Part shown: positions 1 to 64,000 of the stretch, piece after piece
How the letters are laid out: every line of letters starts with the position of its first letter
Numbering within the stretch: position 1 is the first letter of the stretch
Assembly: GCA_963743305.1 (NCBI GenBank)
Contig: CAVUPH010000013.1
Location: 1-64,000 of the forward strand
DNA: 64,000 bases
Direction of reading: 5' to 3'
Source of the DNA: an uncultured delta proteobacterium
Lineage (GTDB): Bacteria; Desulfobacterota; RBG-13-43-22
The notes under the pieces: model-generated
Told to the model about the DNA's origin: nothing
The model's database searches: none
The model's input: only the letters and a program-made list of their open reading frames with translations
Position numbers and translations under genes: made by a program

Positions 1-698
1 GTGTTATGTCTACTCATTCAGTTGCGTATTATGTACTGTGTCTTGTTCTTGGGAATGCAGATTACATGACCCCCATCGGAGCGACCTTGATCGTGGGTAT
101 GGTCATTGGCATGTCGATCACACCGAAACTCGTCCGTGTCTTTGAAAAGAAAAAAGTCTTTTTCATAACGTGCATATTTGGCTCCATTTTCACTGCATTG
201 CCCTTTTTTATTGGCGGCGGCAACGTGACCCTTACCTTGATCATGTTTGGCATTAGTTTCATTTTTAGCGGTATAGGGATGGTAACCACTACTTCCCTGC
301 TTATGGACGGGATTGACTATTCCGAATGGAAACTGGGGTTCCACGGAGAAGGCGTCATTTTTGCCGCGCAAACGTTTTTGGGAAAACTTAGTTCCACGAT
401 TGCCAAACTCCTTATTGGCCTGGGCTTGGTTCTTGTGAATTATATCGAGAATGCGGAGCCCACCCCGCAATTGCAGACCGGTTTAAATGGGCTGATGTTC
501 CTCCTGCCGGCAGGCTTCTTTATCCTATCCATCATTCCGATGCTCTTCTATAACGTATCTGCCAAAAAGCAAAAAGAAATTCGAGATGAGCTTGATCAAA
601 GGCAATCCCTCATTCTAATTCTGGAAACGCAATCGATATTTAGAACGATTATTTGTGCAATAAATCTGACGATCTTGGGACTCCGTAATAGTGCGTGA
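1..698 (+). CDS. MFS/GPH-family sugar:cation symporter, C-terminal part (5' end outside window; true 3' end uncertain after ~600)
   Basis: Hydrophobic helices and GPH motif DGIDYSEWKLGFHGEG...QTFLGK. Confidence 0.8.
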   Translation, partial: VMSTHSVAYYVLCLVLGNADYMTPIGATLIVGMVIGMSITPKLVRVFEKKKVFFITCIFGSIFTALPFFIGGGNVTLTLIMFGISFIFSGIGMVTTTSLLMDGIDYSEWKLGFHGEGVIFAAQTFLGKLSSTIAKLLIGLGLVLVNYIENAEPTPQLQTGLNGLMFLLPAGFFILSIIPMLFYNVSAKKQKEIRDELDQRQSLILILETQSIFRTIICAINLTILGLRNSA

Positions 699-797
699 GC
701 TTTCTCCACGGATCTCTCCTACTATCGATCAATATAATTTTTTGGAGGGGTTTCATAAAAAAATTCCTGTGTCTATCCTGTATTTGGATTATCCTGT

Positions 798-2758
798 GTG
801 GTACCTGTGGCAGCCTGCGTCCCGGCAACCTGCCAGCTGCACCAGCACCGATCATCTCTGACCAGCATTGCCGATGTCATCGCCAAATACCGCCAGGAGA
901 TACCGCAGCAGATGAAGCAGAATAATATCCCCGGCCTGGCCATCGCGGTGGTGGATGACCAGGGCATCCTGTGGGAGGAGAGTTTTGGTTATACGGATTG
1001 GGACAACCAGACGACCGGTTACGCCTTCCACCCTTTTCTCGATCCAATCCATGTCCAAATCCTTCACCGCTACAGCCGCCATGTTCGCCGCCCAGGATGG
1101 ATTGGTTGACCTGGATGCACCCATCACCACCTACCTGCCCGATTTCCACGTCAACAGCATCTTTGAGGAGCACCCCGAGCAGAAGATGACCCTGCGCATC
1201 CTGCTCAGCCATACGGCCGGGTTTCCCCACGACACATCGTACGGCGGCAACTACGACCACCCGGCAGACTACTCTTTTGAGAAGCATATCGCCAGTATCT
1301 CGGACACCTGGTTGATGTTCCCGGTGGGCACACGCTACAGTTACTCTAATGAAGGGATCGACCTGGCCGGATACATCCTGCAGGTGCGTTCCGGCATGCC
1401 GTTCATCCAGTACGTGCAGCAGAAAGTGCTGGACCCGCTGGGCATGAAGGACAGCACGCTGGATATCAACCGGGTGCGCGCCACTGCCACGCGGGCGATT
1501 GGCCATGTGGATGTGCCCTTGCGGCCCCCGGTCGACTTCCTGATCATCCCCTCCGGCGGGGTGTGGACTTCCGCAGAGGATATGGCGCGCTACCTGCAGT
1601 TCCATATCAACGCCGGCGCTCTCGACGGAAAGCGCCTGCTGCGAGAAGATCTGGCGGCGACGATGTACACGCCGCCCAATCACCCCTCCAGCCTTGAAAA
1701 TTATGCCCTGGGGATTACCACAGGCCCGCGCAACGGGGCGATCATTATGGAACACGGAGGGGGCGGCTTTGGCTTCATTGATGATATGGCCTGGTACCCC
1801 GAGCTGAAGCTGGGAGCGGTTGTGCTCACCAATGCGCACCAATCACAGTCTTATGCTTTCCAATTGAATATGAATGTGTTGGATAACATTATCGGCGGCA
1901 ATATTCCCCTTTATCGCCAACGCTATCTCAACGCTGCCCATCCATCCCCGGCTTACCCGGCGGAGATAAATGGTAACAATCTATCTGATGATGCTTTACA
2001 AAAGCTGATCCAGGGCAAGGCAATGCCGGAGGATGCGGCCACCTTTCAGCGCAGAAGCGGCCTACGCAGGGACCTATATTGTTTCCTCCATGGGGTTCCC
2101 GGGGGAAACGTTCGAGATCACGGACTCGAACGGTGAGCTGGCCTGGTCTTACCAGGGCGGGATGAGCCAGTATCGCAAGAACGGCACGCTGACCGAAGTG
2201 GAGCCGGGCTTATTTTTCTCTGAAAACGGCAGTCTCTTTGACCTGCGCGGGCCGGTCCCGATGATTGACAACATCCCTCTGGTCAAGGCAAATCCCCAGG
2301 CGCTGCCCTTCAAGATCTGCCTGCTATGCCATCTGCGGGTTTATTTTCCTATCAGCCCTGTTCTTCTGGCCTGTACGCGCCCTGATCCGCAAAATTCGGA
2401 GAAAAAGCGCTCCGGATAGAGGCAGGTATCCTGCACCCGCAGCGTAACATCTGGCTGGCGAAGCGTGGTCGGGTGGGTTAGCCGCTCTTGGCCTCACTCT
2501 TCAGCTTGTTCTGTCTGGCGATCATTGCTATCGCTCCAAACCTGGTTTACTTTCCCTGGCCGCTTCCGTACGTCTGACTTGCTCTGGTGGCAGTATGCCC
2601 TGTCTGGACTTGCCGTTCGCCAGTCTCCTGTTAGCGGTCGGGGTCATCCTGATGGCGGTTCTTTTTAAGAGAAGTTACGCCAGGCGCGTGCCATACGCTG
2701 TTATCACTTCGTGGTTGGCCTGGCGCTGATCGCCTTCAATTTGGTAATCCTTCTATAA
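798..2758 (+). CDS. Serine hydrolase, beta-lactamase class C family, with C-terminal membrane segments; split over several frames
   Basis: IPGLAIAVV, FSIQSMSK (SxxK), LLSHTAG, YSYSN and HGG motifs across ORFs 798-1109, 955-2136, 2033-2419 and downstream fragments. Confidence 0.8.
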
Positions 2759-2826
2759 CAGGCATTTCTTTCAAGATCCGAATTAATTATCATCTCTGTT
2801 TTTCCTGATTAGCACAAGATGAAACG

Positions 2827-3017
2827 ATGTCCACAAGCAATTTGCCCTTAGTCCATTTTCATATGAAACGCCTTTCAATCGTGGTCAGTATCATCGTTTT
2901 TCTGGTGGTGGCGGTATTGCCCTTCCATATCGCATCGGCAAGAGCAGAACCTGATTTTGCTGCTATGGATGCATATAGTCAACAGCAATATGAAGAATGA
3001 TCACCTTCCGGGCGTCT
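2827..3017 (+). pseudogene. N-terminal remnant of a second secreted serine hydrolase
   Basis: Signal peptide MKRLSIVV..ASARA, then EPDFAAMDAY..MKNDHLPGV, which runs into the repeat unit. Confidence 0.5.
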
Positions 3018-3171
3018 TTATTCAGTTGCGGGGGCTGGACTCGCAAAGTCCCCCTGGGGGAAACCAGCGCCTTGAATTAAAAGACGCCCTTCCGGGCGTC
3101 TTTACTTAGTTGCGGGGGCTGGACTCGCAGAGTCCCCCTTGGGGGAAACCAGCGACCTCCAGGTTATGAGC
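3004..3171 (-). repeat. Distal tRNA-fMet 3'-end repeats (2 units, 84-bp spacing); att-like duplication
   Basis: Matches the tRNA at 11516-11587 from the anticodon arm to the acceptor end, with an 18-19 nt hairpin insert in the T-loop and the same terminator. Confidence 0.9.
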
Positions 3172-3364
3172 AACAACACTGATTTCGCATCACCCGCCCT
3201 CAGTCTCACTTATTTTGACCGGTTTTTGGACCTGCGGGGTAACCGAACCTGAAGATCTTTGATTGGATTACAGGAAACCTCTTTTGGGCCAGAAGAACAG
3301 ACGTTAAGACTATAACATTAAACCAACATCGCTATACATTCAGCTAATGAGACACTTCGCCGGG

Positions 3365-4132
3365 CTAGCCTACGTTCAATGGTCCGGCGGCTGTACTGGA
3401 CACCTCCTGATGTGCGACATCACGAAGGGTTTGGATAAACAGACTCAACAATTGGGAAATCAGTTCGTCCAGCCCTTGATCGGCGAAATGGATCTTCTGC
3501 TCGATGCCCGCGGCCCAATTGACCGAAAAACAGACAGCTGCGAAACACAAATCTCTTTCTTTGGACAATACCACCTCGGGAACCGCCGTCATACCAACGA
3601 CATCCCCTCCCAGTTTTTCATACATCCTGATTTCAGCCGGGCTTTCCAATCGCGGTCCATTCGTACAAACATATGTGCCAGAAGGCTTTATGTCAAGCCC
3701 GAGCTGGGTTGCTTTGTCCAATAACGCTGCCCGCAAAAACGGGCAGAAAGGCTCACTCATTTCTACATGCCTCACTTTATTTACCCCGTCGTCAAAAAAA
3801 GTCGCATCGCGGCCTGAGGTAAAATCAATAAAGTCGTTGATCGCTACCAGTTCCAGTGGATGGATCTGCCGGTTGATCGAACCGACCGCGTATGCGGCTA
3901 AAACGTACTTGACGCCCAAGTCAGCCAGAGCCTGAACATTAGCCCTGTAATTGACCTTGTGGGGCGGTATGGTATGTTGGAGACCGTGCCGAGGTAGAAA
4001 AACCAAGTCCTTATTTTCACCCTTTCCAAGCCAAACCGACGCCGTCCCATAGGCTGTCTGAATGGTTTTTTCTTCCATCTCGATCTCGGGTATGTTGTAG
4101 ATGGCAGTCCCAGCGATGATGGCGACCGGCAT
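3365..4132 (-). CDS. mtnP: MTAP-family purine nucleoside phosphorylase (methylthioadenosine/methylthioinosine phosphorylase)
   Basis: FLPRHG..HTIPPHKVNYRAN, GPRLES, DVVGMT and VNWAAG motifs. Confidence 0.85.
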   Translation of the reverse strand: MPVAIIAGTAIYNIPEIEMEEKTIQTAYGTASVWLGKGENKDLVFLPRHGLQHTIPPHKVNYRANVQALADLGVKYVLAAYAVGSINRQIHPLELVAINDFIDFTSGRDATFFDDGVNKVRHVEMSEPFCPFLRAALLDKATQLGLDIKPSGTYVCTNGPRLESPAEIRMYEKLGGDVVGMTAVPEVVLSKERDLCFAAVCFSVNWAAGIEQKIHFADQGLDELISQLLSLFIQTLRDVAHQEVSSTAAGPLNVG

Positions 4133-4182
4133 AATTCGTTCCTCCTCGTAGACCCCTGCTAGTGGCCTGGACTCATATCTGA

Positions 4183-5558
4183 TTAGAGAGCCAGCCTGCA
4201 GGTCAGTCGATCATTCGGTGTACCCATTTCTTGAAGCCACTGTGCATATTCCTTGTGCATCGCTTTGACAATGCCCTGGTTTTCTTCAGCCAAGTTCGTT
4301 GTATGCCCCGGATCTGTCTTCGCATTGTATAGCTCAACCGGTTCGCCTGTGACCGAATAGAGCATATCCCATTCCCCATTCGTAATCGTGCTTGGGGAAA
4401 GTTCCAACACTTTTCTTGGCTGGTCATCCACGATTTTTTGGATTACCCCAACTGTTTCAAGTGACCCGGAAGTAACCACGAAATCGTGTATCTTGCCCCC
4501 ATTTTTATTCACTAACGGGAGCAATGATTTTGATCGGACTGCATCTGGAATTGGGGCTCCTGCAAGTTCGAGGATCGTTGGAGTAATATCCGGGACGCTT
4601 GCCAGTTCATTTATCCGCTTGTGACCCTCTCCCGGAATGTGGATGATCAGTGGAATATGGCTCAATTCCCTGTGGAGCGGGGAGCGATAGGAAAATTGAT
4701 CTCCCATTTTATACCCCTTGATAAATCCATCTTCAAAGCGTACATTTCCGGGCCATCGAAACCTGGTTTTACCAAACATGTCAAATTCGCCAAAATAAAA
4801 TCCGTGATCAGTTGTAAATATAACCACGGTGTTTTCTGACAACCCAAGAGTTTTCAGCCGCTCCATGAATAGGCCCATCCAGCGGTCCACCATGGTAATC
4901 TCGCCGTAATAGCAAGCGCGGGCAATTGCCAAATCTTTTTCGGTATAACCGTCTTCCTTCCAATTCCAATAATTCGGATCAACGATTTCTCCGGCATAGT
5001 CCGGATAATATGGTTTTACATAATGCTCAGGTGGGTCCCACGGTTCATGCGGGTCCCAGGTATCGATGTACAGGAAGAATGGTTCCCCGTGATGACGTTC
5101 CAGCCAATCGATGGCAGTTTTAAAAGTGCGCGGCGCAAAGTAATCCTCTTCTTTTTTCCTCAGCCTGACCACATCATCGTGTTCAGGACCAGAGCGTTGG
5201 CCTCGGATCCAAATAAACTCATTAACCCGCGATCGTAACCATACCCATTCCTGACCAGGAATGGGGTATCTGCAATCCCCGTTGTAAGCATGCCGGCTTC
5301 ACTCAGCTGCCCGGCAAGCGTTATCTCGTTTTGGGGGAGCGGACCCCAGCCCATGTATGTAAATGTGTATTTCCCGGTCATGATATCTGCTCGGGCCGGG
5401 ACTGTCGGAAAAGAACCCGCATAAAAGTTGTCGAAGATCAACGATCTCTCAGCAAATGCAGATAAATTAGGAGCAATGATGTTTTTGTTTCCAAAACAAG
5501 GCAGGGAATCCCTACGCAGGGTATCAGAGATGATGAGAACGATGTTAAGTTTCTTCAT
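4183..5558 (-). CDS. Sulfatase-like hydrolase, alkaline phosphatase superfamily (frameshift near 5170-5230)
   Basis: NIVLIISDTLRRD, FPTVPARADIMTG, DPHEPWDPP and TDHG motifs in ORFs 5160-5558 and 4183-5172. Confidence 0.85.
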
Positions 5559-5570
5559 GATTCCATCTCC

Positions 5571-6883
5571 TCAATTTATCGTTTTATTGATCCGTTCAGC
5601 ACATTGCAGGCCCGAGGCAAGGGCTGAACCTGCACTTCCCATAATCAGGTAGTCACCACAAAAATGGACCGGGGTTTCCTGTGAAGCTTCTTTAAAAGTC
5701 TTGAGTGCATTCAAATATCCGGGGCGAAAAGTTGGCACCTTGCGTGGCCAGCGGAATACCAGTGTATCTTTTACATGGCCTTCAAATGCGGGCTCAAGCC
5801 GGATCGCTTCCTTAATAACCATGCCGGTAAATTCTTCATTTGACATTTCAGGCTGGTAAATCCCAGCTTTTAGCGCCCCCATAGCCCTGATGCGGCCATC
5901 GGGTTGGCGTTCCCACCCGATCACGGAGGTCTTCCAGGGCTCTTTGCCAGGGAAAAACAGCCTCCCCGATCGAGCGCAGGATCGCCCCCTTCCAGGAACA
6001 TAAATAACTTGGCTGAATTTGAATAGTGAACATTCTGGAAAAATGATCTCCAGGCTGGCTGGGGATCTTCAAACAGGTCCAGCACAGAGTCCCCGGGAAC
6101 GGAGACGACTACCAGGTCAGCATCAAGTCTGCTTGTTTCGCCATGCAAACGGTAATTTACGGTCGCCCCTCTTTCTCCTGGATGATATTCAATCCGTGTA
6201 ACAGGTGCATCATATTCGACACTGAGAGAATCTGCCAATAATTGTGGGAGAAAACCGATCCCTGTCTTGAAAGAATAGGTTTTGGTCGACAGGTAACTCA
6301 CATATGACAGGAGCAACATTTTTCCGGAATAGTCACTGGGAAGATATGAACACATCACATCCCAAGTTGGTTGAGCCCAATAATCGAACATTTCCTGGTT
6401 TATCTTTTTGTCAAAAAACTCTTCCATGGTTTCAGTATCCTCACCCGGGGCAAGTTCCGGATGGTAAGGATCTGAATTGCGATATTTCCAAAAATGGGGC
6501 AGCAATTTGACCATCGACAATCTCGCCTTCAGCGAAACCCCAGACCATCGAAGGTAGGAGAGCAGGGACATAAAATTGACATTATGCTGCCGGTCTTTGC
6601 GCATGATATTCACACGAAAGCCAACATTTTCTTGTCGGAAGGGGGTTAATTGATCGCGAACGCCCAACTCATCCACCAAGTCGAACAGGAATTTATCCCG
6701 GCTCGTCAGGAAGGACGCGCCCGGGTCGATCTGGAAACCCTGCCAGTTGATGGTGATCATGCGCCCCCCCGCTGTTTTGCCTGCCTCCAGTACCTTTACC
6801 CTGTGTCCGGCTTGCTTCAAGTAGTAGGCTGCAGTTAGACCAGAGATCCCTGCCCCAACGACAACAATATCGCAACTCCTCAT
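5571..6883 (-). CDS. FAD-dependent oxidoreductase, amine oxidase/protoporphyrinogen oxidase-like (frameshift near 5930-5970)
   Basis: N-terminal VVVGAGISGLTAA..EA..GGR and C-terminal FCGDY..SG. Confidence 0.8.
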
Positions 6884-6915
6884 AAAACCGCCTCCTTTGA
6901 TGAGAAAAGTGATTT

Positions 6916-6955
6916 AACATTATAACATACGTATGTTATAATGTTTGTATATACA
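6916..6955. promoter_or_regulatory. Divergent promoter: perfect 30-bp palindrome plus HutC/GntR-type box TGTATATACA
   Basis: AACATTATAACATAC-GTATGTTATAATGTT at 6916-6945; TGTATATACA at 6946-6955; GntR gene in the same cluster. Confidence 0.6.
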
Positions 6956-7000
6956 TTTTCAAGTTTCCTTATCCCGGTCACTGAAATTGGAGGCATAACC

Positions 7001-8342
7001 ATGGCAGAAAAAGTGCTTGGATCGAATCAATCTGCACCCAAAGTGAAAGGTCGCTGGCGCACCGTATTTGCTCTTTCAACCGGGTTCTTTGTGGATAATT
7101 TGGAAAATTACACCCTGGAAACTCTGTGGCCATACATGTATGCAGCCATGGGTTGGACAATTGGTCAGCTTGGTCCAATCACAGGTATTGTCCGCGCCGA
7201 AAGGGTCCTTACGACCCCTATCTGGGGGTTCCTTGCTGACAGGTATCCACGCAAAATCCTGCTGGTGCTGATGACGGGCATTTGGGGATTATGGACGGCG
7301 ACCATAGGATTGGTGACTTCATTTTCCCAGCTGTTATGGATCCGCATTATATCCTCCATCGGCCTGACTGCCTTTTGGCCGATCGCCTTCTCGCTTCTTG
7401 GTGATCTTTTCCCTAGCAGGGAACGCGGGCGGGCATCCAGCGTGATGTCGGTGATTGGATTTACCGGGAACTTGATCTCGTTTATCATCTTGCCGGTCCT
7501 TGCTGGAACGGGAGGGGAAGGCTGGAGAATTGGTTTCATTGTCATGGGTGTGGCAAGTGCGGTCAGTGGATTGATCATGTTATTCGTGGTGGATCCCCCG
7601 CCGCGGTTCTGCAGAAGTTGAATTGTCCGATCTTGTCGCCTCGAAAGGTGGCGACACGTTGAAATTCAAATGGTCCCTGCTACCGCAACTGATCAAGATC
7701 AGGTCCTGGCTCATGCTCCTGTTCCATTACCTCTCCTTCGCGATCGGTGGCTCAATCCTTTTCGCGTTCCTGTTCACCTGGCTGAACACGCTTTCTTATT
7801 CCCAGGCGGTTATCCTGGGGGTGACGCCGTTGTTGTTTCTCGGATCCCTGGTCGCCTATGCGGCCTCAGGGTTCATCTCGGATAAATGTGAGGATAAATG
7901 GCCCAACTCCGGGCGATACTACCTTGGATTGATCTCCCTGTTTATGATCATTATCGGACAGATTGGGTTCATCCTGCTGGGAGGGGCGTCGATCGCTGCC
8001 CTGTATTTCTTTGGTTTCCTCACCGGGATCGGTATCGGCAGCATTGAAACCGGCGTCAGGGTTCCCCTTTCCCAGAACGTTCTGCCTCCGGAATTACGCG
8101 CCACCGGTCGCGGGTTGCTGGATATGGTGGTGGCCGGCTCCGGAGCCCTGGCACTGATCATTTTTGGCGTGCTGCTGGACAACTCCGGGCTGACATTCAC
8201 CATGCTTCTGTTGGTCATACCGGTGGCAGTTTTTATTAGCACTTTGTTTTGGCTGCCGATATTAAAGTCATACCCCAGGGATCGCGATTCCTTGCATGAC
8301 AGGTTGGCCGGACAAAGAGAGGAAATATTAAAAACCAGATAA
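7001..8342 (+). CDS. MFS transporter (frameshift near 7600)
   Basis: WGFLADRYPRK motif A and DLFPSRERGRA; two half-ORFs. Confidence 0.85.
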
Positions 8343-8422
8343 ACTGGTAGGTGGATGAGCAGGCAGGTCGAATTTCGCCCTTCCGTCGATCCTGCCGCTG
8401 ATCTCCTCAAAGATATGGAAAT

Positions 8423-9163
8423 ATGGAAGACACACAAATAAACTCCGACTCTTTCACTCCTTTATATGAGCAGGTCCGCTTGAAGTTAATGGAGCAGATA
8501 ACCAGTGGATTATGGGACGATGGCAGCCCGCTTCCAACTGAACTGAAACTTGCTGAAAATTTTGGGGTCAGCCGCATGACCATTCGCCAGGCGGTTTCCG
8601 AGATCGTCAGAAGCGGTTATCTATATCGGAAGCAGGGGAAAGGCACCTTTATCCGGAATAGGGATGTTCATTACCTGCTGGGCGGGGCGCATAATTTTCA
8701 AAAGAACGCCTTGGCGATGGGAAAAGTAGCCAGGACCGAGATCATTGTCAATGAATGGCACGTTGCAGATGAGATAGTCGCCGGATATTTAAACCTCACG
8801 ACCGGGGAACGCTATCTATTCATCAAGTTATTAAGATACTTGGATGATGAGGTTGTCGGCTGGCAAACGATCCACGTAGCCCCAGAAATTGGAAACCTGG
8901 TTGATCTGGGCGCGCTCGCTGAAAAGCATGCCCTTAATCCTCTTTTGCGGGTTATGGGGAGAGGCGTGGCAGAATCCCATGTTGTTCAGGGTGCACGCCT
9001 GGCAGAGGCAGTCGATATTGAATTATTGAACTGCGCGCCCAATTCCCCGATCCTTTACTCGAATTACACTGAATATGGAGCTGAGGGAAAGACCTACTCT
9101 TATTCTGAAGTGGCGTTTCGGGCAGACAGATTTAGATGGGTCTTTAAAGTAGTTGGTTCTTAG
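8423..9163 (+). CDS. GntR-family (HutC/UTRA) transcriptional regulator
   Basis: PLYEQV..LPTELKLAENFGVSRMTIRQA..QGKGTF and C-terminal FRADRF. Confidence 0.93.
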   Translation: MEDTQINSDSFTPLYEQVRLKLMEQITSGLWDDGSPLPTELKLAENFGVSRMTIRQAVSEIVRSGYLYRKQGKGTFIRNRDVHYLLGGAHNFQKNALAMGKVARTEIIVNEWHVADEIVAGYLNLTTGERYLFIKLLRYLDDEVVGWQTIHVAPEIGNLVDLGALAEKHALNPLLRVMGRGVAESHVVQGARLAEAVDIELLNCAPNSPILYSNYTEYGAEGKTYSYSEVAFRADRFRWVFKVVGS

Positions 9164-9189
9164 AAAGACATATTTCTTGGGAGAGTAAA

Positions 9190-10617
9190 TTGGAGAAATT
9201 TTTAATTTCTCACGGAACGATCCTGACCGTCGATGAGAACGATACGATCATTGAAGATGGGGCGATCGCAGTTGATCAAGGGTGCATCATGGCAACCGGT
9301 GCTGCGAAAGATCTGGTCCAGCGCTACCCAGACTTTCCACAAATGGACGCCGCTGGCATGGTGGTAATGCCAGGGCTGGTAAACGCCCACACGCACCTGG
9401 GTGCGACCATCCTGAGGGGAATATCGGACGATGTGGATGGGATGGAGTGGATGCCGTTGAACTGGTCTGTAACTAAACATGTCAGCAAAGACGATTTATA
9501 CCTGTCAGCCATGCTTGGGATCTCAGAGATGATTGCCAGCGGCACAACCTGTTTTAACGACAGCTACCAGGACATCGAACAAACCGCCCGCGCTGTGGAG
9601 GAAACCGGCATCCGAGCCGATCTTGCGGCTGGTTTAACCGAGAGAAACGGAAAGAAAGATGCCCAACGCCTGCTGGATGCGGCTCGATCTTTTGCCGCTG
9701 CCTGGCACGGAAAGGCCAATGGACGCATTCGGGCGCGCTTGGGTCCGCATGCCCTCTATACCTGTTCCACGGACTATATTTTGCGTGCCCGCCAGGTGGC
9801 AGATGACCTGAAGGTGGGTATGCACATGCACCTGGCAGAATCCCCACTTGAAATGAAAATGGTCAAGAATAAGGCCGGTGAAACTTCCGTGCAGCATCTC
9901 CACGCATTGGGTGTGCTCAAGCCGGATTTTCTCATTGCCCATGCTCTTACCATCAACCAGGCTGACATTAATATCATCTCGAAGGTGGGTTCAGGAATAG
10001 CCCATTGCCCGCAATCCCTCGGAAAACTGGGGGCATACCCGTTTCCATCTGTGGATACCTGGATCCAGGCAGGTATCAACGTTGGGATTGGAACGGATGG
10101 TGTAGCCAGTAACAATAACCTGGACCTGTTCGAGGAATTGCGCTTCGCGGCCCTGACGCGTAAACTCTTCGCACGCGATGGCAGGGTGCTGCCTGCCAGA
10201 CAGGTCATTCGCATGGCTACCATCATGGGGGCAAAAGCGTTGGGGTTGGGGGATAAGATCGGATCCCTGGAAGTGGGGAAAAAGGCGGATATTATTCTGA
10301 TAGATGCTCAAAAACCGCATCTAACGCCCTTTCATAACATTCCGGGGCTGTTGGCATATAGCGCACTCGGCCAGGATGTGGATACCGTGATAGTAGACGG
10401 CCAGGTGTTGATGCAGGATAGGCAATTCACCACGCTGGATGTTGCAGATATTATCAAGCGCATTCAATTCGCATTCAAAGGGTTACTAAAGAGAGCCGGG
10501 TGGAAATTCAGTCTTTCCGAGCCTGAACAAAGCATGGCTACCGCATTGAAACTCAAGGCAACCCAGCGATCTTTACAGATCTTTCAATCCCTTATCGAGA
10601 AAGAAGAAAAAAAATAG
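9190..10617 (+). CDS. mtaD: Amidohydrolase, 5-methylthioadenosine/S-adenosylhomocysteine deaminase-like
   Basis: PGLVNAHTH, GPHALYTCS, HMHLAES, GIGTDGVASNNNLDLFEE and GSLEVGKKADII. Confidence 0.8.
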   Translation: MEKFLISHGTILTVDENDTIIEDGAIAVDQGCIMATGAAKDLVQRYPDFPQMDAAGMVVMPGLVNAHTHLGATILRGISDDVDGMEWMPLNWSVTKHVSKDDLYLSAMLGISEMIASGTTCFNDSYQDIEQTARAVEETGIRADLAAGLTERNGKKDAQRLLDAARSFAAAWHGKANGRIRARLGPHALYTCSTDYILRARQVADDLKVGMHMHLAESPLEMKMVKNKAGETSVQHLHALGVLKPDFLIAHALTINQADINIISKVGSGIAHCPQSLGKLGAYPFPSVDTWIQAGINVGIGTDGVASNNNLDLFEELRFAALTRKLFARDGRVLPARQVIRMATIMGAKALGLGDKIGSLEVGKKADIILIDAQKPHLTPFHNIPGLLAYSALGQDVDTVIVDGQVLMQDRQFTTLDVADIIKRIQFAFKGLLKRAGWKFSLSEPEQSMATALKLKATQRSLQIFQSLIEKEEKK

Positions 10618-10769
10618 CTGTTGAATCGGGAACAACGGTGATCTGTTCCGGATGTTCATATAACGGTCACCCCAGAGCAACAGCGAGGCATTCAATTGGA
10701 TGGATAGTGCTGTCAAGCCTGAAGTGTTTGGCGGTATCTCATTGGACAAGTACTGTCGAGGAATAAAAT

Positions 10770-11162
10770 ATGACTGGCCTGTTATCGATTGTCACCCTCA
10801 TGGTGATCGGCATGATCAGCGGTGTTTTATCCGGTTTTTTCGGAATTGGAGGCGGGGTGATCCTTGTACCAGCCTTGATAATCCTCATGGGCTTCTCCCA
10901 ACAAAAAGCGGCGGGTACCAGCCTGGCGGTATTAATCCTCCCCCTTGGTTTGGCTGCCGTGCTGGAGTACTTTCAGTATAATTTTGTGGATCTCCGTTCA
11001 GCATTGATCATTGCTCCGCTGTTCATACTGGGGGCATGGGTGGGAGCAAAATTCGCGACTAAACTCCCCGGCTCGGTCCTGCAATTGGCATTTGGAATCT
11101 TTGTTTTAATCCTTGGTTCCTACCTGATTATTGGAGCAGTAAAGAAACTGGGTTGGATGTAA
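10770..11162 (+). CDS. Half-size TauE/SafE (TSUP) family permease
   Basis: SGFFGIGGGVILVP..QQKAAGTSL. Confidence 0.85.
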   Translation: MTGLLSIVTLMVIGMISGVLSGFFGIGGGVILVPALIILMGFSQQKAAGTSLAVLILPLGLAAVLEYFQYNFVDLRSALIIAPLFILGAWVGAKFATKLPGSVLQLAFGIFVLILGSYLIIGAVKKLGWM

Positions 11163-11366
11163 GACAACAATCAATTCACTTTTATCGGCCTTCCCACAAT
11201 CTTTAGTGCCTCACTACAAAGGTTGGTGTGCCTCAGCGCCATGCTGCAATTATGGCTCACACAAGTCAATTCTGGGATGCCAATTGACTTTTAACACTTG
11301 ATCATTCCACCAAATACGAGCGGTCCCGACAATTATTCCATCGGGAGTATCCGCCGGCACAGGATT

Positions 11367-11515
11367 GGGGGGGAAACCAGCGCCTTGAATCAAAAGACAC
11401 CCTCATGGCTATGGGGCGTCTTTTCTTAGTTGCGGGGGCTGGAACTCGCAGAGTCCCCCCTGGGGGAAACCAGCGCCTTGAATTAAAAGACGCCCTTCCG
11501 GGCGTCTTTTCTTAG
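11367..11515 (-). repeat. Proximal tRNA 3'-end/terminator tandem repeats (one full unit, 86-bp spacing, plus a truncated unit)
   Basis: Same unit as at 3004-3171. Confidence 0.9.
11485..11510 (-). terminator. Intrinsic terminator of tRNA-fMet
   Basis: AAAAGACGCCC-TTCC-GGGCGTCTTTT. Confidence 0.85.
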
Positions 11516-11587
11516 TTGCGGGGGCTGGACTCGAACCAGCGACCTCCAGGTTATGAGCCTGACGAGCTGCCACTGCTCTACCCCGCG
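11516..11587 (-). tRNA. tRNA-fMet (CAT), CCA not encoded
   Basis: CGCGGGGTAGAGCAGTGGCAGCTCGTCAGGCTCATAACCTGGAGGTCGCTGGTTCGAGTCCAGCCCCCGCAA; C1-A72 mismatch typical of initiator tRNA. Confidence 0.95.
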
Positions 11588-11631
11588 TAGGGTCAAACGA
11601 GCCGCTATTGTATCACCCCCACTTAAGCAAG

Positions 11632-12582
11632 TCAAGGATTGAGGAATATTTCCCGGCTGTAAAGATACATCAACCCCCCGATCCGGTCATCATCCTGGCG
11701 CACGACCATGAGCGCCCAGGTCCCCCGCGAAACGGCATACGGCAGATCAACCTGAAAGTGGACAAAGCTGTCATCTTCGGCAGGTGGCACACTCAGCGCT
11801 TGGGAGGCTAAAACCTTGCCATCCCTGCCGATCAATTCGATCACCACCGGCAATTTATTGAAGGGGCGCAGCTCCCCGTCAATGCGTATCGTACCCCCCG
11901 AGATGCGCCGCCCGGCAGCCGGATTGTCGATGATACAGCGTTCCTTGACATTTCCCGGCGCATTGACGATGGACAACCCCTCGGGGAGCAAAATGAGATG
12001 GACCGAATTTACCGCGGTTAACCTTCCATACTGGTCCTGGGTGATCATCGTCAGGCGCCCAAGTTCTCCCGCACCTGCCACATCAAAGGACAGCGTCCCG
12101 TAGAAATATGCCCACTTAAAGGCGGTGTTCAATTGCATCAGCTTTGCCGCCAGCAGGCGCCCGTCTTCCCCAACCAGCGATACCCGCCCCAGGGCGTTGT
12201 AGCCGGGGATGGCGTACCCGTAAATGACCATCGGCGAGACCACTTTCGAAAGGGGTCCTGGATTAAAGAATTGGATCGCTCCCGAGTCAGGCGCCGGTAA
12301 CGGGAGACTGGTGGCGGTGGGTGTCGGCGGCAGGCTGGGAGTCGGGTTTACCGTCGGGTAATCTGTGACGATTGGTTCAATGGTGGGAGTATTTTCGGGC
12401 GTAAGGTAATTTTCCGGAGTAGGGGGGATGGTCGCCGTTTCGGTGGGCAGCGCCGTGGGCCGGTTAGTGGCAGTCGGGACCTGTGTCCCGGTCGGAAGCG
12501 CCTGGGTCGGGATGGCAGTCGCTCGTCCGCAGGCGGTCAGCAAAGCCAGCAGGGCGCAGGTCACGAGGTCACGGCGAAGCAT
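11632..12582 (-). CDS. Lipoprotein with Pro/Thr-rich linker and two Ig-like (Gmad2-like) repeats
   Basis: LLTAC lipobox and PT-rich linker; domain call is tentative. Confidence 0.65.
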   Translation of the reverse strand: MLRRDLVTCALLALLTACGRATAIPTQALPTGTQVPTATNRPTALPTETATIPPTPENYLTPENTPTIEPIVTDYPTVNPTPSLPPTPTATSLPLPAPDSGAIQFFNPGPLSKVVSPMVIYGYAIPGYNALGRVSLVGEDGRLLAAKLMQLNTAFKWAYFYGTLSFDVAGAGELGRLTMITQDQYGRLTAVNSVHLILLPEGLSIVNAPGNVKERCIIDNPAAGRRISGGTIRIDGELRPFNKLPVVIELIGRDGKVLASQALSVPPAEDDSFVHFQVDLPYAVSRGTWALMVVRQDDDRIGGLMYLYSREIFLNP

Positions 12583-12636
12583 GCTGAAATTATAACCGTT
12601 ATCAAGAGACGCTCCGATCGGAGCGTCTCTGCGGTT

Positions 12637-13308
12637 CTAGAGCTGATAGATCTCGCCGTATTTTTTGGTGAGGTAGCGCACGTAGGGAGCCGGGTCGATC
12701 TTCGAACCGGTCACTTTCTGCACCAGTTCCTGTGGCTCGAACTTGCTTCCGTGACGATGCACCTTCTCGCGCAGCCAGCCCAGCAGGGCTTCGAATTTAC
12801 CCTCCCGGATTTGCTCCATCAGGTCCGGGAGATCCTGGTTGATCTTCTCCCATAATTGGACGGAAACCAGGTTGCCGAGGGCATAGGTGGAGAAATACCC
12901 GATCGAGCCGCCGGACCAGTGGATATCCTGCAGAATACCTTTTGCATCGTTGGGCGGGGTCACGCCAAGATATTCCTTCATCTTGGTATTCCACAGGTCG
13001 GGCAGGTCCTTTACCGCCACTTTGCCCTCCAGCATGGCGATTTCCATTTCGAGTCGCAGCATGATGTGCATGTTGTAGGTGGCTTCATCGGCCTCGACCC
13101 GGATCAGCGAAGGCTGGACCTTGTTGATGCCCTTGTAAAATTTTTCCAGCGGCACTCCCGCCAGTTGCGGGAAGACTTCCTTCAGGCGCGGGTAGAAATG
13201 CTCCCAGAATGGGAGCGAACGCCCGACCAGGTTTTCCCACATGCGGCTCTGGCTTTCATGCACTGCCAGGGAGGCACCGCCCTCCAGCCCGGTCCGTTCC
13301 AGTTCGGG
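12637..13308 (-). CDS. Carboxypeptidase M32 (Taq-type), C-terminal part only, cut at a junction
   Basis: HESQSR, LIRVEADE, QDIHW and YFSTYALG motifs. Confidence 0.92.
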   Translation of the reverse strand, partial: PELERTGLEGGASLAVHESQSRMWENLVGRSLPFWEHFYPRLKEVFPQLAGVPLEKFYKGINKVQPSLIRVEADEATYNMHIMLRLEMEIAMLEGKVAVKDLPDLWNTKMKEYLGVTPPNDAKGILQDIHWSGGSIGYFSTYALGNLVSVQLWEKINQDLPDLMEQIREGKFEALLGWLREKVHRHGSKFEPQELVQKVTGSKIDPAPYVRYLTKKYGEIYQL

Positions 13309-13475
13309 GGCTTCAGATACCCGGTAATCATATTGATGAAGGTGGTCTTTCCGGCGCCGTTGGCCCCGATAAGGCCTACCACCGTGTCCTTGGTGATGCT
13401 GGCGGATATATCCACCGCCGCCGTCACGGCGCCGAAATTTTTGCAGAGGCCATGGGCCTCCAGGATGGCGTCCAT
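13309..13475 (-). CDS. ABC ATPase (LivG-like), N-terminal fragment cut at the junction
   Basis: MDAILEAHGLCKNFG..GANGAGKTT..ITGYLKP. Confidence 0.85.
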
Positions 13476-13476
13476 A

Positions 13477-14421
13477 TCACACGCTCCTTTTGGCCGAGGT
13501 AAAAACGGACCAAAGCCCGGAGGGCAGGAAAAAGATAACCAGCAGCAGCGCCGCCCCCAGGACCATCTGCCAGGTGTTGGGGGAATACTCGTAGGCAAAG
13601 CTGCGGATGGCTTCAAAGATCAAGGAACCCAGAAAGGGGGCGGCCACGTGGCCCGTGCCGGCCAAAATGGCGATAAAGACAAACTCCCCGGAGTTGGTCC
13701 AGTAGGACATTTCCGGATCGATATGCCCGACGGTAATGGCCAGCAAGGCCCCGCCCAAGCCGGCCAGCGCGGCGGCGATGACGTATTTGACATGGATGGC
13801 GTTGCGCACCGAAGCCCCCATATACTCTACCCGGATCTCATTGTCCTTGATGGCCGGCGCCAGACGCCCCAGCGATGTTTTCAGATAGGCGTCCATGAGC
13901 AGGGCGACGATTACCAGGGAAACGAGCGACAGGGAGTAAACCCCATAGCGGGTCCAGGGAGTACCGGCCAAATGGAACCCGAACAGGGTGGGGATGGCCA
14001 CATTGAAACCATCGGTGCTTCCCAGCGCCGAAGTTTTGACCAGCAATCCATAGAGGATCATGGACAAGGCCAGGCTGAGCATGGCAAAGAAAATGCTGCG
14101 ATAGTTGGCCAGGAGGAACCCCAGCAGGACGGCTACGATCCCGGCGACCAGGGCCCCGCTGAGTAATAAGAGGGAGCCATCGGTAATCCCGAAGGTGAGA
14201 CCCAGCCACCCGGCCGTGTACCCGCCCAGACAATAATACAAGCCTTGGCCGAAGGATACCAGGCCGGTCCGCAGTAACAGCATCAGCCCCAGGACTACGA
14301 ATCCTTTGGCGGCCGAGATGGTGACTAAAAAGAGCAGCCAGCGGGGGAAGAAGTAGCCCGCGGGAAGCAGCACGATCAGGGCCAGGATCAGTCCCTTGGC
14401 GGTAAAATCGGTTTTTTTCAT
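13477..14421 (-). CDS. Branched-chain amino acid-type ABC permease (LivM-like)
   Basis: TGLVSFGQG, FFAMLSLA and AIKDNE. Confidence 0.9.
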   Translation of the reverse strand: MKKTDFTAKGLILALIVLLPAGYFFPRWLLFLVTISAAKGFVVLGLMLLLRTGLVSFGQGLYYCLGGYTAGWLGLTFGITDGSLLLLSGALVAGIVAVLLGFLLANYRSIFFAMLSLALSMILYGLLVKTSALGSTDGFNVAIPTLFGFHLAGTPWTRYGVYSLSLVSLVIVALLMDAYLKTSLGRLAPAIKDNEIRVEYMGASVRNAIHVKYVIAAALAGLGGALLAITVGHIDPEMSYWTNSGEFVFIAILAGTGHVAAPFLGSLIFEAIRSFAYEYSPNTWQMVLGAALLLVIFFLPSGLWSVFTSAKRSV

Positions 14422-15314
14422 ATCTTGCGGGCCTCCAGGCCTCCAAATAAGCCTTGCGGTCGGAAGATCAGCACCAGGGCCATGACCAGATAGATGCTGA
14501 AAAGTTCGAATTCGGGCAAATAGTGAACCGCCATGGAGCGCACCAGGCCCACGATCAAGGAACCCATGGCGGCGCCGGGCAGGCTGCCCAATCCGCCGAT
14601 GACGACCACGGCGAAGGCCAGGACGATCACCTCGATGCCCATACCGGGGACTACGGATACCGTCGGGGCGGTAGAGGCCCCCCCGATGGCCGCCAGCATG
14701 GCCCCCACGGAAAAGGTTACCAGGTAATAGCGGTTGACGTTGATGCCCATGGCCAGGCTGACTTCCTGGCTGTGGATGACGGCCAAGAGCAGCTTGCCGT
14801 GCCTGGTTCTCTGCAGTGCCCAGGTCAGCCCGACCCCGACGACGACCGCCAAACCCACCAAGACGACACTGTAGACGGGATAGGTCAGGCCGGCGAATTC
14901 CAGGCTCCCCAGCAAGCCGTAGGGTTCGGAAACGAAATAGGGATCGACCCCCCAGACCAGCTTGATGGCGTCTTCCAGAATGAGAAACAAGGCGAAGGTC
15001 ACCAAAAGGAGCAGAACTTCATCCTTCCCGTACATGAAACGGAGGAAACCCCGTTCCACCAGCGGACCCATCACCAGTCCCACCGCCACGGCCGCCAGGG
15101 CCAGCATGGCGTAACTGCCCAGGGGCGCATAGCCCTGCCCGAGCCAGAAGCTGACGGCGGTTGCCGCCGTATAAGCCCCCAGGGCGTAGAGACTGCCGTG
15201 GGCCATGTTCAGGATTTTCAAGACGCCATAAATCAGGGTCAGCCCCGCGGCGATGTTGAACAACCATGAGGAGTACATGATGCCGTCCACCAGGACGGCC
15301 AACCATTCACCCAT
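14418..15314 (-). CDS. Branched-chain amino acid-type ABC permease (LivH-like)
   Basis: AGLTLIYGVLKILNMAHG, VVIGGLGS and RPQGLFG. Confidence 0.92.
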   Translation of the reverse strand: MGEWLAVLVDGIMYSSWLFNIAAGLTLIYGVLKILNMAHGSLYALGAYTAATAVSFWLGQGYAPLGSYAMLALAAVAVGLVMGPLVERGFLRFMYGKDEVLLLLVTFALFLILEDAIKLVWGVDPYFVSEPYGLLGSLEFAGLTYPVYSVVLVGLAVVVGVGLTWALQRTRHGKLLLAVIHSQEVSLAMGINVNRYYLVTFSVGAMLAAIGGASTAPTVSVVPGMGIEVIVLAFAVVVIGGLGSLPGAAMGSLIVGLVRSMAVHYLPEFELFSIYLVMALVLIFRPQGLFGGLEARKI

Positions 15315-15374
15315 TTTATGCTCCCGGGATGACCGGGGCCCTCGAGGGCCCCGGTCCGGATTTGAATGTTCAGG

Positions 15375-16685
15375 TTATTTTTTGCCTTTAAAGCCGGATT
15401 TGATCCAGTCTTCACTTTTTACGCCTTCAGGAGGATTCACCTTCTCCGCCGGATAGCGTTTGATGTTCACGATTTTCAACTGTCCTTTTTCATGTTTGAC
15501 CGTGCCGTAGGCGGTTTCCTGAACGGCCTGGTGTCCCTTGCCCAGGGCCATATTCACTTTACCGCTGGGGGTTTCATAGACCAGGTTCTCCAGGGCGGCG
15601 ATGATCTGATCCTGCGTGGGCGCCTTGCCTCCTGCCGCCCCTTGGGCTTTTTCATAGGCGGCTTTCAGGCCCAGAACGGCCATGACCATTTTATAAGCCG
15701 GGTAGGTGGGCGGGGTGGCATAGCGCTCTTGATAGGCTTTGCGGAACCAGCGGTTCAGTTCGTTGTCGGGAGCGAACACACCATGAGGACCGCGCCCGCC
15801 GATGATGGCGCCATCAGGGATCTGGGTACCCAAGCGGTACATGGCCGTTTCCCCGGCGGTCATGACCACCAGACTTTTCTTAAACAGTCCCCGCGGGGCG
15901 GCCTGAAGGACGAAGGCTTCCAGGTCGCCGCCATAGAAACTGGTGTGGACCACGTCCGAATTGCTGGAGAGCAGCGAAGAGATTTCGGCGCCGTATTGGC
16001 CGGCAAATAATTTGGGCATCTGGGAAACGCCCACTTGCACGCCGGGGAACAAGACTTTCATGGATTCTTCAAAGTCCTTCCAGGAATCCAAACCCCAGGC
16101 GTAATTCTGATTGATCCCGGAGAACTTTTTGACCTTGGGTTTTAAATCGCGCACATAATAGGCCGCGGCCACGTTATCCATGGTGGCATGGGCACCGGTC
16201 CGAAAAACGTATTTATAGCTGGCGTCCTCGAAGATGCGGGGGGTGCCGGCATCAAAAATAACGGTCAGTCTTTTGAGTTCCTCGGCCACCGGGGCGATGG
16301 CGATGGCATCCCCGCTGGAAATATAGCCGATGACCATATCCACGTTCTGTCGCTGCACCAGATTGCGCAGTTCCATCACCTGCTTGGTGGCCCCGCCGGC
16401 CTCATCGATGAACACCACCTCGACGGGCGCTCCTCCAAATCCCTTGGCGGCATAAGGCGCGGCTACTTTGCCGCCGGCGTTCAAAGCCTCGACCAGGACC
16501 TCAGCCCCGTTCCGGGCCGGGACTCCGAAAGGCCCGGCGGCGGCGCCCGAAAGAAAGGTAACGATCCCAATTTTTATCGGTTTTTCCTCGGCCGCCAGGG
16601 AAGAGAGGGTGCTTCCCAGGGAAAGGGTCAGGACTACGAAGGATACAAAAAAAATCAACCCCCACCGTTTACTATTCCGCTTCAT
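15375..16685 (-). CDS. ABC substrate-binding protein (LivK/periplasmic binding protein type 1)
   Basis: Signal peptide, IKIGIVTFLSG, operon context. Confidence 0.9.
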   Translation of the reverse strand: MKRNSKRWGLIFFVSFVVLTLSLGSTLSSLAAEEKPIKIGIVTFLSGAAAGPFGVPARNGAEVLVEALNAGGKVAAPYAAKGFGGAPVEVVFIDEAGGATKQVMELRNLVQRQNVDMVIGYISSGDAIAIAPVAEELKRLTVIFDAGTPRIFEDASYKYVFRTGAHATMDNVAAAYYVRDLKPKVKKFSGINQNYAWGLDSWKDFEESMKVLFPGVQVGVSQMPKLFAGQYGAEISSLLSSNSDVVHTSFYGGDLEAFVLQAAPRGLFKKSLVVMTAGETAMYRLGTQIPDGAIIGGRGPHGVFAPDNELNRWFRKAYQERYATPPTYPAYKMVMAVLGLKAAYEKAQGAAGGKAPTQDQIIAALENLVYETPSGKVNMALGKGHQAVQETAYGTVKHEKGQLKIVNIKRYPAEKVNPPEGVKSEDWIKSGFKGKK

Positions 16686-16988
16686 TGCTTACCTCCTTGG
16701 TTGGATATTAAGTGCGAAGAAATCGGGTTGGTGGCCAACCGGTCACGATCCGGGGTTGGCTGAAAGGGCCGGCAAGATCAGCAGCCGCTATCTCCCCGTT
16801 TAAACCTGCTATGGTCGCGCTGTCGTTCCCCCCTTTCTTTTTTGGACTCCAAGTGCCCGGTAAAGCCCCGGAAGACAGGTCGAATTAGGCTTGGTAGGTT
16901 AATCTTCCCTATCTGGCGGCCATCCAGCCCCAAGGCGAACCATCGAATGATATAACCAAAATATTGTATTTATGCAAATCAATTGCAA

Positions 16989-17276
16989 TTATGCAATCTG
17001 GGAACGCATTAGTCCGTGTTGACGGTTGGTGGCGGCGATGATGCGAAAATCGATGTGCTTGGGTTTGGTCCCGCCCAAGCGGGTAATTTCCTTATACTCC
17101 AGGACGGCCAGATCGTCTGTGGATATGCCCAGCAGTTTTCGGGCCGTCTGATTATAGACCTGGATGAGACCCTGTTCATCGATGAGTACCACCCCGTTGT
17201 AGGCCTTATCGTAAAGGCTGCGGAGTTGGCTCAGGTTCTCCTTCCAGGGGCTTTTTTGCGTTTTTGGACCCATAAG
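16989..17276 (-). pseudogene. Internally deleted sigma-54 activator remnant (PAS start joined to AAA fragment)
   Basis: YNGVVLIDEQGLIQVYNQTA followed directly by EITRLGGTKPKHIDFRIIAATNR. Confidence 0.65.
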
Positions 17277-17522
17277 GCTACCTTTGAGAATCTTTCCTTG
17301 ACAGGGATGAAAAGGTATTGATAAATTTATACAATCTTTAGAGGGTGATAACAAGCTGAAACTATTTCGCTTGCGCCTTTCGGTTCATCATCCGGGCTCA
17401 CGATTTCCGGGGGGGCATCGTTGAGGTCCAGGAAGGGGGGGGGAGAGCAGGGGGGCGCTCCGCCGTCAAATGCTTTGTGTCCTTGAGGGTTTTGTCTCTA
17501 GCCGCGACTAAGGGAGAAGGGG

Positions 17523-19181
17523 ATGTTCAAGAAAAAGAAGGCCGCAGCGGATAAAAAAACACCGTTGGATAAAAAGACCACCGATCTGCTGAAATTGATT
17601 TTTGAAAAAATGCCCCGCAGGCTTGAACTCCTGCTTTTTACCAGCCCCGGTCGGAATGAGCCTTATAGCGAAGCGATCCGGGAGTTTTTCCGGTCGGTCG
17701 GCGATTTGACCGACAAGATCGATTTCAGAGAATACGATTTGACCCACGAACTGGCCGTCCGATACGAGGCTCAGGAATCGCCCACCCTGGTGATAGACCC
17801 CAGCCATATGCGCCTCCGCTGGCTGGGGGCCCCTGTCGGCCAGGAGGCCGCTCCATTTTTGACGGGCCTGGTCATGATCGGTCACCGCAAGGCCAATCTG
17901 GAAACACAGTCCCGGAAGATACTCCAGAGTATCGAGGAACCTCGCCGGATAAAGATATTTGTCAGCCCGACCTGTCCTTATTGCCCCCAGCAGATCATGA
18001 ACGCCCTCAAAGCGGCCGTGGAGCGCCCCGATCTCCTATCTCTGGAGATTATCGAAGTCCCGGCCATGGCCGAATTAGCGGAAAAATATCAGGCTTTCAG
18101 TACACCCACCGTTTATGCCAATGAAAAACTGATCGCCCGGGGGGCTCAATCCGAAGAACTGTTCATGGCCAGTCTGAAGAAGCTGGAAGAAGAGACCATC
18201 TTTATTCCGGACAACGAAGCCGAAGAGATCGAAGTAGATCTGGTGGTGGTCGGTGCCGGTCCGTCCGGCCTCTCGGCTGGGATCTATGCCGCCCGGAGCG
18301 GATTACGAGCGGTAGTCGTGGAGAAAGGTGCTTTGGGGGGGCAGGTGGCCACGACCCCGATAGTCGAAAATTACCCCGGTATTCCTCAGATAGGCGGCAA
18401 GGCCCTGGTGGACATCATGGTCGTTCATGCCCTGGAGTACGCCAATGTTTTTCCAGGGGAAGAGGTCATGGAAATTAAACCGGGCCAGCCCCTGGTGGTG
18501 ACCACCAGCCGCCGACGCTTTCTGACCCGGGCCGTTTTGTTGGCCAGCGGCGCCGTGTATCGACGGCTGGGGGTCCCCGGTGAAGAGCGCTTGTTCGGGC
18601 GGGGGGTCAGCTATTGCAGCACCTGCGACGGACCGCTGTTCAAGAGACGCAAGGCCCTCATGGTGGGCGGAGGGGACAGCGCCGTCACCGAGGCCTTGCA
18701 TCTGCATCAGATCGGGGTCGAAGTAACGCTGGCCCACCGGCGGGAGACCCTGCGGGCGCAGGCCCAACTGCAGAATAGCCTCGAGGCGGCCAAGATCCGG
18801 GTCCTGTTCAATACCGAGATCCGGGAGATCCGGGGGGAGGAACGGGTGAAGGAGGTGGAACTGGTCAATAACCTCAGCGGAACGACGGAGGTGCTGGCCG
18901 TGGACGCCGTCTTCGTGTCCATAGGCTATGTCCCGGCGGTGGAGTTGGCGCGTCGGACCGGAGTAGCCCTCACGGAGGACGGGTATATCCAAAAGGACTC
19001 CCGCCACCGCACCAACATTCCGGGGATTTATTCGGCCGGGGATGTGGAGGGCGGCTATAAACAGATCGTCATCGCCGCCGGTCAGGGATCCGAGGCCGCC
19101 TTAGCCATTTTCGAGGATTTGGTCAATCCGTATTGGGTTGCTAATCAAGATTCGAGATCAGGCAAGGGTATCGAGGCCTGA
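17523..19181 (+). CDS. Thioredoxin reductase with N-terminal thioredoxin/PDO-like domains (AhpF-like fusion)
   Basis: CPYC, GAGPSG, GRGVSYCSTCDG, GGGDSA and TNIPGIYSAGD. Confidence 0.9.
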   Translation: MFKKKKAAADKKTPLDKKTTDLLKLIFEKMPRRLELLLFTSPGRNEPYSEAIREFFRSVGDLTDKIDFREYDLTHELAVRYEAQESPTLVIDPSHMRLRWLGAPVGQEAAPFLTGLVMIGHRKANLETQSRKILQSIEEPRRIKIFVSPTCPYCPQQIMNALKAAVERPDLLSLEIIEVPAMAELAEKYQAFSTPTVYANEKLIARGAQSEELFMASLKKLEEETIFIPDNEAEEIEVDLVVVGAGPSGLSAGIYAARSGLRAVVVEKGALGGQVATTPIVENYPGIPQIGGKALVDIMVVHALEYANVFPGEEVMEIKPGQPLVVTTSRRRFLTRAVLLASGAVYRRLGVPGEERLFGRGVSYCSTCDGPLFKRRKALMVGGGDSAVTEALHLHQIGVEVTLAHRRETLRAQAQLQNSLEAAKIRVLFNTEIREIRGEERVKEVELVNNLSGTTEVLAVDAVFVSIGYVPAVELARRTGVALTEDGYIQKDSRHRTNIPGIYSAGDVEGGYKQIVIAAGQGSEAALAIFEDLVNPYWVANQDSRSGKGIEA

Positions 19182-19227
19182 GCGCGGGGGGCACCCTGTC
19201 AGGCTTGTAGACCCCCAGGCTAAGAAA

Positions 19228-19626
19228 TCACCAGGTAGCATCCACCAGGTGGCGTTTCTCTTCCAGATAATCTTCCAGTTTATCCAACTTCAGGTGGAGA
19301 AAATCCTGGATCTTGATAAAGTTCCCTCTTGCCGCGCCAGGAAGTCCCTGCTCTTTCATTACCCGGCCCTGAAACTCTCCGAGTAGTTTCTTGTCCGGAG
19401 GGATGTAGAAATGGAGAGTCACCCGGGAACCCTCCGGCAGGGGGGAATCCGTTTTCACAAAGAGCCTTCGTTGGCGGCTATTGAGCAGAAAGTCGGCACA
19501 CAGAAAAGGGACGTCGTCGCGGTATTTGATGGCCAGGCAGAGCGGGAAACGAACATCTTTTTTCTTGTTGCAGGGAGTGGTGCACCAATCCGCTTTACCC
19601 TCCTTATCGAGAATATACTTATCCAT
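19228..19626 (-). CDS. PilZ-like domain protein
   Basis: RFPLCL..LFVKTDSPLPEGSRVTLHF. Confidence 0.6.
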   Translation of the reverse strand: MDKYILDKEGKADWCTTPCNKKKDVRFPLCLAIKYRDDVPFLCADFLLNSRQRRLFVKTDSPLPEGSRVTLHFYIPPDKKLLGEFQGRVMKEQGLPGAARGNFIKIQDFLHLKLDKLEDYLEEKRHLVDATW

Positions 19627-21155
19627 GGGTCCCGGAAGGGTTTTCCACGGGTCGGTCTCTTAATTTCTTTTTGATCACCTTGCCTCCGGGGTTCCGGGGC
19701 AACTCCGGCATGAAGAGCACCCGGGCCGGTACCTTGAAATCGGCCAGGTGCTGTCGGCAATATTCCAGGATCTCCTCGACCGTGGCTTCCGTCTCCGGCC
19801 GCAGGACAACGCAGGCCCGGACCACTTCCCCAAAGATGGGATGCGCTTCCGGAACCACCGCGGACTCCAGGACCTTGGGGTGGGAGTTCAGGACCGATTC
19901 CACCTCGATGGAGTAGATGTTTTCCCCGCCCCGGACGATCATATCCTTCATCCGATCCACGATAAAGACATAGCCTTCGTCATCGATGCGGGCCACATCG
20001 CCGGTGTGCAGCCAGCCTTCCTTCAGGGCCTTCTGCGTCGCTTCCGGTTGGTTGAAATAACCTTTGACGATGTTGGGTCCTTTGATGAGTAATTCTCCCG
20101 GATCTCCCGGTCGGACTTCGTTCCCCAAGACATCCATCGCTTTTATTTGGACCCCGGGAACCGGCAAACCTACCGAGGGGGCCTTGCGAATGGCGTCGCA
20201 GGCGGGCAGGACGGTGGTTAGCGAAGAGGATTCGGTCAGGCCGTAGGCGTTGAAAAGTTCCAGGCCCAATCTGTTTTTTAAGGCCCAAATGGTTTCTTTA
20301 TCCATCGGGGCCCCGCCATAGGCCGCCAGGCGCAGGGAACCCAGGTCCCTTTCCGCCAGGGCTTCGTTGATCAGCATGAGGACATACATGGTGGGAACAT
20401 TGAACAAAACGGTGATCTCGGTGGCGCTCAATGGCCTGGATCATCTCGATCGTCTTGTAGGCCTTCAGGATCACGCAGGTTGCGCCCAGGTAGATAAAGG
20501 CCACCAACTGGCTGTTTAACCCGGTTACATGAAAAAGAGGGACCACGATCAGGGTGATGTCCTTCTCGTTATAGGTCAGCATAGCCCCGCAATTTCGGGC
20601 GTTGGTAAAGATATTGCGATGGGTCATCATGGCCCCTTTGGGCAGGCCGGTGGTTCCGGAAGTGTACATGATGGTGGCTACGTCTTCGGGGGTCAAATCC
20701 GGGAAAATGGGTAAGTTCGTAGCTTCCAGGAGATCGCTAAAGTAGAGGGCCCCCGGTCTTCGTTCCGTTCCGGCATATATGAATTCCTTGACCCGTGATA
20801 AATCCGGTCGAATCGCCTGGGAAACATCCCAGAATTGGTAGCCCACCATCAGAACCCCGGCTCCGCAGTCATTCAAGATATAAACCAGATCTTTCCCGGT
20901 CAAACGGTTGTTAAGCGGGACGGCTATGGCCCCCATAGCGGCGCAGGCATAATAGGACACGGCCATTTCAATGCAGTTCGGAAAGAGCAGGGCCACCCGG
21001 TCCCCTTTCCGGACCCCCAGCTTTTGCAGATGGTAGGCCAGAGATAACACCTGTCGTTGCAGTTCCCTATAGGTCAGGGTTTCCTCGTCGCAGAGCAGGG
21101 CGATTTTATTGGGGAGGCGGTCGGCAGTGGCTTCCAACATTTCATAGATCAGCAT
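19619..21155 (-). CDS. Long-chain acyl-CoA synthetase / AMP-binding enzyme (frameshift near 20430)
   Basis: YTSGTTGLPKG, YGLTE, GWLHTGD, RGGENIY and LPRNPGGK. Confidence 0.92.
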
Positions 21156-21177
21156 GATAAATACCTTCAAAAAAGCT

Positions 21178-21665
21178 AAATCCGAAACGAGCACGAAATC
21201 CGAAACAAATTCAAATGATCAAAATTAGAATTACCGAAACAAAAAAGATAAAGGCCCCAGCCGCTATTCACATTTGCGGATGATCGAACCGAAGATGTTG
21301 GTGAGTTCCGTAGTCTCCTGGATTAATTCCATTCGTTCTTTTCGTGAACCCGGTTGCCATTGGCTCAATGAGTTTCAACCAGTATTGGCTCTCCTTGGCT
21401 TCTTTACGACAAATCTTGATTCTCAAAACAAAATCTTTCTTGCTCAAAGACTCGTTTGCTTCGATATAATTGGCTCCAACGGATCCGGAGGATTTAATGA
21501 TTGTTTCCCGTCTTCGATGTTCGACAATGTTTTCGGTAATTGTTTTACAAATTTCCTTACCCTATAGCAAAGAGGAGCGTCCGGTCCTCCAAGTCAAATT
21601 GTTTTGAATTTTGATATTCGGTCATTTGATTTGTTTCGGATTTCGGATTTCGTGCTTCGGATTTG
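21178..21665. repeat. Heptamer-rich imperfect inverted repeats (21178-21240 and 21600-21665) flanking a four-helix-bundle gene
   Basis: AAATCCGAAAC..GCACGAAATCCGAAACAAATTCAAATGA versus TCATTTGATTTGTTTCGGATTTCGGATTTCGTGCTTCGGATTT. Confidence 0.8.
21264..21625 (-). CDS. Four helix bundle protein (23S rRNA IVP / TIGR02436-like), frameshifted; absent from the ORF track
   Basis: Manual translation: MTEYQNSKQFDLEDRTLLFA..KSSGSVGANYIEANESLSKKDFVLRIKICRKEAKESQYWL..ELTNIFGSIIRK. Confidence 0.85.
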
Positions 21666-21667
21666 TC

Positions 21668-22432
21668 TTACCAGATCGTCCACCCTCCATCCACAAAGAT
21701 GGTCTGCCCGGTGATGAAATCCGAGGCTTTCGAGGCCAGGAAGATCACGGTCCCTTCCAGTTCTTCCGGTTGCCCCCAGCGGCCCATGGGAGTTCGCTCG
21801 TTGATAAAGCGGAACCTTTCCGGGTCATTCCGTAAGGCCGCCACCAGAGGGGTCTCAAAATAGGTGGGCCCGATGGCGTTCACCTGGATGCCGTGCCGGG
21901 CCCATTCCAGGGCCATGACCTTGGTCATCTGAATCACCCCGCCCTTGCTGGAGGCGTAGGGCAACTGGTTTTCCAGGCCCACAGCCCCTAAGATGGAGGC
22001 CATGTTGATGACCTTGCCTTTTTTTTGCTGGATCATGGTCGGGGCTACGGCCTGGGCCACCAGGAAATAGCCTTTCAGGTTGGTATCCAAGACCTGGTCC
22101 CAGTCGGCTTCGGTCAGCTCCAGCACCGGTTTGCGGATATTGACTCCGGCATTGTTGACCAGGATATCGATTCGGTCAAAGGCGGATAAGACTTCTTCCA
22201 CCGCCTGGGTGACGCCGCGCTGATCCAGCACATCCAGGGGAAAGATCCGGGCCTGGATCCCGTAGACCTGTACCAGGGCACGCGTCTTTTCCAGGTCATC
22301 CAGATTCCGGGCGCAGAGGGCCAGATCAGCCCCGGCCTTGGCCAGTCCGACCGCCAGGGCCTGCCCCAGTCCTTTGGAGGCCCCGGTAATCAGGGCCACT
22401 TTTCCGGTCAAGTCAAAAAGATCTAAAGCCAT
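21668..22432 (-). CDS. SDR oxidoreductase (gluconate 5-dehydrogenase/KduD-like)
   Basis: TGASKGLG, NNAG, YASSK and VDGGW. Confidence 0.92.
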   Translation of the reverse strand: MALDLFDLTGKVALITGASKGLGQALAVGLAKAGADLALCARNLDDLEKTRALVQVYGIQARIFPLDVLDQRGVTQAVEEVLSAFDRIDILVNNAGVNIRKPVLELTEADWDQVLDTNLKGYFLVAQAVAPTMIQQKKGKVINMASILGAVGLENQLPYASSKGGVIQMTKVMALEWARHGIQVNAIGPTYFETPLVAALRNDPERFRFINERTPMGRWGQPEELEGTVIFLASKASDFITGQTIFVDGGWTIW

Positions 22433-22530
22433 CCCGATTCTTCCTTCCCGTTGCGGTTTTTGTTGCCGAATTTCGTTTTTTCGGTTTTTCGCTGGTACGC
22501 TCTGCGCTCCGCGCTTGGCGTCCTGCGCTT

Positions 22531-23073
22531 TTAGAAAGAGGGAGGGTGGTTCACCCAGAGGACAACGGCCTCTTCGTTCCTTTTATTCAGAAATTCATGT
22601 TCGATGTGCGATTTCAGATAAAAACTGTCTCCGGCCGAAAGGAGATAGGTCTCTCCGGCGTAACGGAGTTCGAGATCGCCCTGGATGACGTACCCGAACT
22701 CTTCCCCTTCATGGTGATAGCTCCCTCTGGAGCCCCCGCCCGGGCTGATGAAAGCCATGCGGGCGTCCATTTTCTTGTTGCGGGGGTTGGGAATCAAGGT
22801 CTCGACCGTGGTCTTTGATTTGGGAAATTTAAAAATCTCCCGCTCTTTCTTCTTTAAGATGACCTTCTCCGCGTAGTCGGTCCGGAAGAAGTCGATGATG
22901 GTGATATCCAGAGCGGTGGAAATTTTTTTGAGCGTCGAGATCGAAGGGTCGGCCTTGCCGCTTTCCAACTGGCAGATGTAGGCCGGGGTGCATTTGACTT
23001 TTTGAGCCAGTTCCTTCTGGGTCAACTTTTTTTGGCACCGGAGTTTTTTTAATTTGGTGCTTAAATCGGGCAT
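22531..23073 (-). CDS. XRE HTH plus cupin transcriptional regulator
   Basis: HTH_3 N-terminus and HEGEEFGYVIQG cupin. Confidence 0.92.
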   Translation of the reverse strand: MPDLSTKLKKLRCQKKLTQKELAQKVKCTPAYICQLESGKADPSISTLKKISTALDITIIDFFRTDYAEKVILKKKEREIFKFPKSKTTVETLIPNPRNKKMDARMAFISPGGGSRGSYHHEGEEFGYVIQGDLELRYAGETYLLSAGDSFYLKSHIEHEFLNKRNEEAVVLWVNHPPSF

Positions 23074-23272
23074 GGTTTTCTTTTAGAAAAAAGTTAATAA
23101 ATAATTAATCCGTTGTTTAAAGATCTTTTGGAGGAAATCAGCCTAATCCATCGTCTAGTAGGGGCTTTGAATTTGCTTGACAGGATTTCCGCCCATTTGT
23201 TATTAGAATAAAATTAAATCATAGTTAATTGTTTGATTGCAAGTAGAAAAAATTTCACCAAGGGGGGAAGCC

Positions 23273-24571
23273 ATGACTAAAGAACAGATGGATCGGCGGC
23301 ATTTTCTTAAAATGGTGGGAAGCGGGGCTTTGGTGGCCGGGGCCGGCGCCTTGGGGTCCGGGGTGATGATCCCCACGGGCCTTTGGGCTCAGACACCCAA
23401 AATCAAGGGGCCCCTCAAGGTCGGCTATCAGGCGGTCTTGTCGGGGACCCTGGCCGGCTATGGGGAGTTCCACAAAATGGGCGCTCAGATGGCGGTGGAG
23501 GAAATCAACCAGAAGGGCGGCATCGCCGGCGTCAAAGTGGAAATGGAGTTTCGGGATTCCACCCTCAAACCGGACGACGCGATTAAAAATGCCCGTTACT
23601 TCGTCGACAGTTGGGGCGCCGATTATCTGGCGGGGATCGATTCCTCCGGGCAGGCCTTGGCCCTGGCCCCGTTGATGGATAAATTAGACCGGGTTTTAAT
23701 GGTCACCCACGCGGCCACGGAAAAATTAACCGAGGAGTGGGTTTTTAAAAAAGGGATCAAACAGATTTTCCGGATAGTCACCCCCACGTATCAGGATGGC
23801 AACGCCGCGGCCTTCATCGCCAAGGATCTGCCGGCTATGAAATGGGCCACGGTCAGTCCCAAATACGAATATGGATTCACCTGCTGGAAGATGTTCCAGG
23901 AAACGCTGAAAAAGCTCAAGCCGGGCGTTTCCTTTGTCGGTGAGTCCTGGGCGCCTTTTGGCACCACGGATTTCCGTTCCCATATCAACACGGTCATGGA
24001 CGCCAAACCGGACGGTCTGTATTCCACCGAGTGGGCCGGTGAATTGATCACCTTCGTGAAACAGGCCAAGCAGGCCGGTCTCTTTGAAAAAATCAAATAC
24101 GTCATGTTCCCGGTAGGCGCGGCCATGGATGTCCTGGAAGGGTTGGGCCAGGAGATGCCGGACAATGTCTGGATCTCCGGTCGCTATTTCTTCCTCTACC
24201 CGAACAATAAAGGCAACAACGACTGGGTGGCCGCTTTCCGCAAGCGCTGGAACCACTATCCGGCCTATGTATCCGAATCCGGATATTCCGCGATTTATGC
24301 CTTCAAGGCGGCTGTGGAAAAGGCGGGCTCCAAGGAGACCAAAGCCTTGATCCAGGCCCTGGAGGGGATGGGACTGGACACCCCGGCCGGCCATCGGGTA
24401 TTCCGGAAGGAAGATCACCAGGCCATGTATGACGTCCCCTGGGGAAAGACCAAGGGTGACCCAAAATACCCCTTTAAAATCATGGGCGAGCAGAAGCTCA
24501 TTCCGGCCAAGGTCTGCTTCAACCGTCCTCCTTTCGAAGGAGCGGGGACCGAACCGCCATTTAGCAGTTAA
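23273..24571 (+). CDS. Tat-exported ABC substrate-binding protein (LivK-like)
   Basis: DRRHFLK twin-arginine signal; AVEEINQKGGIAG. Confidence 0.9.
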   Translation: MTKEQMDRRHFLKMVGSGALVAGAGALGSGVMIPTGLWAQTPKIKGPLKVGYQAVLSGTLAGYGEFHKMGAQMAVEEINQKGGIAGVKVEMEFRDSTLKPDDAIKNARYFVDSWGADYLAGIDSSGQALALAPLMDKLDRVLMVTHAATEKLTEEWVFKKGIKQIFRIVTPTYQDGNAAAFIAKDLPAMKWATVSPKYEYGFTCWKMFQETLKKLKPGVSFVGESWAPFGTTDFRSHINTVMDAKPDGLYSTEWAGELITFVKQAKQAGLFEKIKYVMFPVGAAMDVLEGLGQEMPDNVWISGRYFFLYPNNKGNNDWVAAFRKRWNHYPAYVSESGYSAIYAFKAAVEKAGSKETKALIQALEGMGLDTPAGHRVFRKEDHQAMYDVPWGKTKGDPKYPFKIMGEQKLIPAKVCFNRPPFEGAGTEPPFSS

Positions 24572-24659
24572 AAAACGGTTCAGGTGGCAGGAGGCCGGAA
24601 TCCGGACGAATCGGATCTCTTGCACCTGAAACCTGACCTGGGCTCAAATCAATTTCTTG

Positions 24660-24785
24660 AGCATGAAATCCGAAACTCGAAACAACGAATTCAAAGACCC
24701 AATGTCCAAATTCGAAATCGTTTTTGTTTGGACATTTGGATCAATTTCGAGCTTGTTTCGGATTTCGGCTTCGGATTTCGAGTTT
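24660..24785. repeat. Gene-less heptamer palindromic element
   Basis: AAATCCGAAACTCGAAAC...GTTTCGGATTTCGGCTTCGGATTTCG. Confidence 0.75.
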
Positions 24786-24794
24786 ATAGTGAGT

Positions 24795-25664
24795 ATGTTT
24801 CAATCCATTGTCCACGTTCTCCTGGCCGGTCTTTCCACCGGCATGTTCATCTGGCTGGTGGCCAGCGGCCTGACCTTGATTTTCGGGGTCCTGGGGGTGC
24901 TGAATTTTGCCCACGGCAGTTTCTACATGCTGGGGGCCTATTTCTGCTACACGGTCCTGAAATTGCTGGGAGCCAATTTCTGGCTGGGTCTTTTACTGGG
25001 CCCGCTGTGCGTCTGCGCGGTGGGCTTTATCGTGGAGCGGTTTTTCCTGCGTTACGTCTACCATCTGGCCCTTCCCTATCAACTCCTGCTCACCTTTGCC
25101 TTCGTCCTGATATTCGACAACTTGGTTAAGATGGTCTGGGGCGCCGGGTCCATCAGTTCTCCGGAATTGACCTCCCTGGGGGGGTCGGTGATGATCCTGG
25201 GGCGAAAATTTCCTATTTATAATATCTTTATCATTTTGGTCGGGCCCTTGGTGGCCCTGGGCCTCTGGGGGATGATTGAAAAGACCTGGTGGGGCCGAAT
25301 CATCCGAGCCTCCTCATCGGATCGGGAGATGGCCTCGGCCATCGGTGTCCGGGTGCCGGCCCTGTTTACCTCCGTCTTTGTGTTCGGAACCTGGCTGGGA
25401 TCCCTGGGCGGGGGATTGGCCGTACCCTATGTGGGTATCATGACCTCCGGTATGGGGGAAGCGATTATTATTGACGCCTTCATCGTGGCCGTGATCGGCG
25501 GCCTGGGCAGCCTGAAAGGGGCCTTCGCCGGGGCCTTGATCATCGGGGTGCTGACCGCCTTTGGAACCCGTTTTTTCCCGGCCTTCGATATGTTCCTGAC
25601 GTTTATTTTGATGGCCGGTGTTTTGCTCTGGCGGCCCCAGGGCCTTTTTGGCGAGACCCGATAG
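24795..25664 (+). CDS. livH: ABC permease, LivH-like
   Basis: GLTLIFGVLGVLNFAHG and RPQGLFG. Confidence 0.88.
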   Translation: MFQSIVHVLLAGLSTGMFIWLVASGLTLIFGVLGVLNFAHGSFYMLGAYFCYTVLKLLGANFWLGLLLGPLCVCAVGFIVERFFLRYVYHLALPYQLLLTFAFVLIFDNLVKMVWGAGSISSPELTSLGGSVMILGRKFPIYNIFIILVGPLVALGLWGMIEKTWWGRIIRASSSDREMASAIGVRVPALFTSVFVFGTWLGSLGGGLAVPYVGIMTSGMGEAIIIDAFIVAVIGGLGSLKGAFAGALIIGVLTAFGTRFFPAFDMFLTFILMAGVLLWRPQGLFGETR

Positions 25665-25671
25665 ATTTTTT

Positions 25672-26634
25672 ATGAAATTGAAAACCGGACAGATTTTAGG
25701 GATCGTCGCGCTGCTCCTACTCCTGGTGGGCATCGGACTCTTTAGCGGACGATTCATGGTTTACCTGACCATGCGGGTCATGATTTTAGGGATCTTCGCC
25801 TTGGGCTACAATCTTCTTCTGGGCCGGACCGGGCTGCTCTCTTTCGGCCACGGCGCATTTTACGCGGCCGGCGCCTACGGGTTGGGATTCTTTACGCTGC
25901 ACCTGTCCACCCATCCGCTGCTGGGCCTCCTGGCCGGCGTGCTGGTGGCCATGGCTTTGGCTCTGATCATCGGGTTTTTCTGCGTCCGCCACACCGAAAT
26001 ATACTTTGCCATGCTGACCCTGGCCTTCGGGATGATGGTCTTTTCCCTGATCTGGAATGCCCGGGATTTTACCGGGGGTGACGACGGCTTGGTGGGGATC
26101 CTGCGGGACCCTATTTCCTTTTTCGGGTGGTTCAAAATCCCGATCAACAAGGATGCCCATTATTATTTCCTGGTGCTGGCGGTGTTCGCTCTGAGCGCCT
26201 GGGCGGTGCACCGAATTCGAATTTCTCCATTCGGCTTGTCGCTGGCCGGCATCCGGGAAAACGCCAATCGCGCTGAGTTCGCCGGGCTTTCCGTTAAGAA
26301 TTACCGTCTGGCCGTTTTCGTGATCAGCGGGGCCTTTGCCGGATTGGCCGGGGCCTTGGAAACCCTGCTGGAAGGCAACGCCCGGCCCTTCATGGCCCAC
26401 TGGAGTCACTCCGCCGAACCCATCCTGGTCAGCCTCCTGGGCGGGCTGCCGACCTTTGCCGGTCCTTTGGTGGGCAGTGTGTTCTTTGTGGCCATGCGGG
26501 AGTTTATTCAGCGCTTCACGGAGAACTGGATGCTCTGGTTCGGTTTGCTCCTGTTAGTCGTTATCATGGGTTTTCGGGGGGGCGTGGTCGGCGTCCTCCA
26601 ACGATTATTCGGCGGTTCCCGGGCCGGGCATTGA
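25672..26634 (+). CDS. livM: ABC permease, LivM-like
   Basis: GRTGLLSFGHGAF, YFAMLTLAF and TGGDDG. Confidence 0.88.
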   Translation: MKLKTGQILGIVALLLLLVGIGLFSGRFMVYLTMRVMILGIFALGYNLLLGRTGLLSFGHGAFYAAGAYGLGFFTLHLSTHPLLGLLAGVLVAMALALIIGFFCVRHTEIYFAMLTLAFGMMVFSLIWNARDFTGGDDGLVGILRDPISFFGWFKIPINKDAHYYFLVLAVFALSAWAVHRIRISPFGLSLAGIRENANRAEFAGLSVKNYRLAVFVISGAFAGLAGALETLLEGNARPFMAHWSHSAEPILVSLLGGLPTFAGPLVGSVFFVAMREFIQRFTENWMLWFGLLLLVVIMGFRGGVVGVLQRLFGGSRAGH

Positions 26635-26641
26635 GAGAAGA

Positions 26642-27397
26642 ATGGGCGAGAAGCTGCTGCAGATAAAAAAGTTATCCAATTTTTTCGGCATGGTTTGCAC
26701 CGCCAAGGAGCTGGATCTGGATATCGAGGCCGGCGTTTTGACTTCGATCATCGGTCCCAACGGGGCCGGAAAATCCACCCTGATCAACCTGATCACCGGC
26801 AATCTGCCGGTTCAATCCGGGTCCCTTCTTTTCCAGGGGCGGGATATCACCCGCTTGCCGATCAATCAGCGGGTCCGGCTGGGGATCTGCCGGTCCTTTC
26901 AGATCGTCAATATCTTCCCGGAATTGACCGTCCTGGAAAATATCTTGATACCCACCTTGGCCCTGTCCGGCAGGACGCGGCGATTTTTTTCCGGCATCAG
27001 CCGTGAAACCGAGGCCTATGAACAGGTGGAGAACCTTCTGGGGAAAGTGGGCCTGAGCGCCGTAAAAAATTCCCCGGCCACGGCCTTGTCCCACGGAGAC
27101 CAACGCTTACTGGAAGTGGGAGTGGCCCTGGCCGTCGGTCCCCGGCTCCTTTTTTTGGATGAACCGACGGCCGGCATGAACCCGGTCGAACGGGTCAGGG
27201 TCCTGGAAAATATTCGCCAGCTTTCTGGCGAGGGCCGGACGACTTTCGTCCTGGTGGAGCACGACATGGATATCGTTTTTTCCCTGTCGGAGCGGGTGGT
27301 GGTGCTGCACCGGGGGGATATCCTGGGAGACGGAACGCCGGAGGAGATCAAGAATAACGCCCAGGTCCGGGAGGTATATTTGGGGGATTCCGTGTGA
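26642..27397 (+). CDS. livG: ABC ATPase, LivG-like
   Basis: GPNGAGKST, LSHG, LDEPTAG and VEHDM. Confidence 0.9.
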   Translation: MGEKLLQIKKLSNFFGMVCTAKELDLDIEAGVLTSIIGPNGAGKSTLINLITGNLPVQSGSLLFQGRDITRLPINQRVRLGICRSFQIVNIFPELTVLENILIPTLALSGRTRRFFSGISRETEAYEQVENLLGKVGLSAVKNSPATALSHGDQRLLEVGVALAVGPRLLFLDEPTAGMNPVERVRVLENIRQLSGEGRTTFVLVEHDMDIVFSLSERVVVLHRGDILGDGTPEEIKNNAQVREVYLGDSV

Positions 27398-27411
27398 AAG
27401 ACCTGAACCCT

Positions 27412-27551
27412 AAATCCGAATTTCGAAGTACGAAATTCAAAACGATGATCCAAAATCCAAATTTCAAATGATCGAAACCGGATGCGGTTCGAATTTTGAA
27501 TTTTGGCCAGTTGAATCTTGTTTCGAGTTTTGAGTTTCGGATTTCGATTTT
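27412..27551. repeat. Gene-less heptamer palindromic element inside the liv operon
   Basis: AAATCCGAATTTCGAAG...TTTCGAGTTTTGAGTTTCGGATTTCG. Confidence 0.75.
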
Positions 27552-27560
27552 AACACGGTT

Positions 27561-28262
27561 ATGCTACTCGAAGTCTCTAATATCGATACTTATTATGGCA
27601 CCAGCCATGTCCTCCAGGGCGTCTCGTTAGCGGTGGGCGAAGGAGAGGTCGTAGCCCTGCTGGGCCGCAACGGGGTGGGAAAGACCACCACGCTCCGGTC
27701 GATCATCGGGCTGACCCCGCCCAAAACCGGCTCGATCAAATTACTGGACCGGGAGATCTGCGGCCAACCCGCCTATACTATCGCTCGGCAGGGTGTGGGG
27801 TATATGCCCGATGACCTGCGCATTTTTCCCGACCTGACGACCGACGAAAACCTGGAAATCTCCCGCCGGCTCTCCAAGCGAACCGGCTATTGGAACCGGG
27901 AGCGGGTGATCGAGCTTTTCCCCAAGTTGGGGGACCTGGCCCGGTCAAAGGGAATCAATCTTTCCGGTGGGGAGAAAAAGATGCTGGGTATCGGCCGGGC
28001 ACTGATGGCCAATCCTCGGCTGATCTTGTTGGACGAACCATCCGAAGGCCTGGCGCCGCTGATCGTGGCCAATTTGGTGGAGGTTCTGGACAAGATCCAC
28101 CAGCAAGGGGTTACCATTCTGCTGGCCGACCAGAACCTTAAATTCTGCCGCAAAGTCTGCCACCGGGGTTATATCATTGAAAAAGGGATGATCCAGTACG
28201 AAGGAAAGATGGAAGAAATCTGGAGCAACGAGGAAGTCATCCGCAAGTACCTGGTCGTTTAG
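27561..28262 (+). CDS. livF: ABC ATPase, LivF-like
   Basis: GRNGVGKTT, LSGGE and LDEPSEGLAP. Confidence 0.9.
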   Translation: MLLEVSNIDTYYGTSHVLQGVSLAVGEGEVVALLGRNGVGKTTTLRSIIGLTPPKTGSIKLLDREICGQPAYTIARQGVGYMPDDLRIFPDLTTDENLEISRRLSKRTGYWNRERVIELFPKLGDLARSKGINLSGGEKKMLGIGRALMANPRLILLDEPSEGLAPLIVANLVEVLDKIHQQGVTILLADQNLKFCRKVCHRGYIIEKGMIQYEGKMEEIWSNEEVIRKYLVV

Positions 28263-28665
28263 GCCACCTTCCAAATCCCTCGCCATTAAATTTTATTAAG
28301 CATTAGTTGCATTTTTATAGTAAATTCCCCAAGTAATTGGTGTTGGACTCCAGGCCCTTAAGTTAACGGCCTGGGGTTGGACTGACGGACAAATTTAAAA
28401 CGATCCTCCCTGTTTCCAAGGAGAAAAGCCATGAGACTTTTTCAACGATCGTTTGCCCGGACCTTTTCGAAGACCCGCCTCCTTTTCAGCCTTGGGGACT
28501 GTTTGACCTTGTAACCGGACCCCTTGCCCTCCCTGCCCAGGACCTCTCCCCCAGCAGTCCGATTCCTTTACTATGAAACCGAGGCCGCCGCCCAGATCTG
28601 CGTCGGCGAATGCCGGTTGTATCTGCCGGTGATTATCTTAAATCAAAACTGATTAATCGCTAAAC

Positions 28666-28705
28666 AAAGAAAGGGGAGGTATCTAGGATACCCCCCCTCT
28701 TTTGG
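28666..28705 (-). terminator. Intrinsic terminator downstream of the cold-shock gene
   Basis: AAAGAAAGGGGAGGTATC-TAG-GATACCCCCCTCTTTT. Confidence 0.65.
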
Positions 28706-28719
28706 TAACTAAAAAGCTG

Positions 28720-28923
28720 TTATAGGGCCTTTACATTGGTTGCCGAGGGGCCTTTTTGACCCTGCTCAATATCAAAGCTTACCCGCTGGCCTTCGGACAG
28801 TGTCCGAAAACCCTGCATAGCGATGGCGGAATGGTGGATAAATACATCCTTTTCCTGACCATCGACCTCGATAAAGCCGAAACCTTTACTCTCATTGAAC
28901 CACTTTACGCTTCCTTCTGCCAT
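28720..28923 (-). CDS. cspA: Cold-shock protein
   Basis: [24 protein letters not shown]. Confidence 0.95.
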
Positions 28924-29261
28924 AGTCGTATCCTCCTTCTTAAGTATTTCTCAAGTTGGGATACGACCAAAAAAAAGGCATCTGGCTTAGAAGCTTCGAT
29001 GCCTTGCGCTTTCGACTTTTCCACCAACTTCGACCACCAGCTTATCCCTCAAGGGAAGTTGGCGGATTTAATTGATTTAAGATAACCCTTTATTTTCTAC
29101 TTGTCAAGCTTTATTAATCATTATTTTCAAAGATTGTTTCCCTCTGGAAAACCCTTTCGCCGAGACTCCCTGGTCCTACCCATCTGGGGATTCCCCACCC
29201 CAAGGGGCGAAGCGTCGAATTTTATTGTTGCGCTAACCTGTCCGGTGTAGATAATCAAAGA

Positions 29262-29416
29262 GACGGAATCGCAAAAAGTTCGTCAGCAGCCCGAGCGCGA
29301 TTAAGCGACGGGCTGGGGTAGGGGTGGGACCATTTGAATTCACTTCAAATGGCGGGGGAGGGGAAGCCCTCCCTCGCCGAGCAGGAAGTCGTTTTTTGAC
29401 TTTTTGCGAGGTCATC
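29262..29416. mobile_element. MITE-like element, cargo type A
   Basis: Ends GACGGAATCGCAAAAAGT / GACTTTTTGCGAGGTCATC; close copy at 49807-49961. Confidence 0.8.
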
Positions 29417-29428
29417 AATAAAGATACC

Positions 29429-30739
29429 ATGAGCGTTTCAATCGACATGAAAAAGCTGGCCGAGTTGGTCCGGGAACTGGAAGACCAGCTTTCGGCCTGC
29501 ACCCGTTGCGGCATGTGCCAGACGGTCTGCCCGCTCTACCGGGAAACCGCCCGGGAGTCCAGTGTGGCCCGGGGGAAACTGGCCATCTTAGGCGGTCTGA
29601 TGGAGGAGGCCTTCCAGGAGCCCCGACGGTCGCTGGAACAGGTTTCTCGCTGTTTGCTCTGCGGGGCCTGCGAGGCCAACTGCCCAAGCGGGGTCCAAGT
29701 CCTGGACATTTTCTTAAAGGCCCGGGCCATCCTGGTTGAATACTTGGGGATGCCCCCGGCCAAAAGGGTGATGTTCAGGCGTTTTCTGGCCCGGCCGGAA
29801 CGATTCAACCGCTGGCTATCCTGGGGGGCCAAGGTCCAGGGGCTGTTCATCAAACCGGCCAATGAGCTATTGGGCACTTCCTGCGCCCGGTTCACCTCCC
29901 CCTTGGCCGACCGTCATTTCAAGGCCCTGGCGGCTGTCCCTTTTCACCGGCAACCCCGGAAAGAAAATCCAAAAGTCCGCCCTTCAGGGATCAAGGCGGC
30001 TTTTTTTTATGGCTGCCTCATCGACAAGGTTTATCCGGCGATCGGGCAGGCGGTGCTGAAAAGTCTGGATCATTTTCAAGTGGAGGTATTTTTGCCCGAA
30101 GGGCAGGGGTGCTGTGGGTTGCCGGCCTTGTCGGCCGGCGATCGGCAGACTTTCAACCAACTGGTCGTCTATAATCTGGATCGTCTGGCAGGTCAACCCG
30201 TGGATGTGCTGGTCACCGCCTGCCCCACCTGCGCGGCCACGATTAAAAAAATTTGGCCGCTGATGGCCCGGGAGCTGAACGCCGATCAACGAGACCGGGT
30301 CCGGGACTGGTCGGAAAAAACGGTGGATATCACCGATTTCCTGATGAGGCAGATGGGCGTATCCTTTCCGGTCTCCCCGGAAAGCAATGAAGTCAAGCCC
30401 GGGATCACCTATCACGATCCCTGCCATCTTCGAAAATCCCTGGGGGTCTTCGCGCCGCCGCGGGCTCTGTTGCAAGGGGATACCCGGTTCCGTTTTAAAG
30501 AAATGGCCGAGGCCGAGAACTGCTGCGGCTGTGGAGGCAGCTTCACCTTGGACTATTATGAATTGTCTTCCGCGGTGGGGGCCAGGAAACGGGCCGCCAT
30601 CCTGGCTTCCGGCGCGGAAGTGGTGGCCACCGCCTGCCCGGCCTGTATGCTGCAGCTCACCGACCTGCTTTCAAAAGGTGCCGATCCCGTTCGGGTCAAA
30701 CATGTGATCGAACTTTTCGCGGAAACGTTGCCGGGTTAA
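29429..30739 (+). CDS. glcF: Fe-S/CCG-domain protein, glycolate/lactate oxidase iron-sulfur subunit-like
   Basis: Two CxxCxxCxxxCP motifs, CCG motifs and TYHDPCHL. Confidence 0.8.
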   Translation: MSVSIDMKKLAELVRELEDQLSACTRCGMCQTVCPLYRETARESSVARGKLAILGGLMEEAFQEPRRSLEQVSRCLLCGACEANCPSGVQVLDIFLKARAILVEYLGMPPAKRVMFRRFLARPERFNRWLSWGAKVQGLFIKPANELLGTSCARFTSPLADRHFKALAAVPFHRQPRKENPKVRPSGIKAAFFYGCLIDKVYPAIGQAVLKSLDHFQVEVFLPEGQGCCGLPALSAGDRQTFNQLVVYNLDRLAGQPVDVLVTACPTCAATIKKIWPLMARELNADQRDRVRDWSEKTVDITDFLMRQMGVSFPVSPESNEVKPGITYHDPCHLRKSLGVFAPPRALLQGDTRFRFKEMAEAENCCGCGGSFTLDYYELSSAVGARKRAAILASGAEVVATACPACMLQLTDLLSKGADPVRVKHVIELFAETLPG

Positions 30740-30780
30740 TACGAAAATTGAAGAGTCGGTGGTTATTCCAGCTTTTTTGA

Positions 30781-31135
30781 AATCCCCCTAAATCCCCCTT
30801 TGCTAAAGGGGGACTTTAACTCCCCCCTTTGGCAAAGGGGGGGGGGATTTTCATGCTTCGTGGGTGCCCGACGGCGCATGGGGATTTGATGCGAGAATAG
30901 CCTTGAACTACGGTTATCCCCCACACCCCCGCCTTCTCCCGCGTGGGGGAGAGGGAGCCCGAGCCTTTTAACTTTCCCTCCCCGACGCGGGAGGGGACTT
31001 CGGCGTGAGCCCTTCGGCAGTGAGCTCAGGGCCGAACTGCTCAGTCGAACGATTGAGGGGGGGGGAACGTTTTTGTTTTGGTCATTTGGATTTTAGACCT
31101 TCGTGTTTGTTACGGATTTCGAATTTAGGAATCTC
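30781..31135. repeat. Cluster of REP-like hairpins, a 52-bp dyad site and a heptamer half-element
   Basis: CCCCCTTTGCTAAAGGGGG-type hairpins x2, TCTCCCGCGTGGGGGAGA, TCCCTCCCCGACGCGGGAGGGGA; site at 30847-30898. Confidence 0.7.
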
Positions 31136-31179
31136 CACTGCTAAGCTACTAGAAACAAATTCTAAGATTGATTAGCACC

Positions 31180-32160
31180 TTAAGCGGGGGCGACCAACAG
31201 CAGCGGTTCCGGTGCGGGGAAGGGGAGGGCGGGGGGAGGAAGATAGAGGGAATAGCGGCCGGGTTCTTTCAGGTTGAGCAGCTTTAAGTCCTCCAGGAAT
31301 TCGTCCCTTTCCCGGTCGCTCGTTCCCGGTTTGGAAAAGAAATTCTCGATCCTTTGCCGCAGGGGAATGAGGTCCCCGGCCTGGGACCAGCGCCGATAAC
31401 TCGCCAAGAACCCCTCGAAGGAGGGGAAACGCAGGGCGGGCAGGGGCAGGGAGGGTGATGGAGATTCGTCACCGGCTAAGGCGTAGTGCTCCCGTCGGAC
31501 CCAGGGTTGGTTGGTTAGTAAACGGACCGGCCCGGGGGCCAATTGGGCCCTCAGCTTTCTCCAGGCGGCCAGGGCCGGTGGACAAACCATTTCCGCTTCA
31601 GTGGGGGAGACAAAGGGTTTTTCGGACGAGGCCCAGTCCAGGGAGAATTCAGGGCTCTGATCCATGATTCGGGCCAGAGCCAGTTCCTGTTCCCCGAAGT
31701 CGCCCAACGAGAGATCGATCTCCCATTCCTTGCTCAGCCAGTCGTGGATAATACAGAGGAATAATTCTCCCGACAGGGTCTGACGAGTTTCCGTCTCCTC
31801 CCTGGGGTTTGCGGGTTGGCCCCTCAGCAGACCCAGTATTTCGTCCCGGCTTTCCAGATGTTCCCCGGGTTTCACCTGCCGGAGATATTCCAGGAAGCTG
31901 AAATCCGGGTTCTGGGCCGCGAAGGATTGAAACTCCCTCAACGCCCTGTCTTTTTGCCTGATTTCCTCCGGGGTTCGATCCGGCGTCAGGACCTGGATCA
32001 GGCCGCCCGTCAGCAGTTCCCGGTAAGGCGCAGGCCATACCAAGCTATAGGGGTGCAGGAAGACCAGCGGCCCAAATAGCAGCAGCGACCAATAGGTGGC
32101 CTCCGGTTCCATTAAGGTGTAGGGGGTAACCCATACTTGCTGGATACGGTTTTTTTCCAT
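31180..32160 (-). CDS. Hypothetical protein
   Basis: 326-aa ORF with ATG start filling the gap; no recognised motif. Confidence 0.65.
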   Translation of the reverse strand: MEKNRIQQVWVTPYTLMEPEATYWSLLLFGPLVFLHPYSLVWPAPYRELLTGGLIQVLTPDRTPEEIRQKDRALREFQSFAAQNPDFSFLEYLRQVKPGEHLESRDEILGLLRGQPANPREETETRQTLSGELFLCIIHDWLSKEWEIDLSLGDFGEQELALARIMDQSPEFSLDWASSEKPFVSPTEAEMVCPPALAAWRKLRAQLAPGPVRLLTNQPWVRREHYALAGDESPSPSLPLPALRFPSFEGFLASYRRWSQAGDLIPLRQRIENFFSKPGTSDRERDEFLEDLKLLNLKEPGRYSLYLPPPALPFPAPEPLLLVAPA

Positions 32161-32254
32161 GAGGGCAATGTATTAGAAGGGGGTCAGCTTGTCAATTGAT
32201 AACCGCGCCCTCAATAGAATCCCCGTCAAAAATGCTATTCGAAAATTCAGTATT

Positions 32255-32397
32255 GATGGTTTCGCAAAAAGTCGAAAAACCCGTCATTGCGAGCGAAGCG
32301 AAGCAATCCCCACCATGGCAACTAGCTGATTCTTGGGGATTGCTTCGTCGCTTCTCTCCTCGCAATGACAACCCGGGGGACTTTTTGCGAACTCATC
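32255..32397. mobile_element. MITE-like element, cargo type B (GTCATTGCGAG...CTCGCAATGAC), with 6-bp TSD AGTATT
   Basis: TIR GATGGTTTCGCAAAAAGTC / GACTTTTTGCGAACTCATC; AGTATT at 32249-32254 and 32398-32403. Confidence 0.85.
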
Positions 32398-32583
32398 AGT
32401 ATTGAAATAGCTTTCCGATATCTCCTGTGCTCAGACCGACTCGGTCTGCCGACCGAGTCGGTCTTACCCTCGGGCAGTCCCTTAGGCTTTTTTATGCTTC
32501 GCGAGTGCCCCCAGGGACATGGAGGTTTTATCGGAAAAAATTTCTTGACTCTTTTGATTAAATAGCTTATCTTATGTGTCAAT

Positions 32584-32645
32584 GCGGCCATGAAGGCCAG
32601 TAACAGTGGGAACTGTTATGGAGACTTCATGGCCGTTTTTTTTTT
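32584..32645 (+). promoter_or_regulatory. Leader terminator/attenuator upstream of cbiM
   Basis: GCGGCCATGAAG...CTTCATGGCCGT followed by a T-run, downstream of a TTGACT-N17-TATCTT promoter-like sequence. Confidence 0.6.
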
Positions 32646-32672
32646 GCTATTCACCGAGTCTAAGCGATTTTT

Positions 32673-33314
32673 ATGCATATACCGGATGGTTTTTTAAGTA
32701 ATACCATTAACCTGACAACCTTTGGGCTCTCGGGGATCACTCTGGCCTGGTCCTTGAAAAAGGCCAAAGAGGAGATCAGCGACCGGGAAATCCCGCTCAT
32801 CGGCGTCACCGCGGCCTTTATTTTTGCGGCCCAGATGATTAATTTTCCGGTAGCCGGGGGAACCAGCGGTCATTTTTTGGGAGCGGCCCTGGCGGCCATT
32901 CTTCTCGGCCCCTGGATCAGTTTTATTATTATGTCCCTGGTGCTGGTGCTCCAATGTTTAGGCTTTGCCGATGGGGGGTTGACGGCCCTCGGTTCGAATC
33001 TATTGAATATGGGATTGATCGGCGGTATCGGGGTTTATTACCTTTTTCGCCTGGTTCTGGCCCTGACCTCCAAAACCACCCGCGGCTTTCTATTGGCCGC
33101 GGCGGTCGCTTCCTGGTTTTCGGTGGTGCTGGCTTCCCTGGCCTGCGCGGTGGAATTGGCCCTGTCCGGTACCTCGCCGGCCAAGATTGTTATCCCCGCC
33201 ATGGTTGGTTTTCACGCCTTAATCGGCATCGGGGAGGCGATCATTACCACCGCGATTCTGTCGGCGGTCCTGGCGGCCCGTTCCGATTTGATCCGCACTT
33301 GGAGGACGGCTTGA
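32673..33314 (+). CDS. cbiM: Co/Ni ECF transporter substrate component
   Basis: N-terminal MHIPDGFL and GTSGH. Confidence 0.92.
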   Translation: MHIPDGFLSNTINLTTFGLSGITLAWSLKKAKEEISDREIPLIGVTAAFIFAAQMINFPVAGGTSGHFLGAALAAILLGPWISFIIMSLVLVLQCLGFADGGLTALGSNLLNMGLIGGIGVYYLFRLVLALTSKTTRGFLLAAAVASWFSVVLASLACAVELALSGTSPAKIVIPAMVGFHALIGIGEAIITTAILSAVLAARSDLIRTWRTA

Positions 33315-34216
33315 GCAGGAAAGGGGGACCTTTCATTGGGTTGGGCCTGGCCTTTCTGGTCTTGGGGTTGGGCTTTCCGGTCCTTCTGTCTGCCGGAACG
33401 GTCGGCCCTTTTGTCGCGGATTTTGCCGATACGCAGGAACCCGGCAAATTATCCCTCCAAATCATCCCGGTTTTAGGTTTGAAGCAGGGGGAATTTGATC
33501 AGGATGGGAAGATCCGGTATTTGCCCAGCGGCGACCGGGATACTTCCCTGACCCTGGGTATACTCCCTATCTATGGAATAGCCGAGGATCTCGAAATTTC
33601 CGGAGAGGTGCCGTTTATCTATAACTGGAAAAGCCAATCGGGCCGCTCCGCGCAGGATGGAGGGGTGGGGGACATGGCCCTCAAAATGAAATATCGGCTC
33701 TTTGAGGGAGAAAGAGATGGTTGGGCCCCTTCCGTCTCCACGATTGGCAGGGTCCGCTTCCCGACCGGAAAATACGATAACCTTTCGCCGGATAAAATGG
33801 GTGCGGACGCCGCGGGAAGCGGCGCCTACCTGTTTACTCTGGGAGTCAATGTCGGAAAATGTACCGGCCAATGGCAGGTCACGGCCAACCTCTGGTATAA
33901 CTGGCCCCTGGAAACCAAGGTGGACGGGGTCAAGACGAAGGAGGGGAATTCCTGGTTTTATGCCTTGACCGGAGAATACGCGGTTTCCAAACACTGGTCG
34001 GTCCTATTGGAGTTTTATGGGCAGGAACAGGGGAAGACGGAAATAGACGGTCGGGCGGAGGACCAATCGGAATCCCGGGTGCTGAATGTCCTACCCGGAA
34101 TCGGATGGGACATCTCGGAGAAGATGTATATGATGGCGGGCTGTTCCTTCCCACTCCTGGGCAAAAACAGCAGCTTAACCATTAGCCCGTCTCTTTTTTT
34201 CAATTACAATTTTTAA
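33311..34216 (+). CDS. Putative outer-membrane beta-barrel (MetA-pathway/DUF3187-like transporter)
   Basis: Signal peptide, GVGDMALKMKYRL, FPTG and C-terminal aromatic YNF. Confidence 0.7.
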   Translation: MSRKGGPFIGLGLAFLVLGLGFPVLLSAGTVGPFVADFADTQEPGKLSLQIIPVLGLKQGEFDQDGKIRYLPSGDRDTSLTLGILPIYGIAEDLEISGEVPFIYNWKSQSGRSAQDGGVGDMALKMKYRLFEGERDGWAPSVSTIGRVRFPTGKYDNLSPDKMGADAAGSGAYLFTLGVNVGKCTGQWQVTANLWYNWPLETKVDGVKTKEGNSWFYALTGEYAVSKHWSVLLEFYGQEQGKTEIDGRAEDQSESRVLNVLPGIGWDISEKMYMMAGCSFPLLGKNSSLTISPSLFFNYNF

Positions 34217-34230
34217 ATGCCGCACCCTCT

Positions 34231-34548
34231 ATGGAAACGAACCGAATGTCCCCAAAGAAGATTATCCTCGCCGGAATTTTATTGGCCCTGGTGGTGGCCT
34301 GTTTTCTATCCCCCTGGGCTTCTTCCTGGCCGGATGGGCTGGAGCGGGTGGCGGAGAATCTGGGTTTCCTGAAAAAAGCGGATGTCCCAGGGGTCTCGAT
34401 CTGGGAGAGATCGCCGCTACCCGACTATAAAATTCCCGGGGTTCAAAATGAACATTGGGCCACCGGTCTGGCCGGACTGGTCGGGACCCTGGCCGTGGCC
34501 GCTATCGGCTGGGGACTGGCCCGATTATTAAAGAAAAGGGGATCGTGA
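34231..34548 (+). CDS. PDGLE-domain protein (NikN/CbiN-like)
   Basis: ASSWPDGLERVA..PLPDY. Confidence 0.9.
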   Translation: METNRMSPKKIILAGILLALVVACFLSPWASSWPDGLERVAENLGFLKKADVPGVSIWERSPLPDYKIPGVQNEHWATGLAGLVGTLAVAAIGWGLARLLKKRGS

Positions 34549-34554
34549 CCTCTC

Positions 34555-35325
34555 ATGGAACATAGTTTTTTAGACCGTTACAGCCACCTGGGCAGCGTCA
34601 TCCACAACCTGGACGCCCGGACCAAAATCCTGTCTTTTCTCGGTCTGATCGGGCTGACGGTTTTGACGCCGCCCCAGTACTGGCCCATATTCCTGGCCCA
34701 TTTTACGCTAATGGCCCTGGTGCTGATTCTCTCCCGGGTGCCGGTGGGGTATGTGCTGACCCGTTCCCTGATTATCCTGCCTTTTGTCTTGCTGACCGCT
34801 ATCTTCCTTCCCTTTCTCCCGGGAGACCGTCCGGCCGGCGGAACCAGCCTGGGGATCGGGACCGTGACTTTGACGGCTTCAGGCCTTCAGGTTTTCTGGA
34901 ACATCTTCCTCAAGGGCTTCCTCGGCGTATTCGCCATTATCCTGCTTTCGGCCACCACCCCCTTCCCCAGGATTTTGGAGGCCTTGAGGAAATTCAGGAT
35001 CCCGGCGATTTTTACCCTGCTTTTGGGGTTTATCTATCGCTATTTGTTTGTTCTTTTGGATGAAGTCCTGCGCATGAAGCAGGCCATAGAATCCCGGGGC
35101 TATCGGGGCCGGTGGATCTGGCAGGCCAAATCGCTGGGTCGAATGTTGGGCCAATTGTTTCTGCACACTTACGAGCGCGGGGAGCGGGTCTATCTGGGAA
35201 TGATGTCACGGGGCTTTCAGGGAGAAACCAGGAGCCTGACCCCTTCCCGTCTGCGGCCGGGGGATTATCTTTTCCTGCTCCTGTTTCTGTCGGTGACCGC
35301 TCTTTCCCAGCTCCTCTTTCGATGA
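34555..35325 (+). CDS. cbiQ: ECF transmembrane component
   Basis: IHNLDARTK, FIYRYL and ERGERVY..MMSRGF. Confidence 0.9.
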   Translation: MEHSFLDRYSHLGSVIHNLDARTKILSFLGLIGLTVLTPPQYWPIFLAHFTLMALVLILSRVPVGYVLTRSLIILPFVLLTAIFLPFLPGDRPAGGTSLGIGTVTLTASGLQVFWNIFLKGFLGVFAIILLSATTPFPRILEALRKFRIPAIFTLLLGFIYRYLFVLLDEVLRMKQAIESRGYRGRWIWQAKSLGRMLGQLFLHTYERGERVYLGMMSRGFQGETRSLTPSRLRPGDYLFLLLFLSVTALSQLLFR

Positions 35326-36099
35326 ACGCCATAGAAATTCGCCATCTCTCTTTCACCTATCCGGATGGCCATCAAGCCCTGAAAGGATTGAACCTGGCGG
35401 TGGAACGGGGGGAATGCCTGGGGTTGGTCGGTCCCAACGGGGCCGGCAAATCCACGCTGCTGCTGCATTTGAACGGCCTCATCCCCAGTCCCAACGGCTC
35501 GGTCCGAATTTTAGGGGAAGTCATCACCAAACAGACGCTGCCCGGGGTGAGACAAAAGGTGGGCATGGTTTTTCAGAATCCGGACGACCAGCTTTTTTGC
35601 CCCACCCTGTTTGAGGATGTGGCCTTCGGCCCCCTGAATAGCCGGGTCCCGGCCGAAGAGGTCCCCGGAAGGGTGGCCCAGGCCCTCAACAAGGTGGGCT
35701 TGGAAGGTTTTGAGCAGCGCTCACCTCATCATATGAGTGTGGGTGAAAAGCGGAAGGCCTCGCTGGCGACGATCCTTTCCATGGACCCGGAGATCATCGT
35801 GTCTGGATGAACCTTCCAGCAACCTGGATCCCCGTTCCCGCAAGGAACTGATCCGCCTGCTGGCCTCTTTTACGGAAACCCGGATCGTGGCCACCCACGA
35901 TCTGGAAATGGTCCTGCAGCTTTGCGACCGGGTGGCCCTGATGGACCAGGGGGTGGTGGTGGCCCTGGGCCTGCCGGAGCAGGTCCTCAGCGACGAAGAA
36001 CTGCTGAAGTCCCATGGGCTGGAACTTCCCGAGATCCTGCGCCTGGTCCCCGCGGAAAAACGACTGGAATTGGTTTCCCGTCTTAAAGACTACTTCTAA
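35322..36099 (+). CDS. cbiO: ECF ATPase (frameshift near 35800)
   Basis: GPNGAGKST, VFQNPDDQLF; LDEP and THD in the next frame. Confidence 0.9.
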
Positions 36100-36267
36100 T
36101 TTCCTTCCTGTTTCCTTAAGAAGATCCCGAGGTTGTCCAAGACGAGGGAAATTACCCTGCCGGCGCGGTTAAAGGGTACCGGTAAAACAACCGATCAATT
36201 AGTTAATTCTGGCCTATCCCTGCCGAAAGGACCGGGTTGGGCCTTCTTCATCTCCGTCTCAGAAAAT

Positions 36268-37803
36268 ATGCCGCTATTCGACAATAAAATCTTTTTCGCA
36301 GATATACTTCAGCGTATATTCCTCCCGAAGCCGTTTCTCTATCCTGATGAGGCCCTTGACGGACTGAATTATTGGCGGGAACGTATGGTACTGGCGGTGC
36401 TGGCCGCCGGAGGTTGGTTGTCGTTGTTAGCCCTGGCACCCGCCTTCTACCTGGCGCTGACGAGGGGACTATGGCTGCTGCTGATCGTCGATATCGTCGC
36501 CTTCCTCATTACGCTTAATCTGCTGATTTCCCATCGTTTCGGACTACGGACCCGGGCCTTGGCCGTGCTGCTGATTACCTTTACGGTAGGGGCGGTTATC
36601 ATTGTTCAGGTTGGATTTCTGAGCGCCGGCCCTGCCTGGCTCTTCTGTTTTTCAGTGCTGGCCGGTGTCTTTTTAGGGCTGAGAGGCGCGCTGGCGGCGA
36701 CCCTGCTGAACGCCGCTACGATCGTTTTGCTCGCTTGGTTCGTCTATCCCGGACAAGCAATGGAGCAGGAGTTTCTGATGTCCACCAGTCGGTCGATCAC
36801 GGCGGGGGCCAATTTCATCTTTCTCAACGGGGTGGCGGCGATTTCGGTGGCCGCCCTGGTAAACGGGCTGCTGGCGTCGAATCGGAAAACCGTTGCGGCC
36901 ACAGCCGCTTTGAAAGAGGAAAAGGCGGCTCTGCTGAAAACCAGGGAAAGCCTGAAGGAGGAGATTGCCGTCAGGAAGAATTCCGAGAAGGCTCTCCAGC
37001 GCAGTGAACGGCAATACCGTTTATTGGCTGAAAATATCAAGGATGTCATCTGGACCATGGACCTGAATTTCCGGTTCACCTATGTCAGTTCGGTGGTCGA
37101 AGCCATGCAGGGCTGGACACCGGAGGAGATGCTCGAATTAACCTTGGAGAACATCATGTCCCCTTCTTCGCTGGGAGCGGTTTTGGAGGTCTTCAACCGG
37201 GAATATGCTCTGGGGCAGCAGACAGGGGAACACAACCGTTCGGCCACAGTGGAACTCGAACTATTCCGGCGGGATGGCTCCAGGCTCTGGACCGAAGTGA
37301 CCGCCTCTTTCATTCTGGACGAGGAGGGCTTGCCCGTGGGCATACTTGGCGTCACCCGCGACATTTCCGAGCGACGAAAGGCCCAGGAAGAAAAAGAAAA
37401 ACTTTTGGAAAATTTAAATCAATCCCGAAAAATGGAAGCTATCGGCAGACTGGCCGGCGGGGTGGCCCATGACCTGAACAATGTCCTCTCGGGCATCGTC
37501 AGCTATCCCGATCTGCTCCTGCTGGACCTTCCGGAGGATAGCCCGAACAGAGGACCTCTGGAGACCATTCAGGAGTCAGGCAAAAAGGCAGCCGCGATCG
37601 TACAGGATCTATTGACGCTCGCCCGCCGAGGCGTGTCTGTTGCTGAAGTCCTCAATCTGAACGACCTCATTCGGGAATATCTGACCAGCCCGGAATTCAA
37701 ACAGTTGGAATCATTCCACCCGCTGGTGGTTCTTGATAGGCGTCTCGATCCGGCGATTAGGAGCATAAAGGCTCATTGCCCATATCCCGCATCAGGCTCG
37801 TAA
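36268..37803 (+). CDS. Membrane PAS histidine kinase, truncated before the HATPase domain
   Basis: TM helices, PAS and H-box AGGVAHDLNN; no N/G boxes. Confidence 0.8.
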   Translation: MPLFDNKIFFADILQRIFLPKPFLYPDEALDGLNYWRERMVLAVLAAGGWLSLLALAPAFYLALTRGLWLLLIVDIVAFLITLNLLISHRFGLRTRALAVLLITFTVGAVIIVQVGFLSAGPAWLFCFSVLAGVFLGLRGALAATLLNAATIVLLAWFVYPGQAMEQEFLMSTSRSITAGANFIFLNGVAAISVAALVNGLLASNRKTVAATAALKEEKAALLKTRESLKEEIAVRKNSEKALQRSERQYRLLAENIKDVIWTMDLNFRFTYVSSVVEAMQGWTPEEMLELTLENIMSPSSLGAVLEVFNREYALGQQTGEHNRSATVELELFRRDGSRLWTEVTASFILDEEGLPVGILGVTRDISERRKAQEEKEKLLENLNQSRKMEAIGRLAGGVAHDLNNVLSGIVSYPDLLLLDLPEDSPNRGPLETIQESGKKAAAIVQDLLTLARRGVSVAEVLNLNDLIREYLTSPEFKQLESFHPLVVLDRRLDPAIRSIKAHCPYPASGS

Positions 37804-39130
37804 AGGCCTCCACGCATTCCGGGCATAGTTGCCGGCCCTGTTCCTCTTCAATGATTTCCATGGCCCGCTCGTGGCTCAAGGCCCGCCGATAGGGACGATC
37901 GCTGGTCAGGGCGTGATAGGTGTCGGCCACCGCCGTCATTCTGGCCCAGAGCACTATTTCTTCCCCTTTAATCCCATCCGGATAGCCGCCGCCGTCAAAA
38001 CGCTCATGGTGATGAAGGATGACCGGAAGCAGCGGTTTAATGCTGGGAATCGAACCTAAAATGGAGGCGCCGATAACCGGATGTTTTCGGATGACCGCGA
38101 ATTCTTCCGTGCTGAGGCGGCCGGGTTTCAAAAGGATGTGGTCGGGAATCCCGATCTTGCCGATATCATGCAGCCTTCCGGAGATGCCCAGGGATTCGAT
38201 TTCTTCCGGACGGGCATTCATATGGGCGGCCATCTTGGTCACCAGCAGGGCGACGTCCTCGGAATGTCCCCGGGTGTAGTGATCACGGGCCTCGAGGGCC
38301 ACGATCAGGCTGGTGATGCCGGCGAGCATCATTTTTTGTTCCAGATCCAGCCGCTCCCGTTCCTTGAGCAAAAGGAGAAAATGGTCCGAGATCAGTTTCT
38401 CCACGGTGATGACCGCCTGTTCCAGATTAAAGGGCTTGACCAGATAGCCCGCCGCGCCCCATTGCAGCAGTTGCCGCATGACGGCCCGATCGTTATTGGA
38501 GCTCATGACGACAAAAGGAATGGTGCCCAGATCGGGGTCCCCGTGAAGTTTTCGGCAGAGGTCGAGCCCGTTCATCCGGGGCATACCGAGGTCGCTTAAG
38601 ATCAGGTCCGGCCGGCGCTCCGCGATCCGTTTTAAGGCCTGTTTTCCGTCTTCCGCCTCCATGACCTGAAAACCCGCCTCTTCCAGGGCCTGGGTTACCC
38701 GTTGGCGGATATTCGGCGAATCGTCTACCACCAGGACCAGGCGGCTGCGGTGAAATCTGCTTTTCTCGAGGACCCGTTCGATGGTTTCGTTCAGAAGGGC
38801 CTGGGCCTCCGATTTGGAAACATAGGCGGCGGCCCCCACATTGAAGCCCTGTTCCACATCCCGGTCCGTATCCAGGGAACTGAGGATGATCACCGGGATA
38901 CTCCGGGTGACGGGATCGTTCTTCAACTGGGCGCAGAGGCCGAACCCGTCCAGACGGGGCATTTCCACATCGGAGATGATCAGGTCGAAACTCCCGGAAA
39001 AGGCCTTCTCCAGCCCCTCCCACCCGTCTTCCGCCTGAGTGACCCGGGCCCCGAATTTCTCCAGTTGCCGGGTCAGGGCCTTGCGGATGATCGAGCTGTC
39101 ATCGACGATGAGTATCTTGGGTAAATTCAT
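37757..39130 (-). CDS. Dual receiver plus HD-GYP c-di-GMP phosphodiesterase
   Basis: Two REC domains, HDIGK and HHERFDGGGYP. Confidence 0.93.
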   Translation of the reverse strand: MNLPKILIVDDSSIIRKALTRQLEKFGARVTQAEDGWEGLEKAFSGSFDLIISDVEMPRLDGFGLCAQLKNDPVTRSIPVIILSSLDTDRDVEQGFNVGAAAYVSKSEAQALLNETIERVLEKSRFHRSRLVLVVDDSPNIRQRVTQALEEAGFQVMEAEDGKQALKRIAERRPDLILSDLGMPRMNGLDLCRKLHGDPDLGTIPFVVMSSNNDRAVMRQLLQWGAAGYLVKPFNLEQAVITVEKLISDHFLLLLKERERLDLEQKMMLAGITSLIVALEARDHYTRGHSEDVALLVTKMAAHMNARPEEIESLGISGRLHDIGKIGIPDHILLKPGRLSTEEFAVIRKHPVIGASILGSIPSIKPLLPVILHHHERFDGGGYPDGIKGEEIVLWARMTAVADTYHALTSDRPYRRALSHERAMEIIEEEQGRQLCPECVEAFTSLMRDMGNEPLCS

Positions 39131-39298
39131 GATCAGGGGTCTGGCCGGGAACGGTCCTTTCCACCGGAACAATCAAATTACGGCATCGAATTATTCTCGG
39201 CAGTTTGAAATGTTTACTTTAATCGGATGTCCTTTAGTGTCGCCCGGCACTCTATAGCAGTCTCATAATTGAAGCAACCTCATTTAGTCTTGATTTTT

Positions 39299-39317
39299 TA
39301 TACGCCAATGGCGTATA
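39299..39317. promoter_or_regulatory. TA operator palindrome
   Basis: TATACGCCA-A-TGGCGTATA immediately upstream of the toxin remnant. Confidence 0.65.
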
Positions 39318-39324
39318 GTTGATC

Positions 39325-39405
39325 ATGCGTTTTATCGAAACTCCTATAGCGCAAATAAAGCTGCTAAGTAAGCTGGCAGATGAGGAGTTCCATGGAAAAA
39401 AGTAA
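39325..39405 (+). pseudogene. Internally deleted RelE/HigB-type toxin
   Basis: MRFIETPI joined to AQIKLLSKLADEEF, overlapping the antitoxin start. Confidence 0.6.
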
Positions 39406-39682
39406 ATTCAACCGGTTGGTAGAAAGCATAAAGCAGGCCGGAAAAATAAAGCGGGGCGAGTTAAAACCGGAGAGAGAATTTCGTTTCAGCCCGGCCGATA
39501 TTAAAGAAATCCGATTGAACCTGCGTAAATCTCAGGCGGAATTTTCTCTGATGATCGGGGTAAGCGTCTCCACGCTTCAGAATTGGGAGCAGGGCCGGCG
39601 GGTCCCGGAAGGGCCCGCCCGGGCCCTACTTAAAATCGCCGCCGAAAAACCAGGGGCGGTTATAGAGGCCTTGAGTGGTTAA
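39392..39682 (+). CDS. HigA/NadS-like HTH antitoxin
   Basis: IKEIR..SQAEFS..TLQNWEQGRRVPEGPARALL. Confidence 0.9.
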   Translation: MEKSKFNRLVESIKQAGKIKRGELKPEREFRFSPADIKEIRLNLRKSQAEFSLMIGVSVSTLQNWEQGRRVPEGPARALLKIAAEKPGAVIEALSG

Positions 39683-40100
39683 TGGGGACTTTCTTCGGCT
39701 TGGCCCTATTCGTCGGAGGAAAATAGCAGGTAATAATTCACCGAATTCCCAACAGGGCAGAAATCCACCGACCTTTGATCACCTCCCGGTCGACTTTTCG
39801 TTTTGAAGATCTTACGGGATTCGATTCCCCGGCCCGTCACGTGGTGCAAGGCCCCGGGGACGTTCGGGCGAACACTAATCGAGGCTTGCTTTTTTCTTAA
39901 GTCCTTTTTACAACCACCGGCAAGTATATTCAGAAACTACGAACCCCTGTCTCTAATAGGATGTCCCCCTTTGTTCGATCCCGGACCTGGGAGCCGTACA
40001 CGGAAAAATGGGACAGCAACCGGTCACCGGCCTTCGCCCCTTTGACCAGCCATGTTAAGTATTTCTTGCGCTATTCGCGAATTGCGAATATAAAACGGCC

Positions 40101-40612
40101 ATGAATCTTAAACCCCAGGACATCTATATCCTTTTGAAGCTCGTCGCACTGGGTGAAGGCCAGTGGTCTTATGCATCCGTGGCCGGCGATCTGTTCATGA
40201 GCGCCTCCGAGGTCCATGCCGGCATCAAGCGCGCCAGTTGCCGCTCGCCTGATGCATTCGCAAGGCGGACGCCCCTGAAAAAATCGCTGGAAGAATTCCT
40301 CATTCATGGCGTCAAGTATGCGTTCCCGCCGGACCATGGCGGACTGACCCGGGGCGTTCCTACGGGATATGCGGCGCCGCCGCTCAAGGACATCATTTCC
40401 CAGCCGAACGAACCGCCCCCCGTCTGGCCGGATCCGGAAGGCAATACCCGCGGCTATGAATTCTCGCCCCTGTACAAGACCGTCCCGAAGGCCGCATTAA
40501 AAGACAACAACTCTATGAATTGCTGGCGATCGTTGACGCCATCCGCGACGGGAGAGCCCGCGAAAGAGAAATCGCCATCAAGGAACTCAAGGCGCGATTG
40601 GGATCAGGATGA
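40101..40612 (+). CDS. HTH-containing protein, putative partner of the nucleotidyltransferase (frameshifted)
   Basis: LKPQDI..SASEVH..EEFLIHGVKYAFP..RGVPT..PVWP. Confidence 0.65.
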
Positions 40613-41310
40613 TCAATACCAGAGACATCAATATTCGGATGATCATCGCCGTGGCCAAACGTCTCGGCGATCTGAGGGACAAGGTCGTCTTCGTCGGGGG
40701 ATGCGCCACGGGATTGTTCATCACAGATCCCGCCATGCCGGAAGTCCGGGCCACCCAGGACGTGGATGTCATTGTCGAGGTCGCCTCGCGGATGGACTAT
40801 TACCGGCTTGAGGAAGAACTCAGGATCAGGGGCTTCAAACAGGACATGAGTGAGAATGCGCCGGTCTGCCGCTGGCTGGTGGATCGGATCAAAGTCGATG
40901 TCATGCCGACTCAGGAAGAGATCCTGGGGTTCTCCAACCGCTGGTATCTGCCCGCCATCAAGAACGCGGATCAGCTTCAATTGGAAGACGACCTGACCAT
41001 CAAGCTGGTCACGCCTCCCTATTTCCTGGCGACCAAGATCGAGGCCTTCAAGGGCCGCGGCGGCGGCGATTATATGGCCAGTCACGACATGGAAGACATC
41101 ATCACGGTCCTGGATGGCCGACCGGAAATCGTTTCGGAAATCAGAAGCTCATCGGATGATCTGAAGATTTTCTTATCCAGAACTTTCGAGGGCTTTTGGC
41201 AAAGGATGAATTCCGCGATTCGATTCCCGGCCATCTTCCCCCCGATCGTGCAAGCCAGTCACGATTGCCTCTGCTCATGAAATGCATCGAGGAGATATCA
41301 AAGATTCATG
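40609..41310 (+). CDS. Nucleotidyltransferase-fold protein (AbiEii-like; frameshift near the 3' end)
   Basis: VFVGG, RATQDVD, VDVMP, ATKIEAF..R and SHDMED. Confidence 0.7.
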
Positions 41311-41549
41311 ATTCTGTGCGGTAAAATTTGCATTGGGTATAGTGCGGAGTGCAGAGCGTAGCGTTTAAAAGACATTTATCGGACACTAAAACGCCTACCG
41401 CAAAGGAACCCCCGCCGGAGGCCGGGCATTTCTTCTTTTGCTTCTGTCTTCCCTTTGGTCATTGTCTCCATACCCCCTGACAGAGTTGCTTACTCGTCTG
41501 GGATTTCCTTGACAGCTACGGGTGGAGCCGCTATGATCTTGGTGATGTC

Positions 41550-42470
41550 TTAGAGGTGCTGGTAGTTGTCTTTCAGCCATCTCAAGTAGTAGCCAGTACT
41601 GAACAAGTAGTCCTCGTTGAGCTTTGCCTTTGCATCTATGAACGCGCATACGGCATATATCACTTCAGGTCTTGATTCCACCTGGAGTATTGAGTAGGAA
41701 AAAGCCAATTTCTCTTCGTCAGTCTCTTTCCCGTCTGACAGAAACTCCACAACATAAACAATCCTTCGGTCATGTGGAACTTTCGGATAGTTCTTGACGT
41801 ATTCAGCCCTCTTCCAATTTTCCATTTCGTTGAACCCATAGTACCTGGCATCTTTCCTACGATTGAGTCCCCAGTAATCCGAAGTTACCGCCTCGTAGTC
41901 TGCGCGCAGTTGACTAAGGATGGGTCTCAACTGTTTTTCGGCGATGACCCTAATTCTAGCGTTTGTACTATGGGACATGGCCCAGAGCTTCCTTAAGGCC
42001 CGGACATCATGAGACGCACTGATGGCAGCGACGCTGACATCAACCAGCAAGGAGAGATCATCCAACAATGCTTGAGTTGACGAAGCTACAGTTTGCGCCC
42101 TCAAGGCTTCCGTTGTTGCAGATTGAGCGATGCGCAGTGCATCTTTGGCCTTAATCTTTTCTTTTTCAGCCTCATCCAGATTCCTCTTGGTTAGATAGAC
42201 ATTTGCCGCCGAAATGCATACCAAGATAATCGAAATACATGTGGAGACAACCAGAAGAACCTGGCCAAAGTAGTTCCAGACCCATTTCTGATGACCTCTG
42301 CAGGTTGGGCAGACTCTTGCAGAACTAGAGATGGACGAAGAACACCAACGGCAAAGCGTTGAGCTGCTTGCTGAATGTTCGGCAATCTCCTGCGTTTCTG
42401 CAGAAGAGATCGCCGTCCCATCAGGCTCCGGATCGTCGTAAAGTAGTCCATTTCTATCTTCCTTACTCAC
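41550..42470 (-). CDS. Hypothetical membrane protein with N-terminal zinc ribbon and coiled coil
   Basis: CRWC..CPTC and one TM helix; AT-richer than the host genes. Confidence 0.7.
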   Translation of the reverse strand: MSKEDRNGLLYDDPEPDGTAISSAETQEIAEHSASSSTLCRWCSSSISSSARVCPTCRGHQKWVWNYFGQVLLVVSTCISIILVCISAANVYLTKRNLDEAEKEKIKAKDALRIAQSATTEALRAQTVASSTQALLDDLSLLVDVSVAAISASHDVRALRKLWAMSHSTNARIRVIAEKQLRPILSQLRADYEAVTSDYWGLNRRKDARYYGFNEMENWKRAEYVKNYPKVPHDRRIVYVVEFLSDGKETDEEKLAFSYSILQVESRPEVIYAVCAFIDAKAKLNEDYLFSTGYYLRWLKDNYQHL

Positions 42471-42493
42471 TTCTCGTTTCCCCGTCTTCTATT

Positions 42494-42553
42494 GCCCAAC
42501 TGTTGAACTGTGCGGCGCGGCTTATTTGCGTCCTCTCCAGTGATTGTTTGGGT
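42494..42553 (-). other. Integron attC site (after mrr)
   Basis: ACCCAAAC-AATC-ACTGGAG...CACAGT-TCAACA-GTTGGGC. Confidence 0.7.
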
Positions 42554-42555
42554 GA

Positions 42556-43419
42556 TCATTTCTTGTAGTCTTCGAAGAATTTCTCATCAATTTCGTAAGT
42601 TCGCACCGGGATAAGACCCAGTTCGAGACGTTCGAATATATCGACAAGATTGTCCCCATCTACAAGTTCGATAGGCGGGACCCCATCTCGCCGGGACTCT
42701 TTTTTTGCGTCAAGCGTGAATGTGCCCGTGGTTATGATCAGACCCTTATCGGCACGCCCCATCATCGCACCGCGAAAATCTCGAACATGCGAGGGAGTGA
42801 CGGCACCTTGATATCGTTTACACTGGAAGAGGACGTTGAAGCTCACGAAGGGATTCACTTGGAGAGTACCGACACCGTCAATGCCCCCATCACCGCTCTT
42901 TCCTGTAACAGACACGTGCTGAAACCCAGATTCCCGGAGCAGTCTCTGGCTAAGTCTTTCGAATCCGCTCGGGGACAATGACTTGATCAGTTCAAGGAGT
43001 GCTGTTCTGTAGTCCCTCTCTTCAGTTTTAACGGCCACCGGGTCATCTGCTTGCTGCGCTTCTTGCCTCTTTGTGTTCTTTAACTCGGCACGGCTGCTCT
43101 GGACGCTCTTGAATAGCTCAAGTTCTTTGAACGCGGAAAGGTTTATTGACCAACCCTTGTCCGTAAGGCCCCACACACCTCTCTTCGAGGAATCCAAATA
43201 ATTCGCCCAAACGAGATACTGGCGTGCCCAATGCACTTGGTTTTTCACTCGTGAGAGGCCGTTTTTGTTGACGGCTTCCTGTTCGGCCTCCGTAACCTCG
43301 GCAAGTTCCAAAGACCGGTCGACAATTTCCGAGGCCGTTCCGGACCCACCAGACTCCTTTAATACCTGTAGAATTGGTCGAAAGAAACGGATGAATTCCG
43401 GACCCTTTGCTTGTCTCAT
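42556..43419 (-). CDS. mrr: Mrr-family type IV restriction endonuclease
   Basis: Mrr_N (WARQYL..SKRGVWGLT), FERL, DGGIDG, QCKRY and IELVDG. Confidence 0.93.
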   Translation of the reverse strand: MRQAKGPEFIRFFRPILQVLKESGGSGTASEIVDRSLELAEVTEAEQEAVNKNGLSRVKNQVHWARQYLVWANYLDSSKRGVWGLTDKGWSINLSAFKELELFKSVQSSRAELKNTKRQEAQQADDPVAVKTEERDYRTALLELIKSLSPSGFERLSQRLLRESGFQHVSVTGKSGDGGIDGVGTLQVNPFVSFNVLFQCKRYQGAVTPSHVRDFRGAMMGRADKGLIITTGTFTLDAKKESRRDGVPPIELVDGDNLVDIFERLELGLIPVRTYEIDEKFFEDYKK

Positions 43420-43433
43420 ATCATCCTCTTGTC

Positions 43434-43498
43434 ACCCAAGACTAAGCTAAGCGGCGTGGCGACTTTTTGCCTCGTCCGTCTTGAGCGATCTGTTAGGC
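43434..43498 (-). other. Integron attC site (after the DUF2442 gene)
   Basis: GCCTAAC-AGATC-GCTCAAG...CTTAGC-TTAGT-CTTGGGT; L boxes pair with one extra base. Confidence 0.75.
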
Positions 43499-43743
43499 GC
43501 TGTTTTTCCATTGGTCCACAGTTCATATTCACTCAGGTCAATATCATCACTCCACGAAATACCATAACCTCCCGGATCGACGTGAACAGCATTGAAAAAA
43601 GCAGGGTTCGCAAGTAAGTGAAATTGCGGTCTGGAAAGGAGAGGACCACAATCATAGATTTTTTTAATTCCGCCCTCGAAAGTGACAAGTAGTAGCGCTT
43701 CTCCTATGGTTTTTACAGCTTTAATTTTTGGTATCTTTTCCAT
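43447..43743 (-). CDS. DUF2442-family protein (antitoxin-like)
   Basis: LLVTFEGG..FFNAVHVDPGGYGISWSDDIDL. Confidence 0.8.
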   Translation of the reverse strand: MEKIPKIKAVKTIGEALLLVTFEGGIKKIYDCGPLLSRPQFHLLANPAFFNAVHVDPGGYGISWSDDIDLSEYELWTNGKTAPNRSLKTDEAKSRHAA

Positions 43744-43961
43744 TTTCAATGATCTGCTTTGATACGAGAATAAAGCCGAGATCCTCTCATTCCGGCGGCA
43801 TGGGAGCCGCCTCTGCTAAGAGGTATTCCCAAGCTATTCGCCCTACCCAGCAGAGTGGACTCCCGCTCCCGCGGTTTTCGCGTTTCGTGGGTGCTCAGAC
43901 GGGCATGGGATTTTAATACGAAAATTAAATCAAACCCCGCATTCAAGTCTTTGTTTTCGTC

Positions 43962-44059
43962 GTCATGCCGGGCTCGATCCGGCATCCAGGGCAATGGAGC
44001 TTAACCGGACTGGATTCCGGCTGGAGTTTACCCCGATCTTGAGGCGGGGCCAGAATGAC
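43962..44059. repeat. GTCAT...ATGAC REP-like palindrome
   Basis: GTCATGCCGGGCTCGATCCGGCATCCAG...CTGGATTCCGGC...GCCAGAATGAC. Confidence 0.65.
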
Positions 44060-44197
44060 TACCTTTTTCCTGACCAAGCTTTATTTCCATGATCCGCGAG
44101 TGCCCGCCCTGGGCATGGGGGTTCAATCGGTCTTTAAATACGTCAGAGTTTGGATAATTGTTGTTTTTATACCCCGTATTTGGACCGGCCAATAATA

Positions 44198-44243
44198 AAA
44201 AAGGGGCCAACCCCGCTTCGATGGGGTTGGCCCCTTGATTTTT
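44198..44243 (-). terminator. Terminator of tRNA-Pro
   Basis: AAGGGGCCAACCCC-GCTTCGAT-GGGGTTGGCCCCTT with adjacent A-run. Confidence 0.8.
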
Positions 44244-44244
44244 C

Positions 44245-44321
44245 TGGTCGGGACGACTGGATTTGAACCAGCGGCCCCCTGAACCCCATTCAGGTGCGCT
44301 ACCAGTCTGCGCCACGTCCCG
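44245..44321 (-). tRNA. tRNA-Pro (GGG) with encoded CCA
   Basis: CGGGACGTGGCGCAGACTGGTAGCGCACCTGAATGGGGTTCAGGGGGCCGCTGGTTCAAATCCAGTCGTCCCGACCA. Confidence 0.96.
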
Positions 44322-44415
44322 ATAACCAAAGAAGATAACACATTTTAATTTTTTCTGTCAAGTTTTTCTGAAAATAGTCCAATTATTAATGGGTTGCCAA
44401 GACGACGAAAGATCC

Positions 44416-44514
44416 GTCATTGCGACCCCGGACTGGATCCGGGGGAAGCAATCCCGTTCTTGGCAAGTGGCTGAATATTGGGGATTGCTTCGTCGCTTCA
44501 CTCCTCGCAATGAC
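44416..44514. repeat. GTCATTGCGA...TCGCAATGAC palindrome with degenerate outer TIRs
   Basis: Homologous to 32283-32369, 46669-46755 and 63293-63389. Confidence 0.8.
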
Positions 44515-44601
44515 AGGTTTAGGGGCTTAATGCGAGTTAATCAAAGACGTACTCCCCAAAGGTTCTTATGGGCCGGACCGGAAATCTCCGGTGAACCGAA
44601 C

Positions 44602-46262
44602 CTATTGTTTCAGAACAGTGGGGAAAAACAAGGAGGAAACACACCCCGGCGCCCGGAAGGCCCCAATGCGGGAATTCCATTGAGAGGGACTGGTGGCGTT
44701 ATAGTACTCTCCGGTGTACCAGAAGGTGCAGTTATCCACCGGATCCACGGTCATAGCGCTGTAATCCCCCCAACGGTTGCTTCCTGTTTGCACTCCGCCC
44801 CCGGCTACCAGGACGGCTTCGCTTCCCAGGACCCCTGGCAGGTCGGATTCCCGGCGGGTGGTATAGCGCAGGTCCGGGAAGATAGTCGATCCGGAAACGC
44901 TATAGCCCAGGGCGATATTTCCGGAACCGTCCAGGGCGATGCTGCCCATAAAGCGGTGGAGGCTGTCCGGGGCAAAGGTCCCTTCCTGGTACAGGAACCA
45001 ATCCCCGGTGGTCCGACGCAGCTCAAACCAACGGATCCCGGCCTGGCCGCCGCCGGCATCCACCGTAAAATTGCCCACCAGGGCTTCGTGGGAGGCGAAG
45101 CGGCGATAAGGCAGCCGCCACATGGGCCATTCGGAGACCGCGTCCACGAGCGATCCGGGGGCCCTTGGGGGATGCAGTCTTGAATGAAGAATCCGCAGAC
45201 CGTATATTTGAAATCGGCAATCGGCAGGATCAGCGGGGCTGAAAAGGTCGAGTTCGCGGTATTGACCCAGTCGGCATGGAAAGAACGAAGTTCCAGACGG
45301 TTGGTGGTGACCCCGTGAGCCGGGAAGTCTTTATTTTTAAAGGTATAAAAATGGCCCGGGGCATTGGCGGGAGGGGGGATCTTTCCATCCACGGTGGCCG
45401 GCATCAAAAAGTTCGTTTCTCCGGTAAAGCGGATGAACTGGGCCGCTTGGCCCAGGAGCATCTTGTCGCGCTCCAGGGCATAGGCGCTGTAGGTCGTTTC
45501 GTTGGCGCTTACATAGTAGGCGTCGGGCCAGACTCCCAGTTTAAAATAATCCGGGCCTTCCGGGAAGGTAAATTCATAAAGATGATAGGCTCCGGTCGGG
45601 TCCGAAGTTCGCGAGACGGCCACACACAACCCGAAGGGCGCGGTTAATCTGAACTGGGCCAGGACCCAGCGGTCAGCCAGGGCGTCGAAGACCACCACCG
45701 GATCTCCGTCATTCGCGGCGGCGCACAGGCCTCCGGCCAGGCTCCACAAATCCTTAAAAAGGGTGGGAGCCTTGATGCGATTCCCCTTTTTGTCGTAGAT
45801 GCTGAAGTAGGTGTCATTGGTCATCTGGACATAGTGGCGAGGTCCCACCGCGCCTATGGGGTCCGGCGGGGTCACTGTGCCCAAGTTTCCAATCCCCTCT
45901 ACCGAAACCTGAGGAGGCGGGGTGAGCTGCAAAAGGAGAGAGGCCTTTTGCCGGACGGGATCATCCGCCGGGGCGGGTGGCGATAAGGCGCCGGTTAAAT
46001 CCGGACGGGGGTTGCGGCGAGGGGGCCGATCTTTTCCCGGGAGGCTGCCGATCCGGTCGGGCAAATCCCGAACCGCCGGACTCAACGCCGGATTTGACGA
46101 GACCCCCACCCAGGGCCCGGAAATTTGGGATGGGGTGATTTGATCTCCGGGATTAGTCTGGGCCTGGGAAAAACCGGATAGCGAGGTCAGGAGCAGGACT
46201 GAGATAAAGATTACCGGAAACCCGCCGTGAGGTTGGCTTGCTTTGTCTGAAAAGAACTTCAT
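44602..46262 (-). CDS. Secreted uncharacterised protein (frameshift near 45160)
   Basis: Signal peptide, PPDPIGAVGPRHYVQMTN, GDPVVVFD, PDYFK and RWGDYS. Confidence 0.75.
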
Positions 46263-46641
46263 GGCTCTTCACCAATCTTCCGCGGAGCGATGCGCAGGAT
46301 CAAACAGCTTATTCAATGTGAGGTTCCGTACTCGTACACGTACTCATACACGCTAATCTTCCCTGCAATAACCTGGATATATAATATTCTAGTTTAATCA
46401 TAGCATAAAGCAAGAGGAAGAAAGAATAAAGACGAAATTCTTGACCTTGACAGGAAGGGCCTTGGCTTTTATAGTGATCCGGCAAATAATGTGGGTCATG
46501 GAGTTTTCCTTGAACCAGAGACCCAGATCCTTCGCGGAGTTATTCCTGAGCCGTGAAACGAGATCCTTCGCGGAGTTATCCCGCCGCCGGCGGGGCTCAG
46601 GATGACAGACGAAGAGTTTTTAATTTGATCATTTGAATTTT

Positions 46642-46783
46642 GATGACCTCGCAAAAAGTCCAAAATCTGTCATTGCGAGCGAAGCGAAGCAATCCCCACC
46701 ATGGTAACTAGATGATTCTTGGGGATTGCTTCGTCGCTTCACTCCTCGCAATGACAGCGCTGGGGCCTTTTTGCGAAACCATC
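46642..46783. mobile_element. MITE-like element, cargo type B, 6-bp TSD AATTTT, inserted within a heptamer repeat
   Basis: GATGACCTCGCAAAAAGTC / CTTTTTGCGAAACCATC with AATTTT on both sides. Confidence 0.85.
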
Positions 46784-46882
46784 AATTTTGGACCTTCGTG
46801 CTTTTTTCGGATTTCGTGCTTCGAATTTCTAAATTATAGGTCCTCTTGTTCAAAGGGCAGAGATACATTTTCAGACTTAGGG

Positions 46883-47917
46883 GTGCCGGAGAGTTTGAAC
46901 CAGACCAAATCCGCCCAGGAGAATTTAATAAAGGGAGTTTTAAACCAAGACCTGTGCAGCGCCTGCGGGGCCTGCGTCGGACTGTGCCCTTATTTTACCT
47001 TTTTCCGGGGGCGGGTGGTGGTCGTGGATCGTTGCAGTCTGGCCGAGGGGCGCTGCGGCGCTTATTGCCCGCAACTAAATCCCGGGGATTGGATGAAGCA
47101 GGAGGGGTTGGGTCCGGTTCAGGAGCAGTGGATGGCCCGGGCCCAGACCAGGTCCCTGCAACGAAAGGGGCAGTACGGGGGTACGGTCACCACCCTGATC
47201 CAATTGGCCCTGGAATTGGGCTGGATCCAGGGGGCCCTGTTGACCGGGACCGGAAAGGGCGGGGAGCCCGAAGGGCGGATCTGCCGGACCCGGGCCGAGG
47301 TCCTGGCCTGCGCCGGGTCCAAGTATACCGGGGCCGGCACGCTATCGGCCCTCAAGCCGGCCCTCGAGGCCAATGAGGGGATGCTGGGAGCGGTGGGCTT
47401 GCCCTGCCAGATTACGGCCCTGAACAATATTCACGGCTATCTCACCCGGCAAGGGAGACCTTCTTCGGAGGCGATTTTAAAGATCGGACTTTTTTGCACC
47501 TGGTCTCTGCCTTTGAAAAAACTGCAAGAAAAACTCACGAAGCAGGGGATTCATGATCCGGCGGTTAAATACGACATTCCCCCGCCCCCGGCGGAGGAAT
47601 TCCAGGTTTTCACCCGGAAAAAGATCTATACGCTCCCTTTGACCGAGATCCGGCCCCTGGTCCCCCGGGGCTGTCTGGCCTGCGGGGATATGACCGCCGA
47701 GGGGGCGGATCTTTCCGTCGGTTCAGCCGAAGGGGTGGCGGGCTGGAATACGGTCCTGGTCCGTTCGGAAAAAGGGCGGCAACTCTTCCAGGAGGCCCAA
47801 TCCAAAAATCTACTTGAAGTCAAACCGCTGCCGGAAACCAATGAAGGCCATCTGCGGACGGCGGCCGGGTTGAAGAAATCCAGGGCCCGCGCGCTGAGGG
47901 AGGAAATCCTTGTCTGA
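46883..47917 (+). CDS. FrhB/FdhB-family (F420 hydrogenase beta-like) Fe-S flavoprotein
   Basis: CSACGACVGLCP, QYGGTVT, GSKY, VGLPCQ, IGLFC and ADLSVG. Confidence 0.88.
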   Translation: MPESLNQTKSAQENLIKGVLNQDLCSACGACVGLCPYFTFFRGRVVVVDRCSLAEGRCGAYCPQLNPGDWMKQEGLGPVQEQWMARAQTRSLQRKGQYGGTVTTLIQLALELGWIQGALLTGTGKGGEPEGRICRTRAEVLACAGSKYTGAGTLSALKPALEANEGMLGAVGLPCQITALNNIHGYLTRQGRPSSEAILKIGLFCTWSLPLKKLQEKLTKQGIHDPAVKYDIPPPPAEEFQVFTRKKIYTLPLTEIRPLVPRGCLACGDMTAEGADLSVGSAEGVAGWNTVLVRSEKGRQLFQEAQSKNLLEVKPLPETNEGHLRTAAGLKKSRARALREEILV

Positions 47918-49808
47918 AATCCCGGATCAACTGTTGATGGGCAATGAGGCCATCGCCCGAGGGGCCCTGGAGGCCGGGATCTCCTTCGCGGCCGGTTACC
48001 CCGGCAACCCCTCCTCCGAGATCATCGAGACCTTGGCCCAGGAAGTGAAAAACCACCGGCTCTACGTGGAGTGGTCCATCAACGAGAAGGTGGCCCTGGA
48101 GGCAGCGGCGGCCGCCTCCTTTGCCGGATTGCGGGCCCTGGCCACCATGAAGCAGAACGGGGTCAACGTGGCCTCGGACTTCATCACCAACCTGACTCTC
48201 TCCGGGACCGGGGCCGGTCTGGTGCTGGTGACCTGCGACGACCCCTCGGGTCTTTCCAGCACCAATGAGCAGGACGCCCGGTTCATTGCCCGGTTGGCCG
48301 ATCTGCCGCTCCTGGAGCCCTCCTCCCCCCAGGAGGCCCTGGAGATGACCCGCTTCGCCTTTGACCTGTCGGAATCCATTCACAACCTGGTGGTCCTGCG
48401 CAGCGTTTCCCGCCTCTCCCACACTCGCCGGAATTGCCGGGTAGGGGAATTGCAGCGGGAGGATCCCCGGCCGGTGGTTGATCTGAATAAATTATTCCAT
48501 ACCTTCCCGGTCATGGCCAGGCACCAGGTCATGCATGACAAACTCAGACAAGCGGCGGAGGCCGGGGCGCAGTCCCCCTTTAACCGCTATGAGGGGCCGG
48601 ACCGCCCCGAACTGCTGATCGTTACCTGCGGTTCCGGGTGGGATTACAGCCGCGAAGCCGTGGAACTGCTGGGCGTCGGCGACCGGGTCGGGGTGGCTAA
48701 GGTGGGAATGACCTGGCCGTTGCCGGTCGGTTGGCTGAGGCCTTATCTGGAGCAGGCGGGTAAACTCTTGTTCATCGAGGAAGTGGACCCCTTCCTGGAA
48801 GCGGGGGTCAAGGAATGGGCGGCCCAGATCGGCCCGGAAATCGGGACCCGGGCGTTTTACGGTAAGGAGAGCGGCCATATTCCCCAGTGGGGGGAACAGA
48901 CCCCGGACCGGGTGATCGAGGCCTTAACGAAAATCCTCGGCCTGGACTATCAGTCCCGGGTGCCGGATTATCAGGAAAAGATTTCCACGCTGGTTCAGGA
49001 GATGGTGCCGCCCCGGGAATTCGGTTTCTGTCCCGGGTGCCCGCATCGGGCCACCTACTGGGCCGTCAAAAACGCCCTGCAGCTTGACGGACGCGACGGC
49101 TTCGTAGCCGGGGACATCGGCTGTTACACCATGGCTATCGGGCCCACGGGTTTCAATCAGATTAAATCCGTTCATGCCATGGGCTCCGGCCTGGGCTTGC
49201 TTTCCGGATACGGTCAGTTGGGTCCCTTTGGTTTTTCCCAGCCGGTGATCTCGGTGGTCGGCGATTCGACCTTTTTTCACGCGGCCATTCCGGCCTTGAT
49301 CAACCTGGTCCATAACCGGGCCAGGGCGCTCATTCTGGTTCTGGACAATCGGGCCACGGCCATGACCGGATTCCAGCCCCATCCGGGTCTGGAGACCAAT
49401 GTTCTGGGTCAGGCGGTACCTTCCATCCCGGTGGAAAACCTGTGCGCTTCCCTGGGTTTGCCGGTGACCGTTTTGGATCCCTATGACCTGGAGGGGACCA
49501 GCGAACAAATTTTTCAGGCTCTGCAGGAAACCGAGGGGGTGCGGGTCCTGATCCTGCGCCGTGCCTGCGCCCTGGTTCAGGGCCGGGAGGGGGGGTACCC
49601 GTTTCGGATGCGGGTCAATGTCGACCGCTGTCTGGGAGACGCCTGCGGCTGCAACCGCTACTGCTCCCGCGTCTTTCGCTGCCCGGGATTAATCTGGGAT
49701 GAAAAATCGGGCCGGGCCGGGATCGATGAGGTTATTTGCGTGGGCTGCGGGTTCTGTACCCAGGTTTGCCCCCAACAGGCGATTGAAAAAGAGGAGCGGC
49801 AGGTTTGA
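47910..49808 (+). CDS. iorA: Indolepyruvate:ferredoxin oxidoreductase alpha subunit
   Basis: LMGNEAIARG, GYPG, FCPGCPHR, GDIGC, GDSTFFH and C-terminal ferredoxin. Confidence 0.93.
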   Translation: MSEIPDQLLMGNEAIARGALEAGISFAAGYPGNPSSEIIETLAQEVKNHRLYVEWSINEKVALEAAAAASFAGLRALATMKQNGVNVASDFITNLTLSGTGAGLVLVTCDDPSGLSSTNEQDARFIARLADLPLLEPSSPQEALEMTRFAFDLSESIHNLVVLRSVSRLSHTRRNCRVGELQREDPRPVVDLNKLFHTFPVMARHQVMHDKLRQAAEAGAQSPFNRYEGPDRPELLIVTCGSGWDYSREAVELLGVGDRVGVAKVGMTWPLPVGWLRPYLEQAGKLLFIEEVDPFLEAGVKEWAAQIGPEIGTRAFYGKESGHIPQWGEQTPDRVIEALTKILGLDYQSRVPDYQEKISTLVQEMVPPREFGFCPGCPHRATYWAVKNALQLDGRDGFVAGDIGCYTMAIGPTGFNQIKSVHAMGSGLGLLSGYGQLGPFGFSQPVISVVGDSTFFHAAIPALINLVHNRARALILVLDNRATAMTGFQPHPGLETNVLGQAVPSIPVENLCASLGLPVTVLDPYDLEGTSEQIFQALQETEGVRVLILRRACALVQGREGGYPFRMRVNVDRCLGDACGCNRYCSRVFRCPGLIWDEKSGRAGIDEVICVGCGFCTQVCPQQAIEKEERQV

Positions 49809-49961
49809 TGGACTCGCAGAAAGTCCATCGACAACCCGAGCGCGGTTAAGCGCCGGGTTGGGGTGAGGGTGGGACCATTTGAATTCACTTCAAATGGCGG
49901 GGGAGGGGAAACCCTTCCCCGCCGAGCAGCAAGTCGGTTTTTGACTTTTTGCGAGGTTATC
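49807..49961. mobile_element. MITE-like element, cargo type A, between iorA and iorB
   Basis: Close copy of 29262-29416. Confidence 0.8.
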
Positions 49962-49968
49962 AAATTTC

Positions 49969-50589
49969 ATGATCCCAGACCTGTTCAAGGAACCGATCAA
50001 TCTGATTATCACCGGAGTGGGGGGGCAGGGTAATGTGCTGGCTTCCCAGGTGCTGGGCCGAATGCTGATCCGCAAAGGGCTGCTGGTAACCATCGGGGAG
50101 ACCTATGGGCTCTCCCAGCGGGGTGGGGCGGTCATGAGCCAGGTCCGAATTTCGGCCCGCAAAACCTATGGACCCATGATTCCCCGGGGTCAGGCCGATC
50201 TGGTCGCCGGTCTGGAACCCCTGGAGGTGCTTCGTACCCTGGGGCCTTACGGGCGTCCGGATATCCAGGTTTTGACCAACGACCGTCCGATTTACCCGAT
50301 CAACGTGCTCAGCGGGAGCTCGGTCTATCCGGGGACGGATAAAATCCATCAGACCCTGGAGGGTCTGGCCCGAAAGGTCTGGTGGCTGCCGATTACCCGG
50401 GAGGCCCTGCAATTGGGCCAGGCCATCCTGGCCAATATGGTCATGGTCGGCGCCCTGATCGGGACCGGTCTCTTGCCGCTGACGGCGGAAGACTTCACCC
50501 CCCTGGCCCAAAGCCTCTGGGATACCCAGCGGGCGGATTTGAATATCCGGGCCATTGAAAAAGGGGTTCAACTGGTTCGAGGCGTATGA
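49969..50589 (+). CDS. iorB: Indolepyruvate:ferredoxin oxidoreductase beta subunit
   Basis: GVGGQG, GLSQRGGAV and NMVMVGA. Confidence 0.92.
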   Translation: MIPDLFKEPINLIITGVGGQGNVLASQVLGRMLIRKGLLVTIGETYGLSQRGGAVMSQVRISARKTYGPMIPRGQADLVAGLEPLEVLRTLGPYGRPDIQVLTNDRPIYPINVLSGSSVYPGTDKIHQTLEGLARKVWWLPITREALQLGQAILANMVMVGALIGTGLLPLTAEDFTPLAQSLWDTQRADLNIRAIEKGVQLVRGV

Positions 50590-50828
50590 GCGAAAACACC
50601 TCCAGAGCGGGTTCCGTGATCATCTACGGCCGGGACGGCTGACCGTTCACCCGAAAGGCCCTGGAGGCCTACCGACAAAAGGAATGGCCCATAGAATTTC
50701 ATAACCCGGCACTGGAAAAAGAGTTTCTGGAGGAATTCCTCCGGATCTCGCCCGAGCGAAAAATTCCGGTGATCGTGGAGGGGAATCAGGTGCGCATCGG
50801 TTTTGAGGGCGCCTGAAAGCTGCGCTGA
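50586..50828 (+). CDS. Glutaredoxin-like selenoprotein (UXX-star-like); in-frame TGA at 50640, and a second at 50814 that is either Sec or stop
   Basis: VIIYGRDG-U-PFTRKALEAY...RKIPVIVEGNQVRIGFEGA-U-KLR*; ATGA overlap with iorB. Confidence 0.8.
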
Positions 50829-50869
50829 TCCGGCCGGTTCGGGCCGCGACTGATTTTGAATGAAGGCCA

Positions 50870-52090
50870 ATGAAGGGGAAGGTCGTGGAAGAAGGGAATA
50901 CTAGTAATAATAGCAAAAAAGCAGGATCGAAAAAAAAGCCGGTTCTTATCATGGCGGGTGTGGCGCTCCTGGCGGTTATCGGCGGGTACCTCTATTGGCG
51001 GTACGCCCAAACCCATATTTCTACCGATGACGCCTATGTGGCCGGGTCCGTCTATTCCGTTAGTTTCCGGATACCGGGGACCGTGAGCCAGGTATGGGTT
51101 CATGACAATCAACTGGTGGAATCAGGGCAGGAGCTGGTGACCCTGGACCCCGCTGATTATGAAGTGGCCTATAAACAGGCCCAGGCTAATCTGGAAGCCC
51201 TCAAGGCCCGCTGGGGCTCCGCTCGGATGGCAGTCCCTCTGGAATCGGACCAGACCCGGGCCCGGGTGGATGAATCCAAAGCCGGGGTAGGGACCTCTGA
51301 AAAAAACGTGGAAGAAGCCCGGCAACAGCTCCGGCGGCTGCAGGAAGAAACAAAATCCCAGCAGGCCCTCCTGGACAAGGCCACCTGGGATCGGGATCGC
51401 TTCAGCAAACTCTTCCAGCAAAAGGCCATCTCCCGGCAGCAATACGACGACGCCCAAACCCAGTATGAGGTGGCCTTTTCACGTCACCAGGGGTCTCTGG
51501 CCGCCCAGCAGGCCCTGCAAAATTCCATTGCCGGTCTGGGCGAACAGATCAAGCGGGCCCAGGCCCAGGTCGTCTTCGCGGAGACCGGCCGGCAGGGGGT
51601 GAAGATCAAGAAACAGCAACTGGAGGCTGCCAAGGCGGAATTATCTTTGGCCGAGGCCCGGCTCGATCAGGCCCGGTTGCAACTGTCCTATACCCGGATC
51701 CTGGCCCCGGCGCGCGGCCATATAACCAAAAAGAATGTGGAAGTCGGAAATTTGGTCCAGGCCGGGCAGCCCCTGATGGCCCTGGTCCCTCTGGAAAACC
51801 TTTGGGTGGTGGCCAATTACAAGGAAACCCAGCTTACCCGAGTGAAAAAAGGTCAGGAAGTGACCATCAAGGTGGATACCTTCCCGGACAAAAAAATCAA
51901 AGGCCGCGTCGAAAGCCTCATGGCCGGAACGGGATCGGCCTTTTCTTTGTTTCCGCCTGAAAATGCTACCGGAAACTTCGTCAAGATCGTTCAGCGCCTC
52001 CCGGTCAAGATCGTGCTGGAGAAGAATCAGGAACTCCCCCCCCTGCGGATCGGCATGTCGGTGGAACCCACCATCTTAGTCCAGGAATAA
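50870..52090 (+). CDS. emrA: HlyD/EmrA membrane fusion protein
   Basis: STDDAYV, VVANYKETQL and FSLFPPENATGNFVKIVQR. Confidence 0.9.
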   Translation: MKGKVVEEGNTSNNSKKAGSKKKPVLIMAGVALLAVIGGYLYWRYAQTHISTDDAYVAGSVYSVSFRIPGTVSQVWVHDNQLVESGQELVTLDPADYEVAYKQAQANLEALKARWGSARMAVPLESDQTRARVDESKAGVGTSEKNVEEARQQLRRLQEETKSQQALLDKATWDRDRFSKLFQQKAISRQQYDDAQTQYEVAFSRHQGSLAAQQALQNSIAGLGEQIKRAQAQVVFAETGRQGVKIKKQQLEAAKAELSLAEARLDQARLQLSYTRILAPARGHITKKNVEVGNLVQAGQPLMALVPLENLWVVANYKETQLTRVKKGQEVTIKVDTFPDKKIKGRVESLMAGTGSAFSLFPPENATGNFVKIVQRLPVKIVLEKNQELPPLRIGMSVEPTILVQE

Positions 52091-52248
52091 GGGACAGGAA
52101 AAAGGATCGAGGAACGAGGATAACGGAATGGTTTTTATACCGGGCAGTGCTTTTGAGGCCGCCATTTCTATCCTTGATCCTTTGACCTTAATCCTTAGAC
52201 TTTTTGTTGGTGCCCTGTCTTTTCACTCTCGCCACCTCTAATACGGTT

Positions 52249-53808
52249 ATGAACAATAGCCCCGCGCCCGTTCCCCAGGTCAATAAATGGCTCATTACCG
52301 TCACGGTCATGCTGCCGACGATTATCGAGATCCTGGATACCAGCGTAGCCAACGTGGCCCTGGGACACATGCAGGGCAGCCTGAGCGCCGGGTTGGACGA
52401 GGTGACCTGGGTCCTGACCTCCTATCTGGTCTCTAATGCCATCATTATCCCCATCACCGGGTGGCTGGCCAGCACCTTCGGTCGAAAAAACTACCTGATC
52501 TTTTCCCTGGGACTGTTTACCGTCAGCTCGCTCTTGTGCGGGGCCGCCCCCAACCTGCAAACCCTGATACTATTTCGGATACTCCAGGGGATCGGCGGCG
52601 GGGCCCTCCAGCCCCTGGCCCTGTCTATCCTCCTGGAGACCTTTCCGCCGAAAGAACACGGCATGGCCATGGCCGTCTATGGAGTCGGAATAGTCTTCGG
52701 CCCGATTCTGGGACCTTTGTTGGGGGGATACATTACCGACACCTGGAGCTGGCGCTGGATCTTTTATATCAACCTCCCTTTGGGCGGGCTGGCCATCCTG
52801 ATGACGTATTTCTTTATCTTCGATCCGTCCTATATCCGCAAGATCCAGACTAAAATCGACTATTGGGGCTTGGCGCTGCTTACCCTGGGATTGGGGGCCT
52901 TGCAGATTGTCCTGGATCGCGGGGAGCGGGAGGACTGGTTTGACTCCACATTTATCATCGGCCTTTCGATTGTGGCCATCGTTTGCCTGGCCTTATTCGT
53001 CTGGGTGGAAATCCGTCAGTCTTCTCCGGTGGTCCGGCTGCAGATTTTTAAGAATCGCTCCTTCAGCACCGGAAACCTCATTATGTTCTTGTGTTTTTTT
53101 GCCTTCTTCGGCAGCATCGTGCTGCTGCCCGTCTACCTGCAGAGTCTGATGGGCTACACGGCCTTTTTAGCCGGGTTTGTCCTCGGCCCCGGAGCACTTT
53201 CAACCTTGGTGATGATGCCTATCGTGGGACGGATGATCGGGAAGGTCGATTCGCGACTCATCCTGGGGTTTGGTATGCTGGTCAACGCTTACGCCCTCTA
53301 TCTCATGTCCAACTTTACCCTGAATGCCGACTTCTGGACCATTATCTGGCCTAGAATCCTTCAGGGCGTGGGGATCAGTTGTTTCTTCGTCCCCCTGTCC
53401 ACTTTGACCTTGTCCAGCATTTCTAAACCGGAGATGGGCAATGGCAGCGCCATATTCAACCTTTTGCGAAACCTGGGGGGTAGCTTCGGGGTGGCTTTCA
53501 TCACCACCATGCTTTCCCGCCGGACTCAGTTTCACCAGCACCATCTGGCCGAGGGCTTTTCGATTTTCGATTTCAAGCTGCAGCAGGCGCTACCGAATAT
53601 CCAGCAGTTTTTGCAGGGAGCCGGGATCGAAGGGACCACGGCCCGGCAGGGATCCCTGGAAACGCTCTACCGGCTACTGCAAAGGCAGGCGGCCATGTTG
53701 GGGTTCAATGATGTTTTTTGGCTGTTGAGTCTTTTTTTTCTCGGCCTGATTCCTTTTATTGTCCTCATCCGCCGGAGAAGGGATGCTATTGCCGGGATCG
53801 GCCACTAA
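52249..53808 (+). CDS. emrB: DHA2 MFS efflux permease
   Basis: ILDTSVANVAL, WVLTSYL, WRWIFYINLP and RNLGGSFG. Confidence 0.9.
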   Translation: MNNSPAPVPQVNKWLITVTVMLPTIIEILDTSVANVALGHMQGSLSAGLDEVTWVLTSYLVSNAIIIPITGWLASTFGRKNYLIFSLGLFTVSSLLCGAAPNLQTLILFRILQGIGGGALQPLALSILLETFPPKEHGMAMAVYGVGIVFGPILGPLLGGYITDTWSWRWIFYINLPLGGLAILMTYFFIFDPSYIRKIQTKIDYWGLALLTLGLGALQIVLDRGEREDWFDSTFIIGLSIVAIVCLALFVWVEIRQSSPVVRLQIFKNRSFSTGNLIMFLCFFAFFGSIVLLPVYLQSLMGYTAFLAGFVLGPGALSTLVMMPIVGRMIGKVDSRLILGFGMLVNAYALYLMSNFTLNADFWTIIWPRILQGVGISCFFVPLSTLTLSSISKPEMGNGSAIFNLLRNLGGSFGVAFITTMLSRRTQFHQHHLAEGFSIFDFKLQQALPNIQQFLQGAGIEGTTARQGSLETLYRLLQRQAAMLGFNDVFWLLSLFFLGLIPFIVLIRRRRDAIAGIGH

Positions 53809-53938
53809 GCCCGGGATAGCAGTTGACAGGCCGAAAAAAAATAAGGTATGATATCGGCCAGATTCGGAAAAAAATAAGCAACTCTGAGAAAGATAAACAA
53901 GCTAAAAACAACGCCGATAACTTTAGAATGAGAAAAAA

Positions 53939-54214
53939 ATGGACCAGGAAGAAGAAAAAATCATTGAGTTGCTTGAGGTGGTCAACGAGGGAAAACCTGT
54001 TTCTCCGTCGCCACCGGACCCCCCTCCCCAACGGCCTGACCTCCAATTGACCCCTGAATGGGAAGAGAAAATCGCCGACCTGGTTCATCGGGAAGTGGAG
54101 CGCCAGGTCCAGTTGACCGTTCAGGGGCGCCTGGATAACCTGGTTCGTGAGGTATTAGCCCGGGAAGCGGAAAAAGCGCTGGCTCGGGAAATAGAAGCCT
54201 TAAAAAAGTCCTGA
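53939..54214 (+). CDS. Small acidic protein, PopZ/DUF2497-like architecture
   Basis: IIELLEVV, Pro-rich linker and C-terminal helix ..AREIEALK; directly upstream of valS. Confidence 0.6.
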   Translation: MDQEEEKIIELLEVVNEGKPVSPSPPDPPPQRPDLQLTPEWEEKIADLVHREVERQVQLTVQGRLDNLVREVLAREAEKALAREIEALKKS

Positions 54215-54329
54215 CTAATTTTTTAAAACCAACGACGAATAGGTTGAAGGGGGGTTAAGGTATTAATCCCCTTTTATTTTAGGGGACCAAAATAACAAGC
54301 GGCCCTCACAGGTTTTCGGAGTGGATTTC

Positions 54330-56996
54330 ATGGACAAATTTCAACTTCCTAAAGGATACGAGCCTCAAGCGGTGGAGGCGGAACTCTATGCCCAATGGGT
54401 CGAAAAAGGGCTGTTTAAAGGTAACGTGGACGACCCCGCCCCCTCCTTTACCATGGTCATTCCGCCGCCTAACGTGACGGGGACGCTGCATATGGGTCAT
54501 GCCCTGAACACGACCCTGCAGGACATCCTTTGGCGCTACTATAAGATGAAAGGCCGAAACGTCCTCTGGATTCCGGGGACGGACCATGCCGGCATCGCCA
54601 CTCAAAACGTGGTGGAACGCATGCTGGCCCAGGAGGGCCTCCGGCGTCAGGATCTGGGCCGGGAGAAGTTCGTGGAAAAGGTCTGGGAATGGCGGGCCAA
54701 ATACGGGGGGCTGATCATCAACCAGCTCAAACGTCTGGGGGCTTCCTGCGACTGGAGCCGGGAGCGCTTTACTATGGACGAAGGCCTTTCCCGGGCGGTT
54801 CGAGAGGTCTTTGTCCGCCTGTACGGAGAGGGGCTCATTTACCGGGGGGATTACATCATCAACTGGTGTCCCCGTTGTCACACGGCCCTTTCCGACCTGG
54901 AAGTGGAACACGAGGGCCTGGAGGGCGGACTCTATCATATCCGCTACGCCCTGGTGGAGGGAGAAGGGGGGGTCATCGTGGCCACCACCCGGCCGGAAAC
55001 CATGCTGGGGGACACGGCGGTGGCCGTTCATCCCGAAGATCCCCGATACCAGGGACTGGCCGGGAAAATGGTCCATCTGCCCCTGACCGGTCGGTCGATT
55101 CCCATCATCGCCGATCCCTACGTGGATCAAAATTTCGGCACCGGGGCCTTGAAAATAACCCCGGCCCACGACTTGAACGACTTTGAGATCGGCCGCCGTC
55201 ACGACCTGCCCAGGATCAAGGTCATGGATGACGAGGGCCGCATGAATGAACAGGCCGGGGCCTACCGGGGGCTGGACCGTCTGGCCGCCCGACAGAAGGT
55301 CCTGGAGGATTTGAAGGGTTTGAACCTGTTGGAGAAGGTGGAGAAATACCAGCACAACGTGGGCCATTGTTATCGCTGCAAGACCGTGGTCGAACCCACC
55401 CTTTCCAAACAATGGTTTGTCCGGGTCGGGCCTTTGGCCCGCCGAGCCCTGGAGGCGGTACAAAAGGGCGAAACACAAATTTTTCCGGCGAATTGGGAAA
55501 AAACTTATTTTGAGTGGATGACCAATATCCGCGACTGGTGCATTTCCCGTCAGATCTGGTGGGGTCACCAGATTCCGGCCTGGTTCTGCCGGTCCTGCGG
55601 GGAGGTCACGGTGGCCCTGGAAGGGCCGGCGGCCTGCGCCTCCTGCGGATCGACCGACCTGGTTCAGGAAACGGATGTGCTGGACACCTGGTTCAGTTCG
55701 GCCCTCTGGCCTTTTTCCACTTTGGGCTGGCCGGAGCAAACCAGGGAGTTGCAGGTCTATTACCCCACCTCCGTCCTGGTGACCGGTTTCGACATCCTTT
55801 TTTTCTGGGTGGCCCGGATGATGATGATGGGTCTGCACTTCATGGGGAAGGTCCCGTTCACCCACGTCTATATCCATGCCTTGGTCCGGGATGCCGAGGG
55901 CCAGAAGATGAGCAAGTCCAAGGGGAACGTGATCGATCCCTTGACCGTCATGGATCAGTACGGGACCGATGCCTTTCGTTTTACCTTGGCCGCCCTGGCG
56001 GTCCAGGGCCGTGATATCAAGCTTTCCGAGGAGCGGATCGAGGGCTACCGCCATTTCGTCAATAAGATCTGGAACGCCGCCCGTTTTTGCGGTCCTCACC
56101 TGGAAGGGTTGGGGCCGGAAGACCTGCAATCCAGTGAGCCGCTGCCGACCGATGAAGTCAACCGCTGGATGATCAGCCGGGTGGGCCGAGTTATTCAGGC
56201 GCTGGAGGAGGGGATTGAAAAGTACCGTTTCAACGAAGCGGCTTATGAACTCTATCATTTTGTCTGGCATGAATTCTGCGACTGGTACCTGGAAATGATT
56301 AAACCGGTCCTCTACCAGGCCGAAGACAGCCGGGATCGGCAGGCCACCCGTCTGACCCTGCTCCGGTGTTTCGCCGCCATCCTGCGGCTGGTGCATCCCT
56401 TTATGCCCTTTGTCAGCGAGAAGCTCTGGCAAACCCTGATGCGGACCTCGGATAGCATCTTGCAGGCGGGTTGGCCCGAGGCCGCTGATTTTCCGGAAGA
56501 TTCGTCCGCTGAAGACCATATGGGCCTGGTCCAGGGGCTTATTTATGAGATCCGCAATATCCGGGGAGAGATGAATATCCCGCCCTCCAAAAATGTTGAG
56601 ATCTGGCTGCGCTGCCCGGGACCGGTCCAAGAGGAACTCATTCAGGGATATCAGGAAAACGTATTGATACTCACCAAAGGGTCCAGCCTTACGTTTTTAG
56701 GAGCCCTGCAGGGTCCACCGGATACGGCTATTTCGGGGGTCTATCAGGGAATTGAAATTTTTATCCCCCTGAAAGATATTCTTCAGTTTGAGGAGGAATT
56801 GAAACGGCTGGAAAAGGAGATTCAAAAAACCAGGAAGGACTGGCAGCAAACGGAAAAGAAGTTGTCCAACGAGGATTTCCTCCAGAAGGCCCCGGCGGAG
56901 GTTATCCAGAAAGAAAAAGAAAAGGTTCAGGTCTCAGGAAAGAAAATGGAAAAGCTGGAAGGGCATGTGAAACGCCTGAAAGCGCTGATGGCCTAA
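54330..56996 (+). CDS. valS: Valine--tRNA ligase
   Basis: [20 protein letters not shown] and KMSKS. Confidence 0.98.
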
Positions 56997-57002
56997 CCAA
57001 AA

Positions 57003-57180
57003 ATATTTGAATATCCAATTCCAACAAGGAATGTCCAATATCCAAGTAGGGATTTTGGCTTGGTCAATAATCGCGAGCAGATAGGTTTGCCGGCTTGCTT
57101 TCCCTAATCGCCACGGTCCAGCCAGTCGAAGGGTTATCCCTTCGACATTGGAGATTCCTTGTTGGATATTGGAATTCGTT
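57003..57180. repeat. Heptamer-type inverted repeat between valS and proC
   Basis: AATATCCAATTCCAACAAGGAATGTCCAATATC / GACATTGGAGATTCCTTGTTGGATATTGGAATT. Confidence 0.7.
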
Positions 57181-57199
57181 TTTATCGTTTTTGGGTAAT

Positions 57200-58022
57200 T
57201 TAAGAAGGCTGCTCCCGCAGTTCTCGGGACCTTCGGGTGGCCGCCTCGACGGCGTTCATCAGGATGCCCCGCAGCCCCGCTTTTTCCATTTCGTGAAGCC
57301 CGGCTATGGTCGTTCCCCCGGGGGAAGTGACCATATCTTTTAATTGTCCGAAGGTCAGGTTGGATTCCCGGGCCAGGGCGCTGGCCCCATACACCGTTTC
57401 CAGCGCCAGTTTCGAGGCTATGGGACGCGGCAGACCCATTTTGACCCCGGCGTCCGACAGGGCCTCCAGGATCACAAAGACATAGGCCGGGCCGCTGCCC
57501 GACAAGCCGGTAACGGCATCGAACAGGGATTCATCCAGGCGGACCGTTTCTCCCACCGCCTTAAACAGGGATTCAGCCAGTTGGAAATCGTCCTCCCGAG
57601 CCGTTTCATTTCGGCACAAAGCGCTGATGCCGGCCTTGACCAAGGCCGGGGTATTGGGCATGACCCGGACGAGGCGGGGAGGGGAGGGAAAGGGTCGGGC
57701 CAGTTGGTCCAAGGTTATGCCGGCGGCTATGGAGACCAGCAGTTTCTCCGGAGACCAGAGGGGGACGAGCGCCTTCAGCGCCTTGGGGATCTGCTGGGGT
57801 TTGACGGCCAAAATCACCACCCGGCTGGGTTCCACTACCGGACCGGCAGTCGAGGCGGTCTGGACACCATAGGTTTTCTTTAAATAGGCCAGTCGATCCT
57901 GCAGGACATCAACCACCCGGCATTGACCGGCCGACAGGGTCCTTCCCTTGAAGGAGTCCCTTGATCAGGGCCTCGGCCATATTTCCGCCGCCGATAAATC
58001 CAACCTGGACTTTTTTAGCCAT
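57200..58022 (-). CDS. proC: Pyrroline-5-carboxylate reductase (frameshift near 57950)
   Basis: GFIGGGNMAEA, LAVKPQ, RVMPNTP, SGSGPAY and SPGGTT. Confidence 0.95.
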
Positions 58023-58149
58023 CGGTTCCCCCTATCCTTCTTCGGCTATCGTTGGTCCCGTTTATCTCGTTTATTTGGTTTTCAAAACGAAACAAACCAG
58101 AAAAACGAAACAAACCAAATAAACGTTGGGCGCTTTGCGCCCTGCGCCT

Positions 58150-59232
58150 TCAAACGGCCGATTTTTCCGTCAAATAATCCTGCTTGTAGATTTCAAAAAG
58201 GGTCATCAGAAAAGACAGGACCACCGGCCCTAAGATAAAACCAAGAAATCCGAAATACATGATTCCGCCCAGAACGCTCAAAAAGGTCAGCAGAGGATGG
58301 AGATTGGCATCCCCTTTCAGCAGAGCCGGCCGGAGGATGTTGTCGGCCCCGGAGATGATCAGGGTCCCCCAGAGGGCCAGGCCGATGGCCATCCAGACGG
58401 AGGAGGCCAAAGCCAGATAGATGGCGGCCGGGACCCAGATGATGCCGGTTCCCACCAGGGGGACAACCGAACTGAAGACCATGCAGACCCCCCAAAAGGC
58501 GGCCGAGGGGATACCGAAGATCCAAAAGCCGATGCCCCCCAGCAGCCCTTGAACAAAGGCCACAATGATGGACCCTTTCAGGGTGGCCTTGATGGTCCGC
58601 TCCAACTGCTCCAGGATGCGGTCACCGTGGGCCTCTTCCAGAGGATTAAGTGCTTTGATTTCCTTTAAAAATTTTTCGCCATCGATAATCAGGAAGAAAC
58701 TGATGAAGAGCGTAATGATGATGTTTACCAGGAAACCGATGAAACCTTTGGCAAAGCCGGTCATTTGGGTATAAACGAAGTCAGACAGGGATTTTACTAG
58801 GTTGCCCACATGGCTCCAAATCTCGACGGAATAGCCATAATAACTTAAAGGCTTCAAGAGCCGGTCCAAGGCGTCAACCTGGGATTCCAGGGCTTTCTCC
58901 AAGGTCCCTTTTTGCAGGCCCTGGGTAATGGATTGATAGAGATCGAAGGATTGCTGGGTAATAACCCCGGAAAGAAGGACCACCGGTATCAGGAAAACCA
59001 GCATGACCAGCAGAATGGTTACCAGGCCGGCGGGAATCCGGCGTCCTCGAAAAACCCTCAACAACTTCTTAAAAATCGGATAAAAAACCAGGGAAATCAG
59101 GATGGAAATGAATATGTCGTTTAAAAAAGGTCTGATGATTAAAAAAAAGAGATAAAGTACTCCGAGGAGAAAAATGATCAAGATAAACTTGGGGACGGTA
59201 TTTTCGTTTTGAGGAAATCGCGGCCAGGGCAT
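58150..59232 (-). CDS. AI-2E family transporter
   Basis: DNILRP..HPLL..GG..FGFLGFILGP. Confidence 0.9.
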   Translation of the reverse strand: MPWPRFPQNENTVPKFILIIFLLGVLYLFFLIIRPFLNDIFISILISLVFYPIFKKLLRVFRGRRIPAGLVTILLVMLVFLIPVVLLSGVITQQSFDLYQSITQGLQKGTLEKALESQVDALDRLLKPLSYYGYSVEIWSHVGNLVKSLSDFVYTQMTGFAKGFIGFLVNIIITLFISFFLIIDGEKFLKEIKALNPLEEAHGDRILEQLERTIKATLKGSIIVAFVQGLLGGIGFWIFGIPSAAFWGVCMVFSSVVPLVGTGIIWVPAAIYLALASSVWMAIGLALWGTLIISGADNILRPALLKGDANLHPLLTFLSVLGGIMYFGFLGFILGPVVLSFLMTLFEIYKQDYLTEKSAV

Positions 59233-59256
59233 AAGCTTAAGTCTCTAGCGGTTCGA

Positions 59257-59562
59257 CTATTCGCCGCCGCCGGTCCAGGCCTTCTTGAGACCCTTCCCCA
59301 TGTTCTTGAATCCCTTGCCGATCCCCTGACCCAAGTCCTTGAAGCCTTCCCCGATTTCTTTTCCGCCTTCCTTAATCTTGGCCTTGGGGGAAGAACCGGA
59401 TTTGGATTTCTTTTTGACTTTCGGACCGGGAGATGGGGTGGTCTCCGCTTGAACCGTTTCTTTCCCGGTGGCCGGATCAAGGGGTTGGCTCTGAGCCCAG
59501 GAAAGGGTTGCTCCTAATAAACAAAGGGCGGAAATCAAAAGCAGGAATAACAGCCGTTTCAT
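59257..59562 (-). CDS. Small secreted Lys/Gly-rich protein
   Basis: Signal peptide and 11-residue amphipathic repeats GKEIGEGFKDL. Confidence 0.65.
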   Translation of the reverse strand: MKRLLFLLLISALCLLGATLSWAQSQPLDPATGKETVQAETTPSPGPKVKKKSKSGSSPKAKIKEGGKEIGEGFKDLGQGIGKGFKNMGKGLKKAWTGGGE

Positions 59563-59685
59563 GTCTTTCTCCCTGTTTGGCAATGACCAGCCGGGGTAAT
59601 TTTTTCGAAACCTTCAGGCTACTAAAAATACAATTATACTCGGGTTATTTTCCCTTAGCAACCGGTTTTGAATTATAATAATCCC

Positions 59686-60699
59686 ATGAATCCCCTTTTT
59701 CATCCCCAACTGGTAAACGGCCCTTGGGGAGACCCGGTCTTGTATATCGAACTTAAATTTGACCGGAGGGCCATCCTTTTTGATTTGGGAGAAGTGCGCC
59801 TTATCCCGACCCGGAAACTGCTAAAAGTGACCCATGTTTTTATTTCGCACACCCATCTGGACCATTTCATCGGGTTCGATCATCTCTTGCGGGTTTTTCT
59901 GGGCAGGGAAAAGACGGTTTATTTTTACGGGCCGCCGCAGTTTATCGATCAATTGGAATCCAAGCTTCGGGCCTATACCTGGAACCTGGTGGAAAATTAC
60001 GCTAATAATCTGCTCCTGATCGCCTATGAAATACATCCGGATCGGGTGCTGGAGGCCCATTTCCCTATTGGAAAAGCTTTTCGAAAATCCGGCCTTCGAG
60101 AAACGATCAAGCCCTTTGATGGCCGGCTTCACGAAGAGGAGGCCTTCCAAATCCAGTCCGTATTCCTGGATCACAAAATTCCCAGCCTGGCCTTCTCCCT
60201 GGAGGAACGCTGTCATCTGAACATCCTGAAGACCGGCCTGGCGGAAATGAACCTACCCCGGGGTTTATGGCTGAAAGGACTTAAGGAGGCCATCTGGCGC
60301 GGAGAAAAGGCTGATTTTCCGGTGCGGGTCTGGGGCCAGGACCGGGATGGCTTCCCGGAAGGTACTTTCCCCTTAGGGCGCCTGAAAAAAAAATTGATTA
60401 AAATCACGGCCGGTCAGAAGATCGGGTATCTGGTGGATACGGTCCTCAATGAGAAAACCGAAAAGGACATGGTGAACCTGGCCCGGGGATCGGATCTCCT
60501 GTTTATTGAGGCGGCTTTTCTTGATCAAGACCGGGAGAGTGCCCGGGATAAATGCCACTTGACCGCGGCCCAGGCCGGGAGGGTGGCCCGGCAGGCCGGG
60601 GTAAAACGGATGATCCCCATCCATTATTCTCCGAAATATTCACGGAATCCGGAAATCCTCGAAAAGGAAGCCCTGGACTCTTTTCAGGGACGTATCTGA
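59686..60699 (+). CDS. Ribonuclease Z-like metallo-beta-lactamase
   Basis: SHTHLDHFIG, LDH, HLTA and HYSPKY. Confidence 0.8.
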   Translation: MNPLFHPQLVNGPWGDPVLYIELKFDRRAILFDLGEVRLIPTRKLLKVTHVFISHTHLDHFIGFDHLLRVFLGREKTVYFYGPPQFIDQLESKLRAYTWNLVENYANNLLLIAYEIHPDRVLEAHFPIGKAFRKSGLRETIKPFDGRLHEEEAFQIQSVFLDHKIPSLAFSLEERCHLNILKTGLAEMNLPRGLWLKGLKEAIWRGEKADFPVRVWGQDRDGFPEGTFPLGRLKKKLIKITAGQKIGYLVDTVLNEKTEKDMVNLARGSDLLFIEAAFLDQDRESARDKCHLTAAQAGRVARQAGVKRMIPIHYSPKYSRNPEILEKEALDSFQGRI

Positions 60700-60954
60700 A
60701 GAGACGCCCCATAGCCACCGGTCGGGCGGGTACCCCCCTGCCAGGTTAGGGCGCCAAAAGCTGGCGGCTGTGGAGCCCGTTCTGCTACTGATGGACATTA
60801 ATAATTAATAATCAAGGGGAAAGGCATAAAAAACGGTGGTCGATTATCATTTAGATACTAAACCGCTCTCGGCCGCCCATCCGGAAGGACGAACAACCAA
60901 AAAGGCTTTAACCCGGAGTCGGATTCTGATATAAGGAGAAGGGGAGGATAGCCC

Positions 60955-61296
60955 ATGGAATTCGATCAACGCCCTTGGGGTAATTATCAGGTATTGGCCG
61001 ATGAACCGGATCACAAGGTCAAAAGGATCGTGGTCTATCCGGGAAAGCGTTTGAGCCTGCAGCGGCATCAACAGCGGGCCGAACACTGGTATTTGATTGC
61101 CGGGCAGGCTCTGGTGACCCTGGACCAGGAAAAGGTTCCTTTACAATTAGGACAGGCGGTGGATATCCCCCGGGGGGCCAGACACCGGATAGAGAACACG
61201 GGCCCGCAGGATGTGGTTTTTATTGAAGTGCAGACCGGAGACTATTTCGAAGAAGACGATATTGAACGATTCGAGGACGATTACGGACGGGTTTAA
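60955..61296 (+). CDS. Type II mannose-6-phosphate isomerase C-terminal cupin
   Basis: RPWG, LSLQRHQQRAEHW and EVQTG..EDDIERFEDDYGR. Confidence 0.92.
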   Translation: MEFDQRPWGNYQVLADEPDHKVKRIVVYPGKRLSLQRHQQRAEHWYLIAGQALVTLDQEKVPLQLGQAVDIPRGARHRIENTGPQDVVFIEVQTGDYFEEDDIERFEDDYGRV

Positions 61297-61343
61297 TTCA
61301 AAACGGATGCTGGATAAAGACAAAAACCGATCCCGGATACTGG

Positions 61344-62042
61344 ATGAGCGACAATAATTCCATAATGGACCCTACCTACCTCAATCCCACGGCCATCCTG
61401 GACAGCGACCACCCCAGGATTGTGGAATATGCCCGGGAAGTGGCCGGCGAAGCTCGGGATCCGGTGGAACAGGCGATGCGGATTTATTACGCCGTCCGGG
61501 ACGGGGTCCGTTACGACCCATATTATCCCTTTTATCTCCCCGAACACTATCGGGCGAGCAATGTCCTGGCCAGCGGTCGGGGCTATTGCGTTAGCAAAGC
61601 TTCCCTCCTGTGCGCCTTAGGGCGGGCCCTGGGCATTCCCTCCCGAGTGGGGTTTGCCACGGTTCGCAATCACCTGGCCACAAAGCAATTGATAGAATTT
61701 CTCGGCTCGGATCTGTTTGTTTATCACGGCTATACCGATTTCTATCTAGAGGGGAAGTGGGTTAAGGCGACGCCGGCCTTCAATAGAGAGTTGTGCCTTC
61801 GGCATCGGGTTGCTCCGCTGGAATTCAACGGACGGGAGGATTCGATTTTCCAACCCTTTAATCACGAAAACAACCGCTTTATGGAATACCTGGACTTCCT
61901 CGGCACCTATGACGATATCCCGGTGGAAGTAATTGTTCAGGCTTGGGAAGAGGCCTACGGGCTTGATCGGGTCCAAGGCTGGATCGCCGGTTTCGAGTCC
62001 CAGAAACGGAAACGGGATTTCTATCAAGAAGAAGTAATCTAA
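61344..62042 (+). CDS. Transglutaminase-like protein
   Basis: GYCVSKA, HG and WVKATP. Confidence 0.88.
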
Positions 62043-62064
62043 GAACAATGGAGGTAGTGGAACC

Positions 62065-62955
62065 ATGGCGGCAACGGCACTGATGGAAACCAATTTCCCA
62101 AACCTGAACCTGGTTAACCGGGGCAAGGTCCGGGATATTTATGATTTGGGAGAGCAGCTTTTGATCGTGGCCACGGACCGGATTTCAGCCTTTGACGTGG
62201 TCATGCCCAACCCCATCCCGGGCAAGGGGCGAATATTGACCCGGTTATCCAAGTTCTGGTTTTCTCACATGGCCTCTCTGGTGCCCAATCACCTGATCAC
62301 CACGGAGGTAAAGGATTTTCCAGCCTCCTGTCAACCCTATGAGGATGACCTGACGGGCCGAAGTATGCTGGTTAAAAAGGCCGCTCCGCTCCCGGTGGAA
62401 TGTATCGTCCGCGGTTATCTTTCCGGTTCGGGCTGGAAGGATTACCAGCAGACGGGCCAAATCTGCGGGATTGCTTTGCCGGAGGGTTTGAAGGAATCCG
62501 ACCGGCTGGACCAGCCCATTTTTACCCCCTCCACCAAAGCGGAGTCCGGGACCCACGATGAAAATATCCCGGTTGATGAGGTGGTCCGGAAACTGGGACC
62601 AACCGTGGCAGACCGGTTGGCCACGGTCAGCCTGGCGGTTTATGAAAAAGCCCGGCGTCTCGGGGAAGAAAAAGGGATCATCATTGCCGACACCAAATTT
62701 GAATTCGGTTTTCAGAACGACGAGCTCCTTTTAATCGACGAGGTCCTGACGCCGGATTCCTCCCGTTTCTGGCCCCGAGACCAATACCGCCCCGGAGGAC
62801 CGCAGGTCAGTTTCGATAAACAGTTTCTACGGGATTATCTGGAATCGCTTCACTGGGACAAGAAACCACCGGCCCCGCCGCTCCCGGCGGATATCATCGA
62901 GAAGACCCGCGCCAAATACGAAGAGGCCCTGCGGATATTTACCGGGTCTGCTTAA
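62065..62955 (+). CDS. purC: SAICAR synthetase
   Basis: [22 protein letters not shown] and [12 protein letters not shown]. Confidence 0.97.
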
Positions 62956-63154
62956 AGCGTCGAATGGAGCGGTCATAGGTTTTCTCCACCTCCGGGGTGA
63001 AATAACAGGCCGGCAGCTCCCCATGGCGGCGATGGTAATGGAGACACTGGCAGCAGAGTCCCTTCCTTTCGCAACCGGCATAGGTGCAATTGCAGTGTGT
63101 TAAGTTTTCCTTGACGTTCGGGCATTGTTCCCGCATCTGGGCGTAGTTCGTCAT
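62939..63154 (-). CDS. Small Cys-rich protein (DUF6485-like)
   Basis: [17 protein letters not shown]...ELPACYF..EKTYDRS. Confidence 0.8.
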
Positions 63155-63292
63155 GTGCAGCTCCTCCCGGGAAGTTTTTTGTTTGGGAATATATCATCCC
63201 CTCCTCCCAATATTCAACCTGGAATACCCGGGGATTTAACCCTCCAGGCCCGGGATGGGCGCCCCGAAGCCTGAAAATAGAATGGTATACGG

Positions 63293-63389
63293 GTCATTGC
63301 GAGGGGCGAAGTGACAAAGCAATCCCCCCATTGAGCTTGGGGATCGTTGCAGGCAAACTGGGGGATTGCTTCGCCTCGCTCGCAATGAC
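63293..63389. repeat. Stand-alone GTCATTGCGAG...CTCGCAATGAC palindrome
   Basis: Same family as the type B cargo, without outer TIRs. Confidence 0.8.
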
Positions 63390-63446
63390 AGGCGTGTGCG
63401 GTGGCATTTTCGTATTAAGTGGTCACCCTGAAAGGAAAAGCGTCCT

Positions 63447-64000
63447 GTGAACACAGTCCAATTTCTGTTCAAAGAAACAACCATTGACTTGAAGGACATT
63501 GACTGGCGGGATACCACCTTTCAAGTCTCCTACGGCCGTTCCCTGCAACCCCTCAAGACATCTATCCAGGTCATCGGGCTTCAGCAGCTTCCTGTCCTGC
63601 AGGAGAGGGGGGGTGAAAGGCTGCGCATTGTTTCCGGGCGCCGAAGGCTTTTGGTCTGGAAACAGCTCCCTCGATCGGACTGCCCGGTCCGGTTGGTTTC
63701 CGCCGATCAGCCGGAAAAGGAACTTTTTCTCTATTGTTTCTATGAAGCGATCGGCCGGGGCGCGCTCAATGTCATTGAACAGGCGGTGGTCCTGGAAAAA
63801 CTGCTAAGGTATTTTCCGGAAGACCGGGTCCTCTCCGACTATCTGCCTTTACTGGGCCTGGCCCCCAAAATGGAAATCCTGCATCGCTACCTGCGGATAG
63901 CCGCCGCCGGTCCCTGGATTTGGCCGGCGGTCGTCGAGGGGAAACTATTTCCGGAAACCCTGGAAGGGATCGACCGGGATTTTCCCGCTCTCCGCGAATT
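63447..64000 (+). CDS. ParB N-terminal-domain protein, partial (runs off the window)
   Basis: Manual translation: LKTSIQVIGLQQLPVL..RIVSGRRRL. Confidence 0.75.
   Translation, partial: MNTVQFLFKETTIDLKDIDWRDTTFQVSYGRSLQPLKTSIQVIGLQQLPVLQERGGERLRIVSGRRRLLVWKQLPRSDCPVRLVSADQPEKELFLYCFYEAIGRGALNVIEQAVVLEKLLRYFPEDRVLSDYLPLLGLAPKMEILHRYLRIAAAGPWIWPAVVEGKLFPETLEGIDRDFPALRE

Follow-up and report, generated by a model that had tools for sequence, protein, structure and literature searches.

Analysis of a 64,000-nt stretch of DNA (the window) and of the genome to which it belongs, that of an uncultured delta proteobacterium of the Desulfobacterota (sulfate-reducer type), suggests that a 52-bp site, here named H and present in ~140 copies, and a 13-nt word upstream of it are probably the two ends of small mobile units, non-coding and non-autonomous, that form a lineage-specific family. 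The best reading of these H/word elements is a lineage-specific, non-autonomous, site-specific mosaic that comes closest to the neisserial NIMEs.

Units in the window

The original prediction named three 52-mers (H copies 1 to 3 below) and three upstream 12-mers, all of which are present letter for letter at the coordinates quoted for them. Five copies of H lie in the window, the two additional ones being located at 44083-44130 (plus strand) and 63236-63278 (minus strand). The features of the window are as follows.

30735..30748, plus strand: left word GTTAATACGAAAAT of unit 1
30749..30846, plus strand: cargo type A, a G/C-block palindrome (C-block, loop, G-block, short loop, G-block)
30847..30898, plus strand: H copy 1 (52 bp), nhmmer
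30899..31130, plus strand: more repeat modules (type F cargo and others), lacking a terminal H, from repeat depth
32235..32246, plus strand: 12-mer CTATTCGAAAAT of the original prediction
32247..32405, plus strand: nested classical MITE, inverted ends around CGCAAAAAGTC, type B hairpin pair inside
32406..32487, plus strand: cargo type G, AGCTTTCC...CAGACCGACTCGGTCTG hairpin
32488..32539, plus strand: H copy 3, nhmmer
43742..43771, plus strand: hairpin-less short form (left arm ATTTTCA, short spacer, word TTTGATACGAGAAT), read directly
43772..43873, plus strand: cargo of unit 2, a low-copy module
43874..43925, plus strand: H copy 2, ending in TTTAATACGAAAAT, nhmmer
43926..44082, plus strand: cargo type D, Ssn-motif-like hairpins (CGTCATGCCGGGCTCGATCCGGCATCCAGG...) arranged as an inverted pair
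44083..44130, plus strand: H copy 4, 208 bp past copy 2 and in direct tandem with it, right end degenerate, nhmmer
63236..63278, minus strand: H copy 5, nhmmer
63279..63419, minus strand: type B cargo and left word (63406-63419) of the unit ending in H copy 5

The CCG/4Fe-4S gene upstream of unit 1 (family by Pfam scan) ends in a TAA stop codon that lies within the left word, and a word-like sequence is kept at this position in all four genus genomes. The type F module that follows unit 1 is itself followed by H at other loci. At 32235, word and site are present as predicted, but the prediction needs correcting in that a separate classical MITE interrupts the unit. Copies of the direct repeat TCAGTATTGA, itself word-like, border this MITE (32247-32256 and 32396-32405), and the same MITE family occurs in a sister species (G003) at another word-like site with CAGTATT flanks. 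The short form at 43742..43771 contains the predicted 12-mer at 43760-43771. One unit had been described as abutting an attC array, which could not be confirmed: 33000-44300, scanned crudely for RYYYAAC...GTTRRRY, yielded no attC, and a repeat search of the same interval gave no attC-like repeat family. A Pfam scan of 55 ORFs (E<=1e-5) bears out the statement that no recombinase is encoded in the window.

Site, word and cargo across the genome

An nhmmer profile built from four copies of H gave 161 matches in the genome at E<10 and, after three iterations, 142 at E<1e-3 and 115 at E<1e-5. A chance origin of the family is excluded at the level of the genome. A 13-nt piece of H alone, searched in the window with <=2 mismatches, shows no excess over chance (11 seen, 11.1 expected). 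The units are spread over most contigs at dozens of separate intergenic loci, and 128 of the 142 copies of H are intergenic by a crude ORF call. The consensus of H starts with ATTTTCATGC and ends with GGGTTTAATACGAAAAT; conservation is 80-99% in the left 14-mer and 40-60% in the right 10-mer. ATTTTCATGC and ATACGAAAAT are inverted with respect to each other, with six perfect bases followed by transitions, and flank both the H core and the cargo.

The upstream word is strongly enriched and its pairing with H is one-sided. Exact matches to the 13-mer TTAATACGAAAAT number 37 in the genome and none in a reversed-genome control, and with <=1 mismatch these counts are 103 and 6. The 13-mer lies 16-210 bp upstream of H on the same strand in 69 of 142 copies, compared with 3 on the same strand downstream, 2 on the opposite strand upstream and none on the opposite strand downstream, so that the predicted association of a 12-mer with the site is general and directional. 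A longer form of the word (TTTARTAYGAAAAT, 14-mer, <=3 mismatches) is found on the same strand within 230 bp upstream in 93/140 copies, against 9/140 downstream and 12/140 on the opposite strand. Conversely, 69 of 125 words lying outside H have an H within the next 230 bp; of the 153 matches to the pattern, about 20 would arise by chance. The 12-mers had been regarded as copies of each site's own right end; they are indeed upstream, but fit the family consensus instead. The flanking words share this one consensus genome-wide, which speaks against target duplication of arbitrary sequence as in a classical MITE. The 10 nt past GTTTA at the end of H match the word at 7.6/10 positions before another repeat (n=33) and at 6.0/10 before unique DNA (n=96), which fits a partly host-derived right end. 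Neighbouring copies of H within 230 bp are direct in 12/12 pairs. The grammar is directional, in the order word, cargo and folded site, and the units stack as direct arrays. The arrays are short here, mostly of 1-3 units.

The cargo between word and H is 16-210 bp long, non-coding and palindromic, and falls into several families, including Ssn-motif-like hairpin pairs, G/C-block triplex-like palindromes and AT-rich palindromes. These modules are other known kinds of repeats riding in the H/word frame. Types B and D start with CGTCAT... and form inverted hairpin pairs resembling gene-less SRM-ssn-SRM units; they are dRS3/NTS-like when compared with the NTS/SRM consensus of PMC11893778. In a sister species (G002), a full GIY-YIG gene is located between such hairpins inside one unit; in the host genome (G000), no autonomous or gene-bearing unit was seen. 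Type A has the block order of TMECO repeats (C-block, G-block, G-block). The SRM/NTS repeats of the GIY-YIG Ssn nucleases and the BoxC/PIT/TMECO triplex repeats thus resemble the cargo (types B and D, and type A, respectively), but they describe the passengers and not the frame, and H and the 13-mer match neither consensus.

Type A shows to which side the word belongs. It has 71 matches in the genome by nhmmer and was found without using the word. Among the copies that keep their left end, inspected by eye, the 13-mer precedes 30/32 and the H core only 2/32, and the DNA around the word before type A is otherwise unique. The word belongs with the cargo.

Comparison of related genomes

Of 20 further genomes in the family, 19 have H, while outside the family weak matches only were found, in 2 of 40 genomes. 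On a 786-kb contig of G002, the word lies upstream of 20/34 copies of H. Inspection by eye of top-scoring loci in G004, G007, G011 and G013 revealed the frame at 16 of 19 evaluable loci, with other cargo families in between. The frame is conserved over four genera, in contrast to the cargo, which turns over.

In three sister species, the cargo at a given orthologous position differs or is missing, and comparison of these species reveals units gained, lost and swapped at fixed junctions. At 30735 of the window, type A and H are present in G000, type D and H in G002, and neither in G001 or G003; nine further loci differ between G000 and G002 by swapped or added units. At C13:164665, one additional unit is found in G002 immediately 5' of the resident word, with a consensus word on its left and the resident variant remaining on its right. 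A word-like sequence is present in the empty alleles at C16:27205 (G000, G001 and G003). In the filled allele of G002, host GTTT on the left is joined to a consensus word and H on the right is joined to a host-like word; the two flanking words differ at 3/14 positions, and the right one resembles the empty alleles. Two polymorphisms were clean enough for mapping the junction, and both place it at TTA, directly 5' of RTAYGAAAAT, which indicates that the RTAYGAAAAT word travels with the cargo. At 32235 and 63236 of the window, the empty allele of a sister species is without any word, so that either the word arrived together with the unit or the empty allele arose by deletion. Extra sequence, not foreseen in the simple model, is present at the right junction of C6:159679.

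Explanations for mobility

A possible though doubtful alternative is that H is a structural or protein-binding intergenic repeat in a passive mosaic of REP/BIME/NIME type, whose arrays grow, shrink and swap through homologous recombination, slippage and gene conversion only, with no dedicated site-specific enzyme. None of the genes searched for (IntI, IS200-type Y1, long-Y1, IS110 and Ssn-like) adjoins H or is co-distributed with it, and none of the three Ssn-like genes of G000 is near H, as such a mosaic would have it. Most differences between species are replacements inside already occupied loci, and copies of H decay without compensatory change: covariation in the hairpin is not significant in either of two registers (pairing of 73.1% against 71.8% in shuffles, and of 76.7% against 76.1%), so that the fold is a property of the H consensus and selection on it is not supported. 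NIME arrays also behave similarly, and their mechanism is likewise unsettled (PMC1797815). However, a passive mosaic does not readily account for the new unit at C16:27205, with its sharp junction at a site unoccupied in three sister genomes. The one-sidedness of the word (93 against 9 of 140) together with the uniformly direct arrays is not expected from homology-driven shuffling alone. A further point against a passive mosaic is a frame that persists over four genera while its cargo changes.

It is quite unlikely that the units are mobilized as single strands by an HUH (Y1) enzyme, as in IS200/IS605-derived palindrome-associated elements or REP/RAYT, with the H hairpin as a one-strand signal of the right end and insertion 3' of a short fixed word. 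The hairpin does lie 9 nt from the 3' end of the unit, insertion is orientation-specific and beside a short word identical to the bases at the very end of the unit, and one register is closed in 23/38 copies by a G.T pair, which can form on one strand only. The genome of G000 also has 10 Y1_Tnp matches. However, H does not flank any Y1 gene (it comes no closer than 3.7 kb, and the flanks of the Y1 genes hold neither H nor cargo modules), and the long-Y1 family does not track H, G006 having 20 matches and no H while G031 has 55 H and no match. The orientation of H is not biased with respect to the replication strand (52 copies follow GC skew and 53 run counter to it, compared with 331 and 195 in the gene control). 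The HUH link suggested in the original prediction thus finds no support. Membership among the IS200/IS605-type palindrome-associated elements is likewise rejected, as the hairpin is at the right end only, the left ends share no hairpin and vary with the type of cargo, and orientation is evenly divided. REPIN-RAYT membership fails on the missing Y1 link and on the direct neighbour pairs, REPINs being inverted doublets. The REP/BIME and REPIN-RAYT systems of Proteobacteria are similar to H in being abundant intergenic hairpin repeats of lineage-specific sequence that form mosaics with other motifs, but differ in these same points, and we know of no counterpart in them to the one-sided grammar of word, cargo and site.

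It is highly improbable that an integron integrase recombines H as a divergent attC, a reading already at odds with the distribution of H and IntI. The geometry is parallel: H is a folded site with inverted ends and a central hairpin, varied cargo occupies one position in head-to-tail arrays, and the junction lies directly 5' of the right inverted repeat, so that each unit opens with the tail of the preceding site. To this extent the integron logic of the original prediction stands, but not integron membership. No IntI (TIGR02249, E<=1e-40) was found in 12 of the 20 genomes of the family, among them the H-rich G001-G004, G007, G008, G011 and G012; IntI is present in G006, which is without H. 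The sole IntI-like gene of G000 is split over two frames on another contig (C17), 57 kb from the nearest H. The ends of H differ from RYYYAAC/GTTRRRY, its cargo is without genes, and its units are scattered over dozens of insertion sites rather than gathered at one attI platform. In attC sites conservation is mainly in structure, whereas H is conserved in sequence.

We give equally little credence to H as a transcribed element of regulatory or small-RNA type (terminator, stabiliser or riboswitch-like), for which speak a folded consensus (-10.3 kcal/mol, z = -2.1) and some copies directly behind stop codons, and against which stand window copies folding no better than shuffles, the lack of covariation, of a T-run and of a credible Rfam match, and an unbiased orientation to flanking genes (40, 36, 26 and 23 for four arrangements).

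The reading as mobile units of a site-specific mosaic is preferred, with NIMEs as the nearest relatives in kind. In the 2007 paper (PMC1797815), NIMEs are defined by the short palindrome dRS3 (ATTCCCN8GGGAAT) separating diverse non-coding repeat families of 19-214 bp, in arrays at syntenic intergenic positions whose unit number and content vary between close relatives; the H arrays likewise have a conserved short repeat between diverse repeat families, syntenic intergenic positions and variability among relatives, and some of their cargo (types B and D) is itself dRS3/NTS-like. A site-specific recombinase is proposed there for NIME arrays but not proven, and NIMEs are described as not seen outside Neisseria (PMC1797815). 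The H elements differ in that H is 52 bp long, asymmetric, strictly directional and unrelated in sequence to dRS3, the unit opens with a 13-mer repeating the 3' end of H, the arrays are short (mostly 1-3 units), and the host is an uncultured Desulfobacterota family.

We infer that the gains, losses and swaps are enzyme-catalysed site-specific recombination, and infer the kind of enzyme likewise. A unit would consist of RTAYGAAAAT-A, a short conserved lead-in, palindromic cargo of 16-210 bp, ATTTTCATGCTTCG, the GC hairpin and GGGGG-TTTA. A postulated trans-acting site-specific enzyme would pair its H end with a (Y)TTA|RTAY..AAAT-like word elsewhere, with strand exchange at or within TTA. After insertion, the left word would be composed of host TTA and the unit's own RTAYGAAAAT, and the right word of the unit's GGGGGTTTA and the word-like remainder of the host. 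Both copies of the word would remain usable, so that direct arrays could grow by head-to-tail addition of further units, and cargo might be exchanged or lost through recombination between H copies or words. Against this model count the missing link of H to any of the enzyme genes searched for, the lack of an autonomous, gene-bearing copy in G000 and the small number of clean junctions (two); homologous recombination between 52-bp repeats could also yield many of the swaps.

A bolder proposal, which we consider unlikely, is that an undescribed system of site-specific recombination uses H and the 13-mer as its substrate, with an enzyme outside IntI, RAYT and IS110, which moves folded-site cassettes chromosome-wide into TTA|RTAY-type words. 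If true, this would be an 'integron without a platform', with cassettes of structured non-coding DNA, kept through the whole history of a Desulfobacterota family.

Copies, setting and fold of the 52-bp site

The original prediction described three 52-mers, each with a 12-mer upstream, and all of these sequences lie in the window where it had placed them. Analysis of the 4.9-Mb assembly to which the window belongs (GCA_963743305.1, denoted G000), using a profile seeded from four window copies and then iterated on the assembly, detects 142 copies of the site (H) below an E-value of 1e-3, of which 115 also fall below 1e-5. The profile search places five H copies in the window:

30847, plus strand, H copy
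32488, plus strand, H copy
43874, plus strand, H copy
44083, plus strand, H copy
63278, minus strand, H copy

H has the consensus ATTTTCATGCTTCG(N)GGGTGCCCGCCCCGGGCATGGGGGTTTAATACGAAAAT. A crude ORF call places 128 of the 142 copies between genes. The genes on either side show no orientation bias (40 co-directional, 36 anti-directional, 26 divergent, 23 convergent), which argues against a transcript-linked role of H. Neighbouring copies no more than 230 bp apart are direct repeats in all 12 of 12 pairs. Rfam holds no family for H, with only two tRNAs reaching the gathering score, and a permissive scan of 30700-32600 gives nothing credible, the top matches being far under the family cut-offs. 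In the papers searched, neither the H 14-mer nor its complement occurs, the 13-mer occurs in one plasmid paper of no relevance, and no paper combines the terms intergenic, mosaic, palindromic and Desulfobacterota.

The consensus can pair as CATGC/GCATG plus CGGGG/CCCCG or alternatively as GTGCCCG/CGGGCAT, and folds at -10.3 kcal/mol (z = -2.1). Shuffles fold at least as well as the window copies, covariation in two hand-set hairpin registers does not go beyond column-shuffled controls, and RNAalifold predicts zero consensus pairs for 38 H copies. The hairpin thus belongs to the master sequence, and these comparisons give no evidence of selection on pairing.

The upstream word and its cargo

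Enrichment of the upstream 12-mer extends to the copies of H genome-wide. As an exact 13-mer, TTAATACGAAAAT, this word occurs 37 times in G000 against 0 in a reversed-genome control, and 103 times against 6 when one mismatch is allowed. It is present on the same strand 16-210 bp upstream of 69 of the 142 H copies, compared with only 3 copies that have it downstream on that strand; on the opposite strand it lies upstream of 2 copies and downstream of none. In its 14-mer form with up to 3 mismatches, the word lies upstream of 93/140 copies, downstream of 9/140 and on the opposite strand at 12/140. Words outside any H number 125, with H following within 230 bp in 69; the chance expectation for the pattern is about 20 of all 153 matches. 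Most of the remaining words outside H either precede cargo-like repeats that have no H or fall in coding DNA.

The interval between word and H is filled by non-coding palindromic modules that can be sorted into families. Type A, with about 22 units, forms a G/C-block palindrome in the order C-block, loop, G-block, short loop, G-block, which is the order of the BoxC/PIT/TMECO intrastrand-triplex repeats (PMC4666352). Types B and D, together about 28 units, consist of inverted hairpin pairs beginning CGTCAT and agree with the NTS/SRM motifs cleaved by GIY-YIG Ssn nucleases (PMC11893778). Type E contains an AT-rich inner palindrome whose presence can vary (locus C13:105305), and the remaining cargo comprises types F and G together with several low-copy modules. 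Thus, Ssn-motif hairpins and triplex-type palindromes can ride as passengers on another element.

Type A copies, collected by a search that did not include the word, indicate where the word belongs. Inspection by eye finds it in front of 30 of the 32 copies that retain their left end, and the H core in front of only 2 of them; therefore, the word belongs to the left end of the cargo too and not to the right end of H alone. This agrees with the conservation of H, which is 80-99% over its left 14 bases and only 40-60% over its last 10. The 10 bases past GTTTA match the word at 7.6/10 positions if a repeat follows (n=33) and at 6.0/10 if unique DNA follows (n=96). The upstream flank of the left word is unique DNA in which only (Y)TTA is kept.

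In one unit of the sister-species genome G002, two inverted hairpins of the CGTCATTCCGGCGAAAGCCGGAATCC type enclose a small, complete GIY-YIG (Ssn-like) gene:

G002 C28, about 295140-295720, GIY-YIG unit, inside word...H, orthologous to window 32160-32700

G000 contains three loci related to this gene, of which C2:3-316 is truncated at the end of its contig. A search of G000 for gene-bearing units with long cargo gave only pairs spanning ordinary neighbouring genes. At G002 C28:284944-285816, the AT-rich palindrome of a type E unit is split by an 870-bp insert resembling decayed coding sequence. The lead-in of type E, CCCGGCGCCACTCGGGCAT, 14 nt past the junction, resembles the H hairpin and has the same CGGGCAT end (for example at G000 C29:43396 and C26:19308); it is absent from the other cargo types.

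Unit junctions and distribution in related genomes

The window is syntenic with three sister-species genomes from the same genus, at about 95% identity in G002 and about 85% in G001 and G003. At 30735, all four genomes keep a word-like sequence that gives the upstream gene its stop codon. It is followed by A, H and F in G000 and by D, H and another module in G002, and A, D and H are all missing from this locus in G001 and G003. At 32235, G001 is empty and has no word, the word and F are present in G003, and G002 combines the word and F with the GIY-YIG unit and H. The empty G003 allele at 63236 lacks the word, and other modules occur there in G001. The stop codon at 30735-30739, inside the 13-mer, ends a CCG/4Fe-4S gene in all four genomes, and this gene end seems to be supplied or fixed by the left end of the element.

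A 786-kb contig of G002 has 18 collinear gaps involving H in one or both genomes. Among the 16 inspected, two are clean. At C13:164665, G002 has an extra unit immediately 5' of a resident GGTTTAGTATGA... word; the right side is the retained resident variant and the left side a consensus word, so the exchange lies within GGTTTA. At C16:27205, G000, G001 and G003 have empty alleles that contain a word-like sequence, and the G002 allele is filled. In G002, the left joint runs from host ...AGTTT to AATACGAAAAT-cargo and the right joint from H...GGGGGTTT to AGTACTCAAAT, the right-hand word being nearer to the empty alleles than to the consensus. Read from these two aligned loci, the unit junction is at TTA, just 5' of RTAYGAAAAT. 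The same junctions exclude a flanking duplication of an arbitrary target. Counter to the simple junction picture, empty alleles at two window loci lack the word, and the right junction at C6:159679 contains extra sequence.

Two MITEs are noted in the window. The first, of about 150 bp (window 29265-29415), has inverted ends around CGCAAAAAGT and immediately precedes the CCG/4Fe-4S gene. The final ~95 bp of this MITE (29324-29420) recur many times in G001-G003, at 94-96% identity, and in G017, at about 85%. An ORF start at 29324 is probably spurious, and an ATG at 29430 comes after the MITE. The second, at 32247-32405, has TCAGTATTGA flanks, and a member of the same family is present with CAGTATT flanks in the G003 ortholog of G000 C16:27205. 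Because both copies sit inside sequence like the 13-mer word, this MITE may prefer the same kind of target as the H units. A further variable stretch of about 4.2 kb (39227-43435) holds an HTH_3 gene, two genes without Pfam match, an Mrr-type restriction gene and an adjoining DUF2442 gene; G001 and G003 have about 0.4-0.9 kb in its place, and a tRNA gene (44248-44321) is close by. This islet is perhaps what had been taken for an attC array.

A scan of Desulfobacterota genomes with a covariance model built from 38 H copies, as had been suggested, detects H in 19 of the 20 further genomes searched from the family, which spans four genera, with 3 (G005) to at least 93 copies per H-bearing genome. 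The same model detects no H in G006 (97% complete). Of the 40 genomes searched in other families of the phylum, 2 have matches, and these are weak. An exact-pattern scan with one genome per species gives 49 loci, all from MAGs labelled uncultured delta proteobacterium, Deltaproteobacteria or Thermodesulfobacteriota apart from one 3.6-kb Terriglobia MAG contig. The word is upstream of 20 of 34 H copies on the 786-kb contig of G002 and, by eye, at 16 of 19 evaluable top-scoring loci in four genomes of the other genera (G004, G007, G011 and G013), where the cargo is quite different, such as short tandem GGGATCA or CGAACAT runs.

Candidate enzymes and the nature of the units

The 55 ORFs of the window include no recombinase, in agreement with the original prediction. 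Its further idea of co-occurrence with a specific recombinase or HUH transposase did not hold for any candidate checked (IntI, Y1, IS110 and Ssn-like). A search for IntI was negative in 12 of 20 family genomes, the three sister species among them, and positive in G006, which has no H. The ten Y1_Tnp matches in G000 are not flanked by H or cargo modules, and the distribution of a 330-aa "long Y1" family, present in 34 of 61 genomes, does not follow H (20 matches and no H in G006; no match and 55 H in G031). None of the five IS110-family matches in G000 lies within 5 kb of H, and none of the three Ssn-like GIY-YIG loci there is near H. A tyrosine recombinase gene (C41:10867-11757) has H 138 bp away; about one such case is expected by chance among 13 candidates, as about 7% of genes adjoin H. 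A search for an E. coli-like dif site, following the Xer idea, gives one match with 8 mismatches, an uninformative result on which that idea was abandoned. An IS200/IS605-like lagging-strand mechanism is disfavoured by the lack of replication-strand bias in H (52 versus 53; gene control 331 versus 195).

An integron-integrase-like gene of G000 near a contig end (C17:137519-138450) is read in two frames, scoring 258 bits over profile positions 3-248 and 100 bits over 242-313, and is either frameshifted or an assembly error. IS110-family genes directly adjoin a long-Y1 gene or fragment at G000 C24:103852-106326 and C16:19723-20672, which suggests a composite or a preferred insertion site of that IS.

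The geometry of H is that of attC sites, and to this extent the proposed integron-like logic stands; every defining integron feature that could be tested fails. The nearest described system is the neisserial NIME array (PMC1797815), from which H differs in sequence, asymmetry, strict direction and host. The best-supported reading is that the H units are a lineage-specific, non-autonomous, site-specific mosaic element. A unit would consist of word-tail, cargo and H core, would insert at TTA|RTAY-type words and would stack into direct arrays; a circular form, if made, would join ...CATGGGGGTTTA to ATACGAAAAT-cargo. Among sequencing runs, the largest share of the sampled words in any one was 0.14, and no RNA run containing them was listed. 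It is possible that an undescribed recombinase is behind these units.

Mosaic intergenic repeats such as BIMEs and NIMEs have been known for decades and, to our knowledge, the account of their assembly is still unsettled. The H family is unusually legible, with a directional frame and a junction mappable to a few bases; its cargo turns over between sister species and its frame is kept across four genera of uncultured bacteria. Therefore, the assembly mechanism is testable in this family. The annotation of such MAGs is also affected, as intergenic DNA is filled by these units, which provide stop codons and give rise to spurious ORFs.
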